DNA of 64,000 nucleotides from Nostocales cyanobacterium 94392 (GTDB taxonomy: Bacteria > Cyanobacteriota > Cyanobacteriia > Cyanobacteriales > Nostocaceae): contig JAYKJL010000131.1 in the NCBI GenBank assembly GCA_035285725.1, forward strand, positions 54,485 through 118,484, given 5' to 3'. The notes beneath the pieces are model-generated. The model had not been told where the DNA came from, did not search any database, and was given only the letters and a program-made list of their open reading frames with translations. Shown piece by piece: positions 1 to 64,000 of this stretch; positions within the stretch are counted from its first letter, which is position 1; the number at the start of each line of letters is the position of its first letter. Position numbers and translations under genes: made by a program.

Positions 1-2
1 TC

Positions 3-548
3 ATGCGTATGGTTGTGACTGGTCCCGTCGGGGCTGGAAAATCTACATTTATTCGTTCTATTAGTGAAATCGAAGCTGTAGATACAGACCGCAGAGCAAC
101 AGATGAAACTTCGCATCTCAAGCAAAAAACTACTGTTGCTTTTGATTTTGGTCGATTGCAATTTAATCGCGATATGGCACTACATCTTTACGGTACACCA
201 GGTCAAGAACGATTCGATTTTATTTGGGATATGTTAATTCGTAAGGCTCATGCTTATATTTTACTAGTAGCAGCTCATAGACCCGGAGAATTTCGCTATG
301 CTCGTCGTGTAGTTTCTTATATGAATCAAAGAGCGCAAATCCCGATGATTGTCGGCTTAACCCATATTGATTGTTCGGGTGCGTGGTCTCAAGAAAATAT
401 AGTTACTGCTTTGGGTTATTACGACCTAAATACACAGCCTCCTATCGTATTAGTTAATCCCACTGAAATATCTTCTGTTGCCAACGCTGTAATTGCTTTA
501 GTGCAGCATTATGTACAATATTCTGCGACAAAAGTAATCGCTGTATAA
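3..548 (+). CDS. Small Ras-like P-loop GTPase (MglA/CvnD-like); true start may lie a few codons upstream of the window
   Basis: G1 GPVGAGKS, G2-like TTVAFDFG, G3 GTPGQERF, G4 THID; 181 aa. Confidence 0.85.
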   Translation: MRMVVTGPVGAGKSTFIRSISEIEAVDTDRRATDETSHLKQKTTVAFDFGRLQFNRDMALHLYGTPGQERFDFIWDMLIRKAHAYILLVAAHRPGEFRYARRVVSYMNQRAQIPMIVGLTHIDCSGAWSQENIVTALGYYDLNTQPPIVLVNPTEISSVANAVIALVQHYVQYSATKVIAV

Positions 549-665
549 TTGAGTATTATTAAGTATTATTGTGTGAAATTAAACTTAGTGAATAATCTTC
601 TAATTCCTAAGTTAGAATAGTGTTTTATTAATGTCACATAAAAAAGTATTATCTTAAGGTAAGAT

Positions 666-1670
666 ATGGCATTTACTGGTTACTTATCTAAATTTTCTTT
701 ACCGGAAATATTTGAATTTTTAGAACAAGGTTACAAAACTGGATTGCTCAGTATTCGTGCTTTGAAAGATGATCGCGATCGTCTTGCTGAGAATCATTAT
801 ATATGGCTGCGTCAAGGTCGTATTGTCGCCGCAGCAAACAGCTTGGATAATCAAGGTTTAATTTCAATGATTGCCCAAAGAAATTGGGTAAGCGAAAGCA
901 TTGCCAAAGAAAAGTTTCAAGCTAGTAGTGGGAGAATGGCAATAGGTTTGTGCCTCAAATCTCAAGGATTGCTTACAGCAGAGCAACTGACATTATTATT
1001 CCGCGCTCAAATAATGGCTCAAGTTTCTACTTTATTTGAACTAGAAAATGGTAAATTTGATTTTGATTTTCACGCTTCCATACCAAAAGCAGAAATGACT
1101 GGTTTGAGTATGTTGACAACAGAAGCGACAATTAAAGGTCTCCGGAGCCTGCGAAATTGGTCTGCATTAACAGCAAAATTACCCGACTCGACTTCAGGTA
1201 TTTCAAAGAAGATAGAATTCTTGCCTCACCTCCAGTTAGATTCTCAAGAATCAAGAGTTTGGGAATATGCAAATAGTCAGTATTCCTTGAATCAGATAGC
1301 CTCCCGGCTGTTAATTCCTTTAGAAAAGGTACGACAGATTGCTTTTCGATTAATAGTGAGTAACTTAGCAGAAGAAGCTTTTATTATAGCTACTCCTAAA
1401 AAGCCAATTATTATTGATGAAACTAAAGAATTTGCCGATTTAGATTCTACAAATGGATTTGGTGAATTATCATCTCACGCATTTACAACCTATGTATCTA
1501 CCTTCAAGAGTAATGAACCTGCTTACGTTTTAAATAATCAGCAACGAGAACAACCACAAATTGAACATAAAACAGTAGATCCAATACTCAATAATTCTCA
1601 TCAAATTGATGTCAGCCAGTCATTTTTACAAAACTTAGTTGGTTTTCTTAAAACAAAGGTTGAAATTTGA
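666..1670 (+). CDS. DUF4388/PATAN (PatA N-terminal) domain protein without a receiver domain
   Basis: N-terminal GYLSKFSLPEIFEFLEQGYKTGLLSI and IWLRQGRIVAA typical of DUF4388; C-terminal LVGFLK tail. Confidence 0.8.
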   Translation: MAFTGYLSKFSLPEIFEFLEQGYKTGLLSIRALKDDRDRLAENHYIWLRQGRIVAAANSLDNQGLISMIAQRNWVSESIAKEKFQASSGRMAIGLCLKSQGLLTAEQLTLLFRAQIMAQVSTLFELENGKFDFDFHASIPKAEMTGLSMLTTEATIKGLRSLRNWSALTAKLPDSTSGISKKIEFLPHLQLDSQESRVWEYANSQYSLNQIASRLLIPLEKVRQIAFRLIVSNLAEEAFIIATPKKPIIIDETKEFADLDSTNGFGELSSHAFTTYVSTFKSNEPAYVLNNQQREQPQIEHKTVDPILNNSHQIDVSQSFLQNLVGFLKTKVEI

Positions 1671-2329
1671 AATTTGCAAGTTGATTTATATTCTGTTTAG
1701 GTTTTCTTTTTGTAACAGCGTGTTTAGAAAACAGGTTATAAAATAATTATTAAGGTAGTGTGTGTTAAGACTCGTAAAGATTTGGAGGTTTAAGTAAGTC
1801 AGAATTTGCCATATTGCTTTCTAATGCACTATTTTTGAGCATTGAGTGCGTTATTGCATAACTACCCAAAAATGATAAAAAAAATAATCAAAAAACTGAA
1901 AATATTTGATTAATAATTTCATTAATTGTGCGATTTTAAATCCGTACAAACAACAAAGATGTTGAAAAAAGAAAATCAGGAAAAACACGGATTTATTTGT
2001 AATGATAAAAGTCTAATATTATATATAAATAGTGGGTGCATCCTCGTATTGGGCAATAGCAATTTTTTAAATGGTTGATGGAACGTTAGCAAATATATCA
2101 AGTAGAAAAAGAAAAATTTTATGAATATATCCTTTTCTTTTTTTTTATAAAAATATCTTGTAAATGTTCTCAGTCTTGAAAAAGAAAAGTTATCAACCAA
2201 TGCATAAAATTAGGGTAGCTATCCCGAACCTGTTTGCTTATTGGATTGCATTCAATTAAGTATCTCCTGAGTGGCTGTATAGCTAGTCTGGACTTTTAAG
2301 GGAAGACCTATTAATAAAGGGAACAAAGT

Positions 2330-3544
2330 ATGAGCCATCCGGAAATGATGGTATCGAGTCAATTACTCGATGAATTTAGAACTTGTACTCAATTACAATA
2401 CAGTGGCAAATTAAACATCAAAAGTTCCAAAGGGAATAAATGGGTTTTTTACTACCGATTGGGTCGTATAGTTTGGGCAACTGGAGGAACTCATCCCTTC
2501 CGACGCTGGCGCAGACACATCACCCAACATTGCCCGGATATTGATATTGACAAAATGCAATTAAATTCGGCAGAAATATCAATCTCAAATGATTATTGGG
2601 ATTATAAACTGCTAGAAATTCTACATGAAAAGCAGAAAATTAAGCGCGAATATATTAATTCTGTAGTAGAAAGAACTATTGCAGAACTGCTGTTTGATTT
2701 AGCTCAACAAGCGCATTTTAATCAAATTCATTGCGATCGCAGTGCTGATGTCATATTGGAAGCACCGATGAGCTTTACAAGTGCAGATATGTCTTTGAAG
2801 TTCATGGAAGATAGTTGGAAAAATTGGTCTGAAGCCGGTTTGGCAAATTTTTCTCCCGATTCGGCTCCAATTTTACGTAGACCCGAACAGTTACAGCAAA
2901 TGGTAAGTCCAGCTGTGTACAAAAACTTTGTGAATTTGATGAACGGTAAATACACCCTACGGGACTTAGCCGTGAAAATGAAGCAAAGTCCTTTACCTAT
3001 AGCTCGTTCATTATTACCTTACGTCCTCAAAGGTATCATCGAACTGATAAAAGTCCCCGATTTACCTTTCAAAATAGGTGACGGTCAAAATACACCGACA
3101 GTGGAACCGGAACCGGAACCACCTGCGGGTCCGTTAATAGCTTGCGTAGACGACAGTCCTCAAGTCTGTCAGATGCTCGAACAAATTCTTGTCCCTCAAG
3201 GACTAAGGTTTATTAAAATTCAAGACCCCGTACAGGCTTTACCAGTTTTGATTGAAAATAAGCCAGACTTAATTTTCTTAGATTTGGTGATGCCAGTTGC
3301 TAGTGGTTACGAAATTTGCGCTCAACTGCGTCGGATTTCAGTTTTTGCAAATACACCAGTAATTATACTTACAGGAAGTGATGGTTTATTTGACCGAGTT
3401 CGTGCCAAAGTAGTTGGTTCCACAGATTTTATTACCAAGCCTGTAGTAGCTGATAAAGTACTGGGGATAATACGCAAATACATACATACTCAATCTTCTG
3501 TCAAAGGTAGTTCAAATACACAAATGTCATTAAGGCATTCTTAA
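2330..3544 (+). CDS. PatA-family response regulator (PATAN + REC; PixG/PilG-like)
   Basis: YYRLGRIVWA PATAN segment; receiver motifs CVDDSP, FLDLVMP, ILTG, FITKP. Confidence 0.9.
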   Translation: MSHPEMMVSSQLLDEFRTCTQLQYSGKLNIKSSKGNKWVFYYRLGRIVWATGGTHPFRRWRRHITQHCPDIDIDKMQLNSAEISISNDYWDYKLLEILHEKQKIKREYINSVVERTIAELLFDLAQQAHFNQIHCDRSADVILEAPMSFTSADMSLKFMEDSWKNWSEAGLANFSPDSAPILRRPEQLQQMVSPAVYKNFVNLMNGKYTLRDLAVKMKQSPLPIARSLLPYVLKGIIELIKVPDLPFKIGDGQNTPTVEPEPEPPAGPLIACVDDSPQVCQMLEQILVPQGLRFIKIQDPVQALPVLIENKPDLIFLDLVMPVASGYEICAQLRRISVFANTPVIILTGSDGLFDRVRAKVVGSTDFITKPVVADKVLGIIRKYIHTQSSVKGSSNTQMSLRHS

Positions 3545-3787
3545 TTTACTTATTTTTATCAGCGACATTGCTGTATTCTTAGGCGACATTCTTTGAAGTA
3601 AATGCCTATCTCTATATTAGCGTTGTAAAAATAATTTGATTATCACTTGAGTTAAGCATAAGTGTTTATACTGAAGCTTCATTAACAAAATATGCATCAA
3701 AATTAGGTAAAGCTCAAGCTTTAAATATCTAATTTGAATGCTGAATAAGCGTTTTTTGTTGTTAAATAAATTTGATAGGTAATTATT

Positions 3788-4150
3788 ATGAGTACTATTT
3801 TAGTTGTTGAAGATGGTTTAACTGATATGCAGGTGATTAGTCGTTATTTAGAGCAAGCTGGCTATAGTGTCATGGGAGCAACAAGTAGTGAAGAGGCTCA
3901 AGAAAAAATAACTCAAAATAAACCTGATGTCATCTTTCTTGATGTGATTTTACCAGGGAAAAGCGGTTTTGAGATTTGTCGCGAACTCAAAGAAAATCCT
4001 AATACCAGCACAATACCAGTCGTTTTTTGCTCTACAAAAAATAGTGATGTAGATAAAATGTGGGGAGATATGTTAGGTGCCGATGCGTTTCTTTCTAAGC
4101 CCGTACAAAAGGAAGAATTGGAAGGAGTCTTACAAAAATTAAAAAAATAG
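3788..4150 (+). CDS. cheY: Single-domain CheY-like response regulator (PixH/PilH-like)
   Basis: VVEDG, FLDVILPGKSGFEIC, CST, LSKP; 120 aa. Confidence 0.92.
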   Translation: MSTILVVEDGLTDMQVISRYLEQAGYSVMGATSSEEAQEKITQNKPDVIFLDVILPGKSGFEICRELKENPNTSTIPVVFCSTKNSDVDKMWGDMLGADAFLSKPVQKEELEGVLQKLKK

Positions 4151-4192
4151 CTGATTAACAATGCGAATAAACACGTATAAGGAACAATAGTC

Positions 4193-4666
4193 TTGGACAG
4201 TTCAGAAAAGTTTTTAAGCTTTAACTTAGGGATAAAAAATACAGCAATCATTTCATTGCAAAATGTAACAGAAATATTGCCAGTATCTTTGAATGAAGTT
4301 TGCTGCGTACCCCAGATGCCAAGCTGTGTATTTGGTATCTATAATTGGCGCGGTGAAATGCTTTGGCTAATTGATTTAGAAGCAATGCTAGGCTACTTAC
4401 CTTGTTCCTATGGTAGTAATTTTGTTTCCAAAATGATGGCGATTATATTGGAGAAAGAAGGTAAATCCTTGGGACTATTAGTACGGCAAATTATGGATAT
4501 TGAGGAGTTTAGTTTGGAGCAAATGAAGCCACCATCACCCGAATTAGTTTCTCAAGAAGTTGCTCCTTTTTTGCAAGGTTATTTCATTAAATCTTCAGAA
4601 GAAATGATTGTTAATTTAGATGCTTCTGCAATTCTTGAATCTCCTTTATTGTCAATTCATAATTAA
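4193..4666 (+). CDS. cheW: CheW-like adaptor (TTG start)
   Basis: VPQMPSCVFGIYNWRGEMLWLIDL CheW signature; lies between CheY and the MCP. Confidence 0.9.
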   Translation: MDSSEKFLSFNLGIKNTAIISLQNVTEILPVSLNEVCCVPQMPSCVFGIYNWRGEMLWLIDLEAMLGYLPCSYGSNFVSKMMAIILEKEGKSLGLLVRQIMDIEEFSLEQMKPPSPELVSQEVAPFLQGYFIKSSEEMIVNLDASAILESPLLSIHN

Positions 4667-4670
4667 TAGC

Positions 4671-4826
4671 GATATTAAATCAGTTAACAGTCAACAGTTA
4701 TCAGTTATCACGGTTTCAGTTGGGGATTTAACCCCGACTGAAACACACCACCCAGGCGAAGTGGGGGACTCTGAATCCCAATTGATTTACAGTTTTTAAC
4801 TGGTAACTGATAACTGATAACTGTTA
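4671..4826. repeat. ~150-bp dispersed structured repeat, copy 1 (CAGTTAT/ATAACTG inverted ends, two internal hairpins)
   Basis: Near-identical copy at 40665-40806. Confidence 0.85.
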
Positions 4827-4891
4827 ATAATAACCAGAAAAACTCAACTTTCTTTAGCTGTAGCAATTTTAAATATTTTTAGGTACCTTCA

Positions 4892-7800
4892 ATGACTAAT
4901 ATATATCAAGAAAATGCTGAAAATGGACATTATTTAGATAATGTTGAAAAATCCGATAAACTCAGCGAATTAAATCAACAAATTTCTAATTTAAATAGTA
5001 TCGACCAGCAATTTAAAAATTGGCGAATACACTTATCATCAGTTGTTGATCAAATTCGTCAAGTAAAAGAATTAGAAGAATTAGTAAAAGTTACAACCGC
5101 AGCCGTTAGAAAGAAAATAAAAAGCGATCGCGTGTTGATTTATCGTTTTGATTCATCATCATCAGGTGTTGTCATCGGAGAATCAATGAATCAGGGTTGG
5201 ACACCTGCAAAGGGTGAAATTCTCCCGACGATGATTTTTGGTTTAGACGCAAGAGAAGAATATTTAGAAGCTGTCAGCATCAAGGATATTAAAGAAATTG
5301 AACTGACGGCTTACAAAGCTCAATTGTTAGAGAAATTCCAAGTTACAGCTAGTTTAACCATTCCAATTTTAGTTGCAGGTGAAATTTGGGGATTACTAGG
5401 GATACACAGTTGTGCAACAGCACGTCAGTGGGAAGAATGGGAAATCAGCTTATTAACTCAAGTAACTGCGGAATTTTCTTATAAATTGCAAAATTTTGAA
5501 TTACAAAGAAAACTAGAGCAGCAATCACAAGAGTTTAAATCGATTTCAAAAGTTATTGATAAGATTCAACTAGCTTCGAGTCTAGATAAAGTTTTCCGTA
5601 CTACTACCGAGGAAGTTCGCGAAATAATTAAATGCGATCGTTTAGCAGTTTATCGCTTTAATGCTGATTGGAGTGGGGAATTTATTGCTGAATCTGTTGC
5701 AAATGGTTGGATTTCTCTGGTTGGTCCGGGTCTCAAAACTGTTTGGGAAGATAGTTATTTGCAAGAAACTCAAGGAGGACGCTATCGCCAGCACGAATTC
5801 CTAGTAGCAAATGATATCTATCAAATGAATCATGCCCCTTGTCATGTGGAAATTTTAGAACAGTTCCAAGTCAAAGCGTATGTAATTGTTCCTGTATTTG
5901 CGGGACAGAGATTATGGGGTTTATTAGGTGCTTATCAAAATACTGGTGCTTATCAATGGCAAGAAGAGCAAGTTAAATTATTGCGTCAAATTGCGATTAA
6001 CTTAGGTGTAGCTGTATCCCAAGCTGAGTTCGTACAGCAAACCGAAGAGCAATCGCGACAATTAGCAAAGACAGCGGAACGTCAACAAACTTTAATTAGC
6101 CTGACTCGTAAAATTGGAGAAGGACTTACACAAAAAGTTACAGACTCTTCACAATTTAGTCAAATTCTTCAAACAACTGCTTATGAAGTCCGTCGCTTAT
6201 TGCAAACTGACCATACCGCTATTTATCGTTTTAATGAGGATTGGAGTGGTCAATTTATTGCAGAATCTATCGGTAAAAACTGGAAGCCTTTTATAGAAAA
6301 AGAAATTGACCAAGCTTTATTGAAAGAAAACGGTCATTGTGACTCTATCCGCAGCCTTGAATCAATCTACAAAGAAGGAGATACCCATCTTCAGGACACT
6401 CATGGAGGTCGCTACAAACAAAAAGCCAGTTTCGTTGTTAATGATGTAGAAAAAGCTGGGTTCCCTCCTTGCTACATGGAGTTATTAGAGCAATTTGAAG
6501 CTAAAGCTTATCTTACTGTTCCGATCTTTCAAGGCGAGGAACTTTGGGGATTATTAGCGAGCTATCAACATTCCGGTTCTCGTAATTGGGAAGATTTTGA
6601 AGTCACTGCAATGGAACAGATTGCCGTACTGTTGGGAGTTGCAATTCAACAGACACAAACATTAGATAAGTATCAGCAGCAATCTGAAAAAATGGCAAAA
6701 GCAGTAAAACGGGATAAGGCTGTAGCCAAAGTGATTGACAAAATTCGGCAATCTCTTGATATCGAGAGTATCTTTTTAACTACTACTCAAGAAATGCGGG
6801 GACTATTAAATACTGACCGTGTAGCCGTATATCGTCTCAATCCAGACTACAGCGGCGAATTTATTTCCGAATCCATAGCTCCTGGCTGGCTTCCTTTAGT
6901 AGATAGACAACATCAAATTCGACGTTTACAAGAAAGTCTCAACAGTTGTACCAGGATGCGAACTTTATTCAAAAGTAGCGAAGTCGATACAAGTACTATA
7001 GACCCTTATTTACAAAGTTCTTTAGGTAACATTGGCGAGAAACAATCTTACGTTGTTTCTGATATATACGCTAAAGGCTTTAACGATTGTTATCTTCAGG
7101 TATTAGAGCAATACCAATGTAAAGCTTACGCTATTGTTCCTATTTATCAAGGAAAAAAACTCTGGGGAATGCTTGCAGCTTATCAGAATGACGGACCACG
7201 TGAATGGGAAGACACAGAAGTTAACCTGTTGACACAAATTGCCAGCCAGTTAAGTGTAGTGCTACAGCAAGCTGAATTCCTCCAACAATTACAAGCACAA
7301 TCATCACAAGTTGCACAAGCCGCAGCCCGAGAGAAGCAAGCTAGAGAATCTTCGCAAACAGCAGCTATGCAACTTTTAGCAGCAGTTAGACCTGCTTTAA
7401 ATGGTGATTTAACGGTACGTGCGCCAATTACCGAAGATGAACTAGGTACCATCGCTGATGCTTACAACAATACCTTACAAGCATTACGCCAAATCGTTCT
7501 GCAAGTACAAGCAGCAGCTCAACAAGTTGCCGAAACTTCCGTTAAAAGCAACCTGTCCTTGACTGGGTTAACAGACTTAGCACAAAAACAGTCCAGAGAA
7601 ATCAGCGGAGCTTTAACCGAAATTCAACAGATGGTTGATTCTACTCAAGAGGTAGTATCAAACGCCGAATCAGTACAAATTGCAGTGCAAAAAGCCAACC
7701 AAACCGTAGATTCCGGCGATACAGCCATGAATATGACTGTAGAAGCCATTCAAGCAATCCGCGAAACCGTTGCTCAAACCAGTAAAAAAATTAAGCGCCT

Positions 7801-8338
7801 CAGTGAATCCTCCCAGAAAATTTCCAAGGTAGTAAACCTAATCAGCAACTTTGCTACTCAAACCAACGTACTAGCTTTGAACGCAGCAATTGAAGCCACC
7901 CGTGCAGGTGAATATGGTAAAGGCTTTGCAGTAGTAGCCGATGAAGTACGTTCGCTGTCTCGTCAGTCAGCGGCAGCAACCATCGAAATTGAAAAATTAG
8001 TCCAAGAAATCCAAGAAGAAACCGGCGAAGTTGCAGTAGCAATGGAAACAGGCATTCAACAAGTAGTAGAAGGTACAAATTTGGTTAACCAAACCAGACA
8101 AAACCTCAACGATATTGTTGATGCAACTGCTCAAATCAGCGATTTAGTTGAAAGAATCACCGATGCAACCCAAACCCAAATGCTCCAATCGGTATCAGCC
8201 ACAGCATCCATGAAAGACGTAGCCCAAATTTCCCAAAAGACTTCCACCGAAGCTAACAGCATTGCCGTAGTTTTCCAACAGTTATCTGAAATGGGACAGG
8301 ATTTGTTAGCAAGTGTAAGTAAGTTTAAAGTCAATTGA
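4892..8338 (+). CDS. Soluble methyl-accepting photoreceptor with 4 GAF domains + HAMP + MCP signalling domain (PixJ/PtxD-like cyanobacteriochrome)
   Basis: Four RVxIYRF...LWGLL GAF repeats; bilin-binding Cys in GAF2-4; [15 protein letters not shown]; [31 protein letters not shown]; no TM helix evident. Confidence 0.93.
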
Positions 8339-8339
8339 A

Positions 8340-8369
8340 TTTTAGATTTTAGATTTTAGATTTTGGATT
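8340..8369 (+). repeat. STRR (TTTTAGA/TTTTGGA)n
   Basis: Heptamer tandem directly after the MCP stop codon. Confidence 0.9.
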
Positions 8370-8753
8370 ATGAATGAGGTGGAATTTAAGAGGAGAACTA
8401 AGCAGCTAGCGTTGCGAGTAATCAGTTTAATACAAGCTTTAGAAGCAATTCCCCATAACTTAACTGCTCAGGTTATTAGCAAGCAATTAATTCGTTCGGC
8501 AACTTCTGTAGGTGCTAATTACCGTTCAGCTTGTCGGGCTAAATCAACTGCCGATATTATTGCCAAACTGAGCTTGGTTGAAGAAGAAGCAGATGAAAGT
8601 CTTTACTGGATGGAACTGATTGTTGAATCAGCTTTAATCCCACAAGAAAAATTAACTAACTTGATGTCGGAAACTACCGAGATTTTAGCAATGACTGTTG
8701 CATCCATTAAAACTTTACGTATTAAATCCCAACATCCAAAGTCCAAGATTTGA
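8370..8753 (+). CDS. Four-helix-bundle protein (23S rRNA IVS / Avd-like family)
   Basis: FKRRTKQLALRVI...QLIRSATSVGANYRSACRAKS...EEEADESLYWMEL; 127 aa. Confidence 0.88.
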   Translation: MNEVEFKRRTKQLALRVISLIQALEAIPHNLTAQVISKQLIRSATSVGANYRSACRAKSTADIIAKLSLVEEEADESLYWMELIVESALIPQEKLTNLMSETTEILAMTVASIKTLRIKSQHPKSKI

Positions 8754-8983
8754 AATCTGACGGGCTTTGCTGATTGAATTGATGAATTTGTCAACGTAAA
8801 TTTATGCTCTCATGTAGCAAAGCCTAAACCTGGATTTCTCACAAGTAAGTGGTAAGCGTTGAGTGACGGATTGATTTTCCCACTACTCACTACTACTTCC
8901 AATTTCCTTCTTGTTTGTGAGAAATGCGGGTAAAATCCTCGACACTTCCTCCTGAAGGGGAAACCACCAGAATCGCAGTGTCC

Positions 8984-9007
8984 CCAAAATCCAAAATCCA
9001 AAATTGA
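8984..9007 (+). repeat. STRR (CCAAAAT)n, inverted relative to 8340-8369
   Basis: ccaaaatccaaaatccaaaattg just before the cheA ATG. Confidence 0.85.
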
Positions 9008-9011
9008 AATC

Positions 9012-12000
9012 ATGATTACCGACTCCTCGATTCGCGAACAAGGATATCTTTATTTTCTCAGTGAAGCTCCAGAATTACTACAAACTATTGAACAAGAACT
9101 TTTTAGTTTAGTTGAAGAGCGAAGTACCAATAAAGTGCATAATTTAATGCGAGCTACTCATACACTTAAAGGTGGGGCTGCTAATGTTGAATTAGAATCA
9201 ATTACTAAAATAGCTCATTCTTTAGAGGATGTTTTTAAAGCTTTATATAATCCTGAAGTAGAAATTGATTCTTATTTGTACTCTTTATTATTACAAGCTT
9301 TCGAGTGTTTGCAATTATGCTTAACTTCGGAAATGATGGGGACTAAAATTGATGATGATGAACTGATGCAGCGAGCTGCTTCGGTATTTGCACAGCTACA
9401 GGAAAAACTCGGTGATGCTTTTGGTGCTGAAGCTCATATTCCTACTTCTGAGGAATTAGGTTTCGATATTGTATTATCCATTTTTGAGACAGGTGTTACT
9501 CAGCGTATAGAAAGTATTCAAGAGTTACTTAATAATCCTCCCGAAATTACTAAAATTGCTGATTTTTTACGCGCTCAAGCCGAAGTTTTTACTGGACTTT
9601 CTGAGTCTTTAAATTTACCTGGATTTGGTGAAATTACTCAAGCTATTATTGCCGCATTAGAAGCTAATCCCTCTCAAGCTTTAGAAATTGCTAAAATTGC
9701 TAATCATGATTTACAGCAATCAAGAAAAGCTGTTTTAGATGGCGATCGCGAACGTGGTGGAGAACCATCAAAAGCTTTACTTGCTTTTTCGCAGTCTGTA
9801 GTAAATAATTCTCAAGTTGAGGCAGAAAATTTATCTGTAAATGCAAAAAATCAATCATTAAATACTGAATATTTTTCTATTCCTTTAAGAAGAGAGATAG
9901 AACAATTATATCAATTTCTTATCAAAGGCAATACTGATAACAAACCTCTAAACTCAAAGTCAGCAAAGTTCCATTTAAAAGTAATTCGGTATATCTTAGG
10001 TTGGTTTAATCATGAATTAGATATTCCTGAAGAAAATCTTGGTTTGCACCTACTTATTCCCAAAGATAATCTGGAAAAATCTATGGAGTATGTAGAAAAC
10101 TGGCTGCAGGAATTTATTGATTTTTTGCAAGATGATTCCGATAATCCAAATCTTTATCTTTACCGTATTGGTGGTATTTTAACGGTACTTTTAGCAGTTG
10201 CAAAATTCAAATATTCTCAAGGTAATCTAGATAATTTTTCATTAATTGAAAGTTTAAAAAACAAAATTTCCGATATTGCAAAGCAGTATAAAAATTATTC
10301 TCCTGTCGCTGCTAAAGAAAAAAAATGGCTTGATAATCCCAAGTTAAAAAAATTAGTAGAAATCAAACAAATATCTCCCGAAATTGAAATTGCTGTAAAT
10401 CAAGATGAAAATATTGTAGAAGCAATTTGGGGAGAAGAAGTAAATTCGATGATGAATAATCATATTATTGAAGATGCAACAATAGGTTTTGAAGCTGATA
10501 GTTTAGAAAGCGGACTTATTAACTCTAAATCATTACCCTCCATTGACGAGAATGATATAGATGCAGGTTCTTCCGAAACAATTATTCAACTTCCAACTAA
10601 TTCAGTTACTAAAATCGAAAAAAACATAGAAGAAAAATCGCCAAAAACTCTGAGAAATTCTAAGTTACCTGGTTTTGTACGTGTAGATGTAGAAAGTTTA
10701 CAGCGGCTTAATTATTTAGCAGGAGAATTACTAATTTATCAAAAGCGTCGGACTTCACAGGATGAACAGCTTAAAGAAATAATTAAACAGTTATTCAAAA
10801 AGCTTCAAAAGCATCAACAAACTTTAGAACAATTACAGGAGTTGCCTTTACAATCTCAAAGATTAATATCTAAACATAGGGTAAACTTTGGGTTTTTGGA
10901 GTTCGATTCTTTGGAAATGGATGACTACACAGAATTTAATTTAGGATTGCATGAAGCTATGGAACAAGCAATCCAATTACAGGAAATTATAGAATCAGCA
11001 AATGTCATTTTTCAGCAATCTAGTCAAATTCATGAGAAAAAACAGCGATTAACTCTTGGTATTATTGATAATTTAGTTGAAGCAAGAATGTTACCTCTGG
11101 GTAATATCCTAAATCGTTTCCCCCAAATGGTACAAAATCTTAACAACGTTCATGGTAAAAATGTCGAATTACGGCTGAGTGGTGGGGGAGTTTTAGTAGA
11201 CAAAGCAATGGCTGAAAAGCTTTACGAGCCATTATTACACTTGGTACGCAATTCTTACGATCATGGAATTGAATCAGCAGAAGTTCGTTGCGATCGCGGT
11301 AAATCAGAACAAGGTTTAATCGAAATTTGTGCTTACAATCGAGGTTCTCAGACTGTAATCGAAGTTCGAGATGATGGTGGAGGTTTGAATTTTGAAAAAA
11401 TTCGCGCTAAAGCAATTGAATTAGGATTTTTACATCGAGATAGGGAATTTGATAAACATGATTCAATTTTGATGGAAGAATTACTAGATTGTTTGTTTTC
11501 GCCTGGATTTTCCACCGCTAGTAAAGTCAGTGATATTTCTGGACGGGGTATTGGGTTAGATATTGTCCGCGCTCAATTACAAGCGCTCAATGGATCTATT
11601 GCCGTTTACTCACAACCCCAGCAAGGAACAACATTTGTACTCAAAATTCCTTTTTCTATGACGACTGAAAAATTAATGATAGTTCAAACGGGAGGTGCTG
11701 TTTACGCACTGCTATTAGACAGTATTGCGAAAATATTGCTTCCATCTCCCGAACAAATTAAACAGTTTGAAAATAAAAAAGTTCTTTACTGGAATACTGG
11801 TAAAGAAGAGCGTATGGTAAATTTACTCAATCTTTCAGATTTAATGCAATATAATCGCTCATTTAATAGCGAAAATCTTTTACATAATCAATCTATAATT
11901 AATAATGCGGATAAAACCGCAAATCCTATACTATTGCTACGCAGTAATGACCAAGTTTTAGGTTTAGAAATTGACCAAATAATTGGGGAACAAGAATTAG

Positions 12001-12650
12001 TAGTTAGACCTTTAGGTCAAGCAATTGCTCCACCAAAATATGTTTACGGGTGTAGCAGTTTAGCTAATGGTAATTTAATTCTAGTCATTGATGGTACTTT
12101 GTTACCATCTATTAGCGAAATGCAGGCATCAATTGATTATACGGTGCTACCGTCAGCGGCTTCTTTAAATAAGAAAGCGTTACAAATGTCGGGAGAAATA
12201 ATTACATCTAAAGCTCTACTTACTGCTTCTAAATCTACAAAAAAGCCTCAAATTACTTCAGAAAATCAAGTTAAATCTTCAAAAGTAGTTTTAGTAGTCG
12301 ATGATGCAATTAGTTTACGGCAAACGATTTCTTTAACTTTACAAAAATACGGTTATCAAGTAATACAAGCCCAAAATGGAGTAGAAGCCTTAGAAAAATT
12401 ACATCATCATCCTAAAATTGATTTGGTGATTTCCGATTTAGAAATGCCCCGAATGAATGGTTTTGAATTATTAAGCAACCTGCGCCAAAATTCAGATTTA
12501 GTTAATTTACCCGTAGTTGTTCTGACTTCTCGTAGTGCCGAAAAACACCGTCAACTTGCAGAAGCATTAGGGGCAAATGCTTATTTAACTAAGCCTTATC
12601 TAGAACATGAGTTTCTTTCTAAGGTCGAGGAATTAGTAATGAGTAATTAA
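9012..12650 (+). CDS. cheA: CheA-like hybrid histidine kinase (Hpt-HATPase-CheW-REC; PixL/ChpA-like)
   Basis: RATHTLKGGAA Hpt; HLVRNSYDHGIE, DDGGG, GFST, SGRGIGLD; C-terminal REC SDLEMPRMNG. Confidence 0.93.
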   Translation: MITDSSIREQGYLYFLSEAPELLQTIEQELFSLVEERSTNKVHNLMRATHTLKGGAANVELESITKIAHSLEDVFKALYNPEVEIDSYLYSLLLQAFECLQLCLTSEMMGTKIDDDELMQRAASVFAQLQEKLGDAFGAEAHIPTSEELGFDIVLSIFETGVTQRIESIQELLNNPPEITKIADFLRAQAEVFTGLSESLNLPGFGEITQAIIAALEANPSQALEIAKIANHDLQQSRKAVLDGDRERGGEPSKALLAFSQSVVNNSQVEAENLSVNAKNQSLNTEYFSIPLRREIEQLYQFLIKGNTDNKPLNSKSAKFHLKVIRYILGWFNHELDIPEENLGLHLLIPKDNLEKSMEYVENWLQEFIDFLQDDSDNPNLYLYRIGGILTVLLAVAKFKYSQGNLDNFSLIESLKNKISDIAKQYKNYSPVAAKEKKWLDNPKLKKLVEIKQISPEIEIAVNQDENIVEAIWGEEVNSMMNNHIIEDATIGFEADSLESGLINSKSLPSIDENDIDAGSSETIIQLPTNSVTKIEKNIEEKSPKTLRNSKLPGFVRVDVESLQRLNYLAGELLIYQKRRTSQDEQLKEIIKQLFKKLQKHQQTLEQLQELPLQSQRLISKHRVNFGFLEFDSLEMDDYTEFNLGLHEAMEQAIQLQEIIESANVIFQQSSQIHEKKQRLTLGIIDNLVEARMLPLGNILNRFPQMVQNLNNVHGKNVELRLSGGGVLVDKAMAEKLYEPLLHLVRNSYDHGIESAEVRCDRGKSEQGLIEICAYNRGSQTVIEVRDDGGGLNFEKIRAKAIELGFLHRDREFDKHDSILMEELLDCLFSPGFSTASKVSDISGRGIGLDIVRAQLQALNGSIAVYSQPQQGTTFVLKIPFSMTTEKLMIVQTGGAVYALLLDSIAKILLPSPEQIKQFENKKVLYWNTGKEERMVNLLNLSDLMQYNRSFNSENLLHNQSIINNADKTANPILLLRSNDQVLGLEIDQIIGEQELVVRPLGQAIAPPKYVYGCSSLANGNLILVIDGTLLPSISEMQASIDYTVLPSAASLNKKALQMSGEIITSKALLTASKSTKKPQITSENQVKSSKVVLVVDDAISLRQTISLTLQKYGYQVIQAQNGVEALEKLHHHPKIDLVISDLEMPRMNGFELLSNLRQNSDLVNLPVVVLTSRSAEKHRQLAEALGANAYLTKPYLEHEFLSKVEELVMSN

Positions 12651-12668
12651 TACAACATAAGTGGGGTG

Positions 12669-12735
12669 AGAAGTCGGGTTTTTTACAATGATTGTCTTGT
12701 CTCTCGAAGAGATTTAACTTAAAAACCCGACTTCT
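12669..12735. repeat. Dispersed ~65-bp palindromic element with 15-bp TIR AGAAGTCGGGTTTTT...AAAAACCCGACTTCT
   Basis: Full copies also at 26492-26557, 29097-29160 and 51117-51180; half copies at 22535, 26460 and 28934. Confidence 0.88.
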
Positions 12736-12817
12736 GAAAGTGGGAATCCCCGGATTCGGGAAACAGATGCTAACATCATGAATCTAGATATATAGTTAAA
12801 CTCTATTTTGCCGGTTT

Positions 12818-13528
12818 ATGAGGTTGTTGATGCGTCGGATGCTTTATTGGGTAGCTCATTTTAGCTTAGTTGCTGGATGTTCTTCTGTCGAAATCACTCA
12901 ACCAATGTCTCCAGTGCCGGAAACTCCCTTAGAAACCATTAAATCCGTGAAGCGTTCCGATCATCTTTCACCTTTGGAACAACGAGTAATTACCGAAATG
13001 AATTTAGCTCGGACAAATCCCAAAGCTTATGCTGCTATATTAGAAGACTATAGAAAACGCTTTGAAGGTAAACGGGTCAAAATTTCTCAAAATGTTTATT
13101 TAATAACTCAAGAAGGTGTTCCTGCTGTTGATGAAGCTATTAGTTATCTCAAAACCGTTTCTCCGGTACCTCCTTTAACTGCTTCCAAAGGAATGTCTTT
13201 GGCTGCTAAGGATCATGTTCAAGACCAAGGTCCTAAAGGTATTGTAGGTCACAACGGTAGCGATAACAGCGACCCTTTTAAACGTTTAAATCGCTACGGA
13301 AAATGGCAAGTTACAGCAGGGGAAAATATTAGCTACGGTTCCCATACAGCCAGGGATATTGTGATGCAGCTGATTATTGATGATGGAGTTAGCGATCGCG
13401 GTCATCGAACAAATATGTTCAATCCCAACTTTAAAGTATCAGGTGTTGCTTTCGGAATTCATACCACCTACAGGCAGATGTGCGTTATCACTTATGCTGG
13501 AGGATATCAAGAGAAGGTTAAAGGTTAA
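12818..13528 (+). CDS. CAP/SCP domain lipoprotein
   Basis: Lipobox LVAGC; [23 protein letters not shown]. Confidence 0.88.
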
Positions 13529-13567
13529 AGGTTAAAGGTTAAAGGTTAAAGGTTAAAGGTTAAAGGT
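13514..13567 (+). repeat. STRR (AAAGGTT)n that supplies the CAP gene stop codon (…KG*)
   Basis: About 8 tandem heptamers. Confidence 0.92.
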
Positions 13568-13577
13568 CAACTCCCTA

Positions 13578-14396
13578 ATGCACCTCAACGTTTATACTCA
13601 AGGTCAAGGTTTCCCGATTCTTTGCTTACACGGACATCCCGGTTCGGGTTCGAGTCTTTCTGTATTTACGGATAGTTTATCAAAACGCTTTCAAACTATC
13701 GCTCCAGATTTGCGCGGATACGGCAAAAGTCGCTATTATAACAATTTTGCGATGACTGACCATTTAAGCGATTTGGAAGCCCTTTTAGACCGCTTCCAGA
13801 TTGAAAAATGCTTAGTACTAGGATGGTCTTTAGGCGGTATTTTAGCTATGGAACTAGCTCTGGGACTTCCACGGCGAGTGAGTGGGTTGATTTTAGTAGC
13901 GACAGCCGCAAAACCTCGCGGCAATCATCCACCGATTACATGGCAAGATAATCTTTATACGGGTATTGCTGCTCTTTTAAGTTTGGTAAATCCCAATTGG
14001 CAGTGGAACATTGATACTTTTGGCAAGCGTTCTCTGTTTCGCTATTTGATTCAACAACATACTCCTACTGCTTACAGCTATATTGCTCGTGATGCGATAC
14101 CGGCTTATTTACAAACTTCTAATTATTCAACTAGCGCTCTTTATTCGGCAATTAAAGCTGGATACAATCGAGTTGACGACTTAAACCAAATTCAATGTCC
14201 GTCTTTGGTTCTTGCGGGTACGGAAGATAGACACATTACATTTGAAAGCAGTTTGGAAACTTCCCAGCACTTACACAATTGTAATTTGCATCGTTATCCA
14301 AACACAGCCCATCTGTTTCCGTGGGAAATTCCTCACCAAGTATTAAGCGATATTGACTGTTGGTTGAAGGATAATCCCCAAATGGTGGGATTGTAA
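13578..14396 (+). CDS. Alpha/beta fold hydrolase
   Basis: LHGHPG, PDLRGYG, GWSLGG nucleophile elbow, AGTED, TAHL. Confidence 0.9.
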   Translation: MHLNVYTQGQGFPILCLHGHPGSGSSLSVFTDSLSKRFQTIAPDLRGYGKSRYYNNFAMTDHLSDLEALLDRFQIEKCLVLGWSLGGILAMELALGLPRRVSGLILVATAAKPRGNHPPITWQDNLYTGIAALLSLVNPNWQWNIDTFGKRSLFRYLIQQHTPTAYSYIARDAIPAYLQTSNYSTSALYSAIKAGYNRVDDLNQIQCPSLVLAGTEDRHITFESSLETSQHLHNCNLHRYPNTAHLFPWEIPHQVLSDIDCWLKDNPQMVGL

Positions 14397-14404
14397 ATTT
14401 TGCG

Positions 14405-14445
14405 GAAAGTTTGGGATGTAGATTCTCGAACCCCAAAACTTTCCA
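14405..14445 (+). terminator. Possible terminator hairpin after the hydrolase gene
   Basis: GGAAAGTTTGGG...CCCAAAACTTTCC inverted repeat; no clear U-tract. Confidence 0.4.
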
Positions 14446-14548
14446 AGACGGATGAAGGGATTTCAAAATTTATTGTTACCTGATATCTTGTACCTTATGC
14501 ATAATTAATATCCTTTACACTTACATCGGAATCATAAAAAGTATGTGC

Positions 14549-14600
14549 AAAAAACTCTGCGTTCCTCTGCGCTTGCCTCCGCGTCACTTTGCGTTTAAAA
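14549..14600. repeat. CTCTGCG/CGCAGAG-type short dispersed repeat
   Basis: Related tracts at ~23540-23577, ~29011-29040 and ~37660-37692. Confidence 0.6.
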
Positions 14601-14775
14601 ATGTATAATCCCTATAGAAACGGATTTGATATAACTACATAACGAAAATATATAAAAGAAAATTAATAACATCTATAGTGCAAGATATGAATTCCCCGAT
14701 TCTAGATAACGTGAGTTGGATGAATTTTTGAGGCTACCCGACATACAGCATTTTGTAGATAAGGTTTGTCTTATT

Positions 14776-14901
14776 TAGGACTTACGTAACTGGCACATTT
14801 TTTCTTGTAGGGTGTGTGACACTTCGAGTGATTTTGAACGAAACAATCAAGTTTGTGGTGTCACGCACCACCCGTATATTGTGACAATTGCGTAAGTCCT
14901 G
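14776..14901 (-). mobile_element. 126-bp MITE, TIR (C/T)AGGACTTACG, 5-bp TSD TTATT
   Basis: TTATT at 14771-14775 and 14902-14906; homologous inverted copy at 40187-40312. Confidence 0.88.
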
Positions 14902-15043
14902 TTATTATTAAGATATTTATCTGAAAAACTTGACTTCTATACCCAATTTTTAAATAAAGTTTCGCTAATTTTACCTCTATTTAACAAGTAGCCGTCATCC
15001 TCAGCACCTTTGTCACTTTAGCTATATTATCTGTAGGTGCTGA

Positions 15044-15670
15044 CTACAACAAAATTAATTGACCAATGCGTTTTAATACACTTAGTACCTGTTGAAATTC
15101 TGCATCTCGTTCAATTGATAACGCATAAGAACGAGCATATTTTGGCTTTTCTTGCTGAACTAGCTTGACAAAAACGAACTCTCTACCGTTAACAAGTAAT
15201 CCAAACGTTGGTTGTTCAATATTGGGAGTATCAAGCATATAAGCAAGTGCTTGAGGTAATGCGGTTAAGACATCAAACTTAGTGCTTTTAGATTCAATAA
15301 CTAGTACCCAAAGACGTTTTTGAATTACCAAAACATCAATATTACCTTTGACTATTATGCTTTCATCAACAGCAGAAATCTCAGTAGATTTTTCAGTTTC
15401 AATTTCAAAGTGTGGCTGATAAAAACCTGCTAAATCTAGCAATGGAGACAGCACTACCATCTTCACTGCTTCTTCAGACATTGGACGACGTTGAGTTAAA
15501 TTTAAATAGTTACTTTTAACTCGTTCGAGGGATAAATTTTCTGCATCATTCAAGGATGGTAAATCATTTGTCCATTCGGTGAAAAAATCAGCATTTGTAA
15601 CCAATTGCAAACCAAATTTCTCTTCTAGTTCATAAAGGCTGATATCCCGCGCTTGGATTGTTTGTACCAT
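15044..15670 (-). CDS. Type I restriction enzyme HsdR N-terminal-like (PD-(D/E)XK) protein; likely start ATG 15670
   Basis: SEEAVKMVVLSPLLDLAGF, GNIDVLVI...LVIESK, ALPQALAYM, GLLVNGREFVF. Confidence 0.75.
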   Translation of the reverse strand: MVQTIQARDISLYELEEKFGLQLVTNADFFTEWTNDLPSLNDAENLSLERVKSNYLNLTQRRPMSEEAVKMVVLSPLLDLAGFYQPHFEIETEKSTEISAVDESIIVKGNIDVLVIQKRLWVLVIESKSTKFDVLTALPQALAYMLDTPNIEQPTFGLLVNGREFVFVKLVQQEKPKYARSYALSIERDAEFQQVLSVLKRIGQLILL

Positions 15671-15722
15671 AATTAATTGACAAATAAGGAATACATCTGT
15701 ATTATATATTATTCCATTATCC

Positions 15723-15794
15723 GTCATTGCGACCTAAGGAAGCAATCGCAATGACTGAGATTGCTTCGCTCCATTTCATTACGCTCGCAATGAC
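15723..15794. repeat. REP-like GTCATTGCGA...GAAGCAATC...GATTGCTTC...TCGCAATGAC palindromic element
   Basis: Nested inverted repeats; a degenerate relative lies near 57486-57545. Confidence 0.75.
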
Positions 15795-15798
15795 ACAA

Positions 15799-16180
15799 TC
15801 ACTTGCTTTGAGTAAACAAATTATCCTGAACAACCCGTTTCCAAGAAGCTAATAAAGTATCAATTTGTTGTTGTTCTTTTGTGCGGTTACTATTAGCAAT
15901 ATCTGTTCTACTTTCTGGTGTTAACGCACGTCCTCCTAAATCTTCCTCCTCGCAATGACATTTGATGTACGTTTGCAAGAAACTAGGAAGATACTGGAAG
16001 CGAGGGCGGCTGAATTTTGACCGCGTAACCGTGAACCCCATTTCTGTATCAAGTGGCCATGCTTCGGTAATGGTAAAGCCTGCCCGCCTGAGAGAATCAA
16101 TTAATGTTGACCAGCTTGATGTAGTTTTGTGGGCTTAGGAAAGCTTCTAACCCCCGTTCCATCGGGCTTTAGTCTATGTA
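15799..16180 (-). pseudogene. Fragmented DUF1156-type adenine DNA methyltransferase remnant
   Basis: Across shifted frames: LKPDG / *AHKTTSSWSTLIDSLRRAGFTITEAWPLDTEM / SRLRGQNSAALASSIFLV. Confidence 0.72.
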
Positions 16181-16373
16181 GCTGCGATTTCAATCACCCA
16201 GTAAATAATTTAACTTACAGTAAACTAAATGGAAAAAATGAAGCATAAAGTATAAAACAAGTCAAGTTTAACTTAATTGTTCATACCTTATACTTCATTT
16301 TTTTTACACGACAGTGCCTGATAGAGAAAGCTTTCAGCTAAACTTCAAAAATCTGAATGCTGAAAGCTTTTAA

Positions 16374-16688
16374 TTACATTTGACCGCTAAAGACAGGCTT
16401 TACTTTGCGGTCAAACCATTCCCCCAAGTCTTCAGAAATAGTTAAAACTTTTGGTTTACAACGCTTAACATCAACTTTCAGACCTTGCGCTCCTTCTAGT
16501 TCAAGGTCTTCGACATAACCTTTTACAGAAGCTTTGGCTTCCGTACCGTTAAGAAAAGGTCCGAAGTAATAAGTACATTTGGGATTTTGAGTCGTAATCT
16601 CTACCCACCAAGCCAAGCCAAAGTTGTCAAAAATGTTGGTAACAAATTCTTTGAAAGTATTTCCAATTGTGTTCATGGTTGTTGCCAA
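16374..16688 (-). CDS. DUF1816 family protein
   Basis: GLAWWVEITTQNPKCTYYFGPF...GYVEDLELEGA. Confidence 0.88.
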   Translation of the reverse strand: MATTMNTIGNTFKEFVTNIFDNFGLAWWVEITTQNPKCTYYFGPFLNGTEAKASVKGYVEDLELEGAQGLKVDVKRCKPKVLTISEDLGEWFDRKVKPVFSGQM

Positions 16689-16760
16689 TTACTAAAGTTG
16701 ATACTAGTTGTTAAAGAACTATACTGTCGGTTTTTTCCCTTCACATTTCTTTATACTCTT

Positions 16761-17753
16761 TTATATGTGGTTTTTGGAAGGGGTTTTTGGCAAATTTTCT
16801 AAGTAAAGCGTATCGCTCCACCGCTGACGATAAATTTCATACAGTACCATACCGGCTGCAACTGAAGCGTTGAGGCTGGGGGTTTTGCCTTTCAAGGGAA
16901 TTGACACTAGAGCATCGCAGCATTTTTGTGTCAGCATACCCAAACCTTCGCCTTCAGAACCAATTACTAAAGCAATTGGTGAACCCTTAAAATTTACTGT
17001 ATGTATCGGTTGGCTCGCAGAACTCGCAGTACCATAAATCCAAAAACCAGCTGTTTTCAAATCTTCTAAAGCACGACTGAGATTAACTACTCTAGCCACA
17101 GCAAAATTATCTAAAGCACCAGTCGCTACTTTCATGACTGTAGAAGTTATTCCCACTGCTCTACGCTGTGGAATCACCAAACCCTGCGCTCCAATTGACT
17201 CGGCTGTACGAATGATTGCTCCTAAGTTGTGGGGATCGGTAATTCCGTCAGCCACAACTATTACTGGTGTATCAGTAACGGATTTAGCTTTTTCGATCAA
17301 ATCGTGCAAATCAATATAGTCGTAAGGAGCAATTTGTGCAGCTACTCCCTGATGATTAGCATTTTGAGTAATTTGGTCTAAGCGACTGGGTTCCACTTCA
17401 TCTATAACCGTTCCATTCCCTTTAGCTTGTAAAAGCAAATCATGAAAACGGCGATCATAACGCAAACGGGAAGTAATCCAAACCCGGTTGAGACGACCTT
17501 GGTTTTCCAAAGTACTCAAAACTGGATGACGACCGTAAATTAGGTCGCTATTTTCTGATTCTTCCGTGGATGATAAATATTCAAAATTAGAACTATTTTG
17601 ACGAGGCTTATCAATTCGGTCGCCATAATTTCTGTCTCTAGATTGACTTTTAGGCGGAGATGAAAAACGTTTACCTTTACCTTTTAGTTTTAAAGGTTGT
17701 GGGCGATTTTCGTCATTAACATTAATTTTAATTTTTCTTGGTTTGTCGATCAT
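16761..17753 (-). CDS. rlmB: 23S rRNA (Gm2251) 2'-O-methyltransferase, TrmH/SPOUT family; likely start 17753
   Basis: [41 protein letters not shown]. Confidence 0.93.
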
Positions 17754-17852
17754 ATGGTTATTTGGTAGAGCTAAGATTGAGGGCATCTTCTCTCACCTTT
17801 TTTTACCAAACATCCCCAGATTATGGATATTCAAGAGTTAGATATTCCGCTA

Positions 17853-18329
17853 TTACTCTAGAAGGAGTTTTTGCAGAAGTTCGCTCAATCGTTCGGTATT
17901 GGTGAGATATAAATAGCCAATCAAAGTTTCTAGACTACTAGCTTGTTGGTATGTGTGGGGATCTACACGTTTGGGACGACCTGTGGCGGCGTTACGACCC
18001 CTGCGGACAATTTCTAATTCATTATTATTAAGATATTGACTAAGTAAGTTTAACATTTGCGCCTGCTTTTCGGCTCTGACTTGTGCCACTACCAAACGAT
18101 GATAATTTTCTACTCGTTGGGGTGGTAACAGGTAATATCTCCTAATATACAGTTCGTAAACTGCATCGCCTAGATAAGCAAGAGCGGTAGGAGAAAGTTG
18201 CTGTAATTGAGACTGAGAAAGTTTAGGCAACAATTGTTGTGTATTTAGTCCCGTACCATAGGAATCAAATGAATCCTTGGGGACATTCTCAGAACCTGAA
18301 TTTAAAAGATTTTCCTCCTTTGATTTCAC
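17853..18329 (-). CDS. mrnC: Mini-ribonuclease III
   Basis: ALAYLGDAVYEL, RRGRN, YQQASSLETLIGYLYL; adjacent to rlmB. Confidence 0.9.
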   Translation of the reverse strand: MKSKEENLLNSGSENVPKDSFDSYGTGLNTQQLLPKLSQSQLQQLSPTALAYLGDAVYELYIRRYYLLPPQRVENYHRLVVAQVRAEKQAQMLNLLSQYLNNNELEIVRRGRNAATGRPKRVDPHTYQQASSLETLIGYLYLTNTERLSELLQKLLLE

Positions 18330-18801
18330 AAGTTAATCATTCCTAATACGGTTAATAATTATCGTGTTTGTGATATTTTAAAAAAATTTAGTTACTACCC
18401 GTTTGTTATTGTCTTGCTGGTTCGTAGTTATTGCCGTTATTTTTACAAAAGTTATTCATAATTTTAACTTGTTGTTTGGGTTTGAGTTGATTGATTTTAA
18501 CTTTTATTAACGTCAACTTTCTGAACCGAAAATATTATTTAACTATAAGTAAATAAATTTTGCCAATTGAAAACTATGTGAATGAAAAATGTTTTTTAAG
18601 GTAAAAGTTAGCAGTTTTAATTTACATTAATAGTAGTGGTATATACCTATTGAAAAATATTCAATTTCATCATATCAGAATGATAGTAAAAAATCTTGAT
18701 TTCTGTGTCAGCAAAAAATGTAAAATGAGTAACAAAAAATCGTTTTGTTATATTTGCTAAATTTTTTATTTTTTTACTTAACATTTATTCAACAAAAATT
18801 A

Positions 18802-18831
18802 AGCTATCCAAATTTAAATATCGGATAGCTA
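18802..18831 (-). terminator. Hairpin downstream of the STAS gene
   Basis: AGCTATCC...GGATAGCT inverted repeat. Confidence 0.45.
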
Positions 18832-18843
18832 ATTTTATGACGG

Positions 18844-19245
18844 TCAAGAGGACTTTGTGTTTTCTAAAGCCTTGTCAACTGAAGTTTGTAAGGCAAGAAA
18901 TTTTTCTAAGCGAACGAGCTTGACTGTCTGAGTAACGCGGGCGTTGGTGACTATTTGAAAGGTACCTTTAGTACTTTGAGACTGTTTGGCTAATTGAACC
19001 AAAGCTCCCAAACCAGAACTATCTACAAAGTCAATTTGTGAAAGATCCAGAATAATATTTTTCGGACCTTCATCAATTTTACTACTAAGTACCTTACGAA
19101 ATGTCGGCTCGGAAAATGCGTCTAACAAACCTGTGAGACGGAATAGCTGACAGTTATCCCTGACTTCACGAGTACCTCGCAGGCTTACGGTTAGATTTAG
19201 TGGCTCAGCAATAATTCCCTCCTCATGGTGAAAGCAAACGCTCAA
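18844..19245 (-). CDS. STAS-domain anti-sigma factor antagonist (start uncertain)
   Basis: LTGLLDAFSEP, IILDLSQIDFVDSSGLGALV. Confidence 0.9.
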   Translation of the reverse strand: MSVCFHHEEGIIAEPLNLTVSLRGTREVRDNCQLFRLTGLLDAFSEPTFRKVLSSKIDEGPKNIILDLSQIDFVDSSGLGALVQLAKQSQSTKGTFQIVTNARVTQTVKLVRLEKFLALQTSVDKALENTKSS

Positions 19246-19354
19246 GTATAGATGTTTTTTGTGTCTGTTGTCTACTTTAACCCCTGTGGTAAAAGAAAGG
19301 GGGTGTGAAATATTAGAAGTTTAACAATTCTGCAATTCCTCACTTTTTCTATTT

Positions 19355-20521
19355 TTACCTCACTCGCGCAGTAATTGCTTGACGAGCGCTTCTCATTGCT
19401 TGAACAAAATCCTCAAATAAATAATCTGCATCGTGAGGACCTGGAGAAGCTTCTGGGTGATATTGTACCGAAAAAACTGGTAAAGATTTATGTTTTACTC
19501 CTGCGACGGTACTGTCATTTAAATTCAGGTGGCTAATCTCGACTTCGCTATGAGGTAGTGAATCGGGGTTAATGGCAAAGCTATGATTTTGAGAAGTGAT
19601 TTCGATTCGTTTCTGTAAACCTGCTGGTTGATTTAAACCGCGATGACCAAATTTCAGTTTATAGGTTTGCGCTCCCAAAGCTTGACCCAAAATTTGATGC
19701 CCCATACAAATACCAAATATGGGTTTTTCAGATTTGAGCAGTGCTTTAGCGGTTTCCACCCCTTCGGTGACTGCGCTAGGATCTCCTGGTCCGTTGGAAA
19801 GAAAGATTCCGTCTGGGTTATATTTGAGAATTTCTGGAGTTGGAGTATCTGCTGGAACTACAATTACCCGACAACCATGACTTGCTAAACGACGTAATAT
19901 ATTGCGTTTAACGCCAAAATCCAAGGCTACAACGGTGAATTTTTCGTTATCGTTTAAATCCCGATTAAATTCCCATGCTGGAATTGTGGGTTCGGACCAT
20001 TCGTAAACCTGTGAAGTCGTTACCTCTCTGACCAGGTTTAATCCGCTCATCGATGGGGCTGCATTCACCTGCTCTAGTAATTCATTCGCATCAAGTATTT
20101 CAGTAGAAATACCGCCATTCATGGCTCCGAAGTTACGTATTTTACGAGTTAATGCGCGAGTATCAATACCATATATACCAGGTATTTGATGCTGTTTTAA
20201 GTAATCGGGTAAAGATTGGGTTGCTCGCCAGTTGCTCGGTTGGTCACAAATATTTCGAGCAATACAAGCCCGTAAATGTGGTTTATCTGACTCGGCATCT
20301 TCTGGATTGACACCAGTATTTCCTAACTCTGGGTAGGTAAAAGCAATGATTTGACCGCAATAACTAGGGTCGGTCAACACTTCTTGATATCCCGTCATTC
20401 CGGTATTAAAAACTACTTCTCCAATGGCGGTGCCGTTAGCACCAAAAGACCAACCGCGATAGCTGGTTCCATCTGCCAGGACAAGTAGAGCAGGTGTTGT
20501 GTCAAACAGAGGCATAAGCAA
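19355..20521 (-). CDS. carA: Carbamoyl-phosphate synthase small subunit
   Basis: [40 protein letters not shown]. Confidence 0.97.
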
Positions 20522-20597
20522 TAAGACGATTAGCTATTAGGAGCGAAGTTAATTATCCCACGAGTTAATTTAGTTAGATTTTTTTATTTTTATTTTG

Positions 20598-20670
20598 ATT
20601 GGTAATTGGTAATGGGTAATGGGTAATGGGTAATGGGTAATGGGGAATTGGTAATGGGTAATGGGGAATT
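20598..20670 (+). repeat. STRR (TGGGTAA/TTGGTAA)n
   Basis: About 10 heptamers upstream of carA. Confidence 0.9.
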
Positions 20671-20944
20671 GCTAACCAATCGATAACGACTATTTAATAT
20701 TCTATGATTATAAATGCGGATAGCTCTCTGGGTTGTTTTTTATTACCATTAGCACTGAAGCCACGAGTCCAAATCTATAATTGTACTCTCCTACTGATGA
20801 AAATAGTCAAAGGGGGCATATAGCCTCAAAGATGCTTTTCCGATTGCGGAGAATCAGGTAGATAGTCGCGTTTGATAAATGTTGAATAATTAAAACTAAA
20901 AAGTAGATTTTTGCCCCCAAGGGCTTGGTAAAATCAAAACTATT

Positions 20945-22066
20945 ATGCTTAAGCCTTTGTTTTTTCGTACAGCGTCGATTTTACTATGCAGCGTACTCAC
21001 TATCGCTGGTACTGCTTGTAGTCAAAAACAAAAAACCGCCAGGATTCCTACTGAACAACAGCCATCGCTGCCGAGTGCTTCACCGATGATCGGTTCTGTT
21101 AATAGTTCGGTACCACAGTCAATTCAAACTTCGGAAGCAGCTATAGAACCAACTTCCTTTGAAATGGCATTGGATAAAGCCGCTGGTGGTTTTAGTGTCA
21201 GTCAATCGGCTCATTCTCCAGAAGATTGGCAATTAGTGGCTGATTATTACCAAGATGCCATTGATTTAATGAAAACGGTCAAGCCTCAAGCTCGCTATTA
21301 CCCAATTGCTAAAGCAAAAGTCAAGGAATATCAGCGCCATTTGGATTATGCTTTAGAAAAATCTGTTGCCGTCGCTCAACCCCAAAAACTACCAGAACCT
21401 GAAAAAATACTGGTAGCAGTACCACCGCTTAAAGAATCCATTGCACATCAAAAAATGCAGATTCCTCAAGGCATAGAAAATATATTACAGCAAAATTTAC
21501 AATCTCCCATTGCTGCACCCCAGCAATTACCCCCACCAACTACACAAAAAGCCATACCAATACCCGTCGAGACAAAAGAAGTATACGCTGCTGTACCGAT
21601 TCAAGAAGATACCCGTCAAGCTATGGTATTTACCTCCCCAATCAAGCGACGTATCGGTGGTACACCAATTATTGATGTCACTTTTAACGGACAACAACAA
21701 TTTGAGATGATTGTTGATACAGGTGCTAGCGGTACGGTAATTACTCAACAGATGGCTAGTTTGCTCGGTGTTTCTACTATTGGTAAAGCCAAGGCTAATA
21801 CTGCCAGCGCTCAATCTGTAGAATTCCCTATTGGTTATGTTGACTCTATTGAAGCCGGTGGTGTCAAAATTAAGAAAGTTCCTGTGGCGATCGCCGGTTC
21901 GGAATTGGAAAATGGACTTTTAGGACACGACTTTTTTGGCAACTACGACATTACGATTAAAAGCAATGTTGTCGAATTTCGTCCCCGATTGGATACTTAC
22001 CCGACATCTCACAAGGAAACTCGCAAGAGTATCCCCATTTATCCTAAAAAGCTTTTTAATGAATAA
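20945..22066 (+). CDS. Probable lipoprotein with a C-terminal retropepsin-like aspartic protease domain
   Basis: Lipobox-like IAGTAC; IVDTGAS; LLGHDFF. Confidence 0.85.
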   Translation: MLKPLFFRTASILLCSVLTIAGTACSQKQKTARIPTEQQPSLPSASPMIGSVNSSVPQSIQTSEAAIEPTSFEMALDKAAGGFSVSQSAHSPEDWQLVADYYQDAIDLMKTVKPQARYYPIAKAKVKEYQRHLDYALEKSVAVAQPQKLPEPEKILVAVPPLKESIAHQKMQIPQGIENILQQNLQSPIAAPQQLPPPTTQKAIPIPVETKEVYAAVPIQEDTRQAMVFTSPIKRRIGGTPIIDVTFNGQQQFEMIVDTGASGTVITQQMASLLGVSTIGKAKANTASAQSVEFPIGYVDSIEAGGVKIKKVPVAIAGSELENGLLGHDFFGNYDITIKSNVVEFRPRLDTYPTSHKETRKSIPIYPKKLFNE

Positions 22067-23119
22067 TTTATCCTTCAAACGAGGACAGTTAACATTTAAC
22101 AGTTCCCTACTGCCTAATCCCCCTGCCTTTGAATTAATTTATCCACAAGCCCAAAATACTGCTGTGGGAGAATGGACTGCCGTAGAATCACAATTAGGGG
22201 GTGTTGACCCTAATGGAAATTGAGAAATTAAAGTGTAATATCTCAATAAACACGGATTTAATATCAAATCCGTGAAATGTAATTGCTGCCCTTAAGAGCA
22301 ATTCAAAATAATTCAATATTACGCGGTACAGGGCGATAGTAAAAAAAACATCTTTGCTACGTGCATTTTCTGCTATCTTAAACAAAAATTAACCTTTTCT
22401 TAGCTCAAGGTTAAGCTATAAGGTGTTAAGTTAAATAGTAATTCACTTTTTGCTGCAACATTTGAACTTCCCCTAAGCCTTTGGAGTATATAAGGTTTGG
22501 GGGATTATCTATTTTAACGTCAGTTCGATGTTCAAGAAGTCGGGTTTTTAGAGAGTTGTAAGTTGATTACAGATATAATTGAAACACAAAGGCTATGGAG
22601 TCTCCGGCAAAAGTGTGTTTGCGATCGCAAAGCACATTGATAAATACTACTTTGGGAGTATGCGTTCAAAGCTAGTTTTGAGTATTATTAACCGTATAAC
22701 TAAAAAAAATAATCAGCATAAAAAATATCATTACTTTTTTTGGTTAGAGTAAGTTTTTAACATCATTGGTACCATATTTACAATTTGAAATTAGTTAAAG
22801 ACTTCTACGACTTGCTAGTGAAGGTGTTGAACGAGGTATTTGTAACTTTAGTTTTTTATTCTATAAAAATATATATCCATATCAAAATTAAACTTGTACT
22901 AGTGCTGATAGCTGTATGCCATTATCGATTGTATTCAAGATTTATTTTTTTGTTTAGGTTGATATTACTGAAGTAATTATATTCAATAAATTTTTTCAAT
23001 CTTTTAGAGATTGATATTTAGAATTGTAAAACAACTGTTATATAACATCAAAAGAGTTGTTATCTTATTAGAGCGATAGATAATTATGAGTAAATGCTGT
23101 TCAGGAGATAAAAATAAAA

Positions 23120-23416
23120 ATGCTTGCAATTTATCTGATGCTATTGATTCTTGCTTTGGGTACTATATGGCTGGGATTAAAGATAGCCGAAGAAGTCTAT
23201 CGTATTGCAGTAGTATTTACTGGAGTAATACTTTTGATAATGGGGTTTGTATTGGCTCCATCATTTATACAAATAGCTAGTGTATTGCTGTTATTTGGAG
23301 TTTACCAACTCTATGTTTGGCAACCGAAATTTAATATACTTGTGAAAAACGAAGTTCAAGTTGTGGAAACAGTTAAATGTGTAGGTTCTAACTGTTCGAT
23401 GGTAAATGTTGATTAA
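23120..23416 (+). CDS. Small hypothetical membrane protein (2-3 TM)
   Basis: Hydrophobic 98-aa ORF; purine-rich sequence precedes the ATG. Confidence 0.6.
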   Translation: MLAIYLMLLILALGTIWLGLKIAEEVYRIAVVFTGVILLIMGFVLAPSFIQIASVLLLFGVYQLYVWQPKFNILVKNEVQVVETVKCVGSNCSMVNVD

Positions 23417-23656
23417 TTGAATAACCGAACTTTATGAATTGTTAAAGACTTTATAGTGTACTAGCTTTTGAATGTTCGTAGTACTTATTAGTAGTACTTA
23501 GAAGAATCTAAAATCTCAAAACCCCAATTGCGATAAGTAAAAACTCCGCACTCCTTTGCGTTTCTTTGCGTTAAAAATATATAATACGAATTCGCAATTA
23601 ACAAACCCGGCATTGGTGAATAAAAAGATTAATTGATGATTTTACACGTAGAAATA

Positions 23657-24036
23657 CCGGGAGCGAGGTCACGCCCCGTGTTTTTAACCCGGGGTGGAAA
23701 AGCGACGCGAGCAGATTTATCTGCATTCAAAAAAATGCTAAAATGTTAACAGCAAGTAGGAATAACCATCTACGTGATGAAACATCCTAGTAAGGCGAAA
23801 TCCCTGCAACGTAGACCCGACTATTGATTAGCACGACTAAACGAGCAAGTAATGGCAGGATGTTGAGCGTACCATATTGGCATAGTGATGGACTCGGAAA
23901 GCAAAATAATTAGTGAAAGTAAGCGCAATTGCAGCATCTTTAGAGGTAGTTGTTTTGAGCGTCTAGGGGGATATTTGACTATCCCTTTTAAGCAAGTCTT
24001 AAAGAATCTGCCTCTCTTTAGAAGGCAGAGTGTCAA
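23657..24036 (+). mobile_element. ORF-less IS200/IS605-family derivative (left-end hairpins + TnpB-type right end)
   Basis: Left hairpins CCCCG..CGGGG (23674-23694) and GCAGAT/ATCTGC (23711-23724); right end GAATCTGCCTCTCTTTAGAAGGCAGAGTGTCAA; no transposase ORF. Confidence 0.72.
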
Positions 24037-24045
24037 ACATGATTT

Positions 24046-24068
24046 GAGACGTAGCAATGCTACGTCTC
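24046..24068. repeat. REP-like perfect palindrome GAGACGTAGC-AAT-GCTACGTCTC
   Basis: Relatives at 40346-40366, 48260-48288 and 55992-56020. Confidence 0.75.
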
Positions 24069-24096
24069 TACAAAAATTTTTAATGTACTATAAAAC

Positions 24097-26307
24097 TTAA
24101 CCGATTAAGTTCATCGCTCTTTGTTTCAAAGCTTCCGCAGTCAAACCGTTAAATTTCATTAATTCACCTGCACTGGAAGTGGTTTCTCCACGTTTCCATG
24201 CAAAAGTGTCTCTTTGACAATTACTTCGTAACATTACGGGTTCCAACATCGCTGCTGCACCGCCGGTAACACCAACTAAGGCATCTCCATCAAACATTTC
24301 GGTAAATTTAGCATCATCAACAAAATCGCCGTCTGCTTGCGAACAGACATCCCAAGCTACATCATGGGGACGATATAAACGACGGGGGTTAATGATAGAA
24401 ACGATTTTGACTCCGACATTTTGTTGTTGTAATAATTCCGCAGCTTCGTATACTGGTTTTAACATCATGTCACCAATAACCGCAAAAACAACTTGTTTAT
24501 TTCCAGTGGTTTCTTGTAAAACTATGGCACCATCTGTTAAAGCTTGACGGGATTGTTCAAAGGTGGTAAGAATCGGTAAAGGTGATTTACTAGCGGTAAT
24601 GATGATTCCTTTATTTTTAGTAGTCAATGCCCATTGGTAACAAACTTGAATGCTGTTAGCATCAGTAGGGAAAAGTGGGAAAATATTGCCATTACGCATC
24701 ATCGAAGCAAAGTAAGCCTCTATTTCTGGACGTTGATGAGTCCATCCATTACGTCCTTGTTCTAATGCACCAGCGGTAAATAAAGTTATTGTAGAAGGTG
24801 TAGCGCGACGTAATTCTGCCATTGCTTGAGTTACAGTTTGCCAAATTGGTAAACCGTTGATGGCGAAGGATTCGTAAGAACACCACAAACTGCGTCCTCC
24901 CATCAAGCATAAACCAGCAGCTAAACCGGCACAAGCATCTTCGCTCAAGGGTTCGTAAACTTGTCCTTGGGGAGCTTGGTTGTAAGTATCATCTGTTGTC
25001 GGGTGGATAATTTTTAAAGCTTGGTTAATATTACCAATACCGGATGCAGCGTTTCCATCAGCGTTGGTAACTAAGAAATTCTTGTCAGCTTGTCCCACCT
25101 TCCCTACTAAAACTCCCATAGCCGTAGTAGAAACTTTTGCTTCTCCACCGACTTCAAACTCTTGCAAAGGTAACTCACCTAGTTCAGATAATTGTAACTC
25201 AAATTCTGTCACCGCAGTTTTCCCAGCCGGTCCACCACCAGCGCGATCGCAATTTGTTCGGACTAATTCCCAAGCTTCTACGGGTAGAGCGCGTTTTTTC
25301 AATGCTTCTATGATATGAGGTGCATCTAAAGTATCCTGGGGATAAAGGTTGTGAGATTTAGAACCTGTAGCGTGAACTCCAGCACCTTTGAGTTGTTTAA
25401 TAATAAATACGGTTAGTTTACCACCAAGGGCAGATTTTGCGGCTCGATCGACTCCTTGAATAACAGATGAAGTAAATGCTAATCTTTGCTCAAAGGAAAA
25501 TTCGGTACTATCAACATATTCCCCTGGTTGATTTTGATCCTCAAAGTCTTTGGCATTAATTAAAACGACTTCCTCAAAACCGTTTCCGCGCCAATAGTGG
25601 ATCATCTCTTCGTTGGTTTTCAAGGAAACCATACTATGATGTTCCTGACTGTAACCATTCCACACCAACACGGGGAGAAAATTGGTAATTGTGGGAAAAG
25701 CTGTGTTAAAATGCGCCATTGAACTCATGATATAAGGTTCCCCTAAACCTCCATCACCAACAGTAAAGGGAAATAATTTATCTTGATTTAAATAAGCCGC
25801 AGCCATTGCAAAATGTTGACCTTGACCTAAAGGACCCGCAGGTGCAAGAATACCAGGAATCATTCCCGAAAGGTGTCCCAGTAGTCCGTGTTTTTCACGG
25901 TAACGTTCCCGTAATTGTTCCACGGTCATAATACCCATATCTTCTAGGGAACGGTCAAGAAACATGGCACTATAAAATCCGGGAGCGTGGTGTCCTACTT
26001 CGGTGATAATATTTTTGTAACCGAGCATGACTAAAGCAGCGTAAGCTTCCGCTTGAGATGCAAAACCACCCGGATGTCCTGAAGCTTTACTGCCAGTAAT
26101 TTGTAATGTTAAATAACGTAAAGCATCAGCATAAAGTAAAGTTTGGTAAATTGCTGTGGTATCTTGAGTATCGCTAATGGCGGTTTTGCCTTCTGGTATG
26201 GCAGTTTGCTTACCGTATTGCTCAAAATTCGGTAAAGCTTCCCCAAAATATTGAATACCTTCACAAAACTTGGGAATTGATGTTGCTTTGGGTGTTGTTG
26301 CTGTCAT
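24097..26307 (-). CDS. xfp: Phosphoketolase (TPP-dependent, cyanobacterial type)
   Basis: SGHPGG, EVGHHAPG, AGPLGQG, TPP motif GDGGLGEP...N, EPLSEDACAG, GRNGWTHQRP. Confidence 0.85.
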   Translation of the reverse strand: MTATTPKATSIPKFCEGIQYFGEALPNFEQYGKQTAIPEGKTAISDTQDTTAIYQTLLYADALRYLTLQITGSKASGHPGGFASQAEAYAALVMLGYKNIITEVGHHAPGFYSAMFLDRSLEDMGIMTVEQLRERYREKHGLLGHLSGMIPGILAPAGPLGQGQHFAMAAAYLNQDKLFPFTVGDGGLGEPYIMSSMAHFNTAFPTITNFLPVLVWNGYSQEHHSMVSLKTNEEMIHYWRGNGFEEVVLINAKDFEDQNQPGEYVDSTEFSFEQRLAFTSSVIQGVDRAAKSALGGKLTVFIIKQLKGAGVHATGSKSHNLYPQDTLDAPHIIEALKKRALPVEAWELVRTNCDRAGGGPAGKTAVTEFELQLSELGELPLQEFEVGGEAKVSTTAMGVLVGKVGQADKNFLVTNADGNAASGIGNINQALKIIHPTTDDTYNQAPQGQVYEPLSEDACAGLAAGLCLMGGRSLWCSYESFAINGLPIWQTVTQAMAELRRATPSTITLFTAGALEQGRNGWTHQRPEIEAYFASMMRNGNIFPLFPTDANSIQVCYQWALTTKNKGIIITASKSPLPILTTFEQSRQALTDGAIVLQETTGNKQVVFAVIGDMMLKPVYEAAELLQQQNVGVKIVSIINPRRLYRPHDVAWDVCSQADGDFVDDAKFTEMFDGDALVGVTGGAAAMLEPVMLRSNCQRDTFAWKRGETTSSAGELMKFNGLTAEALKQRAMNLIG

Positions 26308-26459
26308 GCCGATTACCTTGTGTATGAGGAGAAACTCTATATTTTGGTTTAACTTAACCCAAATTTTACAACTTTAAGGTAAAGAGAGCTAATTGTGATT
26401 TCTCAAGTCATGCATAAAAAATTTCAATCAAGGGAGTAGGGAATAGGGAGAATCATTGT

Positions 26460-26565
26460 AAAAACCCGACTTCTAACCCCACGACTCTCACAGAAGTCGG
26501 GTTTTTTCGGATAAATGTTGTGTAGTAACAGAGAATTCTTGTAAAAACCCGACTTCTAACCCCAC
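26460..26565. repeat. Tandem cluster of AGAAGTCGGG-family elements between inverted (GGGAGTA)/(TACTCCC) STRRs
   Basis: One half copy plus one full copy; STRRs at ~26431-26450 and ~26640-26672. Confidence 0.8.
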
Positions 26566-26686
26566 AATTATTGCGGAAACTGCATACTGTGTAAATAGGC
26601 GTACTTGCCACTGATAGCAATTAATTCTGGATGTTATTTTCTACTCCCTATTCCCTAATCCCTACTCCCTCCTTCCTTAAGCATTT

Positions 26687-26920
26687 ATGACAAACATTGA
26701 ACTTTCTGATTTAAAAGTAGGAGAAACAGCAGTAATTTTAGAATTATCATGTGAAGCAAGTTTACAGCAGCGTTTGTTAGCTTTAGGTTTTCGTCCAGGT
26801 AAACGCATCAAAATACTCAGAAAAGCCTGGTTAAATGGTCCTTTACACATCAAAGTTGGCACAACAGAAGTGATGGTACGTCGTCGAGATACTTCTGCTA
26901 TTCAGGTTAGCAAAGATTAA
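26687..26920 (+). CDS. feoA: Ferrous iron transport protein A
   Basis: LSDLKVGE...RLLALGFRPG...GPLHIKVGTTEVMVRR. Confidence 0.92.
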   Translation: MTNIELSDLKVGETAVILELSCEASLQQRLLALGFRPGKRIKILRKAWLNGPLHIKVGTTEVMVRRRDTSAIQVSKD

Positions 26921-27001
26921 TCAGCATAAAATAGAAAATCATCTAGAATCGCATTCACAATCTAAAATCCAAAATTTAAAATTTAAAATCTAAAATTCCC
27001 A

Positions 27002-28855
27002 ATGACTCACTGTAATCCTTCTTCTATATCCGCAGATAATTTATCTACTGAACTCAAACAAATGGCTGTATTAGGAATGCCAAATACAGGGAAATCGACC
27101 TTTTTTAATTGCTTTACAGGTTCCCAAGCGACTATTGGTAATTGGCCAGGAATGACAGTTGATTTAATTATGGCACAGGTTAGTTTAAACGAACAACTAG
27201 CCCAAGTAGTAGATTTACCGGGAATATATGATTTACGAGGATTTTCGGAAGATGAAGCTGTCGTACAAAAGTTTTTAGAAACTACACCAGTTCATCTAAT
27301 TATTCTTATTCTCAATTCTACTCAAATTGAGCGACAAATTAGTTTAGCTTTACAAATTAAAAGTTTAAAATTACCCGCAGTATTGTTGTTAAATATGGCA
27401 GATGAAGCACCAAGCTTTGGTGTGAATATTAACTATGAAAAACTCAGCGAACATTTGCAAATACCAGTCATCCCGATTAGTGCTAAATATGGAGAGGGTT
27501 GCGATAAAGCTTTTCAAATAATTTCCGAAAAAATTCAACAGCAAAATCAACCGATAACAGTAGGAAAAGTCAGCGAAAAATTACCATCGGAAACTCAAAT
27601 AAATTCCGAGATGGAATCAATATTAACCGCAACAGTGACGATTAACAGCGAAATTTATGAAAATTTGACAACTCGCTTAGATAATATCTTTCTCCATCCT
27701 ATTTTTGGTTTACCAATATTCTTTATCACCATGTTTTTCATATTTCAATTTATTTATGCTTTGGGAATACCATTGCAAGATTTATTGACAGATGGATTAG
27801 CTTGGTTCAAAGATAATGCATTACAACCTTTGTTAAGTTTTCTCCCCTGGTTAAATACATTTTGGCATAATTTCCTTGTAGAAGGTATTTACGAAGGAAT
27901 TGGTACAGTTGCAGCATTTATTCCCGTGATTTTCTTATTCTTTATTTGTATGGGAATAGTTGAAGATAGCGGTTATTTATCCCGCTCCGCTTTTTTAATG
28001 GACGTATTCATGGAAAGATTAGGTTTAGATGGACGTTCCTTTGTCATGTCATTGATGGGATTTGGGTGTAATGTCCCTGCAATTATGGGATTAAGAGTAA
28101 TGCGATCGCCAGCTTTAAGAATGCTTTCAATGTTGGTAATTCCCTTTTCTTTATGTTCAGCAAGATTGAATGTATTTATCTTCATGACAACGGCATTATT
28201 CACACCCAAACAAGCACCAATAGTTTTATTTAGTCTCTATTTATTTAGCTTTGCTGCGGCAATTTTAACCGCTGCATTATTTAAAGGAATGTTCCCTAAT
28301 TCTGAACCAATGGTATTAGAATTACCTCCCTATCGCTTCCCGACTATCAAACAAATGATAACTAGAGCTTGGAATGAAGCCACAAATTTCTTATTTTGGT
28401 CGCGGAGATTTATTATCTTTGGAGTAGTGATAATTTGGCTGTGCAATAACTTACCTACCAATGTACCACCAGCGAGTTCTCAAACTATTTCTGGGATGAT
28501 TAGTCATGTCACTCAACCGATTTTATCTCCTTTGGGAATCAATTCACAATTAGCAGTAGCTTTGATTTTCGGATTTATTGCTAAAGAAATTGTATTAGGT
28601 GGTTTAGCGATTATTTATAGCGCCCAATCGGAAGCCGGACTTGCTAAAATTATTGCTGAACAAATTGACTGGGTACAAGCTTATAGTTTTATGTTATTTA
28701 CCCTGCTTTATATTCCTTGTTTGTCCACAGTTGCCATAATTAAAAGCGAATCTAAAAGCGATAAACTTACTTGGTTATCAATAGCTTGGTCTTTAGGTTT
28801 AGCTTGGATAGCTAGTTTTATATTTTATCAAGGGGCGAGATTTTTTGGATGCTAA
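27002..28855 (+). CDS. feoB: Ferrous iron transporter B
   Basis: GMPNTGKST, NWPGMTVD, DLPG, NMADE; gate motifs GFGCNVPA, PFSLCSAR, LYIPC. Confidence 0.94.
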   Translation: MTHCNPSSISADNLSTELKQMAVLGMPNTGKSTFFNCFTGSQATIGNWPGMTVDLIMAQVSLNEQLAQVVDLPGIYDLRGFSEDEAVVQKFLETTPVHLIILILNSTQIERQISLALQIKSLKLPAVLLLNMADEAPSFGVNINYEKLSEHLQIPVIPISAKYGEGCDKAFQIISEKIQQQNQPITVGKVSEKLPSETQINSEMESILTATVTINSEIYENLTTRLDNIFLHPIFGLPIFFITMFFIFQFIYALGIPLQDLLTDGLAWFKDNALQPLLSFLPWLNTFWHNFLVEGIYEGIGTVAAFIPVIFLFFICMGIVEDSGYLSRSAFLMDVFMERLGLDGRSFVMSLMGFGCNVPAIMGLRVMRSPALRMLSMLVIPFSLCSARLNVFIFMTTALFTPKQAPIVLFSLYLFSFAAAILTAALFKGMFPNSEPMVLELPPYRFPTIKQMITRAWNEATNFLFWSRRFIIFGVVIIWLCNNLPTNVPPASSQTISGMISHVTQPILSPLGINSQLAVALIFGFIAKEIVLGGLAIIYSAQSEAGLAKIIAEQIDWVQAYSFMLFTLLYIPCLSTVAIIKSESKSDKLTWLSIAWSLGLAWIASFIFYQGARFFGC

Positions 28856-28920
28856 TTTCCCTATTTATTATCAAAAATATGCCATAAAGAAGAGTCCGCA
28901 GGAAACTGCAAAATCTTGAT

Positions 28921-29160
28921 TATTCGTGGGGTTAGAAGTCGGATTTTTAAGATAAATCTGGGTTGTAATAGATAATTACTCCCTTCCCGGCAGAAGATTA
29001 CGGAAAAAAAACCGCAGAGACGCAGAGAGCGCAGAGGAAAGAGCTAAAAAGAGATAGGTAATCTGTTTAGCGGCTCGGGGGAGTATTCGTGGGGTTAGAA
29101 GTCGGGTTTTTAAGATAAATCTGGGTTGTAACAGACAATCATCATAAAAACCCGACTTCT
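28921..29160. repeat. Nested repeat cluster: 56-bp duplication (28921-28976 / 29084-29139) separated by a TACTCCC...GGGAGTA-bounded 109-bp insert
   Basis: 3 mismatches between the duplicates; insert contains CGCAGAG repeats. Confidence 0.78.
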
Positions 29161-29562
29161 TTCTTTACTATTGGTAGAATTCACATTAATTATTAAATAT
29201 CTAAATCTCGACCTATTTTGAATAAAGCTATAGGTATTGACCTTTCAACTCAATAGTGATAAAAATAAATGTCAATAAATTAACTAAGTTTGATATAGTA
29301 GATATCTTGTAGGATTAACAATAATAGTCAAAATTAATTTTTATCTGTCTGAAAATCCACCCTGATCTGAACTTTTTAAATTAAATTAAGTTAATTTATT
29401 TGACAAAAATGTCAATTTAAACACTGATTATGCTTACACAACAATCCTAGACTAATCAAAATAAACAATTTTTCAACAAAAAAATTAAGGTTATATTATA
29501 TACTTGTTTTTGCTAAGGATTACTAATAAAGTAAAAAATATTGCGACTAATTCTTAACAAGT

Positions 29563-30588
29563 TTGGGGAGAAGTAAATTGAAAAAAATCACAGTAGTGAA
29601 ATTCTGCGCCAGTGCTTTAGCAGCTATGATTGTTGGTACAGGGTTAACTGTTAATGCTCAACAGTCAAAGACTCTGACTATTTACTCTGGTAGAGATGAA
29701 AAGCTGATTGGTCCGTTAATTGAGAAAGCCAAAAAAGACTTGAAGCTGAATATTCAAGTTCGTTATGGTGATACAGCCGAATTAGCGATCGCGCTTTTGG
29801 AAGAAGGTAATAATAGCCGTGCAGATATGTTCTTTGCTCAAGATGCGGGTGCTTTAGGTACCTTACAACAACGAGGAAGGACTCTACCGATTCCCGCAGC
29901 AACACTCAATAAAGTCAATTCTCGCTACCGTTCTCCATCGGGTAATTGGATGGGGATTTCTGGTAGAGCGCGGGTAATTAATTACAACACTAAATTAGTC
30001 AAACAGGTTGACTTACCCAAATCAATTTGGGACTTGACACAACCAAAATGGCGAGGTAAAGTCGGTTGGGCTCCAACTAACGGTTCTTTCCAATCCTTTG
30101 TAACAGCAATGCGGAAACTGGAGGGAGACCAAAGAACTATTCAGTGGTTGCGGGCGATGAAAAAGAATGGCGTGAAAGACTACGGCAAAAATACCGCAAT
30201 TCTGGAAGCGCTTGGTCGGGGTGAGATTCATCTAGGATTAGCAAATAACTATTACTTAGGTCGCTTCAAAAAAGCTAATGCTAATTTTCCAGTTGCAGCC
30301 CACTACACTCGTAGAGATGCGGGCTCGATGGTGAATATTGCTGGTGTGTCGGTTTTAAAAACCACCGATCAACGTAGGGATGTAGAGAAGTTGATTAATT
30401 ATCTGCTGACAACTCAATCCCAAAACTACTTCGCTGAACAAACCACTGAATATCCCTTAGTCAGAGGAACAAAAGCACCAGCAGGACAAATTCCTTTGAG
30501 CAGACTCACTCCTCCTCGTTTAGATTTGAGTCAATTATCTGACTTAGAAGGTACCTTGAGAGTTTTACAGCAAGCAGGAGTATTGTAA
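29563..30588 (+). CDS. futA: Fe(III) ABC transporter periplasmic binding protein (signal peptide, no lipobox)
   Basis: IYSGRDEKLI, DMFFAQDAG, WAPTNGSFQ, NNYY Tyr pair, EYP. Confidence 0.88.
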   Translation: MGRSKLKKITVVKFCASALAAMIVGTGLTVNAQQSKTLTIYSGRDEKLIGPLIEKAKKDLKLNIQVRYGDTAELAIALLEEGNNSRADMFFAQDAGALGTLQQRGRTLPIPAATLNKVNSRYRSPSGNWMGISGRARVINYNTKLVKQVDLPKSIWDLTQPKWRGKVGWAPTNGSFQSFVTAMRKLEGDQRTIQWLRAMKKNGVKDYGKNTAILEALGRGEIHLGLANNYYLGRFKKANANFPVAAHYTRRDAGSMVNIAGVSVLKTTDQRRDVEKLINYLLTTQSQNYFAEQTTEYPLVRGTKAPAGQIPLSRLTPPRLDLSQLSDLEGTLRVLQQAGVL

Positions 30589-30591
30589 GCA

Positions 30592-32175
30592 ATGCAAGCG
30601 GTTCGTCCTCCACTTTTTCTGATGCTCACAGCAGGAGTGGTGGCGATCGCCATCATCCTGCCTTTTCTGTATTTGGTAATTCGGGCTGCAAGTATTGGTG
30701 GGGATGGGTTATGGAATTTAATTTCCAATCCTCGCTATCTGATGATTATGTTGAATAGTGCCGGGATGGCAGCAATTGTGACATTTTTGTCAGCGTTGAT
30801 AGCCGTACCTTTAGCATTTTTGACAGTGCGAACGAATTTACCAGGCAGACGCTTTTGGTTGGTGGCAACAACTTTACCCTTAGCGGTTCCTAGTTATGTG
30901 GGTAGTTTTGCGCTGATTGCCACCTTTGCCCCACGGGGTAGCTTGTTACAATTATTGCTCGAACCTTTAGGAGTTGAGGAATTACCCTCGATTTATGGTT
31001 GGCCTGGGGTAATTTTATCATTAACCTTGTTTACTTATCCCTATATGCTGCTGAGTGTGCGTGCTGGTTTGCAAGGAATAGACCCATCCTTGGAAGAAGC
31101 CGGACGCAGTTTGGGCTACAATAGTTTAGAAACCTTTCGACGTGTAGTTTTACCCCAATTAAAACCATCCTTGGTAGCTGGGGGTTTGCTGGTAGCATTA
31201 TATAGTTTGCGTGACTTTGGTACACCATCCTTGATGCAATTTGATGCCTTTACCAGGGCAATATTTATCCAGTATAAAACTAGTTTTGATCGTAACACCG
31301 CAGCGGCTCTATCATTAATGTTAGTTGCCTTGGTGATGGCAATTTTGTGGGTAGAATATCGAGTCAGGAGTCGTGCAGCTTATTATACTCGCGGTTCTGC
31401 GTCGTTGCGTCCTCCGAAAATTATCAAGCTGGGAATTTGGAAATGGGTAGCTTTTGGTTTCTGCTTGGTAATTACCTTGTTAGGAGTAGCATTACCTGTG
31501 GGGACGAGTATATTTTGGTTAGTGCGGGGAATTTTGAATAGCGATTATCAAATTCCCAACTTGTTTCCAGCGATTTTCAACTCAGTTTTCGCAGCCGGAT
31601 TAGCAGGCTTGGTAACAACTATTTTTGCTCTACCGATCGCAATTTTATCGGTGAGGTTTCCTAGTAAAATTACGGCGATGATTGAGCGTTGTTCTTACAT
31701 TGCCTTTGGTTTACCGGGAATTGTGGTAGCTTTAGCAGTGGTATTTTTTGGAGCCAATTATTTATCATTGCTATATCAAACCTTACCGATGTTGGTATTT
31801 GCTTATTTGGTATTATTTGTACCGCAATCGGTAGGAAGCATTCGGAGTTCTTTATTACAAGTTAGCCCTCGATTAGAAGAATCCGCTCGTAGTTTGGGGA
31901 GAACACCTTGGCAAACCTTACGGGAAGTCACCATTCCTTTGGTGAGTCCAGGTTTAGTTAGTGGTGCAGTACTGGTATTTTTAACTGCGATTAAGGAACT
32001 ACCAGCCACAATGATGTTAGCACCGATTGGTTTTAATACCCTAGCGGTGGAAATTTGGAAAGCCACAGAAAATGTTGATTTTGATGATGCTGCATCTGCT
32101 TCCTTAGCGATGTTATTTGTATCAATGATTTCGACATTTTTAGTATTATCTCAGGAGAAAAAAGCCCAAAGCTGA
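30592..32175 (+). CDS. futB: Fe(III) ABC transporter permease
   Basis: Two EAA loops (LEEAGRSLG, LEESARSLG); about 12 TM. Confidence 0.9.
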   Translation: MQAVRPPLFLMLTAGVVAIAIILPFLYLVIRAASIGGDGLWNLISNPRYLMIMLNSAGMAAIVTFLSALIAVPLAFLTVRTNLPGRRFWLVATTLPLAVPSYVGSFALIATFAPRGSLLQLLLEPLGVEELPSIYGWPGVILSLTLFTYPYMLLSVRAGLQGIDPSLEEAGRSLGYNSLETFRRVVLPQLKPSLVAGGLLVALYSLRDFGTPSLMQFDAFTRAIFIQYKTSFDRNTAAALSLMLVALVMAILWVEYRVRSRAAYYTRGSASLRPPKIIKLGIWKWVAFGFCLVITLLGVALPVGTSIFWLVRGILNSDYQIPNLFPAIFNSVFAAGLAGLVTTIFALPIAILSVRFPSKITAMIERCSYIAFGLPGIVVALAVVFFGANYLSLLYQTLPMLVFAYLVLFVPQSVGSIRSSLLQVSPRLEESARSLGRTPWQTLREVTIPLVSPGLVSGAVLVFLTAIKELPATMMLAPIGFNTLAVEIWKATENVDFDDAASASLAMLFVSMISTFLVLSQEKKAQS

Positions 32176-32245
32176 TGGGATTTGAGATAGTCAGGTTTTA
32201 AAAACTAGACTTCTCAATCGGACACAGTTTCATCTGGAACAACAT

Positions 32246-32470
32246 TTACTTTGGTTTTTCAATATTCTTCTCTATCTTTACCTTTGGCTTCATTTTCTTT
32301 TTTTTACCCAACCAAATTACAATTCCAGTAATCGCTAAACCTGCACTTACAATCACAATCAAAATATAAATAACTGCAACTCCCAATCCGCCAAATTTTG
32401 CAGGCAGTATGAAGAATATTTGTCCAGCCTTTAAACTGTTCTCTTGTCCGGAAATAATTTGAGGTTGGCA
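32246..32470 (-). pseudogene. C-terminal remnant of a PepSY-associated TM helix (PiuB-like) protein, frameshifted
   Basis: Removing the duplicated CTGC (32400-32407 GCAGGCAG) gives WTNILHTAKFGGLGVAVIYILIVIVSAGLAITGIVIWLGKKKK. Confidence 0.65.
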
Positions 32471-32522
32471 GTGTGGTTATACGATAAAATTGTGAAAAAA
32501 TATGGTTAAGGCTTGATTCCAA

Positions 32523-33509
32523 ATGAATTGGTTGCTTTCTACTTCCGCAATTATCTTTGCAGTATTAATTATCAGTATCGCGTTATATTTAATTACCGCT
32601 CGCCGCTATCAATCATCTGATTCTGTAGCTAATTCTTACGACGAATGGACTCAAGATGGTATTTTAGAATTTTACTGGGGTGAACACATCCACTTGGGTT
32701 ATTATGGTTCACCACCACAAAGTAAAAATTTTCTGGTGGCTAAATCCGATTTTGTTCATGAAATGGTGCGTTGGGGTGGTTTAGATAAATTACCTCCCGC
32801 TACCACCGTTTTAGATGTTGGTTGTGGAATTGGGGGTAGTAGCCGTATTTTGGCTGCTGATTACGGTTTTGAGGTTACGGGTGTTACTATCAGTCCGCAA
32901 CAAGTCAGACGTGCTACTGAGTTAACCCCTCCCGGAGTGAGCGCAAAGTTTCTGGTAGATGATGCCATGGCGCTTTCTTTCCCTGATGCTAGTTTTGATG
33001 TAGTATGGTCAATTGAAGCTGGTCCCCATATGCCAGATAAAGCGGTTTTTGCTAAAGAACTAATGCGGGTGTTAAAACCTGGTGGGATATTGGTTGTAGC
33101 TGACTGGAATCAAAGAGATGACCGTCAAAAGCCGTTGAATTTTTGGGAGAAACCAGTAATGCGGCAACTATTAGACCAGTGGTCACATCCAGCTTTTTCC
33201 AGCATCGAAGGCTTTTCCGAACTTTTAGAAGCCACCGGATTTGTTGAAGCACAAGTGATTACCGCAGACTGGACGCAAGAAACACTTCCTTCTTGGTTCG
33301 ATACTATCTGGCAAGGAATAGTTAAACCTCAAGGATGGATGCGTTTTGGAGTATCGGGTTTTATTAAATCAGTGCGGGAAGTACCTACACTTCTCTTGAT
33401 GCGGTTAGCATTTGGTACAGGACTTTGCCGATTTGGGATGTTCCGTGCAGTTAGAGCAAATTCAGTATCAAAATCAGCGGATGTTTCCATGGAAACTGCT
33501 CAAGTTTGA
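32523..33509 (+). CDS. SAM-dependent MPBQ/MSBQ-type methyltransferase (tocopherol/plastoquinone pathway)
   Basis: N-terminal TM; YDEWTQDGILEFYWGEHIHLGYY; VLDVGCGIGGS; WSIEAGPHM. Confidence 0.82.
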   Translation: MNWLLSTSAIIFAVLIISIALYLITARRYQSSDSVANSYDEWTQDGILEFYWGEHIHLGYYGSPPQSKNFLVAKSDFVHEMVRWGGLDKLPPATTVLDVGCGIGGSSRILAADYGFEVTGVTISPQQVRRATELTPPGVSAKFLVDDAMALSFPDASFDVVWSIEAGPHMPDKAVFAKELMRVLKPGGILVVADWNQRDDRQKPLNFWEKPVMRQLLDQWSHPAFSSIEGFSELLEATGFVEAQVITADWTQETLPSWFDTIWQGIVKPQGWMRFGVSGFIKSVREVPTLLLMRLAFGTGLCRFGMFRAVRANSVSKSADVSMETAQV

Positions 33510-33512
33510 TCA

Positions 33513-33612
33513 AGGTCAAAGGTTAAAGGTTAAAGGTTAAAGTGTAATTATTCGTCATAAGTAACAATCAACAACTAACAACTAACCACCAACAACTGTC
33601 AACTGTCAACTA
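33513..33612. repeat. Composite STRR (AAAGGTT)n ... (CAACTAA/CAACTGT)n between convergent genes
   Basis: Mirror image of 42024-42220. Confidence 0.88.
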
Positions 33613-33623
33613 GTGCTTCTCCT

Positions 33624-34799
33624 TTAAAAAAAGTCTGCCATCCAAGGAGATGAACCTGCAAATATCTTTGTAGCGCTTGAAAGTGCGGCTTGTGTTCCAT
33701 CGAGTTTTCCTGCAAGCTGCAATTGTTGGGCTGTAAATAATCCTGTATACAACGGTGCTAGCCCTCTGATGTCTAACTTTAATTCACCTTTACCACCTTT
33801 TACGACATTTCCGCATCCTTTGCTGACAGATAAAATAAATTTACCATTGTTTTCTACTATTAAATCATCTGTTATTTCTAAATGTAATTCGTTTTCAATT
33901 CCTGATAAATAACCGCGTGCGGATAATGCTTTTTCTATATTAATTATTCGCAACATCCAATATTGTGTATACTTGATTTTGGCGGTTTGTTCGGGTAATA
34001 GTAATGTAAGATGATCGGTTAGAGAGCCGCGCCAACGTATTTTATCTATTTGAGCGCGATGATTATTCAGAAATGACCAAAATGTTGTTGCGGCTGCGTT
34101 TGTCAGCACAACCCAATCCCTAACACGTAAAATTGCATCGTCATTTTCTGAATGTTGACTGAATATTATGTAACCCTGGGGTTCCTCTACGGAACCGATG
34201 AGATAAGCGTAGAAAATATTTTGATCGGCAGGTTTCATGATACGATGCCAAATCGGTTGACCGCGATTCAAATATCCATTAATATTTTTTGCTTGTTTTG
34301 TATATAGTTCGTAAAAGATTTGTGAATCGGTAGGAACAGCTTTGACAGATAAAGGTTGTTCGCGAATTTGAATAGTCTCTGCTGGAATTTCCCAACCGCA
34401 AAAACTACCTCCCTGCTCGTATCCTAATTTTCTATATAAACGTTGAGTGGCGGGATAAAGTACGGAGATAGAGACACCGTTGTCATAAAGCTCTTTGATA
34501 GCGTGCTGCATTAAACTTAGTGCTGCACCAGTCCCCCGATGTTCGGGAGTAATACTAACTCCAGCGATTCCCGTCATTGCAACGCTTTCACCACCCCACC
34601 ATTGCGTCATCGGAATAGTTGCTAATCCACCGACTATTTCTTGATTCTGGCGGATTATTCGTAAATTTTCTATCCCCATCAAGTTAACCCAACTTTGTTC
34701 TTGCTCTGGAGTGCTTAAAAAGCATTGTCCCAAAATATTTCCAAATCGCAGAGCATCTTCTAAGTGACAATCGCTACTATATTCAAATTCCGGCTTCAT
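33624..34799 (-). CDS. Eis-like GNAT acetyltransferase
   Basis: IAGVSITPEHRGTGAA, LYPATQRLYRKLGYE, C-terminal SCP2-like domain. Confidence 0.88.
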   Translation of the reverse strand: MKPEFEYSSDCHLEDALRFGNILGQCFLSTPEQEQSWVNLMGIENLRIIRQNQEIVGGLATIPMTQWWGGESVAMTGIAGVSITPEHRGTGAALSLMQHAIKELYDNGVSISVLYPATQRLYRKLGYEQGGSFCGWEIPAETIQIREQPLSVKAVPTDSQIFYELYTKQAKNINGYLNRGQPIWHRIMKPADQNIFYAYLIGSVEEPQGYIIFSQHSENDDAILRVRDWVVLTNAAATTFWSFLNNHRAQIDKIRWRGSLTDHLTLLLPEQTAKIKYTQYWMLRIINIEKALSARGYLSGIENELHLEITDDLIVENNGKFILSVSKGCGNVVKGGKGELKLDIRGLAPLYTGLFTAQQLQLAGKLDGTQAALSSATKIFAGSSPWMADFF

Positions 34800-35005
34800 G
34801 ATATTTACTGCAATAGAGAGTGGATCTCAAAGCATAATACAAAGGCTCGGTATTTTTATTATTTAACTTATAAGTATTTATAAATTTTTATTTCAAAGTA
34901 GCTTGATGGAATTAATAGATAACAGATGATAAGTGCTAATTGAATTTAAATTTAAATAAGATGCAACCCAAGATAACATTAATTGCAATTTTGTTGTTCA
35001 TCAAA

Positions 35006-35335
35006 TTAATTTGATTCCTCCGTATCAGAATCTGTATCATTTGGTCCAGGCATCCATTTGGGAGTATGAACAGGTGATTGTGCTTCGACTCTACCAACAA
35101 TTGATGCTGCTGCACCACACATAACCACTACTATTTGAGCAATATCTTGACCATAGTTTACAGATTCTCCTTTCAAGATTGCATCAACATCTTCGCCGAC
35201 AATGGGAGCTATTGCTGCGGTTGATGTGAAGACAATACCCCAAAAAGTTTTGCTCCCAAATAAGCTTTTGCTTTTGTGATTCATATCGTTTGACTGTTGA
35301 TGATGTTGTTCTTGTGGATGATTGAAAGCGGTCAT
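35006..35335 (-). CDS. Small hypothetical membrane protein (2 TM)
   Basis: SKTFWGIVFTSTAAIAP...IAQIVVVMCGAAASIVGR; isolated ORF with coding-like composition. Confidence 0.65.
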   Translation of the reverse strand: MTAFNHPQEQHHQQSNDMNHKSKSLFGSKTFWGIVFTSTAAIAPIVGEDVDAILKGESVNYGQDIAQIVVVMCGAAASIVGRVEAQSPVHTPKWMPGPNDTDSDTEESN

Positions 35336-35504
35336 AATTCTATTTTTTCACTCCGAAACAGTTAAGATGATTAAAAAAGTTTTGTGATTTAAACTTCACC
35401 GTAAAAACCCCAGTTTCGGAAATATTTGTGAAAAAAATTCAAATACTTGTACCATTTTTATATGAAGTTTATATGAAGCTGTTAGGGTAAAATAAACTCG
35501 ACTT

Positions 35505-37562
<2,058 letters not shown>

Positions 37563-37717
37563 TTATGCCTCCTTTAAAAGTTTGGGAATAAAGGTTTAAT
37601 ATAAAAGGTATTTAGTGCATTTGTACTAAAAATGTTACTGGTTGTCAAGATTTGTTTTTTAACGCAGAGTCACGCTGAGGGAAGCGCAGAGGGGTGATGA
37701 GAGGAGAACGAATAATC

Positions 37718-38200
37718 TCAATCTACTCGACAACGCCCTTCATCATCGCAACCAAGTCTTTCCTGACGCTCTTTAATAACCGTTTCTAAACTAGGTCTTC
37801 CTGTCAAACGCAACCGCAAATCCGCCCAAATACCGTAGATAAAGTTAGCTAAAGCCCCCAAAATCGGTAACTTGGTAATTGCATAAACCCAACCCATTCC
37901 CAAAGCTTCGTAAACTCGACGGAAAACTTCAACGTTTTTAATTACCGTACCGTCGGGTAATATTCCGTGAATTCTTCCCATCGCGGTTTCAAAATCAACC
38001 CCAGCATTTTCTTCTGGATTGTAATCATCCGCTGCAATATCTACAAATACAACCTTACCTCTGCCGGCATCGCGCTTTTGCAAAAAGTTCACTTCGCGCA
38101 AACATAAAGGACATTCACCGTCGTAAAGTAGCTTGATTTCCCAATTCGTTTGGTTGAGGTTTTGACTGGAATTATTTACGGTGCTGATTGAGGAAGACAT
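37718..38200 (-). CDS. DCC1-like thiol-disulfide oxidoreductase (DUF393)
   Basis: LLYDGECPLC motif. Confidence 0.88.
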   Translation of the reverse strand: MSSSISTVNNSSQNLNQTNWEIKLLYDGECPLCLREVNFLQKRDAGRGKVVFVDIAADDYNPEENAGVDFETAMGRIHGILPDGTVIKNVEVFRRVYEALGMGWVYAITKLPILGALANFIYGIWADLRLRLTGRPSLETVIKERQERLGCDDEGRCRVD

Positions 38201-38491
38201 AGTTTAAGTAAATTTAATGATGATATATGACTAATATCTATTATCGTGTCAAATTTTGAAGAAAAGTGAAGTAAAAAGGGAGTAGGGAGTAGGAGGAGAT
38301 AACTACAGAACCAATCGTTAAACTTATATCAAATCAGGATGATTAATTATTATTCCCCCAATCCTACTACCTGCTCCCTAATCCCTGCTCCCTTTCTATG
38401 ATTACCTTCGACAAAAACTGATAAATAAAACGTTACAAACTCTAGTAAAATATTTTTAATCATAAAATAAGTATTTTTTCTCATTGACATC

Positions 38492-40174
38492 ATGGCGGAA
38501 CATTTTCCTTGGCTGACCGCAATAGTTTTATTCCCACTCGTTGCTTCCTTGCTTATTCCCCTATTGCCGGATAAAGATGGTAAATTCGTGCGATGGTATG
38601 CCGTTGGTGTGGGTATGGCGGACTTTTTCTTGATGTGTTTTACCTTTTGGCGGCATTACGATGCAAGCAATGCAAGTTTTCAACTAGCGGAAAGTTATGC
38701 TTGGGTACCTCAGTTGGGTTTTAACTGGGCTGTTTCCGTTGATGGTTTGTCTGTTCCTTTAGTACTTTTGGCGGGATTTGTGACGACGCTGGCGATGTTT
38801 TCCGCTTGGCAGGTTGATCGCAGACCGCGTTTATTTTATTTTCTGATGTTGGTGCTGTATTCGGCACAGGTGGGGGTATTTGTTGCCCAAGATTTAATGC
38901 TGTTCTTTATTATGTGGGAAGTGGAACTAGTTCCCGTATATTTACTAGTGAATATTTGGGGCGGCAAAAAGCGACGTTATGCAGCAACTAAGTTTATACT
39001 CTATACCGCAGCCGCTTCTATATTTATTTTAGTCGCCGCGATCGCAATGGCGCTTTATGGCGGGGATAATGTAACTTTTGATATCGCGACTTTGGCAACA
39101 AAGAATTATTCTCTGGGTTTAGAACTATTAATGTATGCGGGATTATTGATTGCTTTTGGTGTCAAATTAGCTATTTTCCCGTTACATACTTGGCTACCGG
39201 ATGCTCACGGTGAAGCTTCTGCTCCCGTATCGATGATTTTGGCGGGTGTATTGCTGAAAATGGGCGGATACGGATTAATTAGGATTAATTTAGAAATTCT
39301 TCCCGACGCACATATTTATTTTGCACCAGTTTTAGCAACTCTTGGGGTAATTAATATTATCTATGGAGCTTTAAATTCCTTTGCTCAAACTCATATGAAG
39401 CGACGTTTGGCTTATTCTTCAGTTTCTCACATGGGGTTTGTACTGCTGGGTATCGCTTCTTTCACTGATTTGGGAATCAACGGTGCGATGTTGCAGATGA
39501 TTTCCCACGGTTTAATTGCGTCGGTATTATTCTTCCTGGCTGGTGTAACTTACGACCGCACTCATACAATGAAAATGGATGATATGGGTGGTATTGGGCA
39601 AGTAATGCCGAAAGTTTTCGCTTTGTCTACAATGGCTGCAATGGCTTCCTTAGCTCTTCCGGGAATGAGCGGATTTATCAGCGAACTTTCGGTATTAGTT
39701 GGTGTCACCACCAGCGATATTTACAGTTCCACTTTCTGTACAGTAACGGTTTTTCTAGCTTCAGTAGGAATTATTCTGACACCAATTTATCTACTTGACT
39801 TGTTGAAACAGGTATTTTACGGCGAAGGGAAAGTTATTTGCGATATTGGGAATGCGAAATTTGAAAACTTAGAAGCAGAAGGTACGGCTTGTTTTGGTAC
39901 AGATTGCGCTTTACCTGATGAATCAGTTTATAGAGATGCTAGCCCCCGCGAAGTGTTTATTGCAGCTTGTTTCCTAGTGGTAATTATCGGTATCGGGTTT
40001 TATCCCAAAGTAGCAATGCAGATGTATGACGTAAAGACAGTAGCGGTAAATGCTCATGTGCGTCAATCTTATACTGAAATTTCCCAAACTAATCCCGGTA
40101 TTTACGCGAAAGGATTTTTGACACCGAAAATTGCAGAATCCGAAGTCATACCAGTTTTGGGCGCTATCAAATAA
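38492..40174 (+). CDS. ndhD: NAD(P)H-quinone oxidoreductase subunit 4 (NdhD2-like, with Cys-containing C-terminal insert)
   Basis: [43 protein letters not shown]; ICDIG...ACFGTDC extension. Confidence 0.92.
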
Positions 40175-40186
40175 GAATTAAATTAT

Positions 40187-40312
40187 CAGGACTTACGCAA
40201 TTGTCACAAAACCCTGGTTGGTGCGTGACACTACAACCTCATTATTGCGTTAATAATCAAGCGAAGCGTCACAGCACCCTACAAGAAAAATGTGCCGGTT
40301 GCGTAAGTCCTA
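40187..40312 (+). mobile_element. 126-bp MITE, second copy, 5-bp TSD ATTAT
   Basis: ATTAT at 40182-40186 and 40313-40317; TIR CAGGACTTACGCAA / TTGCGTAAGTCCTA. Confidence 0.88.
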
Positions 40313-40664
40313 ATTATGTTTAAGAAAATCGCATAATTAATGTAGAGACGTTGCAGTGCAACGTCTTTATTTATTATTTGGTAATCAGTAAAAATTACCG
40401 AATCAATTTGATTACAAGTATTTAACCAGACATACTATCAAATATCAATTATAGGTAATTTATATCACGGCATAAACAATAAAACCGTATTTATATTGAG
40501 AAAAGACCGCTATTATTTATATAGTTGCTGTATGTAAAAAATGCTGTCCTTACCGAACAGAAATATCTAATTAGGGTAAGTAACGACTTGTAGAAAAAGA
40601 GATGATAGCGGGGATAGGGAACCGTTAACAGTTAACAAGGAATAATAACTAATCATCGCTCATA

Positions 40665-40806
40665 TGATATTAAATCAGTGAACAGTCAAGAGTTATCAGT
40701 TATCACGGTTTGAGTCGGGGTTAAATCCCCGACTCAAACACACCACTTTTAGCAGTGGGGGACTCTGACTCCCAATTGATTTACAGTTTTTAACTGATAA
40801 CTGTTA
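40665..40806. repeat. Structured dispersed repeat, copy 2
   Basis: Homologous to 4671-4826. Confidence 0.85.
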
Positions 40807-40950
40807 AAGCCATACTACAACCAAACTAATCAACTATACAATAACCACAACAAGCCTTTGCCGTAATGCTCTGGGTATTGCAATTTGTAATTTTAAATGT
40901 AATGCAACTCTGACAGGGCAATCGCAAACGACCTGTAAAATTGGAAAGCG

Positions 40951-42027
40951 ATGAAAAAACCAGTTTACTCAATATTAGAACAAAAATATCGTCGCATCCA
41001 AAAAGAATTAATGATTGGAGCACTCGCTCTTTGCGGGGTGTTACTGACGGGGACTTTATGGTACAGATTTGTAGAAAAGTGGACATGGGAAGACGCTACA
41101 TATATGACGGTGATTACCTTGTCAACCGTTGGTTATGGGGAAACTCAACCTTTAGGAAGCCGGGGAAGATTATTTACTGTTGCCCTAATTTTAATGGGTG
41201 TAATTACTATTGCTTATATTGTTAATCGATTTACAGAAGCAGTAATTCAAGGATATTTTCAAGAAGGAATTCGACTTAGACAACAACGGCGAACAATGGA
41301 ATCTTTATCTAAACATTATATTATTTGCGGATTTAGTCGTACAGGTCGGCAAATCGCCCAGGAATTTGAGGCAGAAGATGTACCTTTTGTAATTGTTGAC
41401 TTGGGATTAGAAACTGTTAGAAAAGCACAAGAAGAAGGTTATACCATATATCAAGGTGATGCAACTTCAGATGAAACTTTGATACTTGTAGGAATAGAGC
41501 GAGCTATTTGTATTGTCGCTGCATTACCATCAGATGCAGAAAATTTGTATATAGTACTTTCAGCAAAAGCACTGAATCCACAAATCAGGGCGATCGCCCG
41601 CGCCAGTACGGAAGAAGCGTTACAAAAATTACAAAGAGCCGGTGCAGACGCAGTAGTTTCACCTTACATCACCGGCGGTAGAAGAATGGCTGCTGCGGCT
41701 TTAAGACCCCAAGTAATGGATTTTGTGGATGGTATTATATCAGGAAGAGGTCGCGAATTGTATATGGAAGAAGTTTTAATTGACCGCAATACTTGTCCCT
41801 TTGTTGGTCAAAGTTTAGGACAAGCAAGATTGCGAGCGCAAACTGGAGCATTAGTTCTGGCTATTCGTCGTGCGAATGGTGAGTTAATTGGCGGTCCGAC
41901 AGCTGATACTATTTTAATGTCAGGAGATGTAATGATCAGCATGGGGACAGCTGAACAATTACGCGCTCTTAACAAAATACTTGGACCAATAGACTCTAAA
42001 CCACTACGGAAGCCGAAGAAGAGTTGA
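40951..42027 (+). CDS. Potassium channel with TrkA-N/TrkA-C (RCK) domains
   Basis: TVGYGE selectivity filter; CGFSRTG Rossmann motif; GDAT. Confidence 0.92.
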   Translation: MKKPVYSILEQKYRRIQKELMIGALALCGVLLTGTLWYRFVEKWTWEDATYMTVITLSTVGYGETQPLGSRGRLFTVALILMGVITIAYIVNRFTEAVIQGYFQEGIRLRQQRRTMESLSKHYIICGFSRTGRQIAQEFEAEDVPFVIVDLGLETVRKAQEEGYTIYQGDATSDETLILVGIERAICIVAALPSDAENLYIVLSAKALNPQIRAIARASTEEALQKLQRAGADAVVSPYITGGRRMAAAALRPQVMDFVDGIISGRGRELYMEEVLIDRNTCPFVGQSLGQARLRAQTGALVLAIRRANGELIGGPTADTILMSGDVMISMGTAEQLRALNKILGPIDSKPLRKPKKS

Positions 42028-42220
42028 CAGTTGTTAGTTTTTGGTTGTTAGTTGTTGGTTGTTAGTTGTTAGTTGTTGGTTGTTAGTTGTTGGTTGTTGG
42101 TTGTTAGTTGTTGGTTGTTAGTTGTTAGTTGTTAGTTGTTGGTTGTTGGTTTTTGCTTATGAAAAATTATTACACTTTAACCTTTAACCTTTAACCTTTA
42201 ACCTTTAACCTTTAACCTTT
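42024..42220. repeat. Composite STRR (TTGTTAG/TTGTTGG)n ... (AACCTTT)n
   Basis: About 17 + 6 heptamers between convergent genes; the second array supplies the stop of 42212. Confidence 0.92.
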
Positions 42221-42787
42221 TTTCTCCCAACCGTGTAAACTAGCAATACTTTGGATTGTGCGGACGATGATGGTTTGGGATGCTGCTGATATTAAAATAC
42301 TAGGATAAACTGCCGCACCCCATTTAGGATGAATTAATACGCGGCATTGATTGCAAATTATGGGATATTGAAGTAGAGCTTTGACAACCGCAGTGTCATC
42401 GTGGGGAATTTGTCCGGGACGAGATAATAGTGGATAGCCGGTACGAGGATCGATTAGATCTGTGAGATAGTTTTGCTCTCGTAATTCAAATGCAACATCG
42501 CAAGCAAATCTCATAAATCTTGCTCGTAAGCGCTGCTTTTCCGTTTCTATTTGCGGTGAACTTTCTATAAGTGTAAAGCGAGATTGTTGTAAAACAATGA
42601 CTACAGACATTTCTAACTTGTTCTTCCAATCCGGTAATATCCGTTCGCAATTATTAAAAATATACCGGCTGGGGGGGTGAATTGAAATTTGAATCTCTTC
42701 TCCCGTTTGACTAACCAAGTCAATTTTATAGTTTTGTTTAGAAGAGAAAATTTTTGGATAGCTCACTAATTGAATAGGTTTTTCCAA
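42212..42787 (-). CDS. CblD/MMADHC-like protein
   Basis: TDLIDPRTGYPL, HPKWGAAVYPS, recalled as typical of the cyanobacterial CblD-like family. Confidence 0.7.
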   Translation of the reverse strand: MEKPIQLVSYPKIFSSKQNYKIDLVSQTGEEIQISIHPPSRYIFNNCERILPDWKNKLEMSVVIVLQQSRFTLIESSPQIETEKQRLRARFMRFACDVAFELREQNYLTDLIDPRTGYPLLSRPGQIPHDDTAVVKALLQYPIICNQCRVLIHPKWGAAVYPSILISAASQTIIVRTIQSIASLHGWEKKG

Positions 42788-42949
42788 TTGCTTATCCTTG
42801 GTTATAGATAGTAACTATACTTTGGGATACATAAATATCATCAATTATTAATTATCAATTATCGCAGAACATTTATCAACGAATATTGAAAAAATTATAA
42901 TTGTTCATTTAGCTTTATACTATTCCTCCTTAAGAGTTCCCTATAACTA

Positions 42950-43156
42950 TTAATTCAGTTTTAAAGAATTAACTGGAACTTCATCCCAAGAGTTTACTGT
43001 TCTGATTTGCGCTATCCAACCGGCTGCTAACTGTTTTTCGCTTAAATTATTCTTAAAAGACTCATGACAATCTTGTGCTTGAGATTCGTCACAGCAAGCA
43101 ATACAAGCATAAATTAATCCAGAGGGATCTATTTGCTCGTTTACCCAAATAGTCAT
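42950..43156 (-). CDS. Small conserved Cys-containing hypothetical protein
   Basis: MTIWVNEQIDPSGLIYACIACCDE...C; RBS-like AAGGA upstream. Confidence 0.75.
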   Translation of the reverse strand: MTIWVNEQIDPSGLIYACIACCDESQAQDCHESFKNNLSEKQLAAGWIAQIRTVNSWDEVPVNSLKLN

Positions 43157-43176
43157 TTTTGATTTCCTTCCTTATA

Positions 43177-43246
43177 AAGGTTAAAGGTTAAAGGTTAAAG
43201 GTTAGAGGTTAAAGGTTAACTGTCAACTGTCAACTGTCAACTGTCC
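43177..43246. repeat. STRR (AAAGGTT)n(CAACTGT)n
   Basis: Between the exbB stop and the next start. Confidence 0.88.
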
Positions 43247-43247
43247 A

Positions 43248-43883
43248 CTAAGTTTTTTCTCGTTCATAATGACGACGGTAAAGCAGTTCTAATTGTCCAC
43301 CATATTCTTGAATTAATGCGATTTGTCGCTGGTATAATCCCCGGAAGGTGTTGGCGAATAACAATGTAAAAATAGCAACTACTAATCCTGCTGCTGTAGA
43401 AACTAATGCTTCGCTGATTCCACCTGTGACGTTGGTTGTTTCTGTTCCTCCAACATTACCGAGGTTGAGTGAAGCAAAAGAAGTAATTAATCCTAAAACT
43501 GTTCCTAAAAGTCCGAGTAAGGGTGAAAGCGAAATAACTGTATCGAAGATGTTTTGAAAACGTTTAAGTAAAGGGATTTCGGCTTGGGCTTCACTTTCTA
43601 AAGCTAAACGAAACTCTTCTGGGTTTGCTTCTTCTAATTCTAAAGCTGCTAAAAATATTCGAGCAATGGGTAAATCGGTATTTTGCTTGAGTTTATCTAA
43701 AGCACCAACAACATTATCTAGACGATAAAGTTTGAGTACTTGCTCAACTACACGGGTTTGACGGCTGTTGATTTTTGTCCAAAAGCGAATGCGTTCGATA
43801 ATTAATGCTACCACCAACATCGAAAAAAACAGCAGCGGTATCATTACTATTCCACCGGCTGTAAACAAATTTATAATTCCCAT
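43248..43883 (-). CDS. exbB: MotA/TolQ/ExbB proton-channel protein; no adjacent exbD
   Basis: SPLLGLLGTVLG, GISEALVSTAAGLVVAI. Confidence 0.9.
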   Translation of the reverse strand: MGIINLFTAGGIVMIPLLFFSMLVVALIIERIRFWTKINSRQTRVVEQVLKLYRLDNVVGALDKLKQNTDLPIARIFLAALELEEANPEEFRLALESEAQAEIPLLKRFQNIFDTVISLSPLLGLLGTVLGLITSFASLNLGNVGGTETTNVTGGISEALVSTAAGLVVAIFTLLFANTFRGLYQRQIALIQEYGGQLELLYRRHYEREKT

Positions 43884-43989
43884 AGGCTTTTAATACTTGT
43901 CAACAAAGCAAACTTAGACTAACTAAGTGCTTTTTACAATACTTTATGCGATACATTTTGAGAAATTTTGGCAAAAATTTTCAAAAATT

Positions 43990-45156
43990 TTAAAAAATAT
44001 CTGCGGGGTTGGCAGATTGTAATTTTTTAATCGCGGTTGTACCGGAAATCAAGCACATGATTACTGTTAACACAAATACTGCAATACTTCTTTGAGGAGT
44101 CATAAAAATAGGCAACATGGTAGATTCTGATGCTAGTTGATAAATTGCTAAAGTCATTGTAAATCCTGGAATGTAGCCTAATATAGCTAAAATTAATGAC
44201 TCTTGTAATAGCACTCCTACTAAATAGCGATCGCGATATCCCATTGCTTTGAGGGTAGCGTATTGCGGTAGATTGTTGGCGACATCGGAATACATAATTT
44301 GATACACAACCATAATCCCCACAATAAAGGAAACAATTACACCTAAACCAAATATAAAACCGATAGGTGTAGATTTTTGCCAATAAGTTTTTTCTGCGGT
44401 TTCAAAATCGGAAGCTGTGAAAATCATTACGTCGTCTGGTAAACTAGCTTCTAAGTTTTGGCTCACTTGCTTGATATCGGCATTACTTTTAAGTTTTATT
44501 AAACCAACTTGAATTTTAGAAATAGGAGTATAGGGAAATAAATTTAAAAATGTTGTATCGCTGGTAATTACATTGCCATATGCTGCAAAGGATGCACCCA
44601 AAGTAAATAAACCACCAACTCGAATTTTGATCCCATTAAGTTCAGTTTCAACGCTGGATTGTTGTTCAAATAAACTGGCTATGGGACCAAAAGCCGGTAA
44701 TGATGCTTGATCAAATAATACTGTATCGGGTTTTTGTAATTCAGAAATATTTTGATTAATTTGGGGATATTTAAATGCTGTTGTACGTGGATCGGTACCT
44801 AGTACTAAAATAGTTTGTGTGCGTTGGGTTTGGGGATTTTTCCAACTTCCTAAGCCGATGTACAAGGGACTAACGGACTCTACTCCTTCAAATCCCAATG
44901 CTTGATGTAAGCGTCTTCGAGAAAAGTTTTTGACTGAATATACTGATTCAAAATGGCGATTAACTAACACTAAATCGGCATTTAAGCTTCTGTGTGGTGC
45001 TGTTGAACTGTTAAATAGTGAAGCTTCAAAACCCATTTGGGCAAAAATGAGAATATTTGCAAAAGCAATACCAGCCATAGCAATTGCCAGACGAGTTTTA
45101 TCTTTCATCAACTGTCTTAAGGCTATAGGGGTTTTGCAGAAAAAATGGCGAAGCAT
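43990..45156 (-). CDS. devC: DevC-family ABC exporter permease; no adjacent devA/devB
   Basis: IALRQLMKDKTRLAIA, QIMYSDVANNLPQYATLKAMGY, ANPADIF. Confidence 0.85.
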   Translation of the reverse strand: MLRHFFCKTPIALRQLMKDKTRLAIAMAGIAFANILIFAQMGFEASLFNSSTAPHRSLNADLVLVNRHFESVYSVKNFSRRRLHQALGFEGVESVSPLYIGLGSWKNPQTQRTQTILVLGTDPRTTAFKYPQINQNISELQKPDTVLFDQASLPAFGPIASLFEQQSSVETELNGIKIRVGGLFTLGASFAAYGNVITSDTTFLNLFPYTPISKIQVGLIKLKSNADIKQVSQNLEASLPDDVMIFTASDFETAEKTYWQKSTPIGFIFGLGVIVSFIVGIMVVYQIMYSDVANNLPQYATLKAMGYRDRYLVGVLLQESLILAILGYIPGFTMTLAIYQLASESTMLPIFMTPQRSIAVFVLTVIMCLISGTTAIKKLQSANPADIF

Positions 45157-45409
45157 CTATCGCTGTCTCCTTGTGAAGCCGATTGCTATTACTATTTTTT
45201 ATAGATGTTTCACATCCACTACATCTAAAACCCCATGATATTTTGTTTAATCTTGAAAAACAGTTACTAGGAAGGTTTTTTTATTTTTTTTTGTTTTTAC
45301 CGTTACTAGTCAAATAAAACATCTGTATTCTACGTAATATCAGTTTGTTTGAAAAGTTAATCAACATTTTTTATTCAGTATTAACTGTACGGATTAAGCT
45401 TAAATAATT

Positions 45410-46381
45410 ATGTCTCAAATATTTAAATTTATGCAAAACAAAATACCTGTAACAATCATTACAGGATTTCTGGGAAGTGGTAAAACGACTTTATTAAATC
45501 ATATTTTGACTAACCGTGATAATTTGAAAATAGCTGTTTTAGTCAATGAATTTGGAGAAATTAACATCGATAGTCAACTTTTAGTATCTATTGATCGAGA
45601 TATGATGTTACTGAGTAATGGCTGTATATGTTGTACTATTAATGCCAGTTTAATTGATGCAGTTAATCAAGTTTTAGAACGTAAAAATATTGATTATATA
45701 GTTATCGAAACTACGGGTTTAGCCGAACCAATACCTTTAATGATGACTTTTACTAGTAGTACTTTAAGCAATATGACTCGTTTAGATTCTATTTTGACAG
45801 TTGTTGATGTAGAAAACTTCAACCCGGAAAAATTTGAAAGTAAAATTGCTTTAGACCAAGTTATATATGGAGATATTATTATTCTCAATAAAATAGATTT
45901 AGTCTCGGAAACAAAAATCGGAGCCATTGAAGATTTTATCAACACAGTTAAACTCAAAGCAAAAATTATACGTTCTGAATACGGCAAAGTCTCTTTACCT
46001 TTGATTTTAGATGCGAGTACGTCCTATTGTAAAATGCTTTTCTCTTCATCTTTACAATATAATATTAATTCACCTGGGATTAATCCCTTAGAAAATGAAA
46101 ATTTTATGTCAGTTGCTTTCCAAAGCAATCGACCTTTGATTGTTGAGAAATTTACTAATTTTTTGGACGAACAATTACCGAAAACAGTATTTCGAGGAAA
46201 AGGAATTATTTGGTATCAAGGAAGTAAATTACGGCATATTTTTCAACTTAGTGGTAAACGCTGTAATTTTCAAAGGGATGAATGGTCAACTCTTCCCTGT
46301 AATCAACTGGTTTTTATTGGACAAAATTTAGATGCGGGAAAAATAAGAAGTCAATTAGAACAATGTCTTGCTATTATCTAA
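45410..46381 (+). CDS. COG0523/CobW-family metallochaperone GTPase
   Basis: GFLGSGKT, NEFG, NGCICC, ETTG, FRGKG. Confidence 0.92.
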   Translation: MSQIFKFMQNKIPVTIITGFLGSGKTTLLNHILTNRDNLKIAVLVNEFGEINIDSQLLVSIDRDMMLLSNGCICCTINASLIDAVNQVLERKNIDYIVIETTGLAEPIPLMMTFTSSTLSNMTRLDSILTVVDVENFNPEKFESKIALDQVIYGDIIILNKIDLVSETKIGAIEDFINTVKLKAKIIRSEYGKVSLPLILDASTSYCKMLFSSSLQYNINSPGINPLENENFMSVAFQSNRPLIVEKFTNFLDEQLPKTVFRGKGIIWYQGSKLRHIFQLSGKRCNFQRDEWSTLPCNQLVFIGQNLDAGKIRSQLEQCLAII

Positions 46382-46397
46382 ATATCTTAATTCACCA

Positions 46398-46437
46398 TTA
46401 CTTATTACTTATTACTTATTACTTATTACTCATTACT
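46398..46437. repeat. STRR (TTATTAC)n
   Basis: Between convergent stop codons. Confidence 0.85.
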
Positions 46438-46456
46438 TCCGCCCAGCAGTACTAGA

Positions 46457-46987
46457 TTATTTTTCTGTTTCATCGTCACTTTGTTCTGTAATCTGGACAA
46501 GATGATTTAAGTCATCAGCATTAATCTGGTAAGCTGCACCAAAATCCATTACAAAAAGACCTTCATAAGGAGTAAATTTAAAAATCTCAAAATCTGGTAA
46601 ATTACGAAAAATATAAATAATATTTCCAAATCTTTGATCGAATTTATCAGCAATATAATCCCATTCTGGATGATTCTTTTCTACAACAGTCCCATGGCAA
46701 GAATATGTCAAACGTTTACGAGCAAAAATTTGTTTACTTTTAGTTTCATCTTCAATTAACATCACACTCGCTTTACCATTTACTTGAAGATTGGAAGTGT
46801 GAACCGAAAGTTTACTTACGAATATATAAATATTTTTGGCTTCATCTATCACAAATGGTGCATAACTGACGTTCGGAATACCTTCATTACTAACTGTTCC
46901 TAACACGACAGTTCTCATATTACTAATGAGCAAAGCGTATGTAGCTTTTGCTTTTTCTAGATTTTTTCCCAATGTATAATACCTCAC
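46457..46987 (-). CDS. HugZ/HutZ-like split-barrel (PNPOx-fold) heme/flavin-binding protein
   Basis: LGTVSNEGIPNVSYAPF, YIFVSKLSVHTSNL, FARKRLTY, GFG-like DFGAAY. Confidence 0.8.
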   Translation of the reverse strand: MRYYTLGKNLEKAKATYALLISNMRTVVLGTVSNEGIPNVSYAPFVIDEAKNIYIFVSKLSVHTSNLQVNGKASVMLIEDETKSKQIFARKRLTYSCHGTVVEKNHPEWDYIADKFDQRFGNIIYIFRNLPDFEIFKFTPYEGLFVMDFGAAYQINADDLNHLVQITEQSDDETEK

Positions 46988-47053
46988 TTGTCAATTTTCT
47001 TGATTCTGTATTTTCCTTTGAAACTCAGAATATACAATTAATATCTAAATTAT

Positions 47054-47068
47054 TGCAAATAATTCTAA
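47054..47068. promoter_or_regulatory. Putative Fur box (weaker)
   Basis: TGCAAAT-A-ATTCTAA, 7-1-7 like. Confidence 0.45.
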
Positions 47069-47152
47069 ATAATTATAAATAATTATACAGATTTTAAATG
47101 TATTGCATCAGACTAAGCTGGAAAAATAAAGTATCTATTAATCTGAAGCTAT

Positions 47153-47167
47153 TGAAAATAATTATCA
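47153..47167. promoter_or_regulatory. Putative Fur box between the divergent hugZ-like and ywiC-like genes
   Basis: TGAAAAT-A-ATTATCA, 1 mismatch to TGATAAT-N-ATTATCA. Confidence 0.7.
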
Positions 47168-47306
47168 AATACTTTTAATTCAAGCTATAATCATAGCTAA
47201 TAACAATTGATAGTTAATCAATTTTTATTTATCAAATTATTTTTCGATAAAGGAGCAATATGATTAAACCTTGGTTTTACGCTGCAAGCAATTAGGAGTA
47301 AAACAG

Positions 47307-48158
47307 ATGAATGAGCCAGTTTCAGTAAATGAGTTAGGGACAACAGTATTACCGAGTGAGGAGCAGCAGCAGAAAGTTGATTTCCGGGGCTGGTTAAAAC
47401 CAACTTTTTCTCCAGAGCATGGTGTATTAATTATTTTATTTGGTTCTTTCTTGACAGGAGCAGCTTTAGCTCAGACTTGGAATTATTGCACAAATCTAGC
47501 ATTAATTTGTGCTTTTTTTGCACTACAAACAGAACATCCCCTAATCGTGCAGTTAAAACAACGCAGTACTTGGAAACCTAGATATCTAATTTGGGCTGGA
47601 ATCTATGGAATAATTGCTGTTTCTCTGGCTGTTTGGTTGTGGATTCAGTCTCCGATTTTAGTATGGATTTATGCCATAGTACTTTGTGCGTTGATAGTTG
47701 ATATGATTGCAGTATTTAAACGTAAGCACAAATCGATTCTTAATGAATTAGTTATTTTTGCCGCTATCTGCTTATCGACTCCTCTAACTTATGCAGCAAC
47801 AACAGGAAATCTTTCTTTAGAAGCGTTGGCTATGTGGATATTGAATACATTATTTTTTGGTAGTGCAATTTTCACGATTAAACTGCGACGCAAGAAAACT
47901 AGTTCTCTGAATCCAGGTATAATTTATCATTCAATTGCCAGCGCGATCGCCATCGGTTTTTTTGCTTTAGGCTGGCTAAAATTAGTTACGGCTTTAGCAT
48001 TTGCGATCGCGTTAATTAAATTTGCTGTAGTGATTACTTTTCGCAATTGGTATACCGAAGCCAAGTTTCATTCTGTAGCTCTACTTGAGAGTCGTTTTGC
48101 TCTGTTTTATATTGCAGTAGCTGCTATCAGTGTACTTCCCGCGCATTTACCAAAATGA
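47307..48158 (+). CDS. YwiC-like family membrane protein; likely start 47307
   Basis: PEHGVLIILFGSFLTG; AGGAG RBS; multiple TM. Confidence 0.78.
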   Translation: MNEPVSVNELGTTVLPSEEQQQKVDFRGWLKPTFSPEHGVLIILFGSFLTGAALAQTWNYCTNLALICAFFALQTEHPLIVQLKQRSTWKPRYLIWAGIYGIIAVSLAVWLWIQSPILVWIYAIVLCALIVDMIAVFKRKHKSILNELVIFAAICLSTPLTYAATTGNLSLEALAMWILNTLFFGSAIFTIKLRRKKTSSLNPGIIYHSIASAIAIGFFALGWLKLVTALAFAIALIKFAVVITFRNWYTEAKFHSVALLESRFALFYIAVAAISVLPAHLPK

Positions 48159-48323
48159 TTATTACTAGGACTTACGCACTATACAAATTGATTATGGTAT
48201 GAGTTCACGTAAGAAAGGTCATTCCAGGCTTTGATGGTTTATGAGTATATAGTCATAATGTAGGGTTTTAGCAATGCTAAACCCCTACGGGCAGGAGGGT
48301 TAAGTATGAGTATAAAATTAAAT

Positions 48324-48426
48324 TAGGTAGCTCGCAAAATTACTTATATAATTACTCGTGAGTTCTGTAACCCTTCCCCCAAACCTCCTCAAACAAAATG
48401 TTTAATTTATTTTGCACGAGTACTTA
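48324..48426. repeat. ~105-bp MITE-like repeat, copy 1 (imperfect TIRs)
   Basis: Direct-orientation copy at 52355-52459. Confidence 0.82.
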
Positions 48427-48742
48427 TCTAAATCTTTTCCGGAGATGTCCAATATACATTACATAATACTTGATAAATGTTATCGTTAAGTATAGCTATT
48501 AAATAAAGCTACAGAGAAATTATATAGAGGTAATCACTCTTTATTGAAAAAAGCCTAAATGCTTTTGATCAATTAGAAATAATAACAATTGTAGTTAAAG
48601 TAACTTTGATTGATGCTTCTGTAGTTGTGATAGCGTGGGTTTTCACGTTGCTATGTATCGGTTGGTACATTTAGTTTAGACGTGATATCTTGATGACTTA
48701 ACTGGGAACAGCAAATTGTTTTACTGGAGAAAAAGATTGGAA

Positions 48743-49744
48743 ATGCGACAAAAATTTTTATTAACCGGATTGATTGCTTCTTTAGTCATCAGCGCGGGGT
48801 GTGAAGCACCGAATAATGTTCCTAAGACTTTGGTTGTATATTCCGGTAGAAACGAAAAGCTAATTTCCTCTTTGATTGAACAAGCGGAGAAAGACTTAAA
48901 ACTGGATATTGAAGTGCGCTATGGTGACACTTCTGAACTTGCGATCGCGCTGTTGGAGGAAGGAGATAATAGTAAAGCTGATGTGTTTTTTGCACAAGAT
49001 GCTGGTGCTTTAGGTAGTTTGGAGCAGAACCAAAAGACTTTAGAAATACCATCAGAAGTATTGAATCAAGTAGATTCTCGTTTTAATTCACCTACGGGTA
49101 ATTGGGTAGGAATTTCCGGACGCGCTCGTGTAGTTGATTACAATACCAATTTAGTCAAAGAAAACGAATTACCAAAAACAGTTTGGGAATTGACTGAGCC
49201 AAAATGGCGCGGTAAAGTTGCTTGGGCTCCTACAAATGGTTCATTTCAGTCATTCATTACAGCAATGCGGGTAATAGAAGGTGAAGAAAGGACATTGGAA
49301 TGGCTCAAAGCAATGAAAGCTAACGATGTCAAAAAATACGGTAATAATACCGCAATAGTCGAGGCTTTAGGAAGGGGTGAGATTCATCTCGGATTAGTAA
49401 ATCACTATTATCTACCCCGGTTCATTAAAGACAATGCTAAATTCCCCGTTGCTCATCATTTCACTAATGGGGATGTAGGTGCAATGATTAACGTTGCAGG
49501 GCTTGCAATTCTCAAAACAACTGATCAAAAAGAAGATGCTCAAGCATTTGTTAATTATATGCTTACTCCCGCAGCACAGAAATATTTTGCTTCGGAGACT
49601 AATGAGTATCCTTTGGTAAATGGAGTAGAAACATCAAGGGAATTAACACCTTTGAGTAAGCTAAATCCTCCCAAAATTGACTTATCTAAATTATCAAGCT
49701 TAGAAGAAACTTTGAAGTTATTACAACAAGCTGGAGTTGTTTAA
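48743..49744 (+). CDS. futA: Second Fe(III)-binding protein, lipoprotein; likely start 48743
   Basis: Lipobox ISAGC; YSGRNEKLI, AQDAG, WAPTNGSFQ, NHYY. Confidence 0.88.
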   Translation: MRQKFLLTGLIASLVISAGCEAPNNVPKTLVVYSGRNEKLISSLIEQAEKDLKLDIEVRYGDTSELAIALLEEGDNSKADVFFAQDAGALGSLEQNQKTLEIPSEVLNQVDSRFNSPTGNWVGISGRARVVDYNTNLVKENELPKTVWELTEPKWRGKVAWAPTNGSFQSFITAMRVIEGEERTLEWLKAMKANDVKKYGNNTAIVEALGRGEIHLGLVNHYYLPRFIKDNAKFPVAHHFTNGDVGAMINVAGLAILKTTDQKEDAQAFVNYMLTPAAQKYFASETNEYPLVNGVETSRELTPLSKLNPPKIDLSKLSSLEETLKLLQQAGVV

Positions 49745-49759
49745 TGGGGGGAGTAGGAG

Positions 49760-49895
49760 TTAGTTGATGATTGATAGTTGATAGTTGATGGTTGATGGTT
49801 GATGGTTGATGGTTGATAGTTGATAGTTGATGGTTGATGGTTGATGGTTAATATTTATTTCTCCCCATCTCCCCATCTCCCCATCCCCCCACCTC
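49760..49895 (+). repeat. STRRs (TTGATGG/TTGATAG)n followed by (CCCCATC)n
   Basis: Between futA and futC. Confidence 0.88.
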
Positions 49896-49999
49896 CTCAT
49901 CAAGTATGAAATTTAGATACTGGGGAGCAAGTTGCTCCTGGTATCTAAATAAAGAAAATTATTTGAACTACAGTAACAAAAATTTTTCTATAAATTACG

Positions 50000-51040
50000 A
50001 TGAAAAAAGAAATTCTCGGCTTACAAAATATAACTAAATTGTTTGCAGAAAGTCAGATTCCTGCGGTTAATAATGTTTCGTTGACATTACAAGAAGGAGA
50101 TATTTTAGCTTTATTAGGTCCATCGGGTTGCGGTAAAACAACTCTGTTGCGAATAATTGGCGGTTTTGAATATCCGCAAACGGGAGAAGTTACCATTGGT
50201 AAAGAGAAAGTTTGCTGTCCTGTTAGTTGGATACCTCCAGAAAAACGGGATATTGGTATTGTGTTTCAAGATTATGCTCTTTTTCCCCATCTAACAGTAG
50301 CGGAAAACGTTGCTTTCGGATTAAAAAACTCAGAGCAACATCGAATTAAACAAAGAGTTTCCGAAGTTTTAAACTTAGTAAGACTTGACACTTTAGAGAA
50401 ACGTTATCCTTACGAGCTTTCCGGGGGGCAGCAGCAACGAGTTGCGTTAGCTCGTGCTTTAGCACCCGAACCAAAACTAATGCTGTTAGACGAACCATTG
50501 TCTAATCTGGATATCCAAGTAAGATTACAATTACGAGAAGAAATCAGAGATATCCTTAAAATTGCTGGAACTTCGGCAATTTTTATTACTCATGACCAAG
50601 AAGAAGCCCTCGCGATTGCAGATGTAGTCGGGGTAATGCGTCAAGGATACTTAGAACAAATTGGTACCCCAGAACAAGTTTACAGTTATCCTGCATCCCG
50701 ATTTGTCGCAGAATTTGTGACTCAAGCCAACTTTTTACCCGCTCGTCGTCAAGGTAATGTTTGGCAAACAGAAATTGGTGATTTTGAAATCAAAGATAAT
50801 CGCGATCGCGATGAAGCTGAAATAATGGTTCGTCAAGAAGATTTAATTTTGCAACCAGATAGGAATAGTCGAGTAAAAATTACCAAACGGCGATTTTTAG
50901 GAAGAGAATACCGCTATTGTTTAGAAACTGCTTCTGGTAAAGAAATTCATGCAAGAACAATAGTCGATACAGTATTACCTGTAGGAACATCTGTAAAAAT
51001 ATCCGTAATAGATAATGGCATAAAAATTTTTACTGAATAA
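50000..51040 (+). CDS. futC: Fe(III) ABC transporter ATPase
   Basis: GPSGCGKT, FQDYALFPHL, LSGGQQQR, LLDEP, TOBE tail. Confidence 0.88.
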   Translation: MKKEILGLQNITKLFAESQIPAVNNVSLTLQEGDILALLGPSGCGKTTLLRIIGGFEYPQTGEVTIGKEKVCCPVSWIPPEKRDIGIVFQDYALFPHLTVAENVAFGLKNSEQHRIKQRVSEVLNLVRLDTLEKRYPYELSGGQQQRVALARALAPEPKLMLLDEPLSNLDIQVRLQLREEIRDILKIAGTSAIFITHDQEEALAIADVVGVMRQGYLEQIGTPEQVYSYPASRFVAEFVTQANFLPARRQGNVWQTEIGDFEIKDNRDRDEAEIMVRQEDLILQPDRNSRVKITKRRFLGREYRYCLETASGKEIHARTIVDTVLPVGTSVKISVIDNGIKIFTE

Positions 51041-51207
51041 GTAGAGATTAAGCAATAAATCATACTGATTTAGATTTTGTCTTAAACAATCTGAAATCAT
51101 CATCTTTGTTAGTTTGAGAAGTCGGGTTTTTCAAAATGTCTCAGTCTGTTATAGATACTTTTCTTAAAAACCCGACTTCTATACCTTAATTTACCCTAAT
51201 TTCTTGA

Positions 51208-52194
51208 TCAACCTCCAATTTGTGACATAGTGCGAGTATAATTATCCACTGTTCCTTTATCTCGTTCTTTAAAATTAATTTCGTCTTTAAGCAATAGTAA
51301 ATTTCTCACTTGTTGTTTTAATTGTTCACAATCAATTCCATTTCGTAAAGCATTTTTTAAATTAATTTGACCAGTTTCATTTAATAAACAAGGACGCAAC
51401 CAACCATCAGCAGATAAACGAATTCGATTGCATTTATCGCAAAAACATTCTGACATTTGGGAGATAAATCCTAAAGTACCTTTTGCACCGGGAATTTGAA
51501 AAACATCCGCTGGACCATTTCCTTTGATACTCGACTCAATTATGCCGAATTTTTGCGAAATAATTTGACGTAATTGGTACGAAGGAACCCAAGTACTTTC
51601 ATCAAATAATTTATCATTGCCAATTGGCATAAATTCAATAAAACGAACGTGCCAATTATGATTAATAGTTAAAGCAGCTAAATCAAGAATTTCTGAATCA
51701 TTTATGTCTTTAATAATTACTACATTTAATTTTAAAGGATTGAACCCAACCTCATAAGCTGTTTTAATTCCTTGCCAAGTTTGCTCCCAGCGTGATTTTC
51801 CCCTATTACCAATCATTTTGTCAAAAATTTCTGGATTCAGGGAATCAAAACTAATATTAATCCGTCGTAAACCAGCATCAAAAAGTGGTTTTGCAAGCTT
51901 TTCTAATAAAAAACCATTAGTTGTTATTGATAAATCATCACATTGAGGTAATGCTGCAATTTCTCGAACAAAATCAACTATCCCCGGACGTAATAATGGT
52001 TCCCCTCCAGTCAAACGAAATTTAGTAAATCCTAGGGGAATAAACACTTTTTTGAGTAAAGTTAATAACTCTTCGTAACTCAATAATTCCTGTTGTAAAA
52101 TATAATCAAGTTCTGCGCCTTCTGGTACGCAATAATGACAACGAAAGTTACAGCGGTCTATGAGACTTATACGCAGATAATCTATTTTATTCAT
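51208..52194 (-). CDS. moaA: GTP 3',8-cyclase (molybdopterin synthesis, radical SAM)
   Basis: [34 protein letters not shown]-terminal IGG. Confidence 0.96.
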
Positions 52195-52354
52195 GTAGTT
52201 ATTTTATCAAATATTAATTATCAAATTTATCCAGCCTAGTTTTCCAGATATTTATATTTCTCCAAACTTTACTTCTCTAAGATTAACTTAAGTCTGGGGA
52301 AGAAGAAGCTACTAGGGTAAGAAAAAATTGTTAATTAATACGATACAGATAAAA

Positions 52355-52459
52355 TAAGTAGTTACGCAAAATTATTTATATAATTACTCGTGAGTTATGT
52401 AACCCTTCCCCCCAACCCTCCTCAAACAAAATGTTTAATTTATTTTGCACGAGTACTTA
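52355..52459. repeat. ~105-bp MITE-like repeat, copy 2
   Basis: Matches 48324-48426. Confidence 0.82.
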
Positions 52460-52526
52460 ACACAGAAATTTCCCTCCCCGAAGCTTGCGGAGAGGGTTAT
52501 TAGATTATCGTTTGTCGCTACCAGCT

Positions 52527-53576
52527 TTAACTAGCAATCCTTGGAGGATTGACCATATCGTTATTTTTAAAGTCAAATCCGGCTTCCGTTAAACGAGCGC
52601 GGCTAGCGTGCCATATATGTCCGCAGAGAAATAGGGTTGCAAAAACAAGATGAAAACTTACCAACCATCCACGAGATGACACTAAATCAGGAGAAGATTC
52701 GATCATCTTTACCGGACCGTAAAATACTTCTGGATAAACTGTGTCATTGAAAAAGGCAAAGGTTGCAGCCAGAAAGCCCATATATGCTATAGCACCTAAA
52801 CTATAGGATAAATAAGCCTCTCCAGACCAAACTAAAATTTTCTCTGTCCAGGGAAATGGCTTGCTGATCATGTGCCAAATACCACCACCAATACACATTA
52901 AACCAACCCAAATATGACCCCCAACTACATCTTCGAGGTTGTCTACAGCAGCCATACCTGTAGCACCATGAACGGGAAATAAATAACTAAAAATTCTTAA
53001 TGGGTTGAGTGTAGGATTGCTAATTACTCTCACGTCTCCACCGATTCCCAGATTCGGATCAAATAGTCCACCCCATAACATCGCTTTGGCGACTAATAAC
53101 CAAGCTCCGACACCCAAAAGAATCAGATGAATTCCTAAAATACTGGTCATCTTATTTTTATCTTTCCAGTTGTAGCCAAAAAAGCCTGCAAAAGTAAAGT
53201 TTTGTGGTAGTACACTCGGTCCTCGCAATGAGTGAAATATACCACCTGCTCCTAAAACTGCTGAGGAAATTAAGTGCAATATGCCAATTATGTAATAGGG
53301 TTCAATATCATTTACTGCACCTCCACTACCTACACCTAAACCGAGGCTTGCTAAATGTGGAAGTAAGATTAAACCTTGTTCGTACATTGGTAAAGCTGGA
53401 TTAAAGTGTGACAATTCAAACAATGTCATTGCACCAGCCCAGAATACTATCAAACCGGCATGAGCAACATGAGCGCCCAGTAATTTACCGGATAAATTGA
53501 GCAACCGAGCATTACCACGGTACCAGTCAACGTCACTAAAGCTATATCTTCGATTGGATAAAGTTGTTACAGTCAT
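52527..53576 (-). CDS. IsiA/Pcb (CP43-like) chlorophyll-binding protein
   Basis: [35 protein letters not shown]. Confidence 0.92.
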
Positions 53577-53579
53577 TCG

Positions 53580-53612
53580 ATTTTAGATTTTAGATTTTAG
53601 ATTTTAGATTTT
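53580..53612. repeat. STRR (TTTTAGA)n
   Basis: Between flavodoxin and the IsiA-like gene. Confidence 0.88.
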
Positions 53613-53628
53613 GAGGAAAGTTGAGCAT

Positions 53629-54138
53629 TTACAATCCGAAAGCCGACTTAACTTGAGCAGTCCAAATCTTGATTCTTTCATCGGTTAAATCTGATTGATT
53701 ATCATCATCAAGAGCAAGTCCACAGAATTTTCCATCTCTCAAAGCTTTAGATTCGTTAAAATCATAGCCATCCGTTGTGGTGTAACCAACGGTTTTTCCA
53801 CCTCTTTGAGAAATCTTTTCTTCTAACATCCCCATCGCATCCTGGAAGTTATCTCCATATCCAATTTGGTCTCCGGTACCAAAATAAGCAACTGTTTTAC
53901 CACTAAAATCAATCTCGTCAAGCTCTTCAAAAAAGCCTTCCCAATCGCTTTGAAGTTCGCCGATATTCCAAGTCGGACAGCCAATTATCAGACATTCATA
54001 CTGATCAAAATCACTCGCTTCTGCTTCTGCGATGTCATGCATGGTGATATCCCCACCTAAAGTATCACGAATCGTTTCTGCCGCAGATTCGGTTTTACCT
54101 GTTGTAGTACCGTAAAAAAGACCAATTGCTTTTGACAT
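53629..54138 (-). CDS. isiB: Long-chain flavodoxin
   Basis: GTTTGKTE, GCPTWNIG, FGTGDQ, GLALDDDNQ. Confidence 0.96.
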   Translation of the reverse strand: MSKAIGLFYGTTTGKTESAAETIRDTLGGDITMHDIAEAEASDFDQYECLIIGCPTWNIGELQSDWEGFFEELDEIDFSGKTVAYFGTGDQIGYGDNFQDAMGMLEEKISQRGGKTVGYTTTDGYDFNESKALRDGKFCGLALDDDNQSDLTDERIKIWTAQVKSAFGL

Positions 54139-54153
54139 TTTGAAACTACTCGC

Positions 54154-54168
54154 TATTGAGAATTAATT
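54154..54168 (-). promoter_or_regulatory. Putative Fur box just upstream of flavodoxin
   Basis: AATTAATTCTCAATA on the minus strand; second AT-rich candidate at 54346-54364. Confidence 0.55.
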
Positions 54169-54519
54169 AACTAAGAAAAATCAACTTTTTGCAACTATTT
54201 ATTATTAGATGCACTCACTTTTGAGATAATACAACATCAAGCGGAAAATGAATCACACCATAGGATACAGCTTTATTCATCGATTGTACGAAAATACATC
54301 CTCATACCTTGCAAAGGCAAAGATAATTTTTAAACATCATACTTAATGCATAATTATCTCAATAACTATTTTTCAGCATATCAAGATTTTGAAGATATTT
54401 AGCGATGATTTTGTGAAGTTTTGTAAAGATATCTGTAGGTAGACAAGCTACACAGAAATAACATTTTATCGGATTGATCATCTTCAGGGTATTGTTAACT
54501 TATTTACCTGCCGATAAAT

Positions 54520-54795
54520 TTAATACAACTTGTGTTTACCTTTTTGAGAAGCATTGCAATTAACAGTTTTCGCTTCAAAATCAATGCAACCAATAGCTTC
54601 TTCCGAGCAAGCTTTACAAGGATGAATCGTACATTTAAGACGGTAGTCATTGGTAAAAAAGTCACAGCCAGAACAAGGAATCTCATGCAGCTTTTTCAAC
54701 TGATTTGTTCCTTTACTAAGCATCAACCAAAAACTAACAATAGATAAAATGACTATTGTCCAAGCACAGAAAGCACAAAAAATTGTAGATAGCAT
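54520..54795 (-). CDS. Small membrane-anchored Cys-rich protein
   Basis: N-terminal TM; IPCSGCDFFT...LKCTIHPCKACSEEAIGCIDF. Confidence 0.8.
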   Translation of the reverse strand: MLSTIFCAFCAWTIVILSIVSFWLMLSKGTNQLKKLHEIPCSGCDFFTNDYRLKCTIHPCKACSEEAIGCIDFEAKTVNCNASQKGKHKLY

Positions 54796-54987
54796 AATAT
54801 CAAGTCCAGATGATTAGTTATTGTTTCCTGCTCCCTATTTCCCATTCCCTATTCCCTATTCCCTAGATGACATAATCTATCCTCAAGATAATTTCCTAAA
54901 AAAATGCCCGCAGATTAATTTTGTAAACCACAGGCATTTGAGGAACGTAGGCTCTGTCGAATCAGAAGAATTAAAAACGATGGATGG

Positions 54988-55953
54988 TTAGAGGTTTATT
55001 TGACGGGAACGCCAAGAATGCCAAATATAACCACAAAAAGCTAGAATTCCCAGAAAAAGCTGTACATTTGCTGTTCCCAAACGGTCATAACCATAAAACT
55101 CGCGAGGAAATACCACTTGATTGTAAGCCACAAATGGAATAGAAATAAAAGCCATCAAAGCTAAACCAAGCAGGCTATAAGAAAGAATTTCCTCACCATT
55201 CTCAATTGGGAAAATTCGCCTTACCCATCTGAACGGTGGTACTAAAATATGCCAAACTCCACCGAAAATCAACATTAAACCGACCCAAATATGACCGCCG
55301 ATGACATCTTGTAAATTGTCAACACTTGCCATTCCTAAAAGAGTCCAACTGCCATGTTTGAAACCGACTAAGTAACCAAAGATAATACTTGGGTCGAGAG
55401 TTGGGTTACTAATTAATCGAACTTCACCGATATTACTATCATAAATTCCACCAAAAAACATCGCTTTTAATACTAAAAGAAATGCCCCGAAACCGAGAAC
55501 AATCAAATGATTGCCCAAAATAAAACCTAATTGTCTGGGGTCGTTCCATTCATAGTGAAACTTCGCCACAATTCCACCAGGACTATACAAAACAACCGGA
55601 CCGCGAAATACATGAAAAAGTCCACCTGCACCTAAAACTGCTGAAGCGATTAAATGTAGAATACCAATAACAAAATAGGGATAAGTATCAATCACTTGAC
55701 CATTAGCACCAATACCCCAGCCCAAGGTTGCCAGATGTGGTAGTAGAGTCATCACCTGTTGATACATTGGTACTTCCGGGACAAAGCGTAATGCCTCAAT
55801 CATGGTAATACTTCCCGCCCAAAACATGATCAAACCTGCATGAGCAATATGAGCGCCGAGTAATTGACCAGACAAATCGGTTAAACGAGCATTACCGATT
55901 AACCAGGGTGAATCTGTACCTGATGCGAAAGTTTTATCTGTTGAGACAGCCAT
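54988..55953 (-). CDS. Divergent IsiA-family chlorophyll-binding protein; likely start 55953
   Basis: GNARLTDLSGQLLGAHIAHAG; short helix V-VI loop. Confidence 0.9.
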   Translation of the reverse strand: MAVSTDKTFASGTDSPWLIGNARLTDLSGQLLGAHIAHAGLIMFWAGSITMIEALRFVPEVPMYQQVMTLLPHLATLGWGIGANGQVIDTYPYFVIGILHLIASAVLGAGGLFHVFRGPVVLYSPGGIVAKFHYEWNDPRQLGFILGNHLIVLGFGAFLLVLKAMFFGGIYDSNIGEVRLISNPTLDPSIIFGYLVGFKHGSWTLLGMASVDNLQDVIGGHIWVGLMLIFGGVWHILVPPFRWVRRIFPIENGEEILSYSLLGLALMAFISIPFVAYNQVVFPREFYGYDRLGTANVQLFLGILAFCGYIWHSWRSRQINL

Positions 55954-56025
55954 AATCTTTACCTTTTGCAAAATTTCATCAAATTTCCATTTAGAGACGC
56001 TGTATAGAACAACGTCTTTAGAAAA

Positions 56026-57069
56026 TTATGATTGACTACCAGCAGTAGCGACAGAATCCAATGCTTTACCAAACTGTTTGAAATCAACACCAATAGCTCG
56101 TAGCGCGTGCCAAAGATGTCCTTGCAAAAAGAAGAAAGCCAGGAAGAAATGAGTATTTGCTAACCATGCTCTAGCTGTATGAGCGCCTAATGGTAAATCT
56201 ACAGTGTCGGCAAAATAAGGACAAATGCCAAATTTTAGTTGTAGAACCGAACCGTAAAACTCAACAGGATAAGCTAAAGTATTAACTGCACAGTAGTAAG
56301 ATGCGACAAATCCAGCTAAGGCTATTCCTCCCAAAGAGTAAGAAAGAATTGCTTCACCGGAGAAGATTAACAACCTTTTTGCCCAAGGTAAAGGTTCCTG
56401 GATAATATGCCACACTCCGCCCCCAATTAACATTATGCCTACATAAATATGTCCACCTACTAAGTCTTCGAGATTATCGACACTAGCAAAATGAGTCTGA
56501 TAACCATATATAACTAGTGGGTTCAGAGTCGGATTTGTCACTGTACGGACAGTCTGAGATGCAGCATCATAGAGTCCGCCAAAATACATTGCTTTAACGA
56601 CCAACAATAAAGCTCCCAAACCTAAAAATAGCAGGTGGTGTCCTAAAATAATCCCCAATTGTTTGGGATCATCCCATTCAAAGTGGAATTTGCGAGCTTG
56701 TCCAGTGGCATCTTTCAAATTTTTCGGTCCTTTGAAGGTATGGAATAACCCACCTGCACCTAAGACAGCAGATGAGATTAAATGTATTGCTCCAATAGCA
56801 AAATAAGGATATGTATCAACTACAATTCCACCATCTCCGACACCAAAACCCAAAGTTGCTAAATGAGGTAATAAAATCAATCCTTGGTCACCCATGGGCA
56901 TATTAGGGTTATATCGAGATAGTTCAAATAGAGTGAATGAACCAGCCCACAGAGTAATTAAAGCTGCTTGCGCTGCATGAGCGCCGATAAATAAACCTGA
57001 TAATTTGGCGAAGCGTGCATTACCAGCCCACCAATCATATTTAACTTTGGGATTATCGTAAGTTTGCAT
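56026..57069 (-). CDS. isiA: Iron-stress-induced chlorophyll-binding protein IsiA
   Basis: [50 protein letters not shown]; AGGAG RBS. Confidence 0.95.
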
Positions 57070-57282
57070 TGTTTAACACTTTCTCCTTGTTGCTATACTT
57101 ACTTAGTAGTCTCACTTGAATTTACTGCTTGTATTTCCTCTAAGCAGCTAAAGTAAAGACCGCAATCTTTACAGTTAAGACAAGCGCTACAGCGAAATCA
57201 CTGTAGTTAGCCAAACACAGCTTGTGACGCGGATTACCGTTAACACAACTACATTTTTGTCTTTTGACTTAATGCTTAGTTT

Positions 57283-57303
57283 ATTGATAATCTTTTTTAT
57301 TAA
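57283..57303 (-). promoter_or_regulatory. Putative Fur box about 215 bp upstream of isiA
   Basis: TGATAAT half-site in an AT-rich context; isiA is an established Fur target. Confidence 0.5.
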
Positions 57304-57712
57304 CAAGGATATTTACAAAAATTAATAGTTGATATTAAATGCAGACTTAAGAAAATGTTGATAAATTCGCTAAAAACCTTGATTTGTGATTATGAGGGGT
57401 ATAGTAGTAGCGCGTTACCTGCTCTGGGTGGTGGTGTACAGGAAGCGCAAGTTTTTATACTGCAAACGGGTAAAATATGAACTTATGTCATACTGAGCGT
57501 AACGTAGTGCAGCGAAGTATCTCGGAGATTCTTCGCTTAGCTCATTCGGGACAGATTTAAACCGTTTTTAGTATAGCTAGTTTGCGGATAACAGGGAGCG
57601 AGACGCTCCCACTACTTCAAATTAGTGTGTGGGGAGGGGTTACCTCTCCGATGCTTTGGAGAGGCAGAAGGGCTTAATTTTTACCCTTCTTGGGTTAGTA
57701 ACATCAAAAAGA

Positions 57713-58594
57713 TTACCGATAATAAAAATCATAATCGCTCAACATTGCAGTAGTTTTAAGGCGTATCAAATGATACTTATATTCCACTGCCTTATTCAAC
57801 TTTTTAATTATCTTTTTGAATACAGAATGACGAGGATTTTCAATTTTATTTTGAGCTTCAAAATATTCTAACTTATCCTTTAAACTTGCTTGACCTTTAG
57901 AAATTCTAATTTTTTCGACTCTATCATCAAAGAAGTCAACTCCTTCCATGACATCATGTCTAACTGCAAAATTAGCTTTAGTTGTTGCTAAACCCATTGC
58001 GTAAGCAGGATGTTTATGAAGTCCATTTACTTCAGCATAAAGTGCAATTTTTCCCCAATTTTTTAGAAACTCCTCTTCTTTCCCGGAATCTCTAGTCACA
58101 ACAAATAAAAATTCATTTATCCATGTAATTTTTTCTGTTTCTAAGTCTACATCCAGCTTTTTAGCCATTTTTTGGAAAAGCTCAAACTTCTTCACAGCAG
58201 TTACAGATGGTGGATTGGTTTTATTTATCCTTTCTTTAAAATGCTTGATCATGCTTGTACAACTTCTAGCTGTGATTCCTGGAAGCCAATCCCTTTGAGG
58301 TATAGGAGCGCAAATTCTCACGTCGCAATCAATGTACATACAAGATTTAAACATTGATAGTGCTTTTTGAATGGCAAATCTGCGTTCGTGGTAATATAAT
58401 ACTCCCTGTCTTTTATGTCCAAATACTAAAACATTACTATATTTTTGAAAATCTTCTGGTTTATCTGTAAAAATTATTAAAGGAATTTCTGGCGAGTATT
58501 TTGCTAAGTCACCGATTAAGTTTTTTGCTAAAGAACGATATGTCTTACCGGCAACGTAGGTACAAATACAAAAGTTTTTTTGTTCTAAGTTCAT
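57713..58594 (-). CDS. Hypothetical protein, possible GT-A fold glycosyltransferase
   Basis: IIFTDKP and MYIDCD (DxD). Confidence 0.55.
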   Translation of the reverse strand: MNLEQKNFCICTYVAGKTYRSLAKNLIGDLAKYSPEIPLIIFTDKPEDFQKYSNVLVFGHKRQGVLYYHERRFAIQKALSMFKSCMYIDCDVRICAPIPQRDWLPGITARSCTSMIKHFKERINKTNPPSVTAVKKFELFQKMAKKLDVDLETEKITWINEFLFVVTRDSGKEEEFLKNWGKIALYAEVNGLHKHPAYAMGLATTKANFAVRHDVMEGVDFFDDRVEKIRISKGQASLKDKLEYFEAQNKIENPRHSVFKKIIKKLNKAVEYKYHLIRLKTTAMLSDYDFYYR

Positions 58595-58916
58595 AATTTA
58601 ATAATTATCTTTAATATAGCAATTTGCTTCAAATAGATTGCACCGTCGGGAAGGAAATCAGTAGAAATAATGATAGTAATTCAGATAATTTTGACACAAA
58701 TTGTATAGGATATGGCTACTGTATTTTTACGTATTTTTTTTTGACTGCGTTTTTAATACAATATTATTTACATTTGAAACGCAAAGGAGCGCCGAGCTAA
58801 GCGCTAAGTTACGCAGAATATTTATGATGGAACCAAAAAAGAATTCGTCATTCATAAATCGCTTTTTGTTAAAAACAACTCATAAACAACGAATAGTTAA
58901 TTTCAAAATACTGATT

Positions 58917-59291
58917 TTAGCTGAAAGAATCTAAATCAAATGATTGGAATCCCCGACTTTGAGCATAAGTCATCATGCTTCCCAATTGAAATCCAGTTAA
59001 AATACAAGTCAATAAAGTAATTGGTAAACCTACGGCACAAGCTAACCAATTTGGAAAACCAAATATCGCTAAACCAGAACACAGGAATAAACCAATTCCC
59101 AGTGTAATTCCAGTAAATGGTATAACTAATTGCTTGTAGGAAAAACGAGGAGCGCTAGCTTCAACACCGTTTTTTTGCCATGTTTGTGTAATTACTTTCA
59201 AAGTTCCAGCTAATGCTGCACCAGAAGTTATGGCGATAAAAAATCCGATAACTAACACTAAGTAGGGCGGTTGCGTGGGGTAGTAGTACAT
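58917..59291 (-). CDS. Conserved cyanobacterial membrane protein
   Basis: PPYLVLVIGFFIAITSG..., 3 TM; downstream of the ABC1 kinase. Confidence 0.75.
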   Translation of the reverse strand: MYYYPTQPPYLVLVIGFFIAITSGAALAGTLKVITQTWQKNGVEASAPRFSYKQLVIPFTGITLGIGLFLCSGLAIFGFPNWLACAVGLPITLLTCILTGFQLGSMMTYAQSRGFQSFDLDSFS

Positions 59292-59361
59292 TACATCTCC
59301 TGGTTTGTATTTATTTTGATGGCGATTAGCTTCGCTAATCGCCTTCGGCGTAACGCCAATT

Positions 59362-61065
59362 TTAATTTACTGAGTTTGAGGACTTAAATGCGGGTAATAT
59401 TGCTGCGACTCTTTCTCTAGAGAACTGAGTTAAAATTCCAATTGCCGCACCTAATAAGCGGGATGGATTTAAATCGTCTTTGACTAGAGTCCATAAGCGC
59501 TGCACCTCTTGAGCGTGCAAACGGTCATCTTCAGTGAGTGCAATTACCAACTGCTGTTGCAGAAATTTACCTTCATCGCTCAGTAAATACTGTAAACCCA
59601 TTTGTGCTGTCGGCAACAGATCGAAACTGTTATCAGTACGAGCGATCGCAATCATATTTTCCAATCGTTCCCATTGGAATTTACCATCTTTAAATAGCAC
59701 GTTGAGCAATCTTCGCCGCAGTTGAGGAGATTCACCCATTAGCAACCGTCGCGCTACATAAGGATAAGCTACTTCGACAATTTTGAAATTAGGGTTTAAC
59801 GATAGTGCAATCCCTTCTTGAGTCACCAAGGAACGAATAATTAAAGCGAATTTAGCGGGGACTCGGAAAGGGAAGTCGTACATGAGTTTGGAAAACTCAT
59901 CGGTTATTGTCTTGAAGTTAAAGTCACCGACATTACGATTAATTGCATCTCCCAGCAACGATTCTAAAGCCGGTACAATCGGACGAATATCTACATCTGG
60001 GGTGAGAAAACCCAACTTCACGTAATCGTGGGCTAGGTCGGTATAATCCTTATTGATCAGATGAACTAACGCATCTACAAGAGTTTCTTTGGTAGTTTCA
60101 TCAAGCTGATCCATCATCCCAAAATCGATGTATCCCATTCTACCATCTGGCATGGCGAATAAATTACCGGGATGGGGGTCAGCATGAAAGAAACCATGTT
60201 CCAACAACTGCTGCAAACCAGAGGTTACTCCGATTTCAATTACCGCTTGTGGATCTAAACCTGCTGCAATAATACTTGTGGTATCAGTTAGTTTGAACCC
60301 ATTGAGCCATTCTAAAGTTAATACGCGAGCTGAAGTATAACGCCAATAAATCGCCGGAACCTTGACATGAGGGTCGTTACGAAAGTTAGTTGCGAACCTT
60401 TCAGCATTACGACCTTCGTTTAAATAATCAATTTCCTCAAATAATTTGGTGCCGAACTCATCTACTATTAATGTTAGGTCGTGTCCCAAATTTAAAGGCA
60501 ACCAAGGAGCCAGCCAACCAGCAGCCCAGCGCATCAAATACAAGTCCAGGGAAAGAATCGGACGTAAATTCGGACGCTGTACTTTGACTGCCACTTCTTC
60601 GCCCGTTAGCAAACGACCCCGGTAAACTTGACCCAAACTCGCAGCAGCTACCGGAGCGCTTGTAAGTTCGCTAAACATTTCTTTGATTGGATGACCCAAT
60701 TCGCTTTGAATCAGTCTTAAAGCTAAAGCGTTGTCAAACGGTGGTAATTGGTCTTGTAATTTGATCAGTTCGTCTAGGAAATCTTTGCGGATCAAATCCG
60801 GTCGCGTTGATAAAGCTTGACCGACTTTAATAAATGTCGGACCTAAACCCACGAGCATTTTTCGTAGATGAACAGCTCGTCTCAACTTATTGCGTTCCGA
60901 TACTCCCCGCAATTCATCCCATTTTAAACCCAATATAAACCAGGCAAAATTCCAAAAAATTGCGATCGAGCGTCCCCAACCCAGCCAAGGACGCAAATTA
61001 TAGTACCGCGCTATCTGATGTGCGTCGTACTTACGGTTACTTTCTGTAGGGGCTTGTGAATTCAC
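59362..61065 (-). CDS. ABC1/AarF/UbiB-family atypical kinase
   Basis: LGPTFIKVGQALSTRPD, AAASLGQVY, VAVKVQRP, FHADPHPGN, DFG. Confidence 0.94.
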   Translation of the reverse strand: MNSQAPTESNRKYDAHQIARYYNLRPWLGWGRSIAIFWNFAWFILGLKWDELRGVSERNKLRRAVHLRKMLVGLGPTFIKVGQALSTRPDLIRKDFLDELIKLQDQLPPFDNALALRLIQSELGHPIKEMFSELTSAPVAAASLGQVYRGRLLTGEEVAVKVQRPNLRPILSLDLYLMRWAAGWLAPWLPLNLGHDLTLIVDEFGTKLFEEIDYLNEGRNAERFATNFRNDPHVKVPAIYWRYTSARVLTLEWLNGFKLTDTTSIIAAGLDPQAVIEIGVTSGLQQLLEHGFFHADPHPGNLFAMPDGRMGYIDFGMMDQLDETTKETLVDALVHLINKDYTDLAHDYVKLGFLTPDVDIRPIVPALESLLGDAINRNVGDFNFKTITDEFSKLMYDFPFRVPAKFALIIRSLVTQEGIALSLNPNFKIVEVAYPYVARRLLMGESPQLRRRLLNVLFKDGKFQWERLENMIAIARTDNSFDLLPTAQMGLQYLLSDEGKFLQQQLVIALTEDDRLHAQEVQRLWTLVKDDLNPSRLLGAAIGILTQFSRERVAAILPAFKSSNSVN

Positions 61066-61898
61066 TCCCTTTTTACCTCTTTACCTATTGACAGTTGAAA
61101 TTAGACTTAATGTTTAAAAGCAGTTAAAAATACCCATTAGTTCAACGAACTTTTTTAAACAATCTTTCTGTTATGCTTCGCATTTTTTAGCCAAAGTTTA
61201 TTAAAAGTTACTTTTTATCTTTTATTATTTTATATTACTACATAAAAGTATAAATACTTAACAAGATGACTAGAAAACATATGTTAGTTGATAATACTTA
61301 GCAAAAAAGCAATAAATCATACTTTTTAGAATATTTAATTTAAATAAATAAATCAATAATATGTTTTTAATTAACTAAAAAACAGGAATACAAATAAAAA
61401 TACAGTCTGGAGTTATATGTATATTTTGTTACCAATAAACCAGAGAAATGAATTTAGCCCTAATTATTGTCTCAGATGTATAATATTAACAATTGAATTA
61501 AAATAAGATTGGCGAGGAAATGTTTAGCATTGAGATTGCAGCGGTCTCAATTAGAAACTAACATATGCCTTAGAGTGCTTAACGAGAGTTACCGGGAGTC
61601 TACCACCTCTTGCTACAATCTTCTTAATTACAACGTATTTATTGATATTGATTAATTTTTGCCGCCTACTTAAATCTGAGTAAACTATCTTCATAGAACA
61701 AAAATTATGTCCTCCTATATTTTCAATTGCAGAGTGAATAAATACATAGAATTGATAATTTTTATTTAGCTTTGTAGGAGAAAACTAAGAAATTATCAAT
61801 AGATAATGCTAATTGTTACTATATAAAATTTAGGTTTGTACAGGTAGCATAACAACCTACATCTAACAAATAATTTTATTATTTCTTAATGATTTGTC

Positions 61899-62993
61899 AT
61901 GCAAATGAAAAATTTTCAAATTTTGACAAGTGGTTTTTGGCTGCGTATTTTAGTTGTGTTTTTGATTGGTGTAAATATGGCTTTGGTATTTAGCTGTACA
62001 AACACCTTTGCTAAAACCCCCAGTCGGGATAAATTTTTATGGCCTTTTTTATCGACATCAATTTGGAATATGCCTATCGGTTCCGATGCAGTTTACGTCA
62101 AAGCAAATATTGATAAATCAAAACAAGCAGCAGCAGACGAAGAATATTTTTTCCAGCTAAAAGATAAATATCCCTATCGTCGGGTTTACGCTCCAGGAGC
62201 TTGGGGAGAAGGGCGCTGTACGGGAAAAAAAGATATGGATATTTCCCTACCGATTCCCGACGATTTGATTATTCCAGACGCAACCAAAGAACCATACCAT
62301 ACACCAAATAACGCTTCAGCCTTTTTAATGCCAGATGGTAGAACATTGGTACAGCTTTCACCCTTAGCTCGTTGTGAAGAAAAAGGTTCAGTATACGGTT
62401 GGCGATATGATAACGTAGATATTTACGGAGAAGGAATAGGGGGAGCACATTTCGGCTCTGGGTTATCTGCCATTGGTGGTTCAATTCGTAAAGGTGAACT
62501 AATAAACGATAAACCGATTCGTCACGCCTTAAAAGTTGTAATTTGGGCGGAAAAATATTTATTTTACGACGATAAAATACCAGGATATCGCTGGCCAGCA
62601 AATCGTGCCGATGATTATGCAGGGGAACGTTATGGTGGTAGCAATCATGCCTTAGTACAAGGTTCATTGTTAGCCATTCCACCAGAGATTAGTAAAAAAA
62701 GTTTGAATTTAGAAACACCAGCAGGTAAAAAGTTATTTGATGCATTGCAAAATTACGGTGCTTATGTTGTAGAAGATTCCAACGGAGATGCTCACTACTT
62801 TGCAGTAGAAAAAGGAGTCCCCCAAGAATTTCGTGATAAATACGGGTATGATTTCGAGACTAGAAAAGGTAAATTTTACGATGACTTTATGAAATTATTT
62901 GAAGCATTATATATTGTTGATAATAATAGTCGAAATAGTATTGGTGGTGGTGGTATTCCCCGTGCAGAACTTGCACCACCGATTGGCAACTAG
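61899..62993 (+). CDS. Secreted protein of unknown function
   Basis: N-terminal signal/TM; WPFLSTSIWNMPIG; Gly/aromatic-rich body. Confidence 0.75.
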   Translation: MQMKNFQILTSGFWLRILVVFLIGVNMALVFSCTNTFAKTPSRDKFLWPFLSTSIWNMPIGSDAVYVKANIDKSKQAAADEEYFFQLKDKYPYRRVYAPGAWGEGRCTGKKDMDISLPIPDDLIIPDATKEPYHTPNNASAFLMPDGRTLVQLSPLARCEEKGSVYGWRYDNVDIYGEGIGGAHFGSGLSAIGGSIRKGELINDKPIRHALKVVIWAEKYLFYDDKIPGYRWPANRADDYAGERYGGSNHALVQGSLLAIPPEISKKSLNLETPAGKKLFDALQNYGAYVVEDSNGDAHYFAVEKGVPQEFRDKYGYDFETRKGKFYDDFMKLFEALYIVDNNSRNSIGGGGIPRAELAPPIGN

Positions 62994-63012
62994 TTAATGC
63001 AGTATTGAATGG

Positions 63013-63264
63013 GTGATATCAGCAGAAATTCTGCGGGAATACAAGGAAGTTTTAAGTAGAAAAAAGTTTAAGTTAACTCAAGAGCAACTGAATCTTTGGT
63101 ATGAGTTTTTAGATAATGCTACCGTTTTAATTAGTTCTGGATTGGAGATCGATTTTTCCAGAGACCAAAAAGATGCTAAATTTTTAGCCTGTGCCGTTGA
63201 GAGCAATTTTCCTGCATCTGGGATAATATTTCCTGTAGAGAATATTTACCATCAGCATCTATGA
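63013..63264 (+). pseudogene. Truncated PIN-domain toxin fragment
   Basis: EWVISAEILREYKEVLSRKKF...RDQKDAKFLACA; lacks the N-terminal DTN motif and the C-terminal ITGD. Confidence 0.7.
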
Positions 63265-64000
63265 CCAATCCTCAAACTGAATATGATTCGCCTTGGAAAG
63301 AGATTTTACAACTGTATTTCCAAGACTTCATGTTATTCTTTTTTCCCCAATTCCACGCACAAATTGATTGGAGAAAAGAACCTGTATTTCTGGATAAGGA
63401 GTTACAGCAAGTAATTCGGGATGCGGAGTTAGGAAAAAGGCTTGTTGATAAGTTGGTAAAAATTTATCTGTTGGATGGAACTGAATCCTGGGTGTTGATA
63501 CACATTGAGGTGCAGGGACAGGAAGAAGATGAGTTTTCCCGACGTATGTATGTTTATAATTACCGTATCTTCGATTGTTATAATCGCTCGGTGGCTTCAA
63601 TTGCAGTTTTGGGAGATACCAACACCAATTGGCGACCCAACCAGTTTGGTTATAATTTGTTTGGTTGTGGGTTAGATTTTCAGTTTCCGATTGTGAAATT
63701 GATTGATTATCGAGGACGACAAGCAGAATTGGAAGTGAGTGAGAACCCCTTCGCGATTATTGTGATGGCGCATTTGACGGCATTGGAAACGCGGAATAAT
63801 CGTAAAGGGCGCAGACAAAGAAAGATGGCTTTGATACGTGGGCTGTATGAAAAGGGGTTTGACCGGGAAAAGGTAATTAATTTATTTAATTTACTTGACT
63901 GGATGTTGACGCTACCATTGGAATTAGACCGGGAATTTTGGCAAGAATATCGCGAATATGAGGAGAGTAAAAATATGCGCTATGTAACGAGTGTTGAGCG
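63261..64000 (+). CDS. Rpn/Transposase_31-like PD-(D/E)XK protein, 3'-truncated by the window edge (absent from the ORF track)
   Basis: MTNPQTEYDSPWKEILQLYFQDF...LVDKLVKIY...IHIEVQGQ...RMYVYNYRIFD, open to 64000. Confidence 0.82.
   Translation, partial: MTNPQTEYDSPWKEILQLYFQDFMLFFFPQFHAQIDWRKEPVFLDKELQQVIRDAELGKRLVDKLVKIYLLDGTESWVLIHIEVQGQEEDEFSRRMYVYNYRIFDCYNRSVASIAVLGDTNTNWRPNQFGYNLFGCGLDFQFPIVKLIDYRGRQAELEVSENPFAIIVMAHLTALETRNNRKGRRQRKMALIRGLYEKGFDREKVINLFNLLDWMLTLPLELDREFWQEYREYEESKNMRYVTSVE

Follow-up and report, generated by a model that had tools for sequence, protein, structure and literature searches.

The window analysed here (64,000 nucleotides of contig JAYKJL010000131.1, C131 below, positions 54,485 to 118,484) comes from Nostocales cyanobacterium 94392 and opens with the gene of a small GTPase, followed by genes for a PATAN protein and for a cyanobacteriochrome chemosensory system. 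This arrangement raises the question of whether a Ras-like GTPase module is coupled to a light-sensing pathway in the control of type IV pili, as was proposed in the original prediction with reference to Myxococcus. The co-orientation of the GTPase and PATAN-only genes with those for PatA, CheY, CheW, MCP and CheA was borne out, all of them lying on the + strand and encoding the predicted Pfam domains. The locus comprises the following features:

C131:53376-53837 (window -1108 to -647), co-oriented: V4R/Bet3-fold protein (AF2 model and Foldseek)
C131:53877-54248 (window -607 to -236), co-oriented: Roadblock/LC7 (MglB-like) protein (Pfam Robl_LC7, E 1.5e-15)
3-548, + strand: small Ras-superfamily GTPase (Pfam ATP_bind_1, 8e-14; Roc, Ras, Arf)
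666-1670, + strand: PATAN (DUF4388)-only protein (Pfam DUF4388, 5.4e-25, residues 4-166)
1671-2329, + strand: intergenic region between cassette and taxis operon (660-bp gap with palindrome and leader)
2330-3544, + strand: PatA-type regulator (PATAN and receiver), PixG-like (Response_reg, 3e-21; DUF4388, 4.7e-5)
3788-4150, + strand: CheY-like single-domain response regulator, PixH-like (Response_reg, 2.2e-24)
4193-4666, + strand: CheW-like coupling protein (Pfam CheW, 9e-28)
4892-8338, + strand: cyanobacteriochrome MCP, PixJ/AnPixJ type (Pfam: four GAF, HAMP, MCP signalling domain)
8370-8753, + strand: 23S_rRNA_IVP protein, four-helix bundle, 127 aa (Pfam, 2.4e-15)
9012-12650, + strand: hybrid CheA, PixL-like (Pfam Hpt, HATPase_c, CheW, Response_reg)

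The small G-protein cassette

Since genes for a Roadblock/LC7 and a V4R protein are located just upstream of the window, the genes at its 5' end are the second half of a four-gene small-G-protein cassette with the order V4R-Roadblock-GTPase-PATAN. Its products are a protein with the V4R/Bet3 fold, a Roadblock protein resembling MglB, a GTPase of the MglA family and the PATAN-only protein, in which a C-terminal helix is conserved. The MglB-like partner, for which a search upstream of the window had been suggested, is thus present; its gene lies 239 nt 5' of the window's ATG at position 3, and the protein harbors an invariant D31-G32 pair. The AF2 model of the V4R protein (pLDDT 89) matched the V4R domains of MopR/PoxR (7.5e-7) and also Bet3/TRAPPC3 and H-NOX in Foldseek searches.

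The true start of the GTPase is probably an ATG 9 nt further upstream (C131:54478), just outside the window, giving the N-terminus MEIMRMVV; this start is favoured by the conservation of TATGGAAATCATG in 9/9 relatives and by paralogues starting with MEI. The GTPase motifs are GPVGAGKS (G1), KTTV (G2), GTPGQ (G3) and THID (G4), the last one belonging to an unusual [TS]HxD type that was seen in all 44 cyanobacterial members examined. Read against published signatures of the family, the protein differs from MglA (Thermus MglA/MglB structures 3T12 and 3T1Q) in this G4 motif, in GTPGQ instead of TVPGQ and in a Thr in place of the intrinsic Arg finger, and by its alignment profile it was no closer to MglA (3T12; 1.5e-4) than to Arf (2.6e-7). 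The description as an MglA-like small GTPase therefore holds for the Ras superfamily and for a broadly defined MglA family only (groups 2-5 type), and an identity as group-1 (motility) MglA was rejected, as both TVPGQ and an arginine finger are absent.

The PATAN-only protein was originally described as stand-alone, and DUF4388 is indeed its sole Pfam domain. However, the alignment and the AF2 model revealed that the PATAN domain (residues 1-170) is followed by a small helical domain (residues ~190-238), by a disordered linker and by a C-terminal helix whose motif S-x-SFLQNLVGFLK (SQSFLQNLVGFLKTK) is conserved. No significant fold match for the protein was found in the PDB. Che-linked PATAN-only proteins are longer than their counterparts in the globin-type modules described below and contain an added acidic linker motif, FADLDSTNGFG, which was present in 19/22 che-linked orthologues and in 0/33 other cyanobacterial PATAN-only proteins. 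This motif is presumably similar to the peptides by which CheZ and FliM bind CheY, a similarity that we take as a lead only. The PATAN-only protein may serve the GTPase as effector or adaptor.

The taxis operon and the intergenic region

In its PATAN-receiver protein, CheY, CheW, cyanobacteriochrome MCP and hybrid CheA, the downstream operon corresponds to Tax1/Pix (PixGHIJL) of Synechocystis and to the AnPixJ/NpR6012 loci of Nostocales, for which, unlike here, GTPase, Roadblock and stand-alone PATAN genes were not found reported. That the MCP is a genuine cyanobacteriochrome receptor is shown by its GAF2 domain (residues 216-392), which is closely similar to AnPixJg2 (3W2Z, E 3e-74) and also matched NpR6012g4 (6BHN, 7e-73). 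CheA matched the NCBIfam CheA models with E 3e-74, yet its scores were under their cut-offs. The 23S_rRNA_IVP gene, which is located between the MCP and CheA genes, is a variable passenger and no conserved part of the system, with identities of 88-89% in two relatives and 33-49% in most others, and it is missing from the loci L016, L017, L020 and L124.

The 660-bp gap upstream of the operon (1671-2329), because of which co-transcription had been called not guaranteed, is real. It holds, in this order, the palindrome AAATCAG-N8-CTGATTT (window 1973-1994), a -10-like box of the TATATA type and a conserved leader of ~300 nt. The palindrome was found in 12/12 che-linked loci, those of Dulcicalothrix and Calothrix PCC 6303 among them, and the last 300 nt of the gap have a mean column identity of 67%. 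Within 1671-2329, neither a terminator-like site nor a J-box, an Rfam family or a supported RNA fold was found, and a search for a shared promoter motif yielded none. The conserved palindrome and leader point to a regulated promoter of the taxis operon's own, making separate promoters likely; as judged from the sequence, cassette and operon are most likely separate transcription units.

Distribution and relation to known systems

The che-linked cassette is one branch, a lineage-specific derivative, of a wider cyanobacterial module, which was matched in 17/151 sampled genomes. Elsewhere, in most loci examined, the module is accompanied by a stand-alone protoglobin of the Tlr1989 type, a haem sensor, in some by a hemerythrin, and che genes are absent. 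Protoglobin-containing modules, in which hemerythrin and V4R may or may not be present, occur in Gloeomargarita, Thermosynechococcus, Leptolyngbya, Pseudanabaena, Nostocales and others, and the source genome itself has such a paralogue on contig C295, the globin of which is a homologue of Tlr1989 (8H17; 6.7e-87). This globin-type module is a direct evolutionary relative that shares the Roadblock-GTPase-PATAN core and, in many cases, V4R, whereas the che-linked cassette is devoid of protoglobin and hemerythrin and fixed beside che genes. In the tree, the che-linked GTPases formed a single clade of 23 rows, nested with support 99/96 among globin-type modules. The cassette became linked to the taxis operon a single time, in the Calothrix/Rivularia/Dulcicalothrix clade; the globin was lost in the common ancestor of these genera and the cassette was then fixed beside a PixJ-type operon.

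The synteny across Nostocales suggested by the original prediction is accordingly limited. The order V4R-Robl-GTPase-PATAN-PatA-CheY-CheW-MCP-CheA is kept in all sufficiently long Rivularia, Calothrix and Dulcicalothrix loci, but in other Nostocales the orthologous PixG-like regulator (62-72% identity) is encoded far from their own GTPase modules. Compared with Calothrix PCC 6303, synteny within 60 kb is restricted to the cassette-operon block plus DUF3110-SIS, an 11-gene island that persisted while its flanks decayed; DUF3110 and SIS are found next to the module in Leptolyngbya PCC 6406 as well. In the MAG Co_metawrap_1709 (order PatA-CheY-GTPase2-V4R-Robl-GTPase1-PATAN-CheW-MCP-CheA) the cassette is embedded in the operon between cheY and cheW, and an insertion sequence splits one of the two GTPase genes.

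Like MglA/MglB-Frz of Myxococcus xanthus, the locus has a small Ras-like GTPase gene beside that of a Roadblock partner, a genomic or functional tie to a chemosensory pathway and type IV pili, and PATAN proteins nearby. It differs by the additional V4R/Bet3-fold partner, the dedicated PATAN-only protein and the cyanobacteriochrome MCP as input. Roadblock partners are also found in the actinobacterial conservon (CvnA-D) and in pilus-linked triads of Actinomycetota, with the GTPase in a sister clade of the tree. In contrast to the conservon, the cassette has neither a CvnA-like kinase nor CvnC/DUF742, and the conservon G4 is NxFD; the PATAN protein of the actinobacterial triad, with 1130 aa, is unlike that of the cassette. 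A small GTPase, Roadblock and Bet3/V4R folds come together in the TRAPP/Ragulator-type platforms of eukaryotes and Asgard archaea as well, a likeness of fold only (12-18% identity). No bacterial V4R protein is known to have GEF activity. Asgard GTPase genes are generally located outside operons with Roadblock and Bet3/V4R genes (PMC10933270), whereas here the three genes form one co-oriented cluster.

The cassette falls into the catalogued MglA group 5 class as described in the accessible part of PMC4316618 (Wuichet and Sogaard-Andersen 2015), where group 5 is listed for cyanobacteria with a coupling to MglB and, in occasional cases, a neighbouring PATAN gene; PATAN genes beside MglA/MglB genes were already noted there and, as cited there, by Makarova 2006. 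The group 5 G4 consensus given in that part, [NT]KxD, differs from [TS]HxD in 44/44 cyanobacterial members here, and the same part contained no mention of V4R, protoglobin or hemerythrin partners or of a linkage to phototaxis operons. A literature search found no description of the arrangement, in agreement with the statement that no such module has been characterised in cyanobacterial phototaxis.

Possible roles of the cassette beside the taxis operon

We tentatively favour a reading, drawn from gene content and order and held at somewhat less than even chance, in which the G-protein switch cassette and the Pix-type pathway are separate units that would converge on the type IV pilus motor. 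It is unlikely, if by no means negligible, that they are neighbours only, the cassette being an autonomous unit with V4R ligand input and its own output, and its position an inherited accident without coupling. The linkage evolved only once and thus counts as one event; the presumably unrelated DUF3110 and SIS genes hitch-hike in the same island, so that retention alone is no proof of shared function; the module is free-standing in 15/17 sampled genomes with a match and is usually found by itself with a globin sensor, as expected of an autonomous pathway; and the conserved regulatory region in the gap, with its own operator-like palindrome and leader, is independent. These points favour a mere neighbourhood and count against convergence, and the former also gains from the lack of a shared promoter motif or J-box among the elements searched for. 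Further arguments against convergence are the unlinked operon of other Nostocales, the split GTPase gene of Co_metawrap_1709 and the only distant relationship of the GTPase to the motility GTPase MglA. A mere neighbourhood is in turn hard to reconcile with a cassette-operon junction that survives despite fully decayed flanking synteny, with the rearrangement in Co_metawrap_1709, which left all members interleaved and not separated, and with a globin loss and a new linker motif that are specific to the linked clade.

In Myxococcus, FrzX, FrzZ and RomR act on MglA/MglB. By this model, the serial wiring of the original prediction, the cyanobacteriochrome Che pathway would be the input to the G-protein switch. 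Worked out further, a phosphorylated PixG-like or CheY-like regulator would act on the GTPase/Roadblock pair, the PATAN-only protein would be the sole pilus output, and the light pathway would have taken over from the lost globin as sensor. A protoglobin-less cassette fits such a sensor swap, and the position between cheY and cheW in Co_metawrap_1709, the clade-specific acidic linker motif and the published precedent of Frz acting on MglA/MglB (PMC3441718) point the same way. Nevertheless, we consider this serial wiring rather improbable, because the PixG-like regulator has its own PATAN output, the Synechocystis counterpart of which is described as contacting PilB and PilC, so that a GTPase intermediary is taken as unneeded; the unlinked operon in other Nostocales, the likely separate promoters and a catalytic design of group 2-5 GTPases that differs from MglA also argue against it. 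Least probable, and by a reader to be given little weight, is a role outside motility, in cell division, tapered-filament polarity or heterocyst or hormogonium differentiation, by analogy to PatA of Anabaena and not through pili. The protein in which PATAN was first defined, PatA, regulates the heterocyst pattern (PMC4316618), and the linked clade consists, by the names of the organisms, of tapering, heterocystous forms; but the module is also present in unicellular and non-heterocystous genera such as Thermosynechococcus, Gloeomargarita and Pseudanabaena, homologous triads adjoin pilB-pilT-pilC in Actinomycetota, and the tested PATAN partners found in the literature are pilus motor proteins only.

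For the favoured convergence of two separate units, a role of the cassette in pilus control is suggested by analogy. Synechocystis PATAN domains bind PilB1 and PilC (preprint 10.1101/2021.06.11.447907; PMC12288463), a homologous set (three Roadblock genes, PATAN and GTPase) lies directly 5' of pilB-pilT-pilC in the actinobacterial MAG L048, and PilB and PilT are encoded in the source genome. The GTPase would be a nucleotide-dependent switch that is reset by the Roadblock dimer, as GAP or GEF platform, and modulated by the V4R protein, as ligand-binding regulator or GEF-like partner. In its GTP-bound form it would engage the PATAN-only protein. The latter, perhaps anchored to the membrane through its C-terminal helix, would act on the PilB/PilC motor like the PATAN domains of PixG and PixE in Synechocystis. 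The G-protein switch could thereby set or stabilise the active cell pole, while the phosphorylated PixG-like regulator would bias the choice of pole by light; a candidate site at which the two pathways could meet is the acidic clade-specific motif in the linker of the PATAN-only protein. With the loss of the globin and the fixed neighbourhood with a light-sensing operon, control of pilus-driven phototaxis by a G protein becomes an idea that can be tested.

Gene content of the cassette and the taxis operon

The genes that the original prediction had named in the 5' part of the window (GTPase, PATAN-only protein, PatA, CheY, CheW, MCP and CheA) were all recovered by ORF listing and Pfam scans. 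The genome of Nostocales cyanobacterium 94392 (7.0 Mb, 318 contigs) is of the Rivularia/Calothrix type, and the start of the window splits the gene cluster in two. A V4R-fold gene and a Roadblock gene were detected directly upstream on contig JAYKJL010000131.1 (C131), of which the window covers 54485-118484, so that the unit is V4R-Roadblock-GTPase-PATAN, hereafter the cassette; the MglB-type Roadblock/LC7 gene that was to be looked for there is therefore present. The following features were identified:

C131:51505-52885, upstream of the V4R gene: DUF3110-SIS (GKRP/MurQ-like) gene pair
C131:53376-53837, same strand, upstream of the window: V4R/Bet3-fold protein, 153 aa
C131:53877-54248, same strand, upstream of the window: Roadblock/LC7 protein, 123 aa (Pfam E 1.5e-15)
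3-548, + strand: small GTPase (Pfam ATP_bind_1, Roc, Ras, Arf)
666-1670, + strand: PATAN-only protein, with DUF4388/PATAN as sole recognised domain
2330-3544, + strand: PATAN-receiver regulator (Pfam)
3788-4150, + strand: CheY (Pfam)
4193-4666, + strand: CheW (Pfam)
4892-8338, + strand: MCP with four GAF domains (Pfam)
8370-8753, between the MCP and CheA genes: 23S_rRNA_IVP four-helix-bundle gene, 127 aa
9012-12650, + strand: hybrid CheA (Pfam)

Further upstream, beyond the SIS and DUF3110 genes, lies a divergent tamB gene. The 23S_rRNA_IVP gene is a variable passenger, with 88-89% identity in two relatives, 33-49% in most others, and absence from several, the Calothrix PCC 6303-type genome included.

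For the GTPase, the true start is probably an ATG located 9 nt ahead of the one at window position 3, which yields MEIMRMVV; nine relatives share this stretch in their DNA, and the paralogues start with MEI. The protein was compared with the MglA family as delimited by Wuichet and Sogaard-Andersen 2015 (PMC4316618). It is a single-domain Ras-superfamily GTPase of 181-184 aa with Pfam Roc, Ras and Arf matches above their cut-offs, and it has a Roadblock homologue within four genes, as the Robl_LC7 gene ends 239 nt upstream; this coupling is kept in nearly all cyanobacterial loci examined. The motifs YGTPGQ (G3) and KTTV (G2, in which Thr replaces the arginine finger) are invariant in the GTPase alignment, as in groups 2-5. 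In contrast, group 1, the motility/polarity MglA proper, has an intrinsic arginine finger beside the G2 Thr as well as TVPGQ, neither of which is found here. Instead of the group 5 G4 motif [NT]KxD, [TS]HxD was found in 44/44 cyanobacterial members collected, while G4 is NKxD in most Chloroflexota relatives examined and NxF[DE] in conservon CvnD-type proteins. Since His takes the place of the canonical Lys in this guanine-specificity motif, the nucleotide specificity of the predicted GTPase is uncertain. The alignment profile matched Arf, Rab, Ras and MglA structures, with solved MglA structures (1.5e-4) no closer than Arf (2.6e-7). By motif and profile comparison the description 'MglA-like' thus holds in the broad family sense, with features of groups 2-5, and does not extend to group 1.

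The Roadblock partner carries an Asp-Gly pair (D31-G32) that is invariant in 14 sequences and corresponds to the one known from Roadblock partners of groups 2-5 (PMC4316618). Different from the actinobacterial conservon (CvnA-D), neither a CvnA-type sensor kinase nor CvnC (DUF742) was present among the flanking ORFs scanned.

The 153-aa protein, named 'hydrocarbon-binding protein' by public sources, scored 17.4 bits against Pfam V4R and thus below the cut-off of 31. Its confident AF2 model (pLDDT 89) was subjected to Foldseek, which matched the V4R phenol-sensor domains of MopR and PoxR (both with E about 1e-6 and TM 0.7; MopR 7.5e-7, TMq 0.71), Bet3 (1e-5), Thorarchaeota TRAPPC3 (2.6e-4) and also H-NOX. 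The model assigns the protein a predicted two-layer alpha/beta V4R/Bet3 (TRAPPC3)/H-NOX-like fold. NCBIfam assigned none of the V4R, Roadblock and PATAN proteins to a named family. The V4R (Bet3/TRAPPC3-fold), Roadblock and small-GTPase genes form a tight co-oriented bacterial cluster (C131:53376-55032), whereas these three kinds of protein are reported to be generally encoded outside operons with GTPase genes in Asgard archaea (PMC10933270).

The PATAN-only protein matched PF14332 over the full model (1-122; 5.4e-25, 88 bits versus a cut-off of 25). According to alignment and model, the PATAN domain (1-170) is well folded and is followed by a small helical domain (about 190-238), a linker that is disordered, and a C-terminal helix; the protein had no PDB fold match at E <= 0.001, and residues about 190-238 gave weak local winged-helix-like fold matches only. 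The C-terminal helix harbors a conserved motif, S-x-SFLQNLVGFLK, which we take to resemble membrane-targeting amphipathic helices. In loci where the cassette lies beside the taxis operon (che-linked loci), PATAN-only proteins are ~40 aa longer than elsewhere, and the linker motif F[AD]DL[DNT]SxN[GA]FG was found in 19/22 of them versus 0/33 of the others. Here this acidic, clade-specific motif reads FADLDSTNGFG (linker at window 1400-1500) and presumably resembles the CheY-binding peptides of CheZ and FliM.

GAF2 of the MCP matched AnPixJg2 (3W2Z) at 3e-74 and NpR6012g4 at 7e-73, and the MCP is by these matches a genuine cyanobacteriochrome receptor. The PATAN-receiver regulator, CheY, CheW, cyanobacteriochrome MCP and hybrid CheA are encoded in one co-oriented cluster, which makes the operon Tax1/Pix-type by gene content, with a putative phototactic role.

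Putative promoter elements of the two gene groups

The gap between the PATAN-only and PatA-type genes (window 1671-2329) harbors the palindrome AAATCAG-N8-CTGATTT at 1973-1994, which was present in 12/12 che-linked loci; the start codon of the patA-like gene follows after 150-355 nt. A TATATA-type box and then a conserved leader (mean column identity 67% across 300 nt) follow 3' of the palindrome, and the palindrome is probably the operator of the taxis operon for some regulator. The cassette has its own element, TTGGCG-N17-GATAAT (scored on the genome studied here), in which GATAAT ends ~35 nt from the start codon of the V4R gene; both hexamers recur upstream of the V4R gene in 7-9 of 12 loci. 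As the palindrome and leader precede the patA-like gene and a separate element precedes the V4R gene, two transcription units are the likelier arrangement, which bears out the caution that co-transcription over the 660-bp gap was not guaranteed. Read-through from the cassette into the taxis operon may occur.

Several other regulatory candidates were rejected. The genome contains 43 one-mismatch sites of the palindrome, about as many as expected for AT-rich DNA, and the sole look-alike elsewhere (contig C117) lies inside a recombinase gene, with no other convincing copy. The only 8-mer shared by the cassette and taxis promoters, AATCAGAA, was weak, and the palindrome belongs to the taxis promoter only. 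A scan of 11 loci for the hormogonium SigJ J-box (GGGaAtacT) ahead of the V4R gene, the GTPase gene and the PatA-like gene yielded only scattered matches, with two mismatches and at non-conserved positions. An RNA element in the gap was not retained either (RNAalifold -4.2 kcal/mol, essentially no covariation). The gap had no match in Rfam, and its counts of terminators and promoters were no higher than in shuffled sequence.

Distribution and origin of the linkage

In Rivularia, Calothrix, Dulcicalothrix and related MAGs, all contigs of sufficient length showed the order DUF3110-SIS-V4R-Robl-GTPase-PATAN-PatA-CheY-CheW-MCP-CheA, with GTPase identities of 67-96% across che-linked loci. Elsewhere in cyanobacteria the Roadblock-GTPase-PATAN core occurs with other partners and without che genes: as protoglobin-Robl-GTPase-PATAN-hemerythrin in Gloeomargaritales and Elainella, without hemerythrin in Thermosynechococcus, Leptolyngbya and Pseudanabaena, and in other Nostocales in several orders of PATAN, GTPase, Roadblock, V4R and protoglobin genes (e.g. 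PATAN-GTPase-Robl-V4R-protoglobin). A second module of the genome studied here (C295:12810-15906; L036:7810-10906, minus strand) encodes a PATAN-only protein, a GTPase (58% identical), a Roadblock protein and a protoglobin in this order, with no che genes nearby; the globin encoded there is closely homologous to Tlr1989 (PDB 8H17, E 6.7e-87).

The GTPase was found in 17 of 151 sampled cyanobacterial genomes, and was che-linked only in the genome studied here and a Calothrix PCC 6303-type genome. In the ML tree all che-linked GTPases form one clade (support 99/96), nested in a larger clade (99/97) with globin-type modules of non-heterocystous cyanobacteria. As there is a single che-linked clade, the linkage arose once, and globin loss accompanied its origin. 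The expected conservation of the linkage across Nostocales was upheld for loci of the Calothrix/Rivularia/Dulcicalothrix type, but not for five other Nostocales with GTPase modules, in which the orthologous PixG-like regulator (62-72% identity) lies on other contigs or at least about 0.8 Mb away.

At L130 (7615-12696), a locus of another cyanobacterial lineage, V4R-Robl-GTPase-PATAN genes are convergent with genes on the opposite strand for a bilin reductase, a GAF-PAS histidine kinase and two response regulators. The surroundings may again be photosensory; as a second che association the locus was rejected, there being no taxis operon. The DUF3110-SIS pair also adjoins the module in Leptolyngbya PCC 6406, in inverted orientation (L038:13399-14684), and its adjacency to the module therefore looks older than the che linkage.

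Significance of the linkage and a possible role in pilus control

Whether the linkage is functional or merely inherited gene order was weighed on several observations. Compared with the PCC 6303-type genome, the DUF3110-to-CheA block is kept in order, while the other tested genes of at least 100 aa in 70 kb around the window start had no syntenic counterpart within 60 kb, one of them giving only a distant, out-of-order match. In the MAG Co_metawrap_1709, the contig ends L044:12425-12730 and L030:1-200 are inverted repeats (CAGGGTTAGCGCGTCTCAAACCCTATTGACA), and within the che-linked GTPase gene they are flanked by duplicated AGTTTGGCGA, a target duplication of 10 bp; these features mark an insertion sequence that splits this gene and joins the two contigs. 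The joined order is SIS-PatA-CheY-GTPase2-V4R-Robl-GTPase1::IS-PATAN-CheW-MCP-CheA, with a tandem GTPase paralogue close upstream of the split gene; this order implies that rearrangement interleaved the cassette with the operon and did not separate them. Together with the greater length and own linker motif of che-linked PATAN-only proteins, these findings argue for a functional linkage. However, the linkage has a single origin, the block has also retained the DUF3110-SIS pair that neighbours the module in Leptolyngbya PCC 6406, and the PixG-like orthologue is unlinked in the five other Nostocales, all of which counts against it.

Three lines, all indirect, suggest pili as the target of the cassette. 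Binding of PATAN domains to the pilus motor proteins PilB/PilC has been reported for PixG, PixE and LsiR, with PilB1 and PilC as the partners of PixG, PixE and related regulators in Synechocystis (preprint 10.1101/2021.06.11.447907; PMC12288463). At L048:5171-16086, in an uncultured Actinomycetota MAG, three Roadblock genes, a homologous GTPase gene and a gene for a PATAN protein of 1130 aa are directly followed by aroE-pilB-pilT-pilC (PilB with MshEN plus T2SSE domains), an independent gene-order link between such a module and pilus motors. In the genome studied here, which has genes for PilB and PilT, the cassette adjoins a taxis operon predicted to act on pili. From the literature and the actinobacterial synteny we infer that the PATAN-only protein may bind PilB/PilC.

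In the best-supported reading, the cassette would be an autonomous four-part G-protein switch, in which the Roadblock protein resets the GTPase, the V4R protein modulates it and the PATAN protein provides the output to the pilus motor, and which in one lineage would have swapped its globin partner for a permanent place beside a Pix-type light pathway. Switch and pathway probably both converge on PilB. The switch may take its input from the Che regulators, in a serial design like that of Frz-MglA, or the two pathways may share a target only; the cassette and the taxis operon may also be unrelated neighbours. A far-reaching version, which we consider unlikely, is that the Calothrix/Rivularia lineage independently built an Frz/MglA-like architecture. 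The cyanobacteriochrome Che pathway would toggle a V4R-Roadblock-GTPase polarity switch, and a membrane-tethered PATAN adaptor would dock a phosphorylated CheY-type regulator via its acidic peptide and steer PilB to one pole; the ancestral cyanobacterial module would have been a G-protein switch that a haem globin gates and that acts on pilus motors, with a light receptor replacing the globin.

PATAN-MglA/MglB neighbourhoods and cyanobacterial group-5 MglA have already been catalogued (PMC4316618, and Makarova 2006 as cited there) and were also noted in the preprint of Han et al. (10.1101/2021.06.11.447907). A review from 2025 on type IV pili in cyanobacteria (PMC12288463) mentions neither a GTPase nor MglA nor a Roadblock protein. 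In agreement with the original prediction that no such module had been characterised in cyanobacterial phototaxis, our literature search found no paper on such a cassette linked to a cyanobacteriochrome taxis operon, on the V4R partner or globin-for-che exchange, or on a functional test of the module in cyanobacteria. The locus is best regarded as a good lead for experiments, and the mechanism as a proposal.

That bacteria have Bet3-fold, Roadblock and small-GTPase genes clustered in one orientation bears on the history of eukaryotic GTPase platforms. How a light signal leads to the choice of active pilus motors is still an open problem in cyanobacteria, for which the locus offers a specific candidate that is conserved, namely a putative G-protein switch whose output would be the PATAN protein, beside a Pix-type operon. 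Judged by organism names, culturable che-linked strains include Rivularia PCC 7116, Calothrix PCC 6303, Dulcicalothrix PCC 7102 and Calothrix parasitica NIES-267. The che-linked cassette further finds its place in a broader cyanobacterial module, which comprises sensor globin, Roadblock, GTPase, PATAN and, in many cases, V4R proteins, and this globin-type module is open to tests in tractable species.

Follow-up and report, generated by a model that had tools for sequence, protein, structure and literature searches.

A gene-less IS200/IS605-type element of cyanobacteria that probably carries a stand-alone omegaRNA gene

Can a transposon with no protein gene of its own still supply a guide RNA to a nuclease encoded elsewhere? 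This question is raised by a short noncoding locus in the genome of Nostocales cyanobacterium 94392, in a 64,000-nt stretch of DNA that we call the window. A first-pass annotation of the window had described an ORF-less element with hairpins, an extended -10 box pointing inward, and a GC-richer interior. All of these were present, and we refined the coordinates to 23648-24036. It had also suggested that the right part of the element is the scaffold of a TnpB guide (omega) RNA, that deletion of a nuclease gene had produced the element, and that the guide might address many sites in the genome. These three suggestions fared differently, as described below.

The element and its insertion site

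The features of the locus are as follows.

23644..23647, plus strand: TAM (target site) ACAC, outside the element, placed by alignment with empty sites; the family consensus is WCAC
23648..24036, plus strand: whole non-autonomous IS200/IS605-type element, 389 bp, with no protein gene
23648..23735, plus strand: left end, containing two hairpins
23673-23695, plus strand: imperfect subterminal hairpin in the left end
23711-23724, plus strand: second left-end hairpin, GCAGA-TTTA-TCTGC
23736..23744, plus strand: predicted extended -10 promoter box TGCTAAAAT, with a predicted start near 23751
23751..23886, plus strand: 5' RNA domain of about 140 nt, specific to the gene-less lineage (RNAalifold)
23840..23916, plus strand: putative tnpB 3' coding remnant (RuvC-III NADCNG codons), now RNA only (nhmmer, weak)
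23917..24036, plus strand: 3' omegaRNA-type scaffold (covariation, model R1)
24007-24029, plus strand: right-end hairpin, whose stem has compensatory changes, followed by AGTGTCAA ending at 24036
24033..24036, plus strand: transposon-encoded motif (TEM) TCAA, the right-end cleavage site, found in 44 of 46 copies
24037..24056, plus strand: predicted guide segment ACATGATTTGAGACGTAGCA, supplied by the flank and assigned by position only, from omegaRNA anatomy
24046..24068, no strand: palindrome GAGACGTAGCAATGCTACGTCTC of a host repeat, 23 bp, found 162 times in the genome when up to 3 mismatches are allowed

The element is a discrete mobile insertion, far beyond chance, because it is an insertion relative to three congeners, has four copies in the host genome, and has relatives in 53 stretches of public genomes. 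To locate empty sites, we joined both flanks and searched the resulting 518-base query against the genus. Three congeners have an uninterrupted locus (508 to 520 aligned bases, 87 to 88% identity). Alignment with the empty sites of genomes G021 and G013 is gap-free only if the insertion lies directly after ACAC. A boundary that puts ACAC inside the element was rejected, because it would need a 4-nt gap against both. In the empty-site alignment, ACAC precedes the left end, TCAA closes the right end, and there is no target-site duplication. The empty sites in congeners also suggest that the element has been mobile recently in the host genome.

Homologous copies from other genomes agree with these boundaries. 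The flanks of 46 such copies are unrelated, and their sequences diverge right past TCAA. Left ends were recognizable in 31 copies, in which CAC is preceded by T (18 copies), A (12), or G (1). Both ends of the element have subterminal imperfect hairpins instead of terminal inverted repeats, as is characteristic of IS200/IS605 elements. "Peel-and-paste" transposition of IS200/IS605 elements is recognized by a TAM and a TEM, by donor joints without scars, and by the lack of a target-site duplication (PMC10055086). Therefore, WCAC, TCAA, and scarless empty sites with no duplication identify this as an IS200/IS605-type element. Its G+C content is 43%, compared to 30% in the flanks.

Neither tnpA nor tnpB is present inside the element, as the first-pass annotation had noted. 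Every frame has stops, the longest open frames are 56 and 71 codons, and a blastx search of the element against the TnpBs of the host genome returned chance-level matches only. A minus-strand frame of 70 to 99 codons is open in many copies, and it has early stops in several. Its register shifts between copies, and its codon-position diversity is 0.25/0.21/0.19, so that third positions vary least. With a shifting register and no third-position excess, the frame is noncoding, and a hidden small minus-strand protein was rejected. We also looked for known RNAs. No Rfam 15 family matched at its gathering score, positions 23300-24300 gave only chance-level matches at an E value of ≤10, and no tRNA or tmRNA was found in the 64-kb window. 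Elsewhere in the window there are three full-length matches to the IsrR antisense RNA (52982-53168, 55371-55548, and 56499-56676; about 140 bits each), which imply three tandem isiA-like genes.

The element sits in a dispersed host repeat of about 90 bp, which spans both sides of the insertion point (23610-23647 and 24037-24120). As the first-pass annotation had noticed, the palindrome of this repeat has relatives elsewhere. The palindrome (GAGACGTAGCAnTGCTACGTCTC) has a second copy in the window at 40345-40367, and the repeat occurs many times in each of the 27 genomes of the genus. At our locus, the palindrome is followed by a T-run and lies between convergent transcription units. Palindrome and T-run together are probably a terminator, bidirectional-like, for the convergent gene at 24097-26307 (minus strand).

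A structured RNA region and its relation to tnpB-linked scaffolds

Sequence conservation runs from the TGnTAAAAT box through the downstream region of about 290 nt to the right end, with 70 to 99% consensus bases. The box itself has the consensus TGATAAAAT, each base of which is 70 to 99% conserved in 46 copies. A profile hidden Markov model (HMM) of the left end also covers the box in distant copies. A simple -35/-10 scan did not call the box.

The RNA region is under structural selection. In the 5' domain, RNAalifold predicted 16 pairs, 6 of them with compensatory changes, including long-range helices that join 23771-23775 to 23867-23871 and 23782-23788 to 23857-23863. The changes fall into two main haplotypes and therefore represent few independent events. 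For the 3' domain, we built a covariance model (R1) of the last 121 positions of the element. Its helices join 23967-23973 to 23980-23986 and 23987-23992 to 23998-24003, followed by the terminal hairpin. Across copies, the 33 pairs of the 3' domain are 98.7% paired, and 11 have changed on both sides. None of 500 shuffles reached any of five measures, and slid controls were 40 to 55% paired. The fold of the single sequence was no better than that of shuffles (z = -1.5), and so the structural case rests on covariation and not on folding energy. The terminal hairpin doubles as the right-end hairpin recognized at the DNA level, and its covariation could reflect DNA recognition by TnpA rather than an RNA. 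The compensatory changes in the four internal helices are not accounted for by DNA recognition by TnpA.

The suggestion of an omegaRNA-type scaffold predicts that tnpB-carrying elements share the right end. They share both ends by homology. An element in genome G014 that carries a Y1_Tnp gene (Pfam E value, 3e-33) and a frameshifted tnpB has a left end 82% identical to ours. The left-end HMM found matches upstream of about 40 tnpB loci, scoring up to 70.7 bits, and in the host genome it matched contigs C21, C39, C242, C138, and C152. At the right end, R1 matches directly follow the tnpB genes on host contigs C314, C162, C147, C152, C71, and C69, which have in common the module GAAUC-stem-CUUUAG-stem-GAG(U)GUCAAA. 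We then assembled a set of 80 loci whose products are related to the C314 TnpB and ran R1 against 79 of these. All but one had a match, and in 71 of the 79 the match was full length and collinear, with scores of about 18 to 54 bits. In these loci, the R1 match starts 85 nt upstream of the tnpB stop codon, continues for about 35 nt past that codon, and ends at the right end (in locus positions, R1 is at 2308-2430 and the tnpB C terminus is at 2001-2393). Because R1 thus covers the last part of tnpB and the sequence from there to the right end, it has the position of an omegaRNA scaffold. This homology supports the reading of the right part of the element as an omegaRNA-type scaffold.

The RuvC-III motif of the C314 TnpB is NADCNG, which places the protein in the "derived" NADxN clade of TnpBs (PMC10691335). 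In an nhmmer search, the element was collinear with the last 175 nt or so of tnpB in two loci, L241 and L222, although the matches were weak (15 to 21 bits). This collinear similarity reaches back to the NADCNG codons, which suggests that about 23840-24036 originated as the 3' end of a tnpB gene. Furthermore, the element RNA and the tnpB-linked scaffolds have unpaired motifs and loops in common (AAGUA, a UUGAC loop, and GAAUC).

However, no tnpB-linked scaffold was a close match. Gene-less RNAs score 55 to 142 bits with R1, compared to 18 to 54 bits for every tnpB-linked copy examined. Among the 79 C314-type tnpB loci, we found no full-length tnpB copy with the exact scaffold, and none scored above 54 bits. 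Therefore, no demonstrably cognate TnpB was found. Even L215, the tnpB element of G009, whose left end is closest to ours among full-length elements, had a poor R1 match at its right end (17.6 bits). Its left end is visibly near-identical, and the same contig gave a 94% match, but it diverges right past the second hairpin and has no TGnTAAAAT box. We also searched with a model of the 5' domain (R2). No match was found at the collinear place in the 79 tnpB loci of other genomes or in three of the host genome, and all R2 matches were gene-less copies. The score gap, the missing box in L215, and the absence of R2 from tnpB loci argue that the gene-less elements are a separate, long-lived lineage.

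These results modify the proposal that a nuclease gene was removed while promoter and scaffold stayed. The scaffold part holds, given the homology to the tnpB 3' end. That the promoter stayed is unproven, because neither the box nor the 5' domain was found in tnpB-linked relatives. A one-off deletion product is also not what we found, because the element scores with the old gene-less lineage. An intermediate-sized derivative does exist in a Nostoc sp. metagenome-assembled genome (MAG) (L181:1802-2430), in which a left end lies about 115 nt upstream of the last 139 or so tnpB codons, followed by a right end. Part of the 5' domain of a gene-less copy is just upstream of it, at 1573-1705.

Distribution of gene-less copies and candidate partners

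The RNA region is present in four copies in the host genome: the window copy, C314:5-275, the end of C157, and the start of C143. Contig C21 has a matching left part of the element. The assembly consists of 318 contigs, none under 2.5 kb, and the RNA-region copies other than that in the window sit at contig edges.

To survey other genomes, we used an exact 22-mer from the most conserved hairpin, which occurred in 53 stretches of a collection of public genomes. Among the hosts are Calothrix, Nostoc, Plectonema, Rivularia, Tolypothrix, Scytonema, Anabaena, Sphaerospermopsis, and Planktothrix. Nearly all of the 53 are a short form of about 390 bp with constant spacing and differing flanks, and none has a tnpB-sized frame upstream. 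Close copies are carried by Calothrix brevissima NIES-22 (L056, 88% identical) and by Scytonema hofmanni UTEX 2349. R1 was more inclusive. It matched 186 of 401 sampled genomes of the order, and in some genomes all eight of eight scored candidates matched. We sampled 20 mid-scoring matches (55 to 97 bits). Fifteen aligned over nearly the whole RNA of about 290 nt, in several of the 20 the alignment took in the -10 box or the left end as well, and none had tnpB upstream. Across the order-wide sample, gene-less copies are 70 to 90% identical and occur in many genera. No neighboring gene was found to be conserved beside the copies, at either the exact-motif loci or the sampled mid-scoring loci. 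The short form is thus the normal form, and the copies make up an old and widespread gene-less lineage, present in dozens of filamentous cyanobacteria.

Some individual loci are worth recording. In four genomes of Planktothrix and related MAGs (L059, L061, L088, and L097), the element is at one locus with identical left and right flanks, which suggests vertical inheritance in this Planktothrix-like group. In locus L234, a gene-less copy (2709-2995, minus strand) and a full tnpB element that ends at 2431 are arranged tail-to-tail, so that about 280 bp separate their right ends. The host genome has a second kind of gene-less element outside the window (C239:85440-85835). Its left end is related (40 bits with the left-end HMM), and it has about 390 bp of different noncoding cargo and a different terminal hairpin, CCCAGTCCCTTTAGGGCTGGG, followed by TTACTGACA. 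Also outside the window, C138:7530-7642 is a left end with TCAC and hairpins (66 bits). Unrelated sequence follows it, with a long open frame on the opposite strand, and this may be the element's left end joined to a different cargo.

A gene-less element would depend on proteins encoded elsewhere, and candidates are present. The host genome has 19 matches to the TnpB zinc ribbon and 7 to Y1 TnpA. Candidate partners are the NADxN-type TnpBs on C314 (cut by the contig end), C173 (394 amino acids), and C152 (454 amino acids). In a tally done by hand and confounded by phylogeny, 48 of 55 genomes with a strong RNA match (E value of ≤1e-9) carried a C314-type TnpB C terminus (E value of ≤1e-15), compared to 244 of 401 overall. 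This co-occurrence is suggestive only. Most of the seven strong-RNA genomes with no C314-type TnpB at that threshold belong to a single genus, and other TnpBs are present in all but one of the seven. Several genomes of genus g75, which is probably the Planktothrix-like group, have strong RNA matches and no C314-type TnpB at an E value of ≤1e-15.

What the RNA might do, and comparison with known systems

We consider it likely that the element is a PATE-like, non-autonomous member of the IS605 group that carries a stand-alone omegaRNA gene and has TnpA and TnpB supplied in trans. In the proposed mechanism, a Y1 TnpA encoded elsewhere in the genome would excise and insert the element in the form of single-stranded DNA. 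An RNA of about 290 nt, made from the element's own promoter, would run over the right end into the flank, and each copy would thereby gain a locus-specific guide (here, one beginning ACAUGAUUUGAGACGUAG). A compatible TnpB from a full-length relative would bind this RNA in trans and cut the WCAC-flanked empty site left by excision, and recombination with the sister copy would restore the element. The element would therefore parasitize both TnpA and TnpB.

The predicted guide would be supplied by the flank. The flank downstream of the right end differs at every locus, and so there is no conserved target. At our locus, the second half of the guide is the left arm of the host-repeat palindrome, which had led to the idea that the guide might address many repeat sites. 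There are near-matches in the host genome; the one on contig C110 has a single difference in 20 bases, and several more have 3 to 5. However, among 77 sites within 5 mismatches in 20, none is preceded by a WCAC TAM. For TAM-dependent cleavage, we therefore rejected the idea that the guide targets the host repeat at many of its copies. In an untrimmed transcript, it is possible that the 3' half of the guide would pair with the other arm of the palindrome.

One alternative is that the RNA has been co-opted for a role other than TnpB homing, as a regulatory or scaffold RNA or as a guide for a different or nuclease-dead TnpB relative. The new function would then reside in the lineage-specific 5' domain. 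That domain (about 23751-23886) is conserved and covarying, yet it is absent from tnpB-linked loci, and the gene-less RNAs are a separate, higher-scoring group. Co-option could also explain why the Planktothrix-like copy is at one locus in four genomes and how several g75 genomes have the RNA without a C314-type TnpB. Even so, we think this rather unlikely. Guides that differ at every locus leave no conserved target, and no gene is conserved beside the copies. Intact ends, TAM, and TEM, together with apparent recent mobility here, are expected of a selfish element. Furthermore, the loops and unpaired motifs that the RNA has in common with tnpB-linked scaffolds point to the same protein partner.

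It is less probable still that this is a miniature transposon at the DNA level only, mobilized by TnpA, with no functional RNA and with its conservation due to recent spread and the requirement for DNA hairpins. Terminal hairpins, TAM, and TEM are indeed what TnpA needs (PMC10055086), and the element appears to have moved recently. However, DNA-level needs do not explain a -10 box conserved across genera or compensatory changes in four internal helices far from the ends, and order-wide conservation at 70 to 90% identity goes beyond recent copies. An inert, decaying remnant of a tnpB insertion sequence would account for a missing tnpB frame and weak residual similarity to its last codons, but it is very improbable given two intact ends with an empty site in congeners, full-length copies that are numerous, alike in architecture, and spread over many genera, and 98.7% of predicted pairs kept.

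A stronger version of the stand-alone omegaRNA reading is that the element is an RNA-only hyperparasite of IS605 elements, old and independently evolving, that has acquired its own promoter and the 5' domain. We regard this version as speculative and probably not correct. If it were true, the 5' domain might give stability or processing independent of TnpB, preferential loading into TnpB ahead of the parent element's guide, or use by another effector. Host co-option of the RNA would then be possible in lineages with a locus-fixed copy, such as the Planktothrix-like group, to which g75 probably belongs and in which several g75 genomes show no NADxN-clade TnpB.

Under the stand-alone omegaRNA reading, the significance of such guide-only mini-transposons is that the transposase, nuclease, and guide of an IS605 system are separable. 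The family is good material for study, because it occurs in a large share of the 401-genome sample and has empty sites in close relatives, a clear TAM (WCAC), a conserved promoter box, and enough covariation for a structure model. It could help to define the RNA requirements of NADxN-clade TnpBs, and it may show, in a natural setting, how parasitic guides compete with the guide that a transposon encodes itself.

As a kind, guide-only elements have been described before, and the cyanobacterial family adds a member but no new principle. In a literature search of incomplete coverage, we found no paper on this gene-less family, and it was not in a cyanobacterial RNA-structure screen (PMC12873609). 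PATEs were first named in Haloquadratum (PMC3119063). PATEs of IS200/IS605 elements often encode omegaRNAs, and PATE-like elements with omegaRNAs have been described in Geobacillus stearothermophilus (Meers et al. 2023, PMC10055086). Like PATEs, the element has no protein gene, it has the ends of an IS200/IS605 family that also has members with tnpA and tnpB, it inserts next to a TAM without target duplication, and it has a right-end omegaRNA-type module that would need TnpB in trans. The Geobacillus elements come from a different host phylum and involve a different TnpB clade, whereas ours belongs with the NADxN clade. It also differs from PATEs in having its own conserved extended -10 box and an extra structured 5' domain of about 140 nt, and its gene-less lineage is old and spread through much of the order.

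Stand-alone mobilized omegaRNAs work in trans with compatible effectors (Altae-Tran 2021, as summarized in PMC10691335). The element resembles these OMEGA guides in that its guide locus has neither effector nor transposase, while loci with effectors exist elsewhere in the genome. Their activity in trans was shown, whereas that of our element is predicted and its compatible TnpBs are candidates.

The element also resembles the autonomous elements IS608 (Helicobacter pylori) and ISDra2 (Deinococcus radiodurans). Like them, it has subterminal imperfect hairpins, a target motif of 4 to 5 nt 5' of the left end, and a related motif that closes the right end. For IS608, these motifs are TTAC and TCAA. 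In IS608 and ISDra2, the omegaRNA scaffold shares sequence with the 3' end of tnpB and goes no further than the right end, as is also the case for the scaffolds related to ours. However, IS608 and ISDra2 carry tnpA, tnpB, and an omegaRNA, whereas our element has neither gene and its TAM is WCAC. By sequence similarity, it groups with cyanobacterial elements of the NADxN clade and not with IS608 or ISDra2.
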